Shown here piece after piece: positions 1-64,000 of a stretch of DNA of 64,000 nucleotides; positions within the stretch are counted from its first letter, which is position 1; every line of letters starts with the position of its first letter. This stretch comes from Phallusia mammillata (taxonomy: Eukaryota). Location: the NCBI GenBank assembly GCA_965637545.1, contig OZ281494.1:32488001-32552000 (forward strand). The letters run 5' to 3'. The position numbers and the translations under genes were made by a program. Below the pieces are notes generated by a model. The model was given only the letters and a program-made list of their open reading frames with translations, was not told the origin of the DNA and did no database searches.

Positions 1-3000
1 TTAAATACAGAAGAAGGGACTCTCAAATACTATATCAAAGATGACGTAATTTTGTTCTCTACATTTTTTTAGGTTTTTCCTATTTGTAGTGAAGATAAAA
101 TTTGGTAATTTTGTTCAGTTTTTACAGAAACAATATATATATTTTTTTGGAACTTAATGTAATTGATAAAGTAGTCTACTTTCTAAATAAATATACAATC
201 TTTTGTATAAACGGCATGAATTTTAAACTTAAAAAGTAAACTATCTTTTGTGTTAGGTTTTCTTTTGCCATGGAAGTAAGTATTTTATGCAACCATTTAA
301 ACAATATCGTTTTTCATGTTTTATGTTTTTGCAGGCAAAAGAACCCAAACAAACAATCCCGTTGGCGTCGTTAAGTGCAACATTAGCTCCGGAAAAAATC
401 AACCATCCCAATGGATTACAGTTTGCATTTAAGACGGACAATCTCACGAGACAAATCTATGTTTATGCAGATGAGGGCAAAGTAAGAAAATTTTGGGGAA
501 TTTTTCTATGCTGTGGGTTTTTTACACATTTGTTTTCCATGAATGCTAAGAACAGAAACCATTGTGCAACTGAAACTTCCTTGCTGTTTCAAAATGTGTG
601 TAAAATTTCCCAACACTGTTTTAGCATCTTAAAAACAGTAGCCAGTTCTGATAAGACCCTAGCTGTTTATCACACAAGTCCTATAATATGGGTTAAATAA
701 CAAATATATGAGCAGATCCAATTGATATGTTTTGTCATTTAGGTGAAAATAAGTAAAAATCATGTCAAATTGGAAGATATTTAAACCTATTGTGCATTTA
801 ATGTTTTGTGTACTAATTATCCAAACCAAAATAACTGACATAAGAAAAAGTTGGTAAAAACCACCCATTGAATACAAACCAAGAATGAAAACATATAAAA
901 ATGATTTTATGTCCATGTTGCACAGTTGTTTCTGTACATAAATTTTTAGTAAGAGTTATATAGTCAGGCACATAATTTTTGGTCACTATGTTAAATCCCA
1001 AAATGGTAAATGCACCATGAGTTGCTCATTTTATGTTGTTTGCACCTGGGTGTTATATAGTATCTAATAGCACTCTAACCATGATTGCTTATCCATTATT
1101 GAGTCTATGCCATTGAATCCCACAGATGCTAATCATTCATGCCAGCATCTGCTGGTTATCGTTGTACATTAGACACTTTTCATGTCGTTAATCATAGTAA
1201 ACTCTTTCAATTAACTTGATTAATCACCTTTGGTATCCACTTCCTGGTATAGAAACATGATGAGCATGTCACTTTTTTATGTTGTGATTTCTCAACATTT
1301 ATTGATAAACAGTGGTTAATTGCTGGAACGTTTGTTTTTTACACAACATAGTGTCATCTTTCATGTTTACCACTATTTTACTGATTAATACAAAAAGGTT
1401 GTCATAGGCTAAATCAAACTAAATACTTGTAGCGATAAATGAACAAATCAGTACTTAGGGTAAAACATTTATCAAACCATTCACAAAAAAGTCACGATGG
1501 TATAATTTTTGCAAGCATGATAATTTTTATAGTTTAAAATCCATGTTTTTTGGCATAAAAGGCAGTTCCAATATTGTTGATTTGATGCACACATGTATAC
1601 TTAGTGTCGAATTATCAGGCTTGTTAGGATTCCAAACAATGCAAATCATTACAATATATACTGGTTATCGCTACAGAATAAATTAATTAATTAAGAAGCA
1701 ATAAGTTTTTTATGGCCCACAATAGCTGATTTATTTAATTTATTTTTTTCTAACCTTTTTTGCCACCAAATGATTACATTAATTAAAGTATTTTGGATTT
1801 GTTAGTGATAGCATTTATAAAGACTATAATCATCTTAAACAACTTAACATTTTGAATAAATGACTAAAATTATGTGTATTTATGCCCAATTAATAGCATG
1901 TAAAGGCTTTTGGATGTTGTTTTGACTGCTGTACGTCTGTGTAGCTATTTAGGTACAACGTCCAGTAGTTATGACTCAAACCCATGTCTCCAACAGTTTT
2001 GTATTGTGACGTAACTGACTCATATTGCGGTATTATGACAAGATAATCATGCATTGTGCTTGTTTGTTTTAAATCCACAGCAACGCTGGTGTGCTGTTTT
2101 TTGATGTTTTTATGAAAACCAATGATTTAGCTTGGGGTTAAAAATTTATTAAAAGTCATTAAAAAAAATAAACTGTTGTCACTGATAAAATAGGCCTTCT
2201 TAAAAGAACAAAGTAATATAGTAACATGCAACATTATATATGAGCGTAATTGTCATGTTTTTGTAAATTATTGTTAGGCACCACGAAAAACAAATTTATA
2301 ATCATTAGTGGACGTCGATTATGCCACAAAGTCTAGTTTGAGCCCATTTCCTTGTGACGTAATGCATAATTATGAAATCATAAAACATGTGATGCACAGT
2401 ATAAAATCCACCCTTCTATTTTTGTACGTGGGGCTTTAAATTGTGATATGTACTGGCATTGCAGGATGCCACTTTATTTTTGTGAATTGGATGAAGTCAT
2501 ATAAAGGTGAAATACCAAATTTGAACTTTTTTCCAACAGTTGTTCTAAAAACCTTTTTGGCACCAGTATTTAAAGTACAAGTCATTTGGATGTACAAAAC
2601 AAAAAATATGGATCAAAAATTGGTTTTAAAACCATTTTTTATGATTCAAATTCTTTCAGCTAAAAAACAGTTTTTTTCTGTGTTTTTAGGACACAGGGGA
2701 TTGGTACATAACATTAAGAGCTTCAGCATTCAACATCCTGAGAAAGACATATCCTGGAATCGACACTGACGTGGTAAAAGCAAATTATTCAAACTCATAT
2801 TACTTATTCTGTCATGCTAACAGATCGTTTCACTGTAGCAAATCAACTACTTGATGTTGTAGATAGTTGTATATTGATAAAGTTTGAAAATATGCTTTAT
2901 ACAGTAACACTTAATGTGGCAGTTTTGCATTTTTGTCTCTATAACAGGTCATAAAGTGTTAACTAAAGATGACCCTAATATCACTTATCACAGGTGTGTT

Positions 3001-3406
3001 TTCACAAAAATGCAAATCTTGTTGACTGTGCAGGTTAAGCCCATTAAAAGTAATATTATCTTTTACCATACATGTGTTATAAATAGGATGTATAACCGTT
3101 TCACGTCTTTACAGTTCATTGTTGTTGTTTTTACAGATTATGGATCGGTTAAACAGCCACCAAGGAAAGGAAGGATGGATGATGAAAACGGGACCAAAGG
3201 TTGGTTGTTTTCATGTCATTGTCTTGTGCAGTTTATGCAACAAGTTAAAGGCCATTTCCTTGGTTTAAAGTTTTTGGGATTTTGAAAGATAATAAAGTTA
3301 ATGCATATATTGACTCTGCTTACTGATTTTATTTTTTTATTTTTTATTTTTTTAAAGATTATCAATACAATACAGTTTTGTAAACTGACGATGCCTGCAT
3401 AGGTGA

Positions 3407-3445
<39 letters not shown>

Positions 3446-5696
3446 TGATTTTAACAACTTCGTGTCTGCTGATTTTGAGCCAGAAGCATTTGCTTCTTAA
3501 TTAATCAATTCCAGTTTTAAGTATTTTTTGTCAAAAATACATTTAATTTTATCGAAATAGCTCGATTTTTTTTCAATTACAAAACACTTCAAACCATCTA
3601 CCTTACGTATTTAGACATACGCCATCAAATTTGGTAACATTGCTTTAAATAGCACCTAATTATTTAAACCTATTAACCTGTCTTGTCACATCATTGCGAC
3701 TTGCAGTTCGTTACATCATCAATTCCTGTGTGACGCTGATACTAAGTTAAACTTTGTTTTGTTTTCTACACAGCACACAGAAGCCTACAGAAGGCGATGG
3801 TTTACGCTGGAAAAGAGAAAACTCCTTTACTTTGCAAATCCTTTGGTATACCATTTAATTGTAGTTTATACTTAACTGGTATTCATTATTTTCAACATGC
3901 TATTTTTATGCATTTACCTCTAAAAAGAGGTTATGTAGTTTGTAATGTGTTTTCATACATTTGGTTCTTCAATGAGGCTCTAATTTCTCCAATATGTTAA
4001 ACAAGTTGGCCATCTAGGGTTATTATAATTCTACTGAACTTGCTAGCTACATTGAATTTTTATTCATTGTTGCTTTTTAGTGCCAATGGAATAACAATTT
4101 ACAGTCACCATCTTAATTGAAAATTTTTTTTCTATATCTTATAAAGTAAAATTAAAAGCTTAGTGAAAACCAAAATCATGAAACTTGTTGGAGAGCTATT
4201 TATAAAAAAAGTAACTTTCAAATTTCATAGAATGTTAATTGCAGAGTTGTTAGTCAGAACGTTTTGGAGCTGGTTCAGGCTCTGTTTCGAATATAATTGG
4301 CTTGATTTAAACCTAACTCTGTGCTTAGCTTCACTAACTTTTGACCTAATTTAGGCTTTGTTTAAAAACACTTCTGGTTTGGGCTAGGTTTTAGCCCTTT
4401 TACAACTGTGATGATTGTGACATGAATTATATTTTTAGGATGCTTATCCAAAAGGTGAAATCTACCTAGGCAGTGGCACTGATGGTTTCATGGTAAGAGA
4501 TGGTTTACCTGCTGGTCAAAATGAACAAGGATTTGGAATTACCATCACTACACCAGAAAGGTGAGAATGTATACCATGGTATTCATGAAAAAATGGGATG
4601 TTTTTTTATGATGTGACAATGTTAAGGTTAAAATAACCATGAATGTTTTGGTGGTATTCTGTTTTTTTTATTAAATCACAATTTTAATGTCTTTTATTTT
4701 TATTTTCTCAAATGTGCAAAATTTTTTTTCAGAAACTTAAAATTGGGACTGAAATCTTTAAAACCTGCGACTAACCATTTTGCTTACAGTTGTGTTGTAC
4801 TTTGTTAGCAAATTTAACTTTAAATCACCTTTTGACAAAACATTTAAAGCACAAATAGAAACATAACAATGGTCTGTTTTTGCAAAAAATAACATGTAAT
4901 TAGTATTACATGATATACCATCAGTTCTACACATGCTTGCCTAATTGTTCTGTAACATCTCAAGTGGAATTGTTGTGCCATAAGTGGTTCAAATAGTCCG
5001 CTATCCAAATGGTAAAATCAATGTTAATTGTATTTGAGTTTAACTTGCCAGTTTTTGTAACTGGATTAAACAATGGAAAGAGGTTTTCCAAAATTAAGTT
5101 ACCTACCACTTTGCTTCCAGTTCAGCTGCCTAATTTGCTTTCTACCAATTTGACTGCAATAAAATTTCGGTATTTTCTGTCCATGTCAAAGTTATTTTAT
5201 GACGTGCAGAGAAAATTGACATACATAATGTATGAACACTATTGTGGGCAAGATTCAAAAATCATGCGAAAAATGTTCTTGTTTAGGCAAAGATATTCAC
5301 CATTTAACAGTATTCAACATGTGTATTTTCGGCTTTTAGTTGTATATCTTAACACATAAAAAAGATATTTTTAATTTTTACTCTCTGAAATTGGCTTTGT
5401 AAATCTATTTGTTAGTTTTTGTATTTCATTTTTTTTAAACCAACTAGGATGGAAAAGCTTTTTTTCTTCGCTTTCTTTTTCTCTCGTCATTTAGTATTAA
5501 TCTTGTCCATTTTTCGGCTCAAATAAAGAACAGGATTTCATTTTTATGCAGAGACTATTTACTATGCTGTGAGGACCAAGAAGAGCAAAGATCGTGGATT
5601 GGCGAAATAAAGAATATTATGACAAAACCTCTGACTTCACAGGATACAGCAGGTGATGTGCACAGGCTGACGAAAAACAAGAAAAAAAGAAATTAA
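1..5696 (+). CDS. ADAP1: ArfGAP with dual PH domains (centaurin-alpha), 3' part; exons 1-45, 335-481, 2690-2773, 3137-3199, 3774-3845, 4439-4560, 5552-5696
   Basis: GT-AG exons join in frame: LNTEEGTLKYYIKDD / AKEPKQTIPLASLSATLAPEKINHPNGLQFAFKTDNLTRQIYVYADEGK / DTGDWYITLRASAFNILRKTYPGIDTDV / IMDRLNSHQGKEGWMMKTGPK / HTEAYRRRWFTLEKRKLLYFANPL / DAYPKGEIYLG...GITITTPER / DYLLCCEDQEEQRSWIGEIKNIMTKPL.... This matches both PH domains of vertebrate ADAP1 as I recall them (AKEPK, EGYMEKTGPK, FRKRWFT). The 5' exons (ArfGAP domain) lie before the window. Confidence 0.93.
3289..3503. mobile_element. MITE-like element with an internal (TA)n microsatellite (3410-3443); same family as 28849-29023, opposite orientation
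   Basis: 3453-3503 (aacaacttcgtgtctgctgattttgagccagaagcatttgcttcttaatta) is a near-perfect reverse complement of 28849-28899. Both copies share the (TA)n tract and the gtttcacctatg..caggcatcgtca segment. The left terminus here is degenerate. Confidence 0.7.
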
Positions 5697-7489
5697 CAAC
5701 AAACAGGAATGCACTAACATGCCAGAATCTACTAATACCAGACTGCAACCGATTTTCAGTGATTGCCTGAAACTATTGCTGCTGTTGTACTAACCCGAAC
5801 CTGCAATGAGTGTTTGTGCATCAAGACTGCTTGGAATTGATGGTGTTTGTTGTCAGAAACTGCAATGCATGCTAGAAATGAACTGTTTGCACTGTCTCTC
5901 CTTCGCATGTGGTACCACTGTTGCAAGAAAATGTACAAACTGGGTGATAAAAAGTGGCTTTGTAACAAAAGCTGCATTAACACTGTGTTTGGCAAAACTA
6001 ATAACAATGTAAAATGCAGCTAAAGCTAATGAAGACTTTGCATGAAAAAGTTTGAACAGTCTGCCTGACAGTTTACATTGTCTCAGACCTACAAGACTAC
6101 AAATTGACATATCAACACCGTCGTAAGTCGACGATAAGAAACAATCTCACAAATCCAACTGGTTGGAGATAAAGTTTTTGAAATACTTGAGGTGTTATTT
6201 CTACTGATGTTTCCATCTTCCTAGCTGTGTCTTTTATTGCAAACATTCCGTTTTTTTGCTTGACTGTTTGTTAGATTTTTTTGTTGCCCTGCTTCCAAAA
6301 CATCATCAAATAACGTAAACAAAATTAGTTAGAAGATACCTCCATTGTTCTCTTTTTCAACATTTCTCAACAAGTCAACTATCTATGCTATATCATTTTG
6401 AATCTTCCTATTTTGAACATCTATTAGATTTTGCCTAATTTTGAAAAAGAGTAATTTGAAAAACAAAACCTGATTTAATAATAGAATAATGGATTTTTCT
6501 TGTGATTAAACATTTTGATACATTTAAAAACTGTTTCTGTTAAAAATTATTTTGACATGACATTTGGTCCCTACATGATATTTGAAAGATTTTTTGCAAA
6601 GGGCAATCTGGATGACCTCTGTTACTGTCTTCCACATTTATTCAATTTACTTTCTTTTGTTTTTTCACGAGTAGATCAATTTTAAAAACTGTGGTTAAGT
6701 GTGATATAGCTCATATCAGTTTAAGTTCACTAACCACAAAATTTCGAGCACCCTTCAGTATGTAACCAATGTTTAGTTTTGCTTTATTGCTGATTTTTCT
6801 GTGCAATTTTAATATGTATAGGTATAATTTATGTAACTAAACGTTTAAAAAGTATATTTAAAGGAACAATCAACTGCAGTTGTTTTAATCAAGGTTAGTT
6901 TTAAAGACTTGGGTTTGCGACAGTGTTTTTTTAACATGGCTTTTTCGATCAAATCCTGTGATTGTTTTTTTACAAACATTTTACCTGGTATTGATATAGG
7001 CCAGTATGTTAAGAATGAAGCATTCTTTATTCTTTATAAATTGAAAGTCTTCAAATAATATATCGTAGCGCACTTTTTGCATTTTTTTTATGTTTCGAAT
7101 ATACGTTGTACTCGTTTTTATGTACTCAGAACAATATGTTATTTAAAAGTTACCTTGTACTCGTGAAAATGCTGTGCAACAAATGAAATACAATCGCCTA
7201 TGTGTGTTCTGTTCTACTTGTGTGGAATATTTAAGTACTAGAGCAGAAAAATGCAATTGAAATTAGTTACGCTTAATTTAAACTTATTTTCCCAAGCGCG
7301 GGAAAATTTATTTTCTTTGTTACGTCACCGCAAATTACTAAACAAATTTTGGTAAGAATACCGGACAAATGGTAAAAAAGTTAAGATTGTTCAGAAGAGA
7401 AATATTTTGCGTAAAATGACATGTAAAAAAACTAAAACCAGGATAATACTAAAACCATTAAACAAAAAACAAGTTTTGTTTTTCACCAT

Positions 7490-7700
7490 AGAAGTCATAA
7501 AAATATGGCGCAGTTGCGTTAATTTTTTTTAGCAAAGTACATTTCCCAAAGTTTTCAAAAAGGTGACGATTTGAAATGAAATTAACTCACATCAGTCGTA
7601 ATTTATACCTAGTGACGTCATAATACAAACATGGCAACTGCGACGCAAATTTACGCTAATGACGTCAGTAGCTCGGTTGCTAGTCTCAAATATCGCGGCA
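7490..7700 (+). promoter_or_regulatory. Probable promoter region of the PP1 gene
   Basis: CpG-richer patch about 0.6 kb upstream of the ATG. It has two perfect CRE palindromes TGACGTCA (7613-7620, 7660-7667) and YY1-like AAATATGGCG/AAACATGGC motifs. Splice-acceptor-like sites at 8241-8242 and 8262-8263 precede the ATG. Confidence 0.5.
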
Positions 7701-8293
7701 GCAGACGTTTGTTGAAATAGTAGAATGTTGACCCGTAGTATTGGGAATGATTTTGTGTTGCGCAAAATGTGCCGATTGCGTCACTTTGTCAACATTTCTG
7801 TGCCGTTGCGTCAGATTGATTTGTTGCTGTGAAGTTTGGTAACGCGATTTAGCGAATCGCAAGCTTTATAATCGAGTTACAATCGATTTGCACTTGCAAA
7901 TGGAACAAACTGCACAGACACGAAACACCTTTTCAACTGTCAGTTTCACCCGTGTTTTTTTGTAGTTGTTTTTCCGCGCTAGTACTTTTAAATAGGAAAC
8001 AACCTTAGGTTTGGTTTAAGAATGTAGTGCATGTTTAAAATCTCCCTTGAAATTAACTTAAACCATTTGTTATTGACCAGCACATAAGATTTGTTTTGTA
8101 CCATATTTGAATGTTTATCACAATAAATGCTTCAAGGTTGTAAGAAACGGCTTTTGTAACTTTTAAATGTCCTGTGCATGCCAACATTGCCAGTAAGTTG
8201 GAAAATTTCAGCCCTTAAATTAATTTAAACTTACCTTTTCAGACCACTGTATGCAAATTGTAGGTTGGGTTGTTTTTTTTGCAAAAAGACAAA

Positions 8294-13625
<5,332 letters not shown>

Positions 13626-14256
13626 AAGTCAACTAAGCACTTAAAAACTGAAAACTCAAATAGTCTTGTGCTCTCTTCAATGTTCAACAGACAATGCAAA
13701 TTGTCACAAGCAATTGTCGGTTATTCAAATCCTGTTGAATCAATTTTACGAGTTGTCTGTGTTATGTTTCCTTTTGTATTTGTGTGATTTTAGTTCCAGT
13801 CAAAACACCAACAGCGTTTTTATACAACTTCGTCACATGGGGGGTCCATTTTCAGTACATATTTTAGTGGTAGAATTTTGCTTCACCAAAAAATACCCAT
13901 ATTGCAAACAAATTTTCTTCCAAAACTTTTTCACTTAACATTTGGGTGTGCTTCAAATTGTCATCTAGAAAATGTCATGTAGTGTAAGTTTTTTCTCCAC
14001 ATTTTGATTTTTTAACAACCAACCTTCTAGGTCTCACCAAACCATAGCCTTTTGGCATCTATCTTTTAGCAATATGTTGTTTTGTACATAATTATCCACT
14101 GGAAAAAAAAGTTTGGTCTTATTTAGTGACAACCTTGTTTTGAAGTTTTAAACTGTTGTACGATTTTATCCGCTTTACTGACTATTGGGCCATTTGCCAT
14201 GTATGTATTTTGCTCCTGTTTTTAGTCTTATGCATTCGTTGTATAATGACACTCGT

Positions 14257-14262
14257 AATAAA
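14257..14262 (+). terminator. Candidate polyadenylation signal of PP1
   Basis: AATAAA about 630 nt after the stop codon, followed by T/G-rich sequence. Confidence 0.5.
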
Positions 14263-14693
14263 ACGAACTGGACAGGGTTCAAAAAAGGTTTATTTCTATG
14301 TGTGATGGTCGACTTGTTTGTTACAGGTGCTTTTTAGTTTATATTTGATAAACAAGAACCAAACAAAGCCTTGATACTTGTAACTAAATCATTAAGGTTC
14401 TAAGTTTACAAGCCCCCTAAAAATGATAATAACTTAAGTATTCGGATGAGCGCACGTGTAAAACGCTGACACCGGTAAAAGTACCGTAATTAAATTGAAA
14501 ATAGGCTCAAAGGTCTGACTCTAAAATAAACAAAAGTGTTTAATTGCAGCAGATATTGTTTTGTCAAGTGTAGGAAAGTTTAGTCATAGTGTAACGTTTT
14601 ACTTGTTTTAGACATCACTAAAGCCTTTACGGCATATATTTTTTTAGAAAAAGAGGTCTGTTTTTACGAACAAAATATCGTTTCTCACTTAAA

Positions 14694-17081
14694 ATGCCGG
14701 TAAGTTTGGCTTATTTATTGTGGGTTTGAAAGCGTTAAATTATGCTGCGGTATGGTTGCCAGTTAATCGAGCAGAGGATATTTCTAAAATGTAACAACAC
14801 TAAATAACTAAAGTCTAAATTATTACTATTTTCAAAAATAATTTCACGTTTTAGGTTAAATAGAATATTTCGAAAGGTTGAAAGCTACCATGCAGTACAA
14901 TCCTTTAATGTCCGCAAACTGCAATCAATTATATTGCTTGTTAATTTAAAATTTCTCAACATGAAGACTTTCAGTTGCCCAACAATTTTAACAATACCAA
15001 GAGAGCCAACAATTAAACAGCAGAATAATTTTGACTTGCCTTTCATGTACACTAATTAAATAGAGAGAATAGTAAAAAAAAGTTTTAACTGGACAGATTT
15101 TTTTGCTATTTACAGCCCAAGGGAAAACAAGGTACGAAAGGAGCAAAGCAAATCAAGCAAGAAAATCAGCAAACTCTGGAATTTTATGCCTACATTGTTA
15201 TTGGAGTTAATGTAAGCACTAGTTGACAATGACTTTGAATATTTTTTTATATTCACTTTTGTTTACTTGTCGATTTAGGTTTTCCAGGTGATTGTCCAAG
15301 TCGCAAGCCATTATGACATTTTCAAAACTGCCAATATTGTAAGTTGAAATGTTAGTTGTTCAATAAACATGTTTCTCTACTACACTAGAATGTAGTTAAA
15401 TTATAAGACTTGTAGTTGTTAACAGCACGCCGCCGTAATCAATTATGTTTATATAGGAGTGATTACCCTTTTCATTGTTGCAGGGATGGTTTTTATTTTC
15501 AACACTTATTTATGCAATCTGCGCTAAAATGATGACCTCCATGGCTTCAAGTGGTTTGGATTTAAACATGGAGTCAGGAATGTCAGAGTAAGTACCAAAA
15601 CAATGTAAATGGTTCATGTATTGTAAGTTTGCTGTATTTTTGCAATTAAGGCTTCTGCATTTAAATCTAACAGTCTCGTTTTGTAAAATTAGGTGGGCTA
15701 TGGACAGTTAGTCACACATTGAATACATGGTTGGGTAAAAATATTATATTTTCTGTATTTAAGTATGTATTAGTTTTCGGCTGTGAGTTTTGAAACACAC
15801 ATTCTAAAGCAATACAGTAATACTACTGCATCCAAATAAGCTTAGGGATGACACAAATGTTACAAAATCTTTCTTGTATTTCACAGACATGTAAAAGACA
15901 TCCTACTGGTGACAGCTGTTTGTCAAGCTACAAGTTGTTACTCGTATTACTGCTGGCTCATGTGGCTTGTGGTATGTATTATAACAGGGCTACTCTAATG
16001 GTGGCCCGTGGTCCAAATCCGGCCCTTTGGGGCGTTGGATTTGGACCCCGACGGTCTTTTGATTGCGGCCACATGCGCTATATTGTGTGTTAATTTCTTG
16101 ATAGTTGCTATGTATCGACAGTTAACTCAAGTCCGCATATCGATTCTCGGAGTACTGCTAGGAGCATGAAGTATTTCCAAACTCCAATAAACTATTAACG
16201 AAACGGCAATTGTTTCCGCACAATTGTATCTATGACGCAATAACTGAATTTTGAATTACTACCTTAGGGCTTAGGAAGTAATCCTGCAAAATTAGACAAA
16301 CTGTGTTTTGTATGTCGTCGTGCCAAAAATTAATTTATGGTCAGTGCCCAATTCAAGCTTTTGTTTTGCTGACAGAAACATTTGACTTGAAGAAATGTGT
16401 TTATTTTGTACCACTATTTTCCTCATTATCTATAACCAAAGTTGGCTAAGACATGTTGCATTATTTACAGATGTGTCTGGACCTTTGGTATTTTTACCTT
16501 TCCTATCTGGACCTTTCACAAAACTAATTGAGTAGCCCTGTATTATAAGATACGGAAGAGTGCTGAACTAGTCTAAAATGTCCGAATCTATTTTTTAGGC
16601 TTGATGCCAAGGAAAATGTTGCAAAAACATAACAAGCATCATGAAATGTTTATGTTGTAAATTTTAAATTTGGTGAAAAACCACACATTGTATTTGATGT
16701 TTTTACCTATTACATACAAGTCTTAAGCTTAATACACTGCACAACATTATGATATGTTTCACCTAAAATGTTTTTAGTTGGAAGTACACTAAACTTTTCA
16801 TGGTGTTTTGTATCACCCTTAAAACAACTCCTATTAGAAAATAATTGTATTAAACAGGTTTCCCAACAATTCTAGAAATTAGGATTTTTAATCAAGTTAA
16901 ACATTTTATAATCCTTTGCCAAAACAACAGTCACATTTCCATAAACTTTTTATCTTACATTTAGGTTCCAGGAGTAGCACTGCAAAAGCTTTGGGTAAAC
17001 GTACTAGCTCCATGGATATTCCAAGAACCAGTGGAACTGACAGAAAAACAAAAGAAGAAATTGGAGAAAAAGAGGAGATAA
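14694..17081 (+). CDS. TMEM208: Transmembrane protein 208 (SND2 family), 155 aa; exons 14694-14699, 15116-15211, 15279-15338, 15484-15587, 15887-15971, 16965-17081
   Basis: Spliced product: MP / PKGKQGTKGAKQIKQENQQTLEFYAYIVIGVN / VFQVIVQVASHYDIFKTANI / GWFLFSTLIYAICAKMMTSMASSGLDLNMESGMSE / HVKDILLVTAVCQATSCYSYYCWLMWLV / VPGVALQKLWVNVLAPWIFQEPVELTEKQKKKLEKKRR*. Matches TMEM208 signatures (PKGK.GT.G.KQI..EN, DLNME.GM.E, KD.ILLT, LWVNVL.PW). All junctions are GT-AG and in phase. Confidence 0.95.
15985..16540. mobile_element. Non-autonomous hAT element (556 bp) in TMEM208 intron 5
   Basis: TIR cagggctactc / gagtagccctg; perfect 8-bp TSD tattataa at 15977-15984 and 16541-16548; subterminal gggcc/ggccc motifs. 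Confidence 0.88.
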
Positions 17082-17549
17082 ATTCCTTCTTTGGTTATAC
17101 TTTTTTGCTTTTATTCGCGAGTTTAGGAAAGTTATTAATTGTTGTGCCCTCTTATGTTGTTGTGTGGGATATTGCAAGGAATGTTTTTGACAATCAGGTG
17201 CTTATTCACCATTTGTGTAAACTTTTTTGTTTGCTTTGGGTAGTTAATTGTCAATATGTAAAGTTTTTCTCAAAATATTGTAAAAATTAGATTTTAAATA
17301 TATTTCTGCATGATGACATATTCACGTTTTGGTACTAATCCACAAAATCCGGGTAGAATTGTTTGTATTTTCTCTAACTTTTACTAACTATGCCAAAATG
17401 GCGGTTCAGGTTATTACCTTGTGTGGATTTCACAAGAAACTGCCAAAATTGTGTGTAATTCACTTAGGTCTAGCTGCTAGACTCTAGCATGTTTGAAGGA
17501 TACAGTATGTTCAATTTTGATGGAATTTCTAGGTTATTGTAAATTGTGC

Positions 17550-17555
17550 AATAAA
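17550..17555 (+). terminator. Candidate polyadenylation signal of TMEM208
   Basis: AATAAA about 470 nt after the stop codon. Confidence 0.45.
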
Positions 17556-20028
17556 TTGTTGCGAGTAGAGTGCATTAGTCAGGACATGTTTAAGGTGTAC
17601 ATGGGGGTAATCTAAGCAGGAAAATTAAAAGTTACTTGCGAGTAAAAATTAATGAAAAATGTATTTTTCTGCTACAAAAATTGAATTAGTGCAGATTTAA
17701 ATATATTTTTTTTAAATTAAAATAATTAGTCAAAAACGCTCACGCCAAAAAATAATTTAATATAAGATCTCTGTAGCGAGGCGCTATATAGGGGAGACCC
17801 CCAATTAGCAACCATTTTTTCGATTATTGTTATTCGTAGATATTACACACACATACGTTTGCGTATAAATAGATTTAAATTTGGGATCCAAACAATTCAA
17901 ATTTACGCGGCTTTCAACAAAGAAAAAAACACACACATTAAACTTGGGGTCAACTGCATTCAGGCTTGTTTTGAAGCTTTTTCTGGTTAGTGGTTTCCAG
18001 GAAATTGGCGTGAGCATATTCATAACGTAGTTACGCGCAAACGAAATGAGCCTGTTTATTACGCTTTAATATTTTGTCCGTCATTCTAATCGTGGTTTCA
18101 AAGAACTCGCCATTTGTCGGGTCGATTGTTTCACAACAACACAAGATGTTTTCGTCAGAATCGTGTTTTTGTCTCTAGTATTTGATTGAATTGTTTCGCT
18201 GGACATACCCTTGTAACCCTTACTTTCGATTTGGCTATTGTAAACACTCCAGTTGTATCCTTAAAATAAAATATATTTCAATCCTGTTTTCGCATTCGAC
18301 TTGTTGAGAAGTTAGACCTTACACATTTTCATCACTAAAATGAGAACATATATTGAAAGTTGCTGACAGTTGTACGAAGTCAATTCAAGCCTCCAAAAAG
18401 CAGACATGTGGCAGTCATATCAAAAGTTATATTTTAGCACGTAATGTAAGCTTGGTGTGGTATTGGGTAAGCTAAATTACCTAATTAAATGGCTACTGTT
18501 CATCAAATTTCAAATATTTTATCATCAGTCTATGACTTTTTCGCTAAAATCTAAGATAACGGTTTTAGTTTGAGAGAGTAACCATTCATATGTTTAAATC
18601 TTACCTCATTTAATCTCTTGTTGTTTATCATTCACAAACATTGCGTATTGAACAGCCTATTGAAAAAGCTTTCATGTTAAATTAGTGTTTTTCGCAAACA
18701 CGTTGTCAAAAGGGCTGAACAACAACGTTTTCTGGAAAAGCGAGTGACAAACATTTGTCTAGGGTCAACAAGAAAAGGTTAGATACGATGTTCAAACGAG
18801 TTCAGTTCGAAAATGCAAAACAACGTTGTGATAAGAATCACGAGTGTAAGTTGTGGAATGTAATTTAACACCTCACAAAGATTTTGACTGACTTCTTTGT
18901 AGCAAAACACGATGGGTGTTGTTTTGTCCCTAAGTAACCTATGAGTACACACGAATGTGGTCTTTTATCATTTCGATAAGACAATAAATTTTAAAGGCTT
19001 ACAATCCGAAACGTAAACGGCTACATAACAAATTTAATTGTGCTATTTTCTTAATTATTCGAAAATCATATATGAGGGATTATAGTTGAGTTGAGTTTAT
19101 TTCGCTTGGTGAAAGAAAACATAGCGACACAGTTAAGTCATATTATTAACTATTTGGAATGTACGGGTTTAGTCTACACACTGTATCCAATAAAACAATT
19201 GCTTATAGTTTGTTGAAAAGTTGCTGTAAATTTTATTGAAGTTTAGAACAAAACATTAGGTCATTTGTTCTTGGATTTTGGGAAATTGGCCTATGTATAT
19301 TTTACACTGATAAGTTTGAGTTGTGATTGTTTGAGATATCCCATAAGTCGTTTCGATCTGTTTTGCATCTGTCAAAGATCGCGATATTATTTTGTAATGC
19401 CTTCTCACTTTACAACGAAATCCAGCAAATCGCTTTTTTCATTCAGAAAATAATGCAGCAGTATTTACAACACAGGTTGTAAAGTCCTTTGTTTCACACG
19501 GAATCATTTGTTACACAAGGTTCAGAGTTACAGCCGGCGGCAAAAGAGCGGTTTTTCACATCAGTTTGCTCCACAAGCAACCTCGTGCAAATCGATGCAC
19601 GGTTTAAATGTCAAATGTGGTTTTGGTGGAACGAAAGTGTGTAGTATAGGGTTATTTTGATGTTTGCAGGGTATACTTAAAAACACACATTGATTAAAAA
19701 TGTAAGATTTAGCGTGGAATGTGGCATTGTAAACGGACCACCTTTTTCTGCAACTGCGCTTGTCAGGAAAAACGTATCAGGTATTGAAGAGTTTTTAAGC
19801 TACGCGATTAGTATGTAGTATTGAATTGCTATTTGATACGATTTTTGCAGCCAAAATAGTATTTGACGTTTTATATAGATTTTTTAAGCTTAAAGGTATT
19901 TTGCGTTTCAAACGTGCTATGTGCACAACTTTGAAGATTTTAGGAGAGGTGCACTGTTGGCTTTTGATTGGTAAGTTCTAATCACATCCGCAACCCACTT
20001 AACTGGTTCAGTGTTTCACCATCTACAA

Positions 20029-20374
20029 CAGTGGTTCTTAACCAGGGTACGTGTACCCCTTGGGGGTACGAGGCACCAAAGCAGGGGGTACGACATGCAG
20101 TGTGAAATTATACGCTATTTACGCATATTTGTGAAGAATGCGTGCTAAGTTACTATGTTATATGTTTTTGACTGATTGTTAGTGTGCTGTAAATATTGTT
20201 AACCTTATAAGACTGTTTTAATGCATGCATTCAACACGTAAGTTATAAATACACTGAGTTTAATTCCTATTATTACAACTTTATTTACTTCTGTCGGCCA
20301 TTGTAGACAGAGGGTACGAGATACTTTTATGAAAGCTCAAAGGGTACGAGCTCTAAAAAGGTTAAGAAACACTG
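20029..20374. mobile_element. hAT (Buster/Charlie-type) MITE, 346 bp
   Basis: TIR cagtggttcttaacc / ggttaagaaacactg; perfect TSD atctacaa; repeated subterminal gggtac(g) motifs. Confidence 0.9.
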
Positions 20375-20499
20375 ATCTACAACATAACGTGAAATGGTTT
20401 AGCCAAGTGTTAAACGACGCAAATATATTTTGAAACGTCAAACCAAGGTCGCATATTGCTCCATAATGTAATCAAACTGTTTGTTAGTGTATTCTAAAT

Positions 20500-20689
20500 C
20501 AGTGGTCCTTAATCTGGGGTAATTGTACTCAAATCAATAATTTGACAAATGGTTATCATGTTTTGGTTTTATGACGTAATTTTTCTGTGACGTTATAGTT
20601 TGCATTCCCAATTTTTGAGAACAGCGGGTAAAGTGAGATAAATTAGGTTCCTCTTGGGGTTAACAACCTCAAAATAGTTAAAACCACTG
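20500..20689. mobile_element. hAT-type MITE, 190 bp
   Basis: Termini cagtggtccttaa / ttaaaaccactg; flanks ttctaaat / ctctaaat (7/8 match). Confidence 0.75.
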
Positions 20690-22992
20690 CTCTAAATCCT
20701 TTGCTGTTTTCCAGCGTGTACAGGGCTGTCGGATTGCACGATTGCTCTAATAAACGACCGAACGGGCCATTGTAGTGGCGCAAAACATTTCGTGCATCCG
20801 TCGGCTTTTCAGGAATTGACATGATTAAAATGAATCACTATATATGTCTATTGAGCATGATAGCATCACGTGATTATAGGAGGAGTGGGCACGTAGTATA
20901 GTAGTACACGTTAGGAGGCCTGTTTTTATATGTCAGGCTTCACCTTAGCTGTACATGTTTGATAAGGGCTTAATTTTTCATATGGGGTGGTTAAATGCTA
21001 CTATAATGACTTGCAGTATTGTTATGTAAGCTTGATGAGGTATTGTTATAGTTTTTTTTAGGACGGATTTGTTAGTTTGTTCTTAGCATGAGTAAAATAA
21101 TTGTTAACTAAGAACAGAGCTGTCTTTGAAGTTGCATAAGACGCAGTCATATGACTCGGACATTTCAGCAAAATATAGTTGTCATAAACATTATTGTATT
21201 GTCAGTGAAATAAACAATAGTATAAGGTTTGTGAAGGTCTGTGCGCGTAAAATTAGTCAAGTTGCTTGGTTCAGTTTAGCCTTTCGCAATCGCAAATAGA
21301 ATGCTTTGTATCTTAAAACCCAGTGACTTCAAGTATGAGGTGTAAATCATCATTTATTATTTAAGTATTTTTAAAATTAAAAGTAAAATTTTAAAATTTA
21401 ACGCAAACGTGAAAATATAGCAACGACTGTCTCCTTTAATCAAATATACATCCCTTGGTGAACACCAACTGGGGTCCTTTTCTTTATTGTTGCAGTGAAG
21501 AGAAAAACTGTGAATGGCCTATATAGACTGACAGTCTATTAATTCATTGTTGTACGAATCAAAGTGCCAGATTGGACGTAGTTTTAATTCCCCTGAGGGT
21601 TAAACCCGTTTTCGCGCGCCTCACAGGAGTAATGGAAAAACGACATTTGGGGAATGAGCCCAATGAAATATTAATTAGCCCGGTGTGTGCGCTTTTGCGT
21701 TTCAAGGTCGGTTTAGAGTCTCTAAAACCGCTTAGTATTGAGACTTACTGACTGGATTCAGACTAGAGTTAAAGCTGGCTTAAAATAAATAGATATATAA
21801 ACGGCCTTCGTAATGTTGGTAGTCCAAATTGGTATTGTAGATAATGCATCACTCCTTACAAACGCTTTTGACCTCTTGATACAAATGGTAAATGCGTTTT
21901 AAGCAATACAGTACAACAGAACTGAGACTATTGTGACTGCTGCAAGAAATCCTAGCTCAGTTACAGTGGGTTTATAAAGAATTTTGTGCAGTTAACCATA
22001 TTTTGGGGTATTAGAAGCTAACGTTTCTACCGGTTAAGGAATAAACTATTCGCAGTCGCTTAATTTACAGATGCATTATTCGATACAAAATAGAAAGGTC
22101 TTGGTATGCAACATACATTCTGATGTCCTTTAATAACCTACTTGGTTGGCTCAGTGTTAAATTCACTGCAGTAAGCAGCATCTAACAAAAAATACGTTTA
22201 GTTTGAACGGACAACACGGGTCACGAAAAACGACTTTCTCCTCATGCGCACAGGACACAGAGAGGCGTATAGAGGGGGTATTCCCCGTGGTAAAATGACA
22301 CCAAGTTCTTCCTTTTCAATGCATACAAATAGGAAATTGGGCAGTGTCGTTTATCTAGGATGTCCTTATACGTTGGCGCTCGCTGCCCCGACATTAATTA
22401 CAGAACAAGATCTCTACAGAGATAGTATGGTGTGCACACGATGGCTTTTACAGGCTTTGAAAGGAGTTTGCTTATAACGTTACGAATGCTGGCCGAAAAC
22501 AAATTGTTTATAGCAGTGATTATGTGTGTACATTAGAGCGCAAAGAGAGCAGTCACGAATTCACATTATAACCACTAGATTCTTTGAGCAAGCTTTTTGT
22601 GTTTTTGTTTACAAAGTTTTCTGCTATATCATTGAAAGGCTTGATAACCGCTGGTTTTAAGTGTTACTTTCGTGCACGTATGCAGTGATTTGTTTAGCAA
22701 TTTGCTGCAAAAACTTGCAATATACATTGACGACTTCGCAGTACTCAAGCGGATGTTTTAGCGGACTTGCAACCGTTGTATGTTAAACGCACGAAAGCGG
22801 ATTTCCTTGTAAGCTTTGTGCCGTTGTCCTAAACATGGCAATGACTTTGTAACTATTAGGACTAAGTTTTAATTCAGTGGCTATAAATGTCGTTGTACCG
22901 TTTACGAAATAGCACGTGCACGCTGTTGGTATAGAAAATAACAGTTGAATGCATGAAACGTTACGCCATTTGTCCATTTGAGATACTGTATT

Positions 22993-23014
22993 TATATATA
23001 TATATATATATATA
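22993..23014. repeat. (TA)n microsatellite
   Basis: About 11 TA units immediately left of the hAT element at 23023. Confidence 0.9.
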
Positions 23015-23022
23015 GCCTACAT

Positions 23023-23872
23023 CAGGGGTCTCCAACTCAACGGTTGTCCCGGGCCAATTTTCAAATTTTCTGAGGGCCACGGGCCACATGCAGTCTTGTA
23101 TGTCAAAATGTTCTAGTTCATGGTCCCTTAGTGGCTAACGGCGTTATTTTCGTTGACCTTCAAGAGCTCATGACTTTACAATGTTTACAATCTGTTCATC
23201 AATGCTTTTTTATTTCATAAAAATCAACAAAGAAAGCAATTGTTTGCGCATATTTCCCTATCTTAGTTTTGTCTGTGATGTCACAACCCACTCTTATGAT
23301 CCTTGATATGCGTAACCAATTGATAATATTTAGGTAAAATAAATAAATAAATTTGGAAGTTTAAATTATTTTTAGCAGCTTAAGCTGTTTAATTGGTTTT
23401 AGCATTGAATTCATCGTGGACCGCGGAAAATTACGAAACGTCTGTTATGTAAATGAAATGGTTTGAAAACCACTGGCCTGTAGGCATCTGAAAAAGTCAA
23501 TGCGGCCAACATAAGTGTCAACAAAATGTTGGTTGGCTTTCATGAACCTAAAAGTTCCATATCCCTAAGCTAAACAAAAATAGCGGACACAAAAACTTAA
23601 CGGATTTTAACTTTACGCTTTGATGATCAGAATAAGGTTACATTATTTCATAACAATAATAATAATGTATCACAAAGGTTAAATTTGGTCTTTTTAACTT
23701 AGTGATATATGATTTTGAATTGTGAAATACTTGAAGGGTGAATAAAACAAACACATCCTTTAAATTTTACGAGATATTAATTTATTTTTTCATTTGCTGA
23801 TATCGCCGCGGGCCACGGAAAATTGCCTGGCGGGCCACATGTGGCCCGCGGGCCGCGTGTTGGAGACCCCTG
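23023..23872. mobile_element. Non-autonomous hAT (Charlie-type) element, 850 bp
   Basis: TIR caggggtctccaac / gttggagacccctg; perfect TSD gcctacat; gggcc/ggccc subterminal repeats; no transposase ORF. Confidence 0.92.
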
Positions 23873-24425
23873 GCCTACATTGTATAAATATGTATATTTG
23901 TCACCACCGTCAGTGTCCTATTCACACAGAATCCTAGAATTTTGTTTATAAAGCTACTGTCATACGGTTTAAGTAGCCTTTGGTTAAGCAAGTTAATTTC
24001 ATATAAATATAAATGACTTGCCACATTGAGTTTTTACGAAACAATTTACATATAAACATTTCCTGTTATTATGGTCATTTCGTGGCATTACGCAGCAAAG
24101 TAAATGCAAAATTATATCACTTGTTTCGTGGAAGCATTTTTATTAATGGTTGCAGTCAGTTTCGCATAGTACTTATATTGTGTCAAACAGTTTGAGAAAA
24201 CGTTTTGTTGAATTACATTTGTAAAGTGACAATGCAGGTTTTTGCAGAAGATAGTTTGCACGTTTTGGTCTGGAAATTTTCAATTTTATTTTAACCATGT
24301 TGATAATTACTTGTCATAGACATGGGACTAAGAATTAAGAGTTTATACCGAGAAACTGAATGGCTTGTGTTTTCTTCTGTGTAGTATTTACAAAGCAAAT
24401 CGGGTGACTTTTCAAGATATATGTA

Positions 24426-24601
24426 TCAGAGTTAAAAGCGGGCCTGAAATTCGGGCTCGAACCCGATTTTTTTCATAAACAAAGCCCGAATTATGCTCGT
24501 TTTAAGTTTGTGGAATTGCGGCATAAATGAGGTCTAGTGTGAAGTCAGGCAAGCCGGTTTTATTTGCAAATTAAGCCCGAACCCGACCCGAATAACAACT
24601 C
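24426..24601. mobile_element. Degenerate hAT-like MITE with CCCGA subterminal repeats
   Basis: Flanked by tatatgta at 24418-24425 and 24602-24609; imperfect termini cagagtt / caactc; several cccga/tcggg motifs. Confidence 0.45.
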
Positions 24602-24847
24602 GTATATGTAATAAATGACTGTAACAAAAAAACCTGCTTGACAACCTGACCTGTGGTATCCTGTATCTTTCCGTAATTCTAACGCAAGCATAAGAGCTAG
24701 TTTGAGAGGACGAAATTCTAGCAAACTAGTTTTATCAGCGCCCTAGCGTTAGTTTCTTTCATTAAACGTGGCTCCATATTTGTATTTGCCATTACACTCT
24801 ATTGTACGCAATAAATTCATGTTTATTTAGAAAGCGTTAACATAGGA

Positions 24848-25447
24848 CAGTGGTTCTCAAAGTATGGGTCGCGACCCAAACATGGGTCGCGCAGGGTCAA
24901 AAAATGGGTCGCGCTGCGGTGATTCCATTCTGCCCAAACGAACTATTACTGTATTAAGTAAACACAAACGAATTTTCTTAATGTAGTAGTAAAGTCACCT
25001 CATTTGACACGTTGTTCAGTAAATGAACCAATCATTACAACATACCGACAATAGCCTTTCAGCGATTGTAACGTCATAGCACGGGGAATAAAAGGACAAG
25101 GTAATCTTGCGAAACTAGACGTGGAGATGTAACAGTTAGCGTTTAAGGATTATTAAGTATTCATACAAGGAAACTTTTTAGATTTGGGATTCACTTCTAT
25201 CAATGATCATGGTGCTGCAAAGCCACAATGTGCGTTTTGTTATGCAGTGTTGTCAAACGAATCGACCTCGTTAAGCCTGCAGCCATTTAGACATGGGCAG
25301 ACTCCTATGCGGCGACGGCGTGGCCTCGAAATTGCAGTTCGGCTCGTTAATAAGAATATTTAAATTTTTTGATGTTTGAGGCTTGGGTCGTGAGATATTC
25401 ATAAAACTCAGATTTGGGTCGCGGTCAAAAAAGTTTGAGAACCACTG
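24848..25447. mobile_element. Internally deleted hAT/Buster element, 600 bp
   Basis: TIR cagtggttctcaaa / tttgagaaccactg; perfect TSD acatagga; gggtcgc subterminal repeats; contains a transposase remnant. Confidence 0.93.
25166..25264 (+). pseudogene. Remnant of a Buster/Charlie transposase N-terminus (BED zinc-finger start)
   Basis: Translates QGNFLDLGFTSINDHGAAKPQCAFCYAVLSNES, resembling the YL..GF......PQC..C...LSNES motif of Buster/ZBED5/SCAND3-type transposases; truncated after NES. Confidence 0.75.
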
Positions 25448-28400
25448 ACATAGGAGAATGTGCGGACAACACTTGATGCACCATTGTGACAACACAGACA
25501 TAACTATGACGTAATATCATGTTTGACTTTGACAACCGGTTTTCTGTGGCGTAATGTGTGTACTTTTGTATAGGAGAAGAGCTTTGACAAGTTTTTCCGT
25601 TACTAACGTTTGCGGTGAAATCTATTTTAAATAAAACGTGTTTCTAAGCGGAATTAAGCAACCATTTGGGCGTGGACGATTCATCATGGGTTAAACTTGG
25701 TCTGTTGCATTTGAAAATTACGAATATTCTTTTTGGTTTTGGGAAATTTCTTGTTATGTATTGGGCTTCGCTAAGCGGGTAAAACTCTGTGGTTCGCTCG
25801 TTTGAAGGATGTTCCACCGGATAAACTAAATCCGGCTACTAATTGTAGCCATATCGCATGTATGTGTTGTAGAGCAGGGTTCTGTTTTGTAATACTTAGC
25901 CATTCCCACGTTAAATTTCGAGCTATTTTGGCGTCGCCACATGTATGTGAACAGTGGATTAACACACTGTACTTGACATTTGAAAAACCGCATTTTCTGT
26001 GAAAGAACACGTCAGGCATTGAAATAAGTGTTTGAATAATGATCCTAATTTGATTTTTTGAAGTAAAGTCACAGTTTTTGTAATATGCGTATACCTTTAT
26101 AATTAATGTTGTTTTGTGGACTATATTTGGTATGAGGCCGTATTTTACGATCACTGATCTTTATATTTGCATAAACGCATGTTTGTTTTGCCATGAAACA
26201 TGGTTAAACGACTTGTTTCTGTGCAAAAATGTTGAAGCCCTATACACAAAACAAACACTTTGCATGTAACCACTGTTGTAACACACACAACGCAAGTGTT
26301 TCCAAAAATAAACCGAACACAAACATGTCAATATTTTTACATAACATGTAGCTGTTACGCAACGTGCTGGCGTGTGATAAACAAACTATATAGTGACCAA
26401 CATTGAAAAGTTGACCATGAAATTCATTTTCTCCTCAGTTGGGTGTTTTAGAAGTACTTCGCGTAAATTTACCTGCGAGAGTAAAGCTAACATTCGGTGA
26501 CCTTGGATTTGACCTCTTTCTAAACACTTCTAATGTCACCCTTCTAAACCGTTGCCACGTGTTTCCAGGAACGGGGTTACAATAGAATTTCTAGGTAACT
26601 GTTACAGTCGGTACTTTGTAACTGTTCGGAAGGTTAATTATAACCTTTCAAAACCTAAACTGAATGAAAATATTTGAAGTTTATATTTGAAAATTATTTA
26701 AAGTTTGTGTTTAAACATTATTTGAAGTTTTTATTTGAACAATGTCAAATGAGGTATGCAAAGGAAAACACACTGTTCGCAAAAGGTTGTTCATTACCCC
26801 TATCATACACAACTGTTTTAGGTTTGAAAATCGGGCAAAAATTGCTTCCTTAGTCTATTTGACATATAGTATCGCGTTTTATGTACGTGGTCATGCTGTT
26901 TGGGCCACGCAGTTTACAATTAGGTTTTGGGATAAATTCCGCAAAGCAAATTAGTTTTGGATTAGATTTCGCGGGTTTGAACCCCACTCCAATGTTTTAG
27001 ACAGGATAGTCAATGACGTTTGTGTTGAGTCTTATAAGGTGTGTTGTGTTTGATATTACGTAGGTTCACCCCAATTGAGGTCAAAGTCCTTAACCTTGAA
27101 CAGTTTCTCCTACAAAATTACCCACGAATCCTCGAGGCCTATTGACTTTTGTTATTACCAGAAACGAATTGTTTTTAATGAGTCATAAACCCCTCCCTGA
27201 AGTATAAAATATTTGTCTACTGGGCGAATTACGTTCAGTTGGCTATAAAATATTTCTTCCGGCCGTACTGTAAGGGACATTTATTTTTTCTAGCATTGTT
27301 CACAAAGTGAGAAAAATCAACACAATTTGTAGTTTTTCGGGCTCTAAGTAAGGTTTTGTGCATTCTTGGTGATTGCGTTAGTAATATTGGTGTGGACAAG
27401 ACGATTCCAGCACAAAAGGGTATAAATTACCACAGTATAGTATTTTCCAATCGGATTTTTGTTCTTTTGGCGTTAATGTTTGGGTTTTCTCTGCCAAGCA
27501 AAACAATCTAAAACAAATGGCGTTAAAATATCATCGTTTTTGGTTTTCCGCTAGTGGTCACCAAGCGCTGCTTTATCGCAAAATGACTTTATTTGAACAA
27601 TTGTGAATTGGTGAGCTTTTATTTAATAAATGCTATGGGTACGACTGTATTTTTAATGGCAGTTTCCTTAACGACTTCTGTTCAAATTATCCCCACAAAG
27701 ACGAGTTGAGTTTGGCAGCTGGTAAAAGATATCATTGCAACGGAATTTCACTCAATAAACCACAAACGAAAATAGCTGCGGGGCTGTTGGACGTTATGAA
27801 GTACAGTAGAAAACATTAGTTTAAAGGCATTAAATTATTCCTGTCAAAAGAAAATCTTGACGGATAGACCAAGGGCGATTAGCCTTTCGACCAGTAACCA
27901 CACTTTGGTCTAAATGACCAGTAGTGAAAAAAAAAACTTCCGATAAACCTGTTTTGATTGAGTCATCCGGCTTTGGTTGGCTTAAATCCTCAAGGGATAC
28001 ACAACCACCGTTCGTTTCTCCGAGTTAGTAATAACTACCCAACCTTATATGTGAATCACACACAGACCTTGGGTGTAAACTTGCTTTAACATTTCTCTTC
28101 ACTTTATATAATAGTGGTTTGTGTTTTGATACATGTAACGTTGGTCTGGTTGGCTTTCGTGAGATATTTTTAGCTAAGTCGTGTGGTCAAGCGAATGTTT
28201 GTGGCAGTAGCGGTTTACGTTATTAGATAGTGTTTGGACTTGTTCAATCGTGTGGCGAAAAAGGATTTTTACCAATCATAAAAACTACCTTTTTAAAATT
28301 GTTCACAGCATACAAACGCACAAATGGTAAAAGCATTGTTTTGTTGTGAGAAGGGCAAAAGTATGCCACCGTCTCTAAAACTCAAGTGTTTATGTTTATC

Positions 28401-28848
28401 CTAAAGTTCGCAATGTCCTACATTTACCCAGCTAGTAAAGGAAACCATCTCATTTAATCCGTTGTACCCAAAACAACTAAAGGCTGGGAATAAAACATTC
28501 AACGTGTACAATAGAACTACACAGCAGTGAACAAAACATCTACACATACATTTAAGATGTTTGACAGGGATCACAGTTGTTTATTTAATTCGGTTTAGAG
28601 AAAGGCAAGTGTTTAGGTCAATCAATTTTACCAAACAAAAGATAAACTTTTGGACATTACCAGTCTTAGTTCAATGAATTGAAATGATTATACAATCATA
28701 CAGTGGCAAATGTTTCAGCTATAAATGGCGGATAAAAACAGTTTATCTTTGTAAAACCACGATGAATTTGGGTTTCTGTGCTTCTAACATATAAAGCAAC
28801 GGTTCTCAACTTTAAGGGTTAAGGGTAAACATTTTTTTCGGTAAATGA

Positions 28849-29023
28849 TAATTAAGAAGCAAATGCTTCTGACTCAAAATCAGTAGACACGAAGTTGTTA
28901 CACTCAAGACATATATATATATATGTTTCACCTATGACAGGCATCGTCAATATCTAAAAACTGCAAACAACGAAGGTTAAATAAAGGACTGATTTTGAGT
29001 CAGAAGCATTTGATTCTTAATTA
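28849..29023. mobile_element. MITE with about 40-bp TIRs and an internal (TA)n; same family as 3289-3503
   Basis: taattaagaagcaaatgcttctgactcaaaatcagt ... actgattttgagtcagaagcatttgattcttaatta form a near-perfect inverted repeat. Confidence 0.82.
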
Positions 29024-29964
29024 TTATTGACTGAAACAATTTTGACTCAGTGATCGTGGACATTAACATGCCTACTTTAAAGGGACAGGTCCTGTGCATA
29101 CCATTTATATTGAGCCATTTTTTGTTGTAAAAAAATTTAAAATTGTATCCTAGTTATCTACCGAGAGGTAAATAAGGGAAAAGAAGGTTGACGGCAACTT
29201 GTTATTCGATCGAGTTACGTAAGTTGAGCGCTTGCGTGTTAACATAAAAAATGGAGATTCTCGACCTGCGGTGCAACTAACGGCGTGATGCTAAATCCTT
29301 GCATAACCGTATGACGCTCGCATATTTTACCGGTTATACTTGAAGCTGGTGGCTTTAGGGATATAATCTTCTAAAACTTACTAGATTTTGGGCCATACGT
29401 ATTTGGCTAAACGTGATGTGGCAAAAGTCAATTAGGTTCATTAATTCCGCGCACACAAAAATTTGGTGCAAAGTCCAGGTTGTAATAAGATGTTTATGAC
29501 AAGAGCTCAACGTGTACAACCTGATTGATATGTTAGTTATATCGCGTGATCAAATATAAAACCTGTCAGTTCCGTTCTTATCGGCTTGTGTTGCAAAACC
29601 TTTTTTCTCGAGCAAGAGCAGTAGTTCCCCTAAACGTGAATGTATGAGCGTTTTACGTAATGATCCCAATTAACTTGACTACCAATTTACCTTTTCAGAA
29701 CATATTGTTCGTGTTAAATACACAACATTGGGAATTTACCCTTGTGGGAGCGTTTTAAATTGAAATTGTTGCCATAAATTCCCCAGTTTTCCATGGAAGC
29801 AAGGAAATCGATTTGTCAACTTTTTAACAGAAAAAGTTGATTTAAACCTTCTTGAAATTATTTACGTAATTAGGCTATAAACCAACGCTGACCGTTGAAA
29901 TATGGTGTTAAAAGGGTTGAGTTGAGTACTGTTTAAAACGATTTCTATTTACATGACTTCTAAT

Positions 29965-30327
29965 TAGTGCTGGATTAATCATTAGGCAAAGTAGGCACGT
30001 GCCTACAGGCCAGTCAAAAATCCAGGCCACTTTAAAATCATTAGAAATTTAGTTATGTTTTCAAAATAATTATTTTGTGTATTGAAAGCGATCTACTCCG
30101 TAAGATCCAAAAACTAGTTAACGCGTTTTCAATCGCCAAAACGCGCAAAGTTGTTATTTAGTTAGGCATATGACCAAGTTTTTGCACGGTACCCTGTGTT
30201 ATAGTTGCCACAACGATGTTTGTAACAATGATTTGGCAACACTGATAATTCTAATTTTTTTGTTGGCAACCCTGATTTTCGGGCCACTTATTATATGTGC
30301 CTACAGGCCAACAGACCCTTAATCCGG
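29965..30327. mobile_element. Degenerate hAT-like non-autonomous element
   Basis: gctggattaa ... ttaatccggc termini; internal direct repeat gtgcctacaggcca; cttctaat flanks both sides; right TIR appears clipped. Confidence 0.5.
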
Positions 30328-31289
30328 CTTCTAATTTTATTTGACTGCTTCTAATTTTATTTGAAAGAATATTCTATTGTTAGCGGTGCCTTGTGTGGGA
30401 TTTTGTGCTCATAAACAATTTATTTTCGAATCTAAACGCAACCACCTGCAATTAAATAATCACGTAACATTTCCACATAAGCCAGTGTGATATCACATTT
30501 AAAACGTTTTCTAAAAGTCACCAGAAATGTGTCACATCTTTTGGGAAGTTGTAAAAGCTCGGGTGCAAAAACACACTGTTTAGTGAGTATCAGAAATTGT
30601 AAGGAAACCACATCCAAAGGTTACATGCTACTTTATAATCTTGTGCGACATTTGATTTAAAACGGTTCTTACATGGCATTAGAACATAGTACCTACATTT
30701 TTTGAATTAGTCATGAGGTTGTTTGCCAAATAATACAATTTCAAGCTAAAACCACCAAAACATTTATTGGTAACCGAACTTCAAGATTTCGTAATAAAAC
30801 CTAATAAATTGGTATATCGTTTGATGTACAAAAATTCCTACATTTTATTCAAGGTATCAAACTACTTGGGTGCCTTTGTTCTGTTATTTAACTTTTCTGA
30901 TCTACTCTAAATGGAACCGAGTATTGGAATAATCAGATACGTAAATCTAAATTTGTGCAAGGTTTGATCAACAGAGGTTCTTGCAAGTCATGAAACTGCC
31001 AACATGCTTATTTTTTACAATTTTTAAACGGAATTACACAACGAAAATCGCTCGAGTCTAAACAGACACTAGATTATAGAGATCGTCTATTAAGCAAAAG
31101 GCCAGTTGACAACCTTATTGCACTTGAGATATAAAGCGGTTCTTTTACAGCATTACAATATAAACGCAAATATTTTTAGAATGACCTTGTGGAACATCGG
31201 TTTTTGCACAAATAAAATCCGCACACATTTTTCAAATTTTTTGAGCTCAATTGAAAAAAAATACTTCAATTTAGAGAAATTGATTTCAG

Positions 31290-32605
31290 GTTCACTGATT
31301 ATGTAATGCAACTTTGTTGGGTTTTGTGACATTTGAATAAAGGAGTTTTTTCAAGATATTGAAATTAATTAACCTTTTTAATATTGTTTAAATATTACTC
31401 GTAAAAAAAACTTTTACAGTTACAAAAACTTATTTTTAAAAATCGCCTATTACGTAACGCCACTTTAAAAGTTTTTTTGACAGTTGATAAAACGAGATTT
31501 TTCCGCAAAAAAAGTATGATTTTACCTTGGTAATAAAACTACGTAGATTTTTTAAGTTTATTGTAAAAAAAAACTCCACAGTTAAGTCTTTAAAGGGTAG
31601 AACCGAATCCCAAGAGGGTCCATTGCGTAACCTTTCTAAGGTTTTTTTCACATTTAATTGAAAGAGCTTTATCCGAAGATATATGATTTTTCCGTGGTTT
31701 TAAAACTACGTATATTTTTTAAGCAACTTCTTTCAAAAAACAATCTTCATAGTTAAGGGCATAGGACCGACTGTCAAGATCGTCCATTACGTAACGCAAC
31801 TTTCCAAGGTTTTTTGACAGTGGATTACAAGAGATTTTTTATGAGAATTTGGATTTTTTTTTCTAGGTTATGAAACAAAGTAGATTTTTTAAGATTGTTG
31901 TAAAAAAACTGAACAGTTTAGAGTAGGAAATCGTATCTCAAGATCGCCTATTATGTAACGCAACTTTCTAAGGTTTTGTGGCCGTTGATTAAACGAGATT
32001 TTTCAGAAAAAATAGGAATTAATTTTGGTATTAATCTACGCACATTGTTTAAGCTTTTTCCAAAAAAAAATAACAGTTAAGGGCATAGAACCTAAAGGCA
32101 AGATCGTCCATTACGTAACGCAATTTTCTAAAGTTTCTTGGAAGTTGATTAAAAGGGCTTTTTTAAAGAAATATGATTGTTTCCTTGGTATTAAAACTAC
32201 CTAGATTTTTGAAGGTTTTTGGAAAAAAAATGCAGTTAAGGGTGTAGAACCTAAAGTCAAGATCGTCCATTACGTAACGCAACTTTCTAAAGTTTTTTGA
32301 AAGTTGATTAAAACGTTTTTTTTTTTAAAGAAATATGATTGTTTCCTTGGTATTAAAACTACCTAGATTTTTGAAGGTTTTTGAAAAAAAAATGCAGTTA
32401 AGGGTATAGAACCTAAAGTCAAGATCGTCCATTACGTAACGCAACTTTCTAAAGTTTCTTGGAAGTTGATTAAAAGGGCTTTTTTAAAGAAATATGATTG
32501 TTTCCTTGGTATTAAAACTACCTAGATTTTTGAAGGTTTTTGAAAAAAAAATGCAGTTAAGGGGATAGAACCGAATTTAAAGATCGTCTATTACGTAACG
32601 CATTT
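31290..32605. repeat. Tandem array of about 9 units, ~160-165 bp period, each with caagatcgtccATTACGTAACgcaactttc
   Basis: Cores at 31299, 31450, 31623, 31787, 31951, 32111, 32270, 32432 and 32591. The last four units are nearly identical and the left units are more diverged. Confidence 0.95.
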
Positions 32606-33119
32606 TAATAAGCTTGGGTTGTCGAAGTGGCTATCTTGCTCTTGGCGTGTTATGCGTGGCCGGGTTTTCAGCGAAAAGACAGGCTTATGAGCTTGTGATT
32701 CTGACTCGTTCGCACTTCACAGAAACGAAGTAGCGTTAAAGGTAAACCACGAGAGCTGTCGCCTCGAATGCAAAGGATTTTGCCGTAGAGCGAGTGAAAT
32801 CTCACAACGACGAAGCCGTGGATCAGCACCACGAGAGCTTGTACGCCCAAGAAAGATTGGATTTTCTGTGAAAGCATGCCCTAAGGCGCTCTGTTATGTA
32901 ACTTGCGATTTGACGAAACTTCCAAGCACCGGCAGCCAGCCTAGTATAGGGTATAGCATGCCTGCACAGTCACATGAAAGTGATTTCGTGTGTTTTATCC
33001 CGCAAATGTCAAAAGTTTGGGGTGAAAAGTCGAAGAAATGTGAAACTGTAAAAGTCAAATATGAATCAGCAAGGTCAAGTGTGTTTTTTGGTTAAAACAA
33101 GATACTCTGAGCTTATTAG

Positions 33120-33620
33120 GTTGTAGGTTACGTAACATACAAAAGGTCGCTTTTATAACAAAGTACTTAAAAATGTTACGATTTAAATGCGAAAACAGGC
33201 GATAATGTGTTGTTGTGATTGAGTTTAGTGATCAGGGTCGGTTTCTTGTTGAAATTAGTCACTTTGAGCAGATCAGGTTTTTGGTTACGTAACTTCGTAA
33301 AAGTCGTCTATTGATAACAAAAAGTACTTCGAACCGATTAAAATAAAGTTTTTCTAGCTGGGGATTATAGGTACAATGAGATTATAGAATAGTGACTTTT
33401 AAAGCTGAATTTATGGTGTTTTGCCAAGCTGTGAAAATGGTTACGTAACGCAGAGTGAATTCAAATTAAGGCAGAAATATGGATATAATCTGTGCTTGCA
33501 AATCAATACAACAGAGTATGGAACAGATGTATGATCAGGTCGTTGGTGTAAAAGGGACTATTGTGTTGTTAGTACAATTGAATTAGACATTTTGTGGCAG
33601 GTATTTTTGGTTACGTAACA
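33120..33620. repeat. Older, diverged ~156-170 bp array marked by ggTTACGTAAc
   Basis: Palindromic GTTACGTAAC cores at 33128, 33285, 33441 and 33611. Units 1 and 2 share residual similarity (aaaa(g)gtcg...ataacaaa..gtactt). Confidence 0.65.
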
Positions 33621-35237
33621 GCTAGAACGAGATTATGGAATTTAAAACTGACATCAGTCTTTAATAACGGATAATTCAGTACAGTGCGATATACATGCCA
33701 GAAAAATGAGAATTTTTGACTGAAATACAAAATCCAGTTTCATGAACATTCTTAGATGTGATCACATTAACTACTGATTTTTTGATTAAGTTTAACGTGT
33801 TTAACAAACAACCACCATATCACGTACCAGGCAACGTAGTTAGGTTACATAAAAGCAGACAGAAAAAACACACTACGTAACAGATGCGTGCCAAAAAACA
33901 GAACGCTGTTACGCAACTGGCGCTTGAACGGAAAACGCGTTTCATTCATAAAAAACATTACTGGCGTTTTAGCCATATTATAAGTTGGTGTTAGCGCGAC
34001 TTGTACTCTCAAAGTCGCGGTTTAACATACTATAGTCCTATAAGTATATGTGCAGCAGGTATTTGGTGTGTAAGTTGCAGACACGACCGAATGCCCGAAG
34101 CGGGTTTATTACCGATCTTAGTGAAGCGAACCGCGACGTACTAATCGCGCACGGTCAATGCATTTGTACACCAACTTGTTTAGAATCCTGATTTAATCTT
34201 ACACTAAGTCGTTACATAACCTGCAAGTTTTGGTTAATTACACAATGCCGTTTAGAAGCCAACTAAGTCAGGTAAAGTCGCGCAGAAAGTAAACTCTAGG
34301 GTTGACTGCATGAAATTGTTTTTGAAACCCACTTCACTCGCGCTTTCAAAAGCGCCAAGGTAAAGTACTCGTTCAAAAATTCACTGAGAGAGTACAAAGT
34401 ATTGCTGACAAAGAGCTCACCAACAGAGTGTATAGGTATAGACCAGCGGCCGTACTACAGGAAGTAGTTAATTGTGAAATTGTGGGCGACCACCTACTGA
34501 GCTTCCAGTCTGAAAAATGACTTCCTTCCAATGCAATTAGGAATTATCTCAGCGCTCTCCATTGTTTTAGGTTTAAAGACTATAGGGGGCGTGACTGAAA
34601 AGCGGTTGGCACACGCCTCTGGAAGTCAAACCCTTTAAAAGTTGTTGGAAGGTTACAGAGATGGTACACATATGCGAAAATGTTTAGTAGAATTGTGTTT
34701 ACCAGGCCATTAAGGTACCAAAGTAATTAGGTAAGAATCTGTGAATGCCTCAAAGTTTTTTAGTTGCAAGTTAACAATCTTTCGAATTCAGCATAAATTC
34801 AGCATGTTTTATCGCAAACAGAAGTGTCAGTTTAGTTAAACGATTTGTCACTAGTCTTGCAATGACGGACGATGCTTAATAGGCAACAGTTTGCCCTTTA
34901 ACGTCTGCGACTGTCAGTCGGATGTGGCCCGAGTAGTTGCTACTAGACGAATGTTGTTGATGTGCTACGTACAGTACGTAGTGTAGTTGCTGCCAGTAGC
35001 TCAGGCCCAATCGACGTTTCCTGTCACGAAGAACAGGCCATCATGTCTTCTGACAGTTTCCCTGCTGTCGCGGTTGAAATTATTTGGTTACGTAGCAAGT
35101 CAAACTGTTTGACTGAACGATCTAAGTTTGTCAAAAGTTTTGCAGATTAGGTTATGCCTGTTTTCAGCAGACAAAGTGCAGGACAAAAACTAGAAATTAG
35201 ATAAGTGTGAGAAAACTTTATCAGCTATTTGTTAGAG

Positions 35238-35545
35238 CAGTGGTTCTAAACCTCGCGTTTTTGGCCACTTTTTCCATTGCTGCGTAGCACCTAAGGGTTG
35301 TTTGAATTGGTAGAGCAAACCTATTCCTCTTGACTATAGAGTACCACGTTTCTAAAACCAGCAAATTAGCATTTTCAAAAAAATGTTCAAGGCTTGAGTT
35401 TTGCCTAAAACAGGGCTAACAAGGGTCAGTTGAGTTGCAATTCTTGATCTGACTTGAATTAAGAACCGCGAAAAGCTATTCACGTACCACCTGAAAAGCC
35501 CCGTGTACCACTAATGGGCCGCGTACCACAAGTTGAGAGCCACTG
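35238..35545. mobile_element. hAT (Buster-type) MITE, 308 bp
   Basis: Termini cagtggttctaaac / gttgagagccactg; flanks tgttagag / ggttagag (7/8 match); gtacca subterminal repeats. Confidence 0.8.
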
Positions 35546-36639
35546 GGTTAGAGTAAGTTAACTTGAGTTTATGTCGCTTGGTGGTACTACGCATAGCGAC
35601 AAGCACTAGAACAATCCCCAGTCGTCGGAAGTGGCTGTAACTCGTGTCTGGAAATGCAGCGTCACGATTCAATGACAAAACAAAACAGAGCGATGTGTGG
35701 TGATTGTGTAATTCTGTCTGTTTTGTGTGGATTAGGCATTATGAACGTTTTTCGGTCTGTGGTTGAGGTAATGCTGGCAATTTTTTGGAGATATGAAGTA
35801 ATCATTGTCGCTAAATGCACGATAGGGCCCACATGAAAAATGTAAACTTCCTAAATTCGTCTCGTTTTTTGCTGAAGAATGCTAAATTGTGCAACAGTCA
35901 TAGGTGTAAGTGCATTTCGGCATTTAAGTTCAAAACTGAAGGTCAACCAAATTTGCGGCACATGCGGTTCGATGCGCTTGACCAACAAGGCGAAAAAAAT
36001 GTGCACACAAAAAACATTTATGCAGCTTGTTATGAAAGCGAACCCCATTCAACCCCATTATGACGCATGTTGCGAAAAAATTGCTTTAGGTGCAAGGTAC
36101 GCATCAGTTCCGTATTTCAAAGGTCACATGGAAAACTTGGTAATTAAGTGATGAATAATAACCCGTGGTTTAGGCGATGTTTTTTGACATTTTGTTGGAT
36201 CAATAATAATCCTGGAATCGATGATTTCATTTGCTGATTTCATGGTTTCCGTATTTTTGCGTTAAATGTGGTTGCGGTTAAGTGATTATTCTGCTTATAG
36301 TGTGTGTGTTGGCATTACCACACACGCTGACCGCGATGTGTGAACAACGACTGTTTTTAAAGACGCTTTATAACTTCAACCAAAGTTTGACAAGAGTTGC
36401 CCTCCCTTCCCTTCTTAGGCTACAAACCTCTTTTGAATGTGATATGTGGGATGTATACAGTTTTACAAAACTTGCACTATGTATTGAATGCCGAACGTTG
36501 ATAATAAGTGCGTCGCCAAGCCATACCAACTGCTTAAGTAAAATTACCATTTACTTAAATCAGTGCTGTTGGGTTTTGTTATACACCTTAAGTGTTGTTG
36601 GATTTTGTTATACCAAACCCAAGTCAACAGGTTTGTAGT

Positions 36640-36745
36640 AAATGTACTTGGGTTAATTGCCACGCAACGGGGTGATGTGGGTTTAGAACCACCGACCTTG
36701 CGATCTTAGGGCCTTACGCAATAGTGGAAAAATACCACAGTATTG
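36640..36745 (-). mobile_element. Possible degenerate tRNA-derived SINE head
   Basis: The minus strand reads ...gcgtaaggccctaagatcgcaaggtcggtGGTTCTAAACccac, resembling a tRNA variable loop plus T arm (B box). No convincing A box or acceptor stem. Confidence 0.35.
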
Positions 36746-37951
36746 AGTAATGTGTTTCAAATTAGCCTCGTTGAAAGAGCCATCGCAGTATTTCCAAGAA
36801 AACCAAAGACAACTCAAGTTTTCCACGAAACACGAAACAAGTGTTGAAATGTCAAAGGTCAACGCTCCTATCGTAGCCAATCGCCTCCCTTGGATGCAAT
36901 TTTCCAACCGAGGCCGAATGAAACACCCGCAAAGGTTAAAAGGTCACGGCTTATGCTTATGCAACTCGGTTAAAAGCCCCGGGCGTCACTTAAGTTGGAT
37001 GAGAACAGCGAGAAATACCGTTCTCTTCGTCACGTGAGCGTCATGCATCGATGGAGACGGCCTTGCTGTGGTTGCTTCTCGTAAATCCGGCGGCTGCGCA
37101 GGCTTGACCTTTCGCAAAATCGCAGCTACATGCTTCAATAATTCGCACACGAATCGAACAGCCTTGACCTATAAAGGCTTTCGAGAGTAGCTAGAAACGC
37201 GTTAGGTATGTTTGTGTTGAGCATAAATGGAAAGCCTTTAAGTTTAAGAAATAAGGAAATCGCTGTTGAAGAGGGGGATTTAATTTGCATTTAACGTGAG
37301 GATGCTAGATGCTTAAGCGAAGGCGTTAAGTTCAAACTTTGGTTTATACCGCCATCTGTGACCTTTTCAGTTAAAGGTTATGACTCAAATTACACTCGAA
37401 AAGGAATTATCATTATTAATGGTGTTTTGTACACAAAATTGCTTTGTTTATTGAAGTTTGACAGTTGTGGTTGGCAAACTGACAGTAGCAGATTGTAATT
37501 GATTTGTGATTTTATTTTGTTGGAATTCTAACCACCAAATGTTCGTTTTGTTTCCCGTTTTATTGCTATCAGTTCAAACAAAAGTATGTTTTATTGAGAC
37601 ATTACAAAGTAACATTTCAAAATGTTGAAAAAAGATGATGATTTTTCGTAACTTTTGCAAAAAAAGTTTATACATTTGGTAATTAATCATTTGGTAAGTA
37701 GCTTTTTGGAGCTACACCTGAAAAACAGTAGAAACTTGCAGAAAAACAAATTCAAATTACTTGGATAAAATACAATGTACTAACACTTAACGACAATTCG
37801 TTTTGTTGGCAAAACACTACCCCAATTTCTAAAACATTTAAATTTTAAATCTAGGCTATTTGTTTAGGAGTTTTGTAAGTTAAATGCTAACTGTGGTGAA
37901 ATTGCACATGAAATTTCGGGATGAGAATTGATACGTTGTTGTGCGAGAAAT

Positions 37952-40900
37952 ATGAATAAGAAGCTACGGAGAATTTTACGTCGCCGGAAGACGAGCAACA
38001 CTGACGACGTCACGAGCAAGGTATGATGTTTATGTGAGATAAAGCAAGACGGTATTGTGTAACAACTTGTATTTTTTAGGCGTTAATTGTTTACCATATT
38101 TGTGGGTAATTTTGATGGTGGTAAAATACAAACTATAATAAAGTTAAGTGGTATCAATGACTGCAAACAATTTTGTAGGGCCAATGTGTTTACCAAAAGT
38201 GTCCCTTGTCGATAACAAAGCCACAAAAACATATATCAGAATTGTTGTCTGAATGACGAAGTATATGATGAAAATTTGTTGTCCTGTTTTTAACGTGTGC
38301 TTGCTGAACAACCGTTACCTGAACAACATTCAGTTTCGTGAAAGTCGATAACATTACCGCTAGGTGCGTGGTATGTCGTGGTAATTTAACAAGGTACGCT
38401 TGTCATTCAGATTAGCGCTGGTCTTCGTCAGGTTGTTGATTTCGGCCTTCTGGCTTTTATGCTCATATCGGTTACAGTTACTAGTTATGAACGCTCGCAA
38501 GACTTTTGTGAATACTTTTTCAGCGAAATGAACACTAAATATTTTTCAAAAACATAGATGATTTACATAAAATCCAGAAACGTTCCAAGAAAATTCGTTG
38601 GAAGCGTTTAAAAATCGAACAAACAGTCTATTCAACAAACACTTCGATGAAACCAAACGAGTGATTCATCTTTACTGCTAAATAATTTGATTTCCCGCAA
38701 ACCAGTAGGTTCCAAAAACCATCATGTTTGTTTTCTCAAAACCCCGGGTTCAACCAAGTTTGAACAGTTTCAAGTTGTTAATACTCCAAACAAAACTGTT
38801 AAGGCTTTGTTGAAACCGCCGCTAGTTTTAGTAAAGTTTAATAATGATTGTTACGCAAACGGCAATGTTTATTTTGTCCCGCCATTCGCTTTGTCCTGGT
38901 TAGTTTAATTCCCAGTTTTAAGGTGGAACTTTTGTTGAATACCGGGCTTTACTTTCCTGAAAAACTGGCTTATCATTTGTTCTATTGGAATTAAAGTTTA
39001 CATAACTAACATGTGCTATTTGCTTTAAGGCTTTAGTGCTAAAGGTTAAAAAAACTCTGGAAGTAGTATTAATGTTAATTTACTTAAATCCTGGCACTGT
39101 AGCTAGTTTTACGTGCCTCATGTACGTTTTAGTATTGCAAAATATTGAATTTCGTCGAACTGTGTTAGAATATGATTGAAAGTCAACAATTATTGCTCCG
39201 ATTGCAGTTTTGTATGCATTGTTACCCGATGAAGGTTGTCGGTTCAAAGTTCAAATCATTGCTTGGCAAACCAGGATTTCGAAATACTGAACAAAACGCT
39301 CCTTGACTAACGAAAGTCGTTGATGGGGGGAAAGAGTCAAAGCCCAATAGAAAGTCCCAAGTACACACTTCTTGAACGTGAAAATGAAACAATTTGAAAT
39401 ATACCTTATAATTAGGGATGTCCATTCAGAATCCTTTAAATGTGAACCGGGTCCAAAGACAAAGCCCACCAGGAAGTCCCAAGGAGTATACACACTTCTT
39501 GAACGTGAAAATGAAACTTCTTGAAAACAAACGCTCTAAAGCATTTGTTAGATCTTCTCCGTGGCACAAAACATTGTGTTTTTGCAGAGTTTAACAAGTT
39601 GACAAAGCTGTTTTACCCATTGAAATAATTGTGCATTAATTTTGTTGCAATTTTGACCTTATAGGTGTACAAAAAATTGCATTTAGCTTTACGAGTTTGT
39701 TAAACACTACTTCAGTGGGTCTTTCATCCAGAATGAAACTAAAAACACCGTCAGCCATATGAGCGGAACTCTAACCCAGTTTCGATAACATATACTCAGC
39801 ATATTACCGAAGTCACGTAAACCCCTAGCGCACCAATGTTCCTTTTGTTTGAATCTTGGCAAATAAAAATTTCCTAACAATTTATCAGAAAAGAGGCATT
39901 TGCCTGTTAAAAGAATTCTCGGAATGCACTTGTGGAAATCTGCGACCGTTGGATGTATGTAAACCTAATACAGATCGCAGTGTTTCACGCCACGATAAAA
40001 CACAGGTCGTTGTTCGGCGCAAGCGAAAATGTTTGCTCTCTTTGAGCTGCTCCGTTTACTGGAAGTACAGTGAATTACCAAAAACCGGCCTTTCTATAAA
40101 ACAGTAAAGCTAAGGCTAAGCCAGTAACTGTTGGACTTTGCATCATTTGAAAGGAGGGTGGGTTGGGAAAACGTTCTTTCTAAAGTCCTCTAAGGTTAAA
40201 TCACAAAAAAATAGGACTTCTGTACGAATCGAATTTAAACCGAGATAGATGATACGCTTTGAAACTTTTTTTTTTTTGAATAATTAGCACTAGAGTTACA
40301 ATCTAACTTTCGAAATGCCAGGATTGTAAACCATTTTAAAGTTTAGGAATTGCCATTTTTTAGGTGTTTGGTATTTGCTGGTGAATGTGAACAGGGCGTT
40401 TTCGACAGTGCAATTGTGTAAAGGACATGTTTTGCATTGGCTAAATCTGTGAGCCTTTCTTGTAGCCAGCAGGCAATTATGTTACCTGCCACAAAAATTG
40501 TACAGCAGAAGGCATACACGTGTGTTAAACATAGAGTCTAAAGCGAAGTAAACTCGAAAAAGAAGAGTTTACAAAATTAGTTCAAAGTGGTACTTTTACT
40601 TTTATATTTGTCTCCTTTAAGACCTAAGCAATGGGTTTCGAAATGCTTGCTTTGCCCTTGGTTCCATTTTTTTGTAAAACACTAATCGACTGGAAGAGTT
40701 GTTTGAAGGACAATCGTAAGAAGGGACAAAGGTCGCTTTTGTGCGTCACAGTGAATGACATTGAGGCATTTTGACGAGAAATGTTTGTTTTAAGCAAACA
40801 ATAAACGTATTCGAGAATTGCTGAGGTTACCTGGGGTCAATTCAGCTCGTACTGGAGGCTTCTCACTACAGCTCAGCCTGGTCTAGAGTCAGTTGTGTAG

Positions 40901-43900
40901 GTAAAACTCCTGAAAACCAATAGTTGACAGATTGAAGCCAATAGGATGCGAGATGTTACTGTTAAAAATGCTTACGGTTTAGCCATTGTAATTTAAGGGC
41001 AAGATAGTATATCTTAGCTTATTCAAATAAAAAAGTATTTTGTTTATATTTCTAGCAGACAAAAATTCAGCTAAATAGGCATATAATAAGCATCAAGTTT
41101 CAAGCATTCCAAAAAAGGTTGTCGTAATGAAAAAATCAGACTGTTACCAAAAAGGTCTTGGGCCACACATTCTTAATGAGCCAAATATAAATAAATTGTT
41201 TCAAACGGGAAGTTTTATTTATCACAAAACGTCCTGAAGTTAACCGCTTGCTCATGGAAAGATGCAAAAAAACAAAAAAAGATCAAAAAGAGTTGTTTTG
41301 GTCTTAAAGCAGAAGCAACTTTAAGAAGGTGCATTAGTTTACAGCTTGGGCTACAAACACTGGCTTAACGATTTTAACGTAATATCTGCTGGAAACCAAA
41401 CAAAGCAGCTAGAAATACGACAATTTTTATAAGTGTATAATATCCCAAAATACAGTATACCAATGATGATGACATAAGCATTTGCCGAAACGTTTAAAAA
41501 TTGCGCATTTCGTCGTTTAAGTCTATTTGCTGCTTGAGCTATTATAACCCAAAAGCAAACGAACAGATTAGTGTATACTATTCCGTATCAAGTGCTTGCA
41601 ATTAAAGACAGTGGTGCTAAATCCAAAAAAAAATTGATTTCGAGTAAGAAAAGAAAGTGAACTGGGATGAGGTTAAGTTAGCACTGCAAACAACAGGTTT
41701 GATTGACAAGTAGTAAAACAGCCACAAGCCACCTCCCGTGATTCTGTGGTTTTGTAAAATCAGATAGCGACAAGACATTAAGACACTTGTCCTTAATTTA
41801 AACACCAAAAATCGGAGATGTGCAAGAAATGCAAGGTTGTAGTATTAGATCGGTCTCCGTTAAACAAGTGCTTGAACAGAAAATAGGCAATTACAGTAAA
41901 TGTAAGATAGGGAATGTTGTAAACTTGAAGAAAGAATTTGGTGATTTCGGTTAAACTTGCGCAAACATAGTTAAAAAACCTCACAAAGGAAAGATGAAAT
42001 AAAAGTTTACAATCGTTTTTACTGTTTAGTTTTGGTTAAATAGAAATTACGGTCGTCGCGATAAACAAACGGATGTATCAGCATTTAAAATATTCAAGTA
42101 AACAGCCCATTGTTTTGAAAAAAATACACCTTTTTGACAGGTTGTGAACCATAATGTCAAATATTTCAAAAACTGTCCTTTTCTCACGCAGCTTTCAGTC
42201 TGTATCTGCTGTTTGGTCTATTTGGACTTTGTTCCCAATTATAGGGGTGTGGTTTCCACTAGGGTCTGTTGTGAAACCTTATTTGACTGAGCATTGTAAG
42301 GGCCTGTGTGCAACAATGTGGGACAAGTGGAAGAAAAAGGTTGGTTTGCAGCGATGTCCGTCTGACAAATATTGGTTGTGTAAATCGCGCTGAAATGTAG
42401 GTAACAGTTTTAAGTGTAAATAAACACTTGTGCACTCGGTTTATGTTTCGACAAAACCTGTTGTGAATGACAGGTTGGAAAGTGCAAAAAAAAAAAACAC
42501 AACTTGGGTGTTTTATTTTATAGCGATTTTTCTGGTCATCGTAGCAACCAACTTGTTCAATTTAGTCGTTAAAATTAGGAGCTGTAACTGGTTGCGAAGG
42601 TAACTTCATACGTTTTGAACATATTTTTAGGGGTTTTTGTTTTCGTTTGAGAACGATTTTAAACCGTATCATCTGTGAGATTTAATCCTACCGCTTTTCG
42701 TAAGAACTGCAATCAAATATTTCCTGGTTGTAGGTTGTCTTTTTTATATCTTCGCGAAAATTTGTGCTTGTCCATTTTTTTAAGGGTAGACGCGTAAAAC
42801 AAACGCATTTGGTGGACCAACTTGTAAACGGAGGTGTAACGAATGTTTAAGCTTTTGTCAACTTCTGTTATAAATTAATCATTGAACCGTATGTTTAGAA
42901 TAAAATAAATGCCTCCAGGCTAGACAAACCGTGCCTGTGCGGATATTCGTTGTTGACAATTGCATCAAATTCATTGTTGATGTGTAGTCGAACATGGACT
43001 TTCAAAAATTGAGGGGGGGGGGTAGAACTAACGAAAGTCAATTCCATATTTCTAGACTGATTGCGAGTAGAAGTGGGCAAATCCGCGATATCAAGACTTC
43101 CTCTAGAAATCACAACGTTGCATACATATCACAGATATAAAATGCAATCAAAACTTAGTATTTAGGACGGGACTGTGTAATGTGACAATAAACTTGCAAT
43201 GTCCGCAACAATATTGTGTTCATTTCAGGTTGCCGATTGGCACTGTTTTATCTGTGAATAACCATAATTAACGTTTGCATTTTGTTTCAACAGAAACAGC
43301 GCGACCTGCCGGCTCTTTTGTCGGCCCGGGACAAGGCTGAACCTAACGTATACCTTGGTGGCGACAGAACAAATAACAATCGCTCATTGGACGACAACGA
43401 GAAGGAAAAGGGCAACGAGTTGATTGTCAATATCGAACCCCCTGAAAACACACAACGCGACATAGAAATCAAACTCGAGGCAGTGCAACCCGAAGGTGCC
43501 GATCGGAATCCGAACATTTCCGAAACTACCAGAGCGAATCCGAATGAGCGAAACGAAGCTATCGTCGAGTCGGTAGAAGCCGTGCCGAATACAAAATGCG
43601 AGTTACATAACCAACGCCCGAGGGCGTCTTATACAACATGCGGCATTATGCAAGACAACGGCGACCATAAGTCTCTCGCATTTGATAAGAGGACGCGAGA
43701 CGACAACAGCGGATTCGAACAACGACGCGATTGGACAACGACAAATCGCGAAGGGGAATGTAAATTCTCGAACAATTTTCGCGATTGCGACGTCGAGATG
43801 AAGCGAACGAGGGAAAATTCGACGGATTCAAACGAGTCTTTTTCGCAGCGCGACGCCGACTGGGGTTGGATATCGATGTCTCGCGACTCACCAACCGACG

Positions 43901-46900
43901 ATTGTTCCTGCGACCACGTGACGTCACATCGATGCACAATGACGTCACAGAGAGGTCGCGAGCGCTGGAACCCGTGGAGGACCTCGACGTGTCGCTGTAT
44001 GACGTCACAATGTCGGAACAAACGTCATTGGAGGGGTTGTTCGTCGCGCGTCGGGGCGGGTCACAATTCCAGAACGGTTGCGCAAGGTCAAGGTTCAATA
44101 CGGATTCGAACCTCGGTCGCTGTTCTGTTTACGATCGTGGACGAAGACGCCCTAGAACGTCGGCCGCGAATTCTAGAATTCGGACAATCCTGGTCAACTC
44201 TACCTCCTCCCCAACCTCACAGAACAGCGCAGCATTGTCAGTGCGATTGTTGTCACTGTGATGTCACAATGCACAGCGACGGGATGGATTGGAACGACTA
44301 CGAAGGTGGGTTTTAGGCAGTAGTGGAATTCAGCCGGTTCGCACCTGTTCTATGGAACCGTTTCACGAAATTTCATGAGATCAGCGAACCGGTTAGCATT
44401 ATTGGTTACTGTCAATGGACTTTTTGTGATAGAACCGGCTGACAAAAAAATTGAATTTTACCACTGGTTTTAGGTCCTGTGCTTTGGTTTTGACGTCAGA
44501 GAGAATTCTATGACGTCATTTCACTTAGTGTATGAACGTCGTGACGTCATATGTACTAATTGCGCAATCCCTTGCTGCATTGGTTGCGGTAATCAATGCA
44601 GCAAAGGATTGCACAGACATATAACAGCGCTTAAGTTACCACAAGAGCCACAAGCCAAATAGAAGCAGCAATAAAGGTCACAGGATATACCTTAAAAGGC
44701 CAGGGTTCTTGTGGCGGTTCGTTGCCCACCCATATGTTTGCATATTAAATACAATTTAATTGTTGCGGCTGAAGCACCCTTAATCTTTTGTCGCACAGGA
44801 AGCGGAATTCAAACAAACTACAGAACTTAATTGTGGTATCACAATGACGCGGTAGCTTTTAAGTTTGCTTTTAGCCGAAGTAGGCGCTTAAACTGCATTT
44901 GCGCTAATTCTTTTGACATGTAGGTTATTAAATGTGGACCTTGATCAAGGCAGTTAAGTTTTATCGCCTTGTAAATTCATTGCATTTACTTTCGCTTTAC
45001 ATATAGTTGTTTGAAAGCTATAAAGATTAAACTTTAAACAATCTGGACTTTGCGTTAACGCTGCTCATGTTTATTGACAAACAAGTTGAAAGAACCAATC
45101 ATAAAGTGACAGCCCGACTTTAAACCGATAAACTGAAAGCGGTTTTTGCTGGTAAATTTTAGGGATAATTTTCCGCAACTTAAGTAACCTTAACTTTAGC
45201 TTCATTGCTGCATTTTCCAATGTGTTTTAACACAAGGCGTACCGAATTTAAGCTTAAAAGAGAAGACATTGCACCAAATAGAACGACGTTTAGAATGGAA
45301 GAGTATAGAGAAATTATATTCAAATATTTAATGCGATATGTCAGAAGGTTGTTGTTACAGCACATAAAAACGAGGTGTTAAAGGTGTTTGAAACGGATAA
45401 TCACTCGCTGATCTATTGCCAGGGTCAAATTTTAGACCTATGTTGTCTTTTGCATAACTACTACATAGTTTCAAACAAGTGCATTTGCAGCCGTTTTCAG
45501 AGACAAACCTGCAGTTTGTCAATAGTTTGCAAGTTTTTCTATAAAGATACAACTTGGCAAAATTGTATTTTCAGTAAGCATCGAAATTCGGAGCAGTTTC
45601 AATTGAAACACGCATTGCTCAAAAATAGTTCACTACCAACGTAATTGCTGCCGTAAGTCTGAATTAATCTCGTCAAAAACGGACGCAACGTCTAGCCCCA
45701 GGGCCAATTCAACGTCAAATAAAGCTCGCTGTGACGCATAAACGTAAATCGACCTGAAGTATTTGCAGATCGCTTGACGCTCGAACGTCAAACAGTCGAA
45801 TTTCCCAGTACCCTTTTAAATATTAACGAATTTTCCAGCAGGAGTTAGAATTTTATGAATGGTATGTGTGTTGTGGGATAGATAATTTAGACGGTGTTCC
45901 TAGAACATTCATGTGAAAGGTAAACGTACCGGCAAAGGCAAGGTCATTCAATGACAGCGATTGTTTATTGATTGAGCGCGTGAAAATAAAGCAACGAGTC
46001 ATTTTTGTCGATAATATTATTTGCAGGGTAGTTGAAATTTAGTGGCTCAGATAACGGTGCCTTGATAGTTTTATCATACTTGTATCAAATAAAGAAACTG
46101 TGCTGTTATCAAAAAGAAGTTAGAGTGCATCAGAGGCATTTTATGAACTTTTGCATTTTATGAAGTGAAGCGGTTTTAAATGTCGGAGAAAGACTGTAAA
46201 ACGCTTTTAGGGGTGTTTTTTGTTTCAGTCTCGAGCCAGACTGTGGTGTAAAGTGACCTGAAAAGGATTTTCTAAAGGGGATTTCCTAAAAATGCGGCGT
46301 TGTTGGCAGTTCAAAGTTTTGCAAGCTGCGCTTTGTACTCATTGGTATTTAAACTTCGCGGCAAAAAAGTCATTGGGCCGTGTGAGGAGCAGTTCCTCAG
46401 TAGGAAAACTGTGGTCTGCACTGCGGGGTATTTTAACGACACTCTTTATCGGGGGGTATGCCCTCTTAAAAGGGTATTTTACGGCCGGTTTGTGTTGTGT
46501 AAACATCTAGCTATACCAAGGAGCCCTTCCCTTCCCACAAACTTGTGGTATAGCCTTGAATGCGGTGTCTTATTTCACTTTTGTTGCAGGAACTCGAATT
46601 CTGTGAATTTTGCGTTGACTTGGTAATGAAACTTTGAGCGCTTAACAGCTGGAGAAGGTGAAGTGCACTATGGAATGTCTAATGACTCCATATGCGATGC
46701 AACGTTTTAGCTTTCTATTGGCGCGTAACTTCCTAATTTTTAAGGCACTTTTTTACATAGGCTTCAATCTATTTGAAAGCATTTCGTCAAAATTCTAATA
46801 CGTTCGCGATTCGTTCTAGATTCAACAATACTTTTATATTCAAGAAACCAAACATGCTAAATCTTAACCATTTAAAATCGACATTTTTTATGTACTATAG

Positions 46901-49900
46901 TGAAAATACGTTTGGGAAAATGTTACAAAAAAATGTTGTGCCAAAGTGTTGGATTTTAACAGCCAGGTGTTCGGCCAAGTCGGTTTTAGCTTCGTTGCCC
47001 CGGGCGCAGCAGATCGTGCCCTGATTTCACCGTAAGTTTGTTGTTTTGCGGCCAAATTTTGACCAAAAGGGGAATTGCGGGAAAATTTACCGACATTGGG
47101 TGTCGAGGAAAATGTACCTCAGTTATCTGGAAGAAGGTTGATAAAAGATCAAAATTTAAACATCGCATACTTGACAGCAAACGTTCATTTAGAATTTCGC
47201 AAATTAAAGTCAACGTATTAGCATTCAGGTTCTTTTGGTAATCTGTATGTCTTTTTCGGAAAAAAAACTCTTGAAAGAGTTTTATAAGTTGAACCAAGGT
47301 TGTAGACACTTTACCTTGCAAACTTATCGCATATTTAACACGACTAGCATTTAGAAAACCGATTGTCACAACATGTACGTAATCTAAAAGTCAGGTAAAA
47401 TTTGCAACTTTAAGGCGTTAAATCACACAAATTAGGAAGCAAATACAGTAAAATCGACCAAACAGTAAAAATTGTGCGCACCCAATATCCAGTCGCCACG
47501 TCACCTTAAACTTGTGAGTTTCATTTCCACGTAAAGTCAATTACAGTGAGAAAAACCAGCTGTAAATCTCGCGTTTCAAAGGAAACTGCACGCTTTGGGT
47601 GTTATCGAATTGCCTTGAATCACCAAAGCCCGCTGTACGGGGCTTAAGTTCCGCAAAAGCAAAGCCCTGAACCCGTCATTCGTTCCGTAACAAAACCTAT
47701 AATCCTACGCTTAAATCACCAAACGCACGAGACCTAATACGACCGGCTTTCCCTCATTGCAGTTCTTGGAAATTTTGAAGGCGTCGGTATTGGAAAGCTT
47801 CTTCTGTGCGTCTCTTTATCGATTGTTAAGCGCGATTCCAAGAGTCCTTTCGGTTCATTGTGCATAGATTCAAACGTGCGATCAATAACAATACAATGAT
47901 CGTGCCGTCCCGCGTTCCAACGTTCACACAAAAGAGGCACTTGTTTCGAAACAGTTTTACACACAACCCAAGCTGTCAAGAAACATAGAAGTATTTTTAC
48001 CACTTCCTCTATCTCAGCTCCGCAAGTATATGTGTATTTATATTTGTAGGAAATATTTTTTCGCCTACCCAAGTCCTGATCCATAGTAACGCATTGGAAT
48101 GATATCATTTTAGTCTTACCATCGTCTAAGCCCCACATATGGCAGGGCTTGTAATTTTATTGCAGATTTTTTCGTTATCTTAAAAACTTATACATAGCAA
48201 TGTGTATAGGGAAAATAATTTTATTACTTTTCGTTTTAAGTCCCCATACGTCGGGAAAACGATTTTTCCATATCTCCAGTCCCCCAAAAATTTGCTTCAT
48301 GCACCGTTTACCACACGTTTAATTTATGTTTTTACGTAAGCAAAGTGGTAATAGTTCGGACATGTTTTCCTAGAAACAATCACTTCATATATAGAGTTAG
48401 TGTTTATCACAATGTCAAGCAAATGCTATAAGGTCAATTGCACAACCTTGGCACATACGAACTCTTGCAAAAACAAGAGTGAAGTCTGAGTCAAAGCGGA
48501 TACACACATCATTTAAATCTGCCTATTCATATCAGTACAACTTCCTCACTGATAAACAGAATTGTGGAGCAAGAATTACTTGTCAATGCAAACCGCTGTA
48601 CGTCGGCCCTGCTGTATATAAGGCTTTCACTTGAATTTGAGCAAAGTTGTTTATGCACTTAGCAGGCATTCGTCTTACAGCAGATCGATTTACATGAAGG
48701 TCTTAAGTCGGTTATTTTGGGATTTTGTGCAATCGACAATAGAACGACAATTTACCCTTAACCAATAACACGTCCAAGTTGCATTAAAATTAGCTTTTGA
48801 AATTAATTCACCTCAATATAACGGGGATTTTAGACGCTTTTTTAAAATTTCTACAAAAACAAGCGTTTTAAAATCGTTTTAAAACGCGTATGCAACAACT
48901 TTTAGCAATTGCCACAACTTAAACAGGTTGTTTACTAAACTTCGCAGTCAACCATAAAAACACAAACGCTTTTCCACACAATGACCGATTTGTTTGTGAA
49001 ACCTCGTTGGAGAACCTCGGACTCCCTGAAGAAAAGCTTTACCAACTCCCACCGCCATGTTATAAGCAGTACCACACCACACCACATGGTACAACAGGAT
49101 GCTTGAAGGCGTCGCTACTCTATAGAGGAATACCGATTACAGTGGTTAAGATTGAAAGGACCATGCATCATTACTGCAGAACAGAGGTTGTCAGTCTTTT
49201 TTCTCTTATTAACCTATTGACAGATTTTGCAAATAAAATGTACCACCAAAGTTCCTAACCATACTAAAACACATCTATGTGACATTAAAATAGCACATAT
49301 TTGAACACAAAGCAGGCAATTCTACGAATGCAAATTGACTCTTGGGGAACAAACTCTGCTGCAAAAGCAATATTACTTACAATGGTGAAGATTGCAGAGA
49401 CGAAATATAAAACCTTTGGGAACACAACAACGATTGCAAATATTGGGATTGTTTTTCATAACACTTGCAAACAACCCTACAGAGTGTGTGCTATTGCGCT
49501 GAACAAAATGTTATGAAGGCTAAGGACCCAAAAATAACGGTTGCACTGCATAACATGTGGATATCGTAAATGTCAAGCACGAAACAAGCTAATACGGGGT
49601 CGTAAAACTTGATGTGTGTTTCGTCGAATAGGCTTTTTCATGTTTACGCTTTGCTGGGAGCGGGAAAACTGACTGTCACAGTTGGTTTGTGGAAACTAGA
49701 GCCAGTAATTTGGAAAGAAAATCCGCGAAATTGCGTCACGGCGGTGACAACAGGCGACAAATGAATCATAACTTCCGAAGGGTTGACTACGAAATCCACA
49801 CAATCGTCAGAAAGACACATCTCACATTTCACAAAAAAACTCCGCACCAGCAGGAAGCTTTACATCCCATCAGCGCGCTGTCTGTTGTCAAAACACACAC

Positions 49901-52900
49901 ACTTTAATACGAGTTCTTCCGACTGCCTATGGATACAGCGCGGTTTAATTTACTGCCAGACTGGCGCAGAATTCCTAGGAATCCTGACACTTGTTTAATG
50001 CGATTCCCAGGATCGCAGAAACAGCTGATCGCGCAAATTGCCAGTCTCGTATACAAAGTAATTTGAACAGCGCAAAGTCTAACTAGAGTTACCAGGAAAG
50101 GTGACAACCACGCTGACAGGTGCTTGGTCATTGGTATGATTAGTAGTTTGAACTTCTCTTAAAGGGACCTCGAACTCATTGTTTTGGCGGCAAACTAGAC
50201 GTGCTACTGACGACATACTCACAAAGACCACGAATTAATGATGTCAAATTCAACAAGACACGATACCATACTAAAACACAAACCTAACATTGAAGTAATA
50301 ACTAAAGAAAGTTAGTTGCGCAATATTCTATGCAAATAGATTGCCTCAGACTTGCTATAAAACCGAGGAAAGAAAAGCATGTTGTTTGAAAGCTAGTGAT
50401 TCATGGTAACAGTGTTTTAAATCGGTTGTCGTTTACCCAAGGTTTAGTTACAGCGGTAGTAGGTATTCCTGTTAAGCAGTTATTACTCCGGACGTTAACA
50501 TGTTAGCTTAAACAATAATGACTTTCACAAAAAAATCAACAATTGGTATTTCAACGTCCTCTATTTCAGAGGATTCATAATCCCCACTTGTTAACGGCAC
50601 TGGTTCTGAAAGAACTTTTAATGGTCCATGAGAGCGTATTCAAGCGTGAATATAGGTTCGTCACTGTTCCTTTTACCGGGCAGGACAATTCTCAGTAATG
50701 ACTCGCTTTCTGCGCCGCCCCCAAACCGCAACCCTTCAAACGACCTTACGCGTTACTGAGCGGCAGTAAATGTTTGACTTGGTAAGGCGAACTGGCGGGA
50801 TGCGCCGGGCATTTAAAAGGCGCCTTTGACGCACTACTGCCAACCACTCGCTCTGAACATCGCCACAGAAGTGGTCCAGAAACAAGACTGAAACGAATGG
50901 AAAGAGATCAGCTTATGCTGTAAAGTAGACTAGTTGTTTTAAAGAAATTAAGTCGTGCTTTTTATTGGGATTAGTTAGGCAGTGTTGGTGTGCATTTATG
51001 AGAACAATTAGATCGTTCAACTTTTGGGACAAGTTTTGATGCATGCAAGAAGAAAAGATTAAATTTTAAAGCGTTATTTGACAACAGATTTGCTAGTAAA
51101 GTTATCAACCACTTTGTCGTATAACTTAGTCGCGCACAAGTTGTTGAACAACAGAAGTTTTTTTTAGCATGGGGTTGTCATTCGGTACATGATAACCTTC
51201 TTTACGCATATTTGATATCTGCATTTACATTGTAGTTATATTTAAAACCGGGTAACGCATCAATACTGCTCCTTGATAATGTGACGTAGGTTGTTGGGTA
51301 AAATTAAAGAAATTGTGTCAGAGGTCAAAAACGCAGTTCCGAACCAAAGGTTTTAGGAGAGGTGTTGTGTGTATAGCACTGGGAATTACGCGTAGCAAGC
51401 AATAAACAGTGGGGCTCCCGCAAAGACCGCGTCAGACATGCTTTGTGACGTCACCATGCCTAAAAGGCTTTCAGTGACGCAGATAGTGGTTGTGGAAGAC
51501 TTATAGCGAGACCTGATGTTATAGACAAGGTGTGTTGCATTGGCGGTTTTGTGAACTTAAAGCAGGGTTCAGTCGGTACTTCGTAGCAGTTGGAGTCTGC
51601 ACAACTTTGGAAAATTCTCACATATATTTTGAATTCGGTACCATAAGATTTTGAACGCCTTGTGTTGCCGAAAACATTTTCTTACTTAAGTCGTTTTATT
51701 TCACTTTTGCAGATTCGAGCGTCTGTCGCCATAGCAACCACTGTCACTTTCCCGTCAGCAACATCAACTCTCTTCAAACACAAAACGTCAACGAATTCGT
51801 GACATCATCATCTGTACCTTCTACGTCATCATCCAACATGGCACCGTCGTTGGGCTTCATGGGCAATGAGGGTGACGTCACGGTTGCTACGCAACAGGAC
51901 TTTCAATCCGCGCCGACAAATAACAACAACACGAACTTCTGTCATTGCTGCTGTCGACGACAGTCTATGACGTCACAGCCGCGTTTGTTTCGTAACGATT
52001 TTGAAGGAAATTTCGACAAACGATTGTCCGGCGACGTTTGGCGCGGGAATGACGATTCGCCGATTGTTACAACGTCCCTGTCGCATTTTGAACTTTCGAA
52101 ACGGTTGTATGCGCGGCTAATTGCTTATTGCCACGCTAAGAAACTCCTCTCGAACATTTACTCCAGTGCAAACGAAGACCGTGAATGCGATTTTGTTTCA
52201 ACAATCCCACGTGATGAGAACCAACACTTCGGGGCCGGACTACATTCCCGCGCCGGTTTTCGGGACTCGATCCGCGGCGATAGCGACTTTATTTCCACTG
52301 GGGTCTCGGACGCCGCACAAGTGCTTTGTCATTTGGCTGGAGTGTTTGAAACCGTGGAAGAATGCCCTTGGTACTGCGGCGCCATGACGGGCCAGGAGGC
52401 CAAGATAAGACTCCGTTCAACCCCGCCTGGGACCTTCCTGCTGCGCGACAGCAGTGACTCACGGTAAGATTAAGTTTAAGATTTTGTAAGAGTTTAGAAT
52501 TAAGCACACATGAAATCCCATTAGTGGAAAGTCTGTTAAAAGTTTAAATGAATGCGAAATATGACCAAAAAGGTTTCCCTGTAAACACATTTTTAACTTT
52601 TAAAGGAAGCACACAGTTTTGGTAAAGTGTGTGCGTAAAAATAGGTTTGAAAATGTGTAAGGATCGGTGAAAATCGATTAAAAAACACTGTCAAGCAAAA
52701 TTTGCCTATAAATGAGTCCGGTATGCGCTATTCGATTAGGAAAAACAAAAACATTACCAAATAAGAACGCAAAATGAAAAATATGTTTAAAAAATTCTAG
52801 TTCGGAAAACAAAGTTTGAAGTTAACCAGTTATGACAGTAGCCAAAAACGTAAATTGGAGCGCTTTCCCGTTGCATATAAAAGTCACGTTTTCAACGAAC

Positions 52901-55900
52901 CACCTTTGTCTCGTAGTCGGACAGATCTTTTTTTAAACCATAGTAACCTCTACTTCGCGGAACTTTCGGCCACTTTGTGCAAGAGCTGAGTGAGAGTTTT
53001 CTAGGAAATGGACCGCCTGCGGTTTAGAATGCCGCGTTTGTTAGAAGGTCTGTTGCCATGACGTAAATCTATGTCCAAACGGTTTTAGAATATCAAGGCG
53101 ATTCCTTGTTAGAGGATGCCAATTTAAATTTTTCATTAGAGTTTGAAGCCCAACAAGACAGAGTCGCATTAAATACAACATAGGCAATCCCAAGAATCAA
53201 AAGTTTCTTGCAAGACGTTTTTCCCTCTCAAAGCCTTTGGTATTTAAGAAAGGAATAAATTAACAAAATATTATGTACCTGATTAAAACCGACCATTAGG
53301 TCCTGGTCTATTTATAATTTTTGAAATTAAAATCCCTAACCCAAATGGTTACAGTACCTGAATCAAAGGCAACATGCTCCAATTGGTAAAGCTCTCTTAA
53401 AACAGTGGCTAAAACTTCTAAAATGAGCACCACAGAGCCGTTTTTTTCGATAGGGTTGTCCCTTCTAAAAATATGCGCCTGTGGTTTCGCCAAGTTGTGA
53501 TTAGGGTTTGTCATTGCTGAGTTCAGGATGGAAAGCTTGATTTTATCGGTTTAAGTTGCCTCAAATCGCAAACATTGCGGTTGTGTCTTCTAGGAATAAA
53601 CCAGCAAATGTTCACAGCGTATAGAAGCGCCTAAGTCAAAGTTTTTTTTAGGGTATTATAAATATGAAACTTTTTTAAACGATTTGGGGTTAGTGTGTCA
53701 AAGAATCATGGTGGCAAAACTTGTGTTTAAAAGCTGTCAAGAAAAAAACGAGAAACGGTTCATAGAACGTTGGCTTTAAAACTAGGCATTTGTAATGCAA
53801 AAGCGTATGTAGGCAATTGTAAATTTGAAAAAAAAACATAATATCCCCAAGATAGGCAGTAAATCTGATCCCAGGTGGTTAGTTGTACAGCCGATTGCTT
53901 GAAATTAAACGTTTAAGCGCGATAAAACGGATCAGTTTTGTGTCAAAAAGCCAGAAAACGATTAATCTAAATATACATTGCAGAAAAATCGAAATTGACA
54001 CGTCATGTATGGACATTATCAATATGCGTAATCCGACGTTTTCCAAGAACGGTTGCATATGTTTCCAAATTCTGGACCGATTAGGAAATTTTGGTGTGAA
54101 TATAGACGCGTATCCAGTCAAGGAGTGGGAATTAATATGGTGAGCAGCTTGGCTCCTTACTAGGAAACCCGATTCATAGGCCGTAAATATTGCGAAAACG
54201 TTCGAGAATAATTCCTTCCACTTGTCCACAAAGGTCGCACGCAATGGGGAGAGCGAAGCACTAAATGTCCCGCGCTCATATCACGAGCGTGACCTTGAAA
54301 TGATCTCAAGGTCACTTCTCTCTGATCGACGTCCAGCTTTCAACGTAAAACATCGACACCGCGCTGTTGCTCTCACGTTTTAAAAATTTCGAACTTTTTT
54401 CCTGGAACGCCGATATGTCGCACCTGACATTTGTTCCAGTTTTACGAAGTCGCCCGCGGTTTTAAGTCGCGTCTTCCTTTTCAGTTGCAGAAAGTGGTGA
54501 TTAGTGGTTGCTTGCGACTTTCTATTGTAGTGTCAGTCTACCTGGAAAGGTTCCCATGTCCTGAGTTTTTCGTACAATTGACATCTCGTAGAACCGCTTT
54601 AATTACCAAACATCACGAATTCGGTAATTGTAGTGGTTACTTTTTCCGAAAACCCGTTTTTTTACTGAAAAAAAAAAACCAAAACCAGTAAATGTGAAGG
54701 ATTTCCCACAAATGAGGTGGGAAAGGCCAAGTTTTCCAGAAAATCTTGACTTGTTTCTGGAAATCTGACGCTTATTGGCACTTCTACTAGGAAATAATTG
54801 CGTATTGGCAGGCAGCACTTCAAAGGCTGTCATTAATCATGTGGATTACAATTGAGCCAAGTATTTCGTGTTCTCATAACGCTTAATTGGCCATGATTTC
54901 CGGTGACACGGCAAATTCAGTCATTGGCCAGTTTTGTTTTCGTTAATACTTATTTTGACAAGTATTATTATTAGGGTTTTGTTTCTGGGCAAATATGTGT
55001 CTACTACATAAATGTTTTAACCCCGAAACCGTAACACGGAACAAACTTCACAAAAGCACAGTTTTGTTCGTGCTTCTTCTTGCGAATGGAATACTAAAAA
55101 TCTAAAAAAAATTATTCAATATTTTCAATGTAGTGGCCATGATTTGTAATTCAAAGAGTGATAAATGAGATATTCGGGGAGTCAGGACGTTGGGTTTAAG
55201 TTCGAAATAACGTAGTGAATCAATCTCCACTTTTCGCTTTTCGAGGAAAGACGAATCAAAGCTTATTAAAGCGACGCCTCAAAAAGGTTGCGGTTTGGTG
55301 GTGTTATGTAACTGACGTTTCTGAGAAAATGGTTGTGTAACTTCCAAAGTCACGTGGTTTCGCAGACGGCCAATCATACTCTTTCGCGTTCTCAAAGTCA
55401 AGGTTGACATCAAACACTTTAAATACTGGATTGGGTTTTGCTGTCTGGCAATTACACTTGGCTGATGAGTGATTAAATTTTGATTTGTTTTGCCTGGGTA
55501 TACCAACGTAATTAAAGTTTCACGACAAATTTGCATAAACTTTAAAAAAGTTCCACTTATGTTTCGGTTGCGTTGGACGATAGTTTCCCTGTTATACAGA
55601 AACCCCCGCTACGTGCACGTGCACCGTGATATACAGTTGCAGGGAAAATAACACCGAATTTGTGTTCGTTTGATCGCTCAAGCAGTGCTAGGGGAAATGC
55701 CACGCTCGAAATAGATAGGAATTGTATCCGTTTACCGTTTGATCGCATCGCAAAGTGCAAAAACAACTTTCTCGATCTCGAATGCAAGCCAGGGAGTTCC
55801 CCGCTTTTCCGCGAAATTGTGAATAAACTGTTGAAACATCAAGCGTAAAAATTTGATTCGATCGCAGATTCCAAACACGCAGAGATTTAAACAAGATATG

Positions 55901-58900
55901 CAAAATGGCACTAACTACGTTTTTCACAACCAGAAGCGACATCTTTGTGGTTTATTTGCCACGTTTTTACGCGAAATTCCGCAGAACTTGGAAATCGTTT
56001 CGCGTGGTTTCGGAAACGACCTCGTGTGACTCGAATCCTAATGCGTTTCGCCGAAGTACGTAATCGATCTAAAGTTTCTGCGAAATCGCACCCTCCAATG
56101 GTCAAAACCGCAGCTAATTTCGACTCCAGAGGTCCGGATTAAGGTTGGGCCTCTCGAGTGCCTCCTGCTGACAGAAGTAGTACCACTTGATCGAAATAAA
56201 ATGAACATTTTCAAAAAACTTTTTGGACAGCAGTAAAAAGCGATTTTTTAATTTTTGTTTGAAAGAATTGCACCAGCATGATGATGCATAAAAACTTACG
56301 AAGTCATGACACAGCAAAAAAGGAACCGACAAAATCGCTACTAAGCGCCATCAGAATTTTCCTGCAAATGCATTGCCTGCCAAGTTTTTTGAAAATAAGT
56401 TCGTTCGATTGTTATGCAACAAAAATACTGATTGTTACGTCATAAGCGCCCAAGGCGAACTAGGTCAGTGAAGAAATTTCGACCAAACTTCGCTTACATA
56501 ACGGAAGCAGTTATGTAAGGCCGTTGTGACGTCACATTTGGTATGCACAAACTGAAATGTTACGAAACATGAACGATGTGCTTTTGGGCGGCATTGGTTT
56601 GTTTAATCATAAAGGGATTAAAATATTTGAATAGTCTTATATATTTTCAATCGCTCATCGATTTTGGGAGGCAATATCAGTCACTTGATTGAAAATCATT
56701 CGGTTAATCCGGGATGACTTTTGTAGAGATATAACATTGGTAGGGAGGGGCAGATATAAATGCTATGTACAGGATCTGTCCTTATAATAGTAGGTATGTT
56801 AATAAAGAGGGGCAGAAATGAAATATTTCTCCAAATCCCAGCCTTTGGCAACCAAAAAAGAACTTTTCGGGCGGCTAATGTGTGATTCCGATTGTTGCAA
56901 TTTCCTTAAAGAAGCTGTATTCAATTTTATACTGTTCCTAGCCTCATATAAAACAGATAAGGCGTTAAAACAGGCCTTAAGGCGTCAGTTGAGTAAAATT
57001 AAACTGGAAGGGTGGCTTAGCACATATTGCCCTTGCATATACACTATAACCTATTTTAAAACATGAATATATTTCCTATGCTTATTTTGTATTGGGTCCC
57101 ATATTAGCCATCGTCTTTTATAACTTAAGTCGTTTCTGCAGGCAAAAACTCATGGGTCCCCACACATGCAAAGTTGAAAATAATGCAATTCAAGAGATAA
57201 CCATGAGAAAGTCGGGTGTTGTAAGGTAAAACACAGTGATCGGCACTGGGCTTAAATAATAATACTATGTAGAATACAAACTATAAAATTAGATTCACCC
57301 CAGATATTGTTTGAAGTATGTCCTATTTAACGTTTTAAAAAACTGACCCATTTTAGGGGGCTACTAGGGATTGGGTTCGACACACAAACTAAAAAATATA
57401 TAAAAACCACAATGACTCAATCAATAGTACTGCAAAATTTCAGCCCAATCCGCCAATGTTTAAAATTTTGACCACTAGAGGTGTTTTGAGCAACAACCCA
57501 AAACTGTTTCTGACGTCATAGGGCTGTTAACAAGCCCCTAACTGCCATGGCGCAAAAACGACCACCAAGCAACCCACCAACGAGCAACATACAACTGGTT
57601 GCCCTTGTAACACTATTGCTCCAAAGAAATCTTTCGTTTGTGGTGCCCAGTAACATACAAATACGTTTTACACTTTAGGGGCTTGTGGGGTAAATGTTAG
57701 GACTACAGGGTTGAACACAACAATCGACACCTATAAATGGCATACTATACAAGAAATCCAAATTTCAGCCAATTCTGAAACTGTTTAAAAACTCACCCAT
57801 TTTAGGGGGCTAGCGGGGTAAATACTGGGGTTATCAACAAAAACAAAGTGGGATGCACATCTACATGAATATATCTACCATCTGTGTAAATTTCAGCCAA
57901 ATCCATCAAACATTTGATGGAAAAACGAGTCGGACAAACTTTGGGTAAAAACACCCATTTTAGGGGGCGAGCGGGGTAAATACTGGGGTTATCAACAAAA
58001 ACAAAGTGGGATGCACATCTACATACCTATATCTCCCATATGTGTAAATTTCAGCCCAATCCATCAAACATTTGATGGAAAAACGAGTCGGACAAACTTC
58101 CGGGAAAAAATACCTATTTTAGGGGGCTAGCGGGGTAAATACTGGGGTTATCAACAAAACCAAAGTGGGATGCACATCTACATAACTATATCTTCCATCT
58201 GTGTAAATTTCAGCCAAATCCATCAAACATTTGATGGAAAAACGAGTCGGACAAACTTTGGGAAGAAAAAAACAAGGAAGAAAAAAAAAGAAAAAAAACA
58301 AAAACAATTCGAGTAAAATCAATATGTGTCCCCTTCAGCGTAGGGGACCCATAACTAGCGTCATCTACTTCCTACTTTCGTTTACTACGCAAGAAGAACG
58401 CTACCGTTGTAAGCGTAGGTGTTTTTTGTGCATCCGGACAAATAGGTAGAAACGGTTTCTGACATTTACATCAGCGTCTACATCACCCTACTGACGCATA
58501 TAAGCCCGTGTTGCGTAGTTCTACGTTGCAAAAGCCCAAATTGACACAAACATATTTTGGCTGTTTGCAAATGTGCACAATAGGACTTATGGTACAAACA
58601 AGTAAAAACCCCAGAACAAAAATTGACAAACTAGCATTTACATTTTATCAACACGTCCTGCTGAGTTGGTTTGGACGGTCACAGAAAAAAATTATTTTCA
58701 CATTTCACAAAAAATGTCTGTTTTAAACACTTAAGGTGGTTGAAAATGTGGTTACATTTTGTTTAATCCTTGAATTTTTGTTTCACAGATTCCTCTTCAG
58801 TATGAGTCTGATGACGCGGCGAGGCGCAACCAGTATTCGAATCGTTTACAAGAACGGAAGATTCGGATTCGATTCGGAAGAAAGCGAACCCAGCAAGAAA

Positions 58901-59311
58901 TCGAGCAAGTCCCATCGGCACCGAACCGAGAGAACGAAATGCGTTATTCGAATGATACTTCACTACACCAACGCTCTGGCAACCAAAAAACAACGACACT
59001 CCATAGAAGACCACCACGACTCCGTTGCGAACCCTAGCGGCGGAAACATGCACTCCAACGGCGCCACTAGAGGCGGTAGCGCATCCGAAAAACGACAGTT
59101 TTTGTGTTACTCCATTGACCGTGGCACGCGAAAAGAAATTCCCATACAACTCGTTCGGCCGGTAGGTGGTGGTGTACGCAGCCTCCAACAAATCAGCCGA
59201 GCGTGTATAAACAAACAGTGTCGCCTATGGGAAAATCCTTCGGTTATTGAGGACCTACCCCTGCCAGCGGTTTTAAAGAAATATGTAAGGAAGTATCCGT
59301 ATCCCATCTAG
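37952..59311 (+). CDS. SOCS2/CISH-like: Suppressor of cytokine signalling, SOCS2/CISH clade, with a long N-terminal extension; model exons 37952-38020, 43294-44305, 51713-52463, 58789-59311 (784 aa)
   Basis: Exons 3-4 encode an ESS helix (AAQVLCHLAGVFETVEE), an SH2 domain (PWYCG...GTFLLRDSSDSR/FLFSMSLMTRRGATSIRIVYKNGRFGFDS...CVIRMILHY), a PEST-like insert and a C-terminal SOCS box (VRSLQQISRACIN...LPLPAVLKKYVRKYPYPI*). Phases are compatible: 0 (AAG|gtatga to cag|AAA), 1 (G|gtgggt to cag|AT) and 2 (CG|gtaag to cag|A). Exons 3-4 are certain; joining exons 1-2 is inferred from phase and splice-site quality only. Confidence 0.85.
39339..39517. repeat. Local direct duplication, period about 127 bp
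   Basis: acacacttcttgaacgtgaaaatgaaac is identical at 39363-39390 and 39490-39517, preceded by similar caaagccca...aagtcccaag. Confidence 0.8.
44318..44466. mobile_element. 149-bp hAT-type MITE just downstream of the SOCS exon-2 donor
   Basis: TIR cagtagtggaattca / tgaattttaccactg; perfect TSD gttttagg (44310-44317, 44467-44474); gaaccgg subterminal motifs. Confidence 0.88.
52999..54407. promoter_or_regulatory. Cluster of STAT (GAS, TTCYNRGAA) sites in the last SOCS intron
   Basis: TTCTAGGAA at 52999 and 53588, TTCCAAGAA at 54041, TTCCTGGAA at 54399. STAT-driven induction of SOCS/CISH genes is established. Confidence 0.55.
56412..56567. promoter_or_regulatory. Cluster of bZIP-type sites (C/EBP, PAR/NFIL3, CRE)
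   Basis: TTATGCAA 56412, TTACGTCA 56435, TTACATAA 56494, TTATGTAA 56511, TGACGTCA 56527 and TTACGAAA 56560 within about 155 bp. Confidence 0.5.
57330..58358 (+). mobile_element. Putative Helentron-associated (HINE/DINE-1-like) element with internal 158-159 bp tandem repeats
   Basis: Three near-identical units (tagggggc at 57803, 57961, 58120) plus diverged upstream copies (about 57353 and 57675), followed by an A-rich tract and a terminal hairpin gtcccct-tcagcgt-aggggac (58328-58348), then ccataactag. The tandem repeat is certain; the element class and left boundary are inferred. Confidence 0.55.
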
Positions 59312-59496
59312 TTCTTGTGCATGTCCAAATTTATTTCTCTTTTTTATGCAAAGTTGTGGTTTTGGTACTTTCCCCTATGCTGCTTTCTACGTTTTCGGTT
59401 TGAAACCAAACAGTTTTAGAATTAGCAACTTTTACATTATTTTGACATACATCAGCTACTTGATTTCATTTAAAAAAATTTCATTCTTGTCAACAA

Positions 59497-59502
59497 AATA
59501 AA
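59497..59502 (+). terminator. Candidate polyadenylation signal of the SOCS gene
   Basis: AATAAA about 190 nt after the stop; ATTTA motifs nearby in the 3' UTR. Confidence 0.45.
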
Positions 59503-59854
59503 ACATTAAACCACTTGCCAGAACGGTTTGTCGCAACACATTTTGATTTATTTGACTTTACCTAGTCACAATTGCGAGTGTGGCCTGTTGTCACTCCGCT
59601 TGTTTGTTTGTTTTTTCACTATTTATCATCAAGAGTTCCTGAATATTACTATTGTTGTTGTTGTTGAATTCACTGTCAACATGCAGATAGTTTTCTGTTG
59701 TTGTTCAATATTTACGTATCTCCATTAAAAAGCATTTCTATTGCAACTGTTTTTACAAATATATGTTCAAGAAGTGGCAAGCTTGAGTACAGTTAAGTCA
59801 AAGCTCTTTTTGTGAAGGCAACATAGCAATATTGTCAGCAAAGTAAGTTTAGGT

Positions 59855-60616
59855 TTATTGTAGAATAACAAACTGAAATGTTAAGGACTTTAAAGATGAA
59901 ATAGAAAGATATGTTTAACATGTTAATGAACATGTAATAACATACTGCAGGAATCAGCATACATGTTACATAAAATAGTAGAAATTAGTAAAAAAAAATC
60001 ATAGCAGCTTACCTTGTAGTTTGTTAAAAGCTAAGATTCACAATGGTAAACCAACAAAACACTTCTAAAAAGTATAATATGATAAAAAAATAGTTAAAAC
60101 ATTAATTACCTGAAGTTTGAATTCCACTCCATAAAAATTATCTGCAAACTCCACAATGTTTTAACTTGATTTTTCTTATGGTGGTCCAATGGGTTATTAA
60201 ACAAAATTTTACAAATGCCAGTTTGATTAAAAGCAGCAATTTTTAACTAATGGATAAACATATGTACCAGAAAGAAATAACATTTAAACAGTCATAACCT
60301 TACAGACAGCAGCTATTTACCGTTTTGTGCTTTCTTTAACGATTCATTCCACTCTCTTTGGCCAAAGTTTTCAACAACTAAAAGCAACGAAAGCAATAGC
60401 CTAATTTCGTCTTTTAACACCCAACATTTATAACGTGCTGTTTTTTGCCTTGTGGGTTCAAAATACATAAATTATGAAACAATTCTGTTCGCGAAAAGTT
60501 ATTTATTCGCGAAAAAACGGTTGTTTACAAAATTGATAAATCCTACCTTGGATTTGGCCTCAGCTACGAGCGCATTTTTCCTTTCAAAAACGGCACTAAT
60601 CGCAATAAATCCCATG
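59855..60616 (-). other. Possible small spliced transcript (micropeptide or lncRNA); candidate exons 60616-60548, 60400-60321, 60141-60110, 60030-60013, 59872-59855
   Basis: A chain of canonical sites on the minus strand: G|GTAAAT, TTTGCAG|, CAG|GTAATT, TCTTAG|, AAG|GTAAGC and CATTTCAG|. The last four exons splice in one open frame. No homolog recognised. Confidence 0.4.
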
Positions 60617-61981
60617 CGTCGTGGTTGCTATTTTTCTTCCCAGGGGTTTTAGCTATAAATGCCTTGTCTTAAGTTACAAATATTTTAAAGCTTGTCAAAT
60701 CGAAGCAAAATAGGCATGTTATGTTTAACACTGACTGTATCTTAGTTATACTTCTACGTAATCCTTAACATGCAAACTATTTTTTTGTTTTATCCGTTGC
60801 TTCTCAAATACATTTGGAACATTTTTTTCAATAAACTGCCACGTTTTCTTTCATAACTTCTCTTTTTCTTGAAACCAACGCGAAAAATCACAGTTTCAAA
60901 ATGGTATTTTTTTCGTTGAAAGATATTTCCAAAATAGCGGTATGTTTTTGAAAGTTATTTCCTTCACATTTACACAACGGAATGCGCGAATTATGGCAAA
61001 GTCAAATAACACAGTAAATATTATTAATAAAAGTGAGGGATAATACATACTAAACTGTGTGGAATTATATCATGTGTGCCAAGTTTTGCAAAAAAACACC
61101 TAAATTAGTACAGGAAAATGATTTGGTAGTACTGGTGATATATTGTACAAGATTTGTTTTGTATTTTCACATGTACACTAGCATGGTTTAAAGAAATGAT
61201 TACCCAATGTACGTTTTTCATTTAAACGTTTTTCTTCGTTTTCTTTACGATACAAAGTCAAAATTAAACACTGCAAAAATATTTATAAAATCCTGAAGGT
61301 AAAGTTAAAAAGCAAAACATTTTTTTAGCAAACATGAAGGAAAAACGGGATATCTGCATTTTTCTCCAAATTAGTGAAACATAAAAAAAAACATTTTTTC
61401 TTTTCGTAGCAAGACAAAGGTAAAGAAATAAAATTGCTACAAATTATACATCACTTAAAATCTTTTGGAAACATGATCAAAATGAAACTGACAATGGTTA
61501 TAGTGCAGCAATAAACCTTGAAATGAAACAAAGCACAAAAATGGCAACATATAATGTAAAATCTGCACACTAAAACAGATTAAAAGTGTAAATGTAAAAC
61601 AAATCACTACAATAAAGATGAAACATTAATTTTAAGACCTGAAGGTTTTGGAATGCCCAAGCATACTAAAATAAACTACACAAGCTAGAACACAAATGTT
61701 GAAAAAAGTGTGAAAATTACTGTTGAAACTTTAATACCAGCCATAATTCTAAGTAGGCTGCATTTATGATACATTTTTTCAAGCAAATAGATTTACCAGC
61801 TTTCAGCAAAGCATAGTGTATCTTAAGCAAACAAGGCTTCAAAGGCAAACAATTTTTGCATTAACACAGAACACTGGCAAAATTTTAACTGGATTTTGAG
61901 TTGAAAGTAGTAAGTAGTACTAGCAAACATCTTAAAAAATATTCGGAAGCCAAAACTGATATCTCATACATAAGTATGAAG

Positions 61982-63999
<2,018 letters not shown>

Positions 64000-64000
64000 A

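What the first reader, a model, noticed from the sequence alone, without database searches (positions are those of the whole stretch)
43919..51975. Perfect CRE palindromes written into SOCS coding exons (possible dual-use codons)
Seen in the sequence: TGACGTCA occurs six times in 630 bp (43919, 43940, 44000 in exon 2; 44491, 44511, 44542 just inside the intron). It also occurs at 51446 and at 51873 and 51968 in exon 3. Base composition alone predicts roughly one such 8-mer per ~95 kb. The exonic copies produce the recurring peptide (M/V)TS(Q/H), e.g. HVTSH, MTSQR, MTSQC, MTSQP. Inference: the protein repeat may be a by-product of an exonic CREB/ATF enhancer, or the N-terminal extension was exonised from CRE-rich regulatory DNA.
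Basis: partly seen in the sequence, partly recalled or inferred. Interest (0 to 1): 0.7.

Follow-up and report, generated by a model that had tools for sequence, protein, structure and literature searches.

The report
Switch-protein word written into SOCS codons
A sea squirt's SOCS gene really does carry an eight-letter gene-switch docking word in its protein-coding text, chosen at the DNA level, but the same word is over-used across this whole genome, so SOCS is one dense example and not a special case.

Summary
TGACGTCA sits at all nine stated places. Five copies lie in coding exons 2 and 3 of the Phallusia mammillata SOCS1/2/3/CIS gene, and spliced RNA contigs confirm those exons.

The word is favoured at the DNA level:
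- Shuffling synonymous codons predicts 0.56 copies; five are seen (P about 5e-5).
- It appears in two reading frames, giving [M/V]TS four times and DVT once.
- Three further one-letter variants also lie in the exons.

- The genome holds 29,527 copies, one per 8 kb, not one per 95 kb.
- The true unit is the 10-letter palindrome RTGACGTCAY: 19,302 copies, about 17 times its control.
- Close pairs are about 17 times more frequent than independent placement would give.
- SOCS is in the dense tail, at roughly one comparable locus per megabase.

The N-terminal exon is old and shared with Ciona, so it was not exonised from regulatory DNA.

My best reading is a set of CREB/ATF-type docking sites that form an intragenic cluster and are tolerated in weakly constrained protein linkers. 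Binding and function are inferred, not shown.

This scan has flagged the same word in several other genes of this genome.

The parts
37952..38020 (+). SOCS exon 1 coding part (23 codons). The transcript reaches back at least to about 37856. It holds the near-copy CGACGTCA at 38005 (peptide DDVT).
   Evidence: Loose end of the RNA contigs maps to 37989-38018. Sequence read. The N-terminus of P0001 is identical.
43294..44305 (+). SOCS exon 2. It is coding, Cys/His-rich and has no Pfam domain. It holds TGACGTCA at 43919, 43940 and 44000, all in the RTGACGTCAY form and in frame [M/V]TS. It also holds the one-letter variant TGATGTCA at 44259 (CDVT) and the C/EBP palindrome TTGCGCAA at 44078.
   Evidence: Contigs lie on 43292-44305 with 0 mismatches in X1, X3 and X15. 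Frames; variants; TTGCGCAA.
44330..44442 (.). MITE-like high-copy element with 11-nt terminal inverted repeats, just inside intron 2. It is not part of the CRE cluster.
   Evidence: Inverted repeat I10. Contig depth in the hundreds to thousands over 44331-44467.
44491..44567 (.). Single-copy module in intron 2: TGACGTCA at 44491, 44511 and 44542, then the perfect C/EBP palindrome ATTGCGCAAT (44559-44568), which opens a 25-nt-arm hairpin at 44561-44615.
   Evidence: Only a self-match in the genome. Fold z-score -5.8. Only sub-threshold miRNA-model hits.
51446..51453 (.). TGACGTCA (GTGACGTCAC) in intron 2, 260 bp upstream of exon 3.
51713..52463 (+). SOCS exon 3. It holds TGACGTCA at 51873 (frame GDVT) and 51968 (frame MTSQ), and the variant TGACATCA at 51800 (VTSS). 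The SH2 domain starts at its 3' end.
   Evidence: The loose end of the contigs matches the exon start. Pfam SH2. Frames.
56527..56534 (.). TGACGTCA (GTGACGTCAC) in intron 3.
57511..57518 (.). TGACGTCA (CTGACGTCAT) in intron 3.
58789..59311 (+). SOCS exon 4: the rest of the SH2 domain, an insert, the SOCS box and the stop codon. It holds no TGACGTCA.

Best explanation
The TGACGTCA copies are genuine instances of the 10-bp palindrome RTGACGTCAY. From general knowledge, this is the optimal full site of CREB/ATF-class bZIP dimers. They lie in the coding exons and introns of the Phallusia mammillata SOCS1/2/3/CIS gene.

Shown:
- The word is favoured at the DNA level. It overrides synonymous codon choice and leaves the peptides [M/V]TS and DVT in poorly conserved Cys/His-rich linkers of an old N-terminal region.
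- The same 10-mer is about 17-fold over-represented and strongly clustered across the whole genome. SOCS is therefore one dense locus among an estimated couple of hundred.

Inferred:
- The copies are docking sites of a CREB/ATF-type factor.
- The 650-bp stretch across the exon 2 / intron 2 boundary, with six CRE and two C/EBP palindromes, works as an intragenic bZIP-responsive enhancer.
- The exonic copies serve as dual-use codons that the protein tolerates because those segments are weakly constrained.
For: Sites and chance level. Spliced exons.

Codon tests:
- The synonymous shuffle expects 0.56 copies; 5 are observed (P about 5e-5).
- The codon-order shuffle expects 0.07.
- The word occurs in two reading frames.

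Three one-letter variants lie in the exons. Two of them are the CpG-transition forms TGATGTCA and TGACATCA. TGACGTCA is the top 8-letter palindrome in the exons and in the gene, and GACGTCAC is the top 8-mer in the exons.

Genome counts:
- TGACGTCA: 29,527 against 6,119 for the reversed control.
- RTGACGTCAY: 19,302 against 1,166.
- YTGACGTCAR: 1,994 against 1,302.
- Pairs 8-40 bp apart: 2,001 against 10 for the control and about 120 expected if sites were independent.

In a random 200 kb there were 23 copies. Half-sites such as TGACG were not enriched, so the full palindrome is the unit.

All five exonic copies have R..Y flanks. The intron cluster is single-copy and not a transposon. Two TTGCGCAA lie within the same 650 bp, although that word occurs only once per 41 kb genome-wide.

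The words fall outside the conserved protein blocks. The Ciona orthologue shows the same peptide imprint, 9 compatible peptides against 0.53 expected, and two of them align with the exon 3 sites.
Against: - No binding, chromatin or reporter data are available, so function is inference only.
- No TGACGTCA lies near the promoter. The nearest is 5.9 kb downstream of the transcript start, unlike classic CREs.
- The genome-wide excess means a neutral bias could produce the same picture.
- After allowing for exon GC and CpG content, the excess of exons over introns within this gene is only about 2.6-fold and not significant.
- A third ascidian has no exonic copy and only 2 copies, neither with R..Y flanks, in 17 kb of its SOCS locus. 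The sites are therefore not conserved across ascidians.
- C/EBP and PAR palindromes do not clearly sit near CRE copies elsewhere in the genome.
Confidence: 0.5

Rival explanations
1. Neutral by-product of a genome-wide process. Some mutation, repair or gene-conversion bias, or shielding of sites by a germline-bound factor, creates or keeps RTGACGTCAY everywhere that constraint is low. On this view the SOCS copies regulate nothing.
For: - The 10-mer is about 17-fold over-represented genome-wide, in unique non-coding DNA, in repeats and in exons.
- The SOCS copies sit only in unconserved protein linkers and introns.
- The copies turn over between species.
- The CpG-transition forms are also about 2-fold enriched, as expected for decay from an abundant parent word.
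Against: - No process known to me creates a specific 10-bp palindrome.
- Shielding the central CpG from decay cannot lift a word above non-CpG controls.
- Tight clustering at 8-40 bp and the co-occurring C/EBP palindromes at this locus look more like site clusters.
Confidence: 0.3
2. RNA-level role. Copies of a self-complementary word in one transcript pair with each other, or bind an RNA-binding protein, to shape mRNA or pre-mRNA structure.
For: - The copies at 43919 and 43940 pair as a 9-bp stem in the predicted fold.
- The intron copies at 44491 and 44511 form a 12-nt inverted repeat.
- Close pairs are common genome-wide.
Against: - The exon fold is no better than shuffles (z-score -0.87).
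- The intron z-score of -5.8 comes mainly from a separate hairpin.
- Many genomic copies lie singly in AT-rich DNA that looks non-coding.
Confidence: 0.07
3. Protein-level motif. Selection acts on a repeated C-x-C...[M/V]TS[Q/H] peptide, for example a metal-binding or phosphorylation motif, and the DNA word follows from codon usage.
For: - Four copies encode [M/V]TS[Q/H] next to Cys/His residues.
- The close relative keeps VTS at two of the three exon 2 sites.
Against: - The synonymous shuffle gives P about 5e-5.
- The same word also appears in the DVT frame and in the introns.
- The excess is genome-wide.
- The segments are unconserved in Ciona and in a fourth ascidian.
Confidence: 0.05
4. 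The N-terminal extension was exonised from CRE-rich regulatory DNA.
For: Exon 2 has no known domain and adjoins an intronic CRE cluster.
Against: - Exon 2 is a 1-kb open frame present in spliced RNA.
- It has blocks conserved in Ciona and two other ascidians, and the same N-terminal start MNKKLRR in Ciona.
Confidence: 0.03

Closest known systems
Full palindromic cAMP response element (CRE, TGACGTCA) bound by CREB/ATF bZIP dimers
   Same: Exact 8-mer, and the genome-wide preferred flanks R..Y make a 10-bp palindrome. The copies occur in clusters of two or three, 20-35 bp apart.
   Different: - From general knowledge, classic functional CREs lie close upstream of the transcription start. Here none is near the start, and the copies lie in coding exons and introns 6-20 kb downstream.
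- Half-sites are not enriched.
- The genome density, one per 8 kb, is very high.
- Binding and cAMP response are untested.
Dual-use codons ('duons'): transcription-factor sites inside coding sequence
   Same: A factor motif lies inside the CDS, with codon choice biased to spell it.
   Different: - Here the motif also shapes the amino acids, in two frames.
- It turns over between species.
- It is part of a single-word excess across the genome, not a mix of many motifs.
- Occupancy was not tested.
SOCS1/2/3/CIS family of cytokine-signalling suppressors
   Same: SH2 domain followed by a C-terminal SOCS box. The database names the identical protein SOCS1/2/3/CIS.
   Different: The N-terminal region is about 570 aa long, Cys/His-rich and ascidian-specific, and the SH2 domain carries an insert.

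Membership tests
CRE / CREB-ATF binding site | Perfect TGACGTCA core | tested here: met
   Thirteen copies in the window, 11 of them in the SOCS gene.
CRE / CREB-ATF binding site | Symmetric flanks extending the palindrome (RTGACGTCAY) | tested here: met
   Genome-wide, 65% of copies have R..Y flanks against 7% with Y..R. In the window 10 of 13 copies have R..Y flanks, including all 5 exonic ones.
CRE / CREB-ATF binding site | Promoter-proximal position (general knowledge of functional CREs) | tested here: not met
   No copy lies between 7660 and 43919, while the transcript starts near 37856.
CRE / CREB-ATF binding site | Occupancy by CREB/ATF and response to cAMP | not testable with these tools
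   No ChIP, ATAC or reporter data were reachable.
Dual-use codons (exonic factor sites) | Motif inside a confirmed CDS | tested here: met
   Spliced contigs and an identical 784-aa database protein.
Dual-use codons (exonic factor sites) | Synonymous codon choice biased towards the motif | tested here: met
   Five copies observed against 0.56 expected, P about 5e-5.
Dual-use codons (exonic factor sites) | Conservation of the motif at synonymous sites in orthologues | tested here: inconclusive
At the peptide level:
- The close relative keeps 2 of the 3 exon 2 contexts.
- Ciona has compatible peptides at both exon 3 positions.
- A third ascidian has none.
SOCS family | SH2 domain plus C-terminal SOCS box | tested here: met
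   Pfam SH2 at 580-634 and SOCS_box at 740-777, both above the curated cut-offs.
Transposon- or satellite-borne CRE copies | Flanks repeated elsewhere in the genome or in tandem | tested here: not met
   The intron cluster matches only itself. The exon copies share no more than 13-14 nt. Such repeat families do exist elsewhere in the genome, one with about 727 copies.

The most novel reading that the evidence does not exclude
Phallusia, and perhaps Ciona, may be under a genome-wide DNA-level pressure that creates or keeps the 10-bp palindrome RTGACGTCAY. The pressure would be strong enough to override codon choice and to write [M/V]TS and DVT into weakly constrained parts of many proteins. SOCS would be one dense example of a single factor-site word imprinting the proteome.
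Probability: 0.3. Interest if true: 0.8.

Novelty: new variant of a known kind. Interest (0 to 1): 0.5.

Why it matters
If the copies are bound, this locus is a clean test case for coding sequence that doubles as regulatory sequence. It has five perfect sites in two exons that can be removed by synonymous changes, in an animal where embryo electroporation reporters are routine.

The wider point is that one 10-letter palindrome is about 17-fold over-used across a chordate genome and visibly shapes protein sequence. Full-text searches of the paper library available here found no description of this. Explaining it by selection for binding, or by a mutation or repair bias, would say something about how factor sites and proteins co-evolve.

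For SOCS itself the result is sobering. The pattern is not a SOCS-specific invention, and the long N-terminal region is an old coding region.

Tried and rejected
- Chance or composition: rejected.
- Local tandem duplication of the exon copies: rejected. They share only 13-14 nt.
- Transposon origin of the intron cluster: rejected, because it is single-copy. The neighbouring high-copy element at 44330-44442 is separate.
- Repeat families as the main source of the genome excess: one family has about 727 copies and another only 5, so repeats contribute but do not explain 29,527 copies.
- 'Mostly exonic' genome-wide: my random 200 kb does not support this. About 5 of 23 copies lie in plausible coding frames, and 30% lie in open frames of 300 nt or more against 21% for random positions.
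- General excess of bZIP palindromes: rejected. TTACGTAA is under its control and TTGCGCAA is only 1.7 times its control.
- Genome-wide co-location of C/EBP or PAR palindromes with CRE: not seen.
- Significant RNA structure in exon 2: not seen.
- Known RNA family for the intron hairpin: none above threshold.
- Literature: no description of this excess in ascidians.

Steps that could not be run:
- The spliced model was searched exon by exon, by reference. The joined sequence was not built or searched. The identical database protein P0001 was used instead.
Full report
**1. Observation**

Dinucleotide-preserving shuffles give 0.83. An order-3 Markov model of the window expects 1.5.

**2. The gene**

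RNA-like contigs of 2.5-2.85 kb from three separate studies lie on 43292-44305 without a mismatch. Their loose ends continue upstream into 37989-38018 and downstream into the start of the exon at 51713. These are spliced transcripts, and they fix the following exons:
- exon 1: CDS 37952-38020
- exon 2: 43294-44305
- exon 3: 51713-52463

The last exon, 58789-59311, carries the rest of the SH2 domain and the SOCS box.

The model gives 784 aa. An all-against-all HMMER search with exon 2 alone, given by reference, returned a 784-aa protein that is 100% identical over that exon. Its printed sequence agrees with my exon translations. It is CAB3231341.1, 'SOCS1/2/3/CIS suppressor of cytokine signaling' of Phallusia mammillata. 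Pfam finds SH2 and SOCS_box above threshold.

I searched the model exon by exon and did not build or search a joined sequence.

Five copies are therefore truly coding: three in exon 2 and two in exon 3. Six are intronic.

**3. DNA word or peptide?**

I kept the protein and the gene's own codon usage and permuted synonymous codons. This gives 0.56 copies on average; five are seen, reached in about 1 of 20,000 shuffles. Permuting codon order gives 0.07.

Four copies are read as RTG-ACG-TCA ([M/V]TS). One is read as GGT-GAC-GTC-ACG (GDVT).

Three more exonic places are one letter away from the word:
- CGACGTCA, peptide DDVT, in exon 1
- TGATGTCA, peptide CDVT, in exon 2
- TGACATCA, peptide VTSS, in exon 3

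The last two are the CpG-transition products of the perfect word.

TGACGTCA is the commonest 8-letter palindrome in the exons and in the gene, and GACGTCAC is the commonest exonic 8-mer. The exon copies share only 13-14 letters, so they are not local duplications.

A word that recurs in two frames and in the introns is a DNA-level feature. The peptide repeat is its shadow.

**4. The genome-wide background**

The window lies at C1:32,488,001-32,552,000 of a 240.3-Mb assembly. The whole-genome counts are:

| Word | Copies | Reversed-word control |
|---|---|---|
| TGACGTCA | 29,527 | 6,119 |
| RTGACGTCAY | 19,302 | 1,166 |
| YTGACGTCAR | 1,994 | 1,302 |
| Two copies 8-40 bp apart | 2,001 | 10 |
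| TTACGTAA | 5,949 | 15,016 |
| TTGCGCAA | 5,911 | 3,512 |

TGACGTCA occurs once per 8.1 kb, or 7.9 per 64 kb. The real unit is the 10-bp palindrome RTGACGTCAY, about 17-fold over its control. For close pairs, about 120 would be expected if sites were independent.

A random 200-kb sample from two chromosomes holds 23 copies, against 2.4-3.4 expected. Half-sites such as TGACG are not enriched. The excess is specific to this word: TTACGTAA falls below its control and TTGCGCAA is only 1.7 times its control.

Some copies ride on repeats or tandem arrays, and one interspersed family has about 727 copies. Most copies look unique.

In my sample about 5 of 23 copies lie in plausible coding frames. I therefore cannot confirm that the excess is mostly exonic genome-wide.

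Copy density rises weakly with CpG observed/expected. The SOCS exons are very CpG-rich, at 1.4-1.8.

**5. How unusual is SOCS within this genome?**

| Stretch | Copies seen | Genome mean |
|---|---|---|
| 16-kb gene | 11 | 2.0 |
| 8,057 bp | 9 | 1.0 |
| 630 bp | 6 | 0.08 |

In the first 951 kb of the same chromosome, one locus reaches 10 copies in 8 kb and none exceeds 4 in 630 bp. SOCS is in the dense tail, at roughly one such locus per megabase. It is not unique.

This scan's earlier notes list the same word in dynein, MRF, NLR and COUP-TF genes of this genome. I treated these as leads only.

**6. Local anatomy**

Six CRE copies and two perfect C/EBP palindromes (TTGCGCAA at 44078 and 44560) lie within 650 bp across the exon 2 / intron 2 boundary. 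At one TTGCGCAA per 41 kb genome-wide, two in 650 bp is unexpected. The local GC and CpG richness softens that.

The intronic part is single-copy. It is followed by a 25-nt-arm hairpin that matches no RNA family above threshold.

No CRE copy lies near the transcript start.

**7. Orthologues**

The exon 2 query found only four proteins among 1.84 billion representatives:
- the Phallusia protein itself
- a 60%-identical fragment from a close relative
- the Ciona SOCS (NP_001071822.1, 26% identical)
- a fourth ascidian fragment

The alignment shows conserved blocks (DWGW[IV]S and [LF]FTI[VS]DED...RPR[IV]LEFG). Ciona also shares the same start, MNKKLRR. The CRE copies lie in the unconserved linkers between these blocks. 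The exon is therefore old, which argues against exonisation from regulatory DNA.

At the peptide level:
- The close relative keeps VTS at the first site.
- It has VTSQ where Phallusia has MTSQ at the third site. That change falls on the R flank letter and is compatible with keeping the word.
- It has LTTQ at the second site.
- Ciona has nine word-compatible peptides, against 0.53 in residue shuffles, the same load as Phallusia. Two of them (DDVI, RVTS) roughly align with the exon 3 copies.
- The fourth ascidian has none.

A metagenome scan recovered 17 kb of a further ascidian SOCS locus. It has two TGACGTCA, both intronic, neither with R..Y flanks, and none in exon 3.

The load therefore seems shared by Phallusia and perhaps Ciona, with turnover of positions.

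**8. Mechanism**

I commit, at about 0.5, to the following reading. These are docking sites of a CREB/ATF-type bZIP dimer. The exon 2 / intron 2 stretch is an intragenic cluster of bZIP sites, and the exonic copies are tolerated dual-use codons in weakly constrained linkers.

Shown: the DNA-level preference, the palindromic 10-mer, the clustering, single-copy status, and placement outside conserved blocks.

Inferred: binding and enhancer activity.

The main rival, at 0.3, is a neutral genome-wide bias that piles the word up wherever constraint is low. With present data I cannot separate the two. After composition control, the exon excess over introns in this gene is only about 2.6-fold.

The other rivals score lower:
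- An RNA-pairing role is weakly supported, because the exon fold is no better than shuffles (z-score -0.87).
- A protein-motif origin is contradicted by the codon test and by the second reading frame.

**9. Literature**

Full-text searches found no description of a TGACGTCA excess in ascidians or of exonic CRE loading of SOCS.

**10. Verdict**

The SOCS pattern is a dense local case of a genome-wide single-word excess that this scan has met repeatedly in this genome. As a SOCS-specific claim it is modest. The genome-wide phenomenon behind it is the interesting part and remains unexplained.

Noticed in passing
window:31442-33611: A 159-bp tandem repeat upstream of SOCS, with a TTACGTAA (PAR/NFIL3-type bZIP palindrome) in most units. 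The window has 14 TTACGTAA, although the word is below its control genome-wide (5,949 against 15,016). This array is therefore locus-specific, unlike the CRE word.
   Followed up: partly
window:44561-44615: A single-copy 25-nt-arm hairpin in SOCS intron 2, opening with the perfect C/EBP palindrome ATTGCGCAAT. The fold z-score is -5.8. Only sub-threshold hits to miRNA precursor models were found.
   Followed up: partly
window:44330-44442: A MITE-like element with 11-nt terminal inverted repeats just inside intron 2. It is covered at depths of hundreds to thousands by contigs from all four runs, so it belongs to a very high-copy family.
   Followed up: no
window:57794-58269: A second 159-bp tandem repeat (3 copies, 93% alike) in SOCS intron 3, followed by an A-rich tract.
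   Followed up: no
G000:C1:15036188 and about 727 other places: An interspersed repeat family carries one CRE in the fixed context GGTGCATTATGACGTCACAAAAAT. It accounts for about 2.5% of all copies in the genome.
   Followed up: partly
P0003 (Ciona intestinalis SOCS, NP_001071822.1): The Ciona orthologue has nine peptides that could be spelled with TGACGTCA ([M/V]TS and xDV[T/I]), against 0.53 expected. This hints that the word excess is not confined to Phallusia. The DNA was not checked.
   Followed up: partly
window:37856-59311 (SOCS exons): The SOCS exons have CpG observed/expected of 1.4-1.8 and use ACG and TCG as their commonest Thr and Ser codons. The first 16 kb of the window has CpG observed/expected of about 0.5. 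This suggests a boundary between a CpG-rich and a CpG-depleted domain.
   Followed up: partly
window:36792-38643: STAT-type sites (TTCNNNGAA) cluster around the SOCS start: at 36792 and 36821 upstream, and at 38519, 38583 and 38643 in intron 1. This fits a cytokine-feedback gene. No statistics were run.
   Followed up: no
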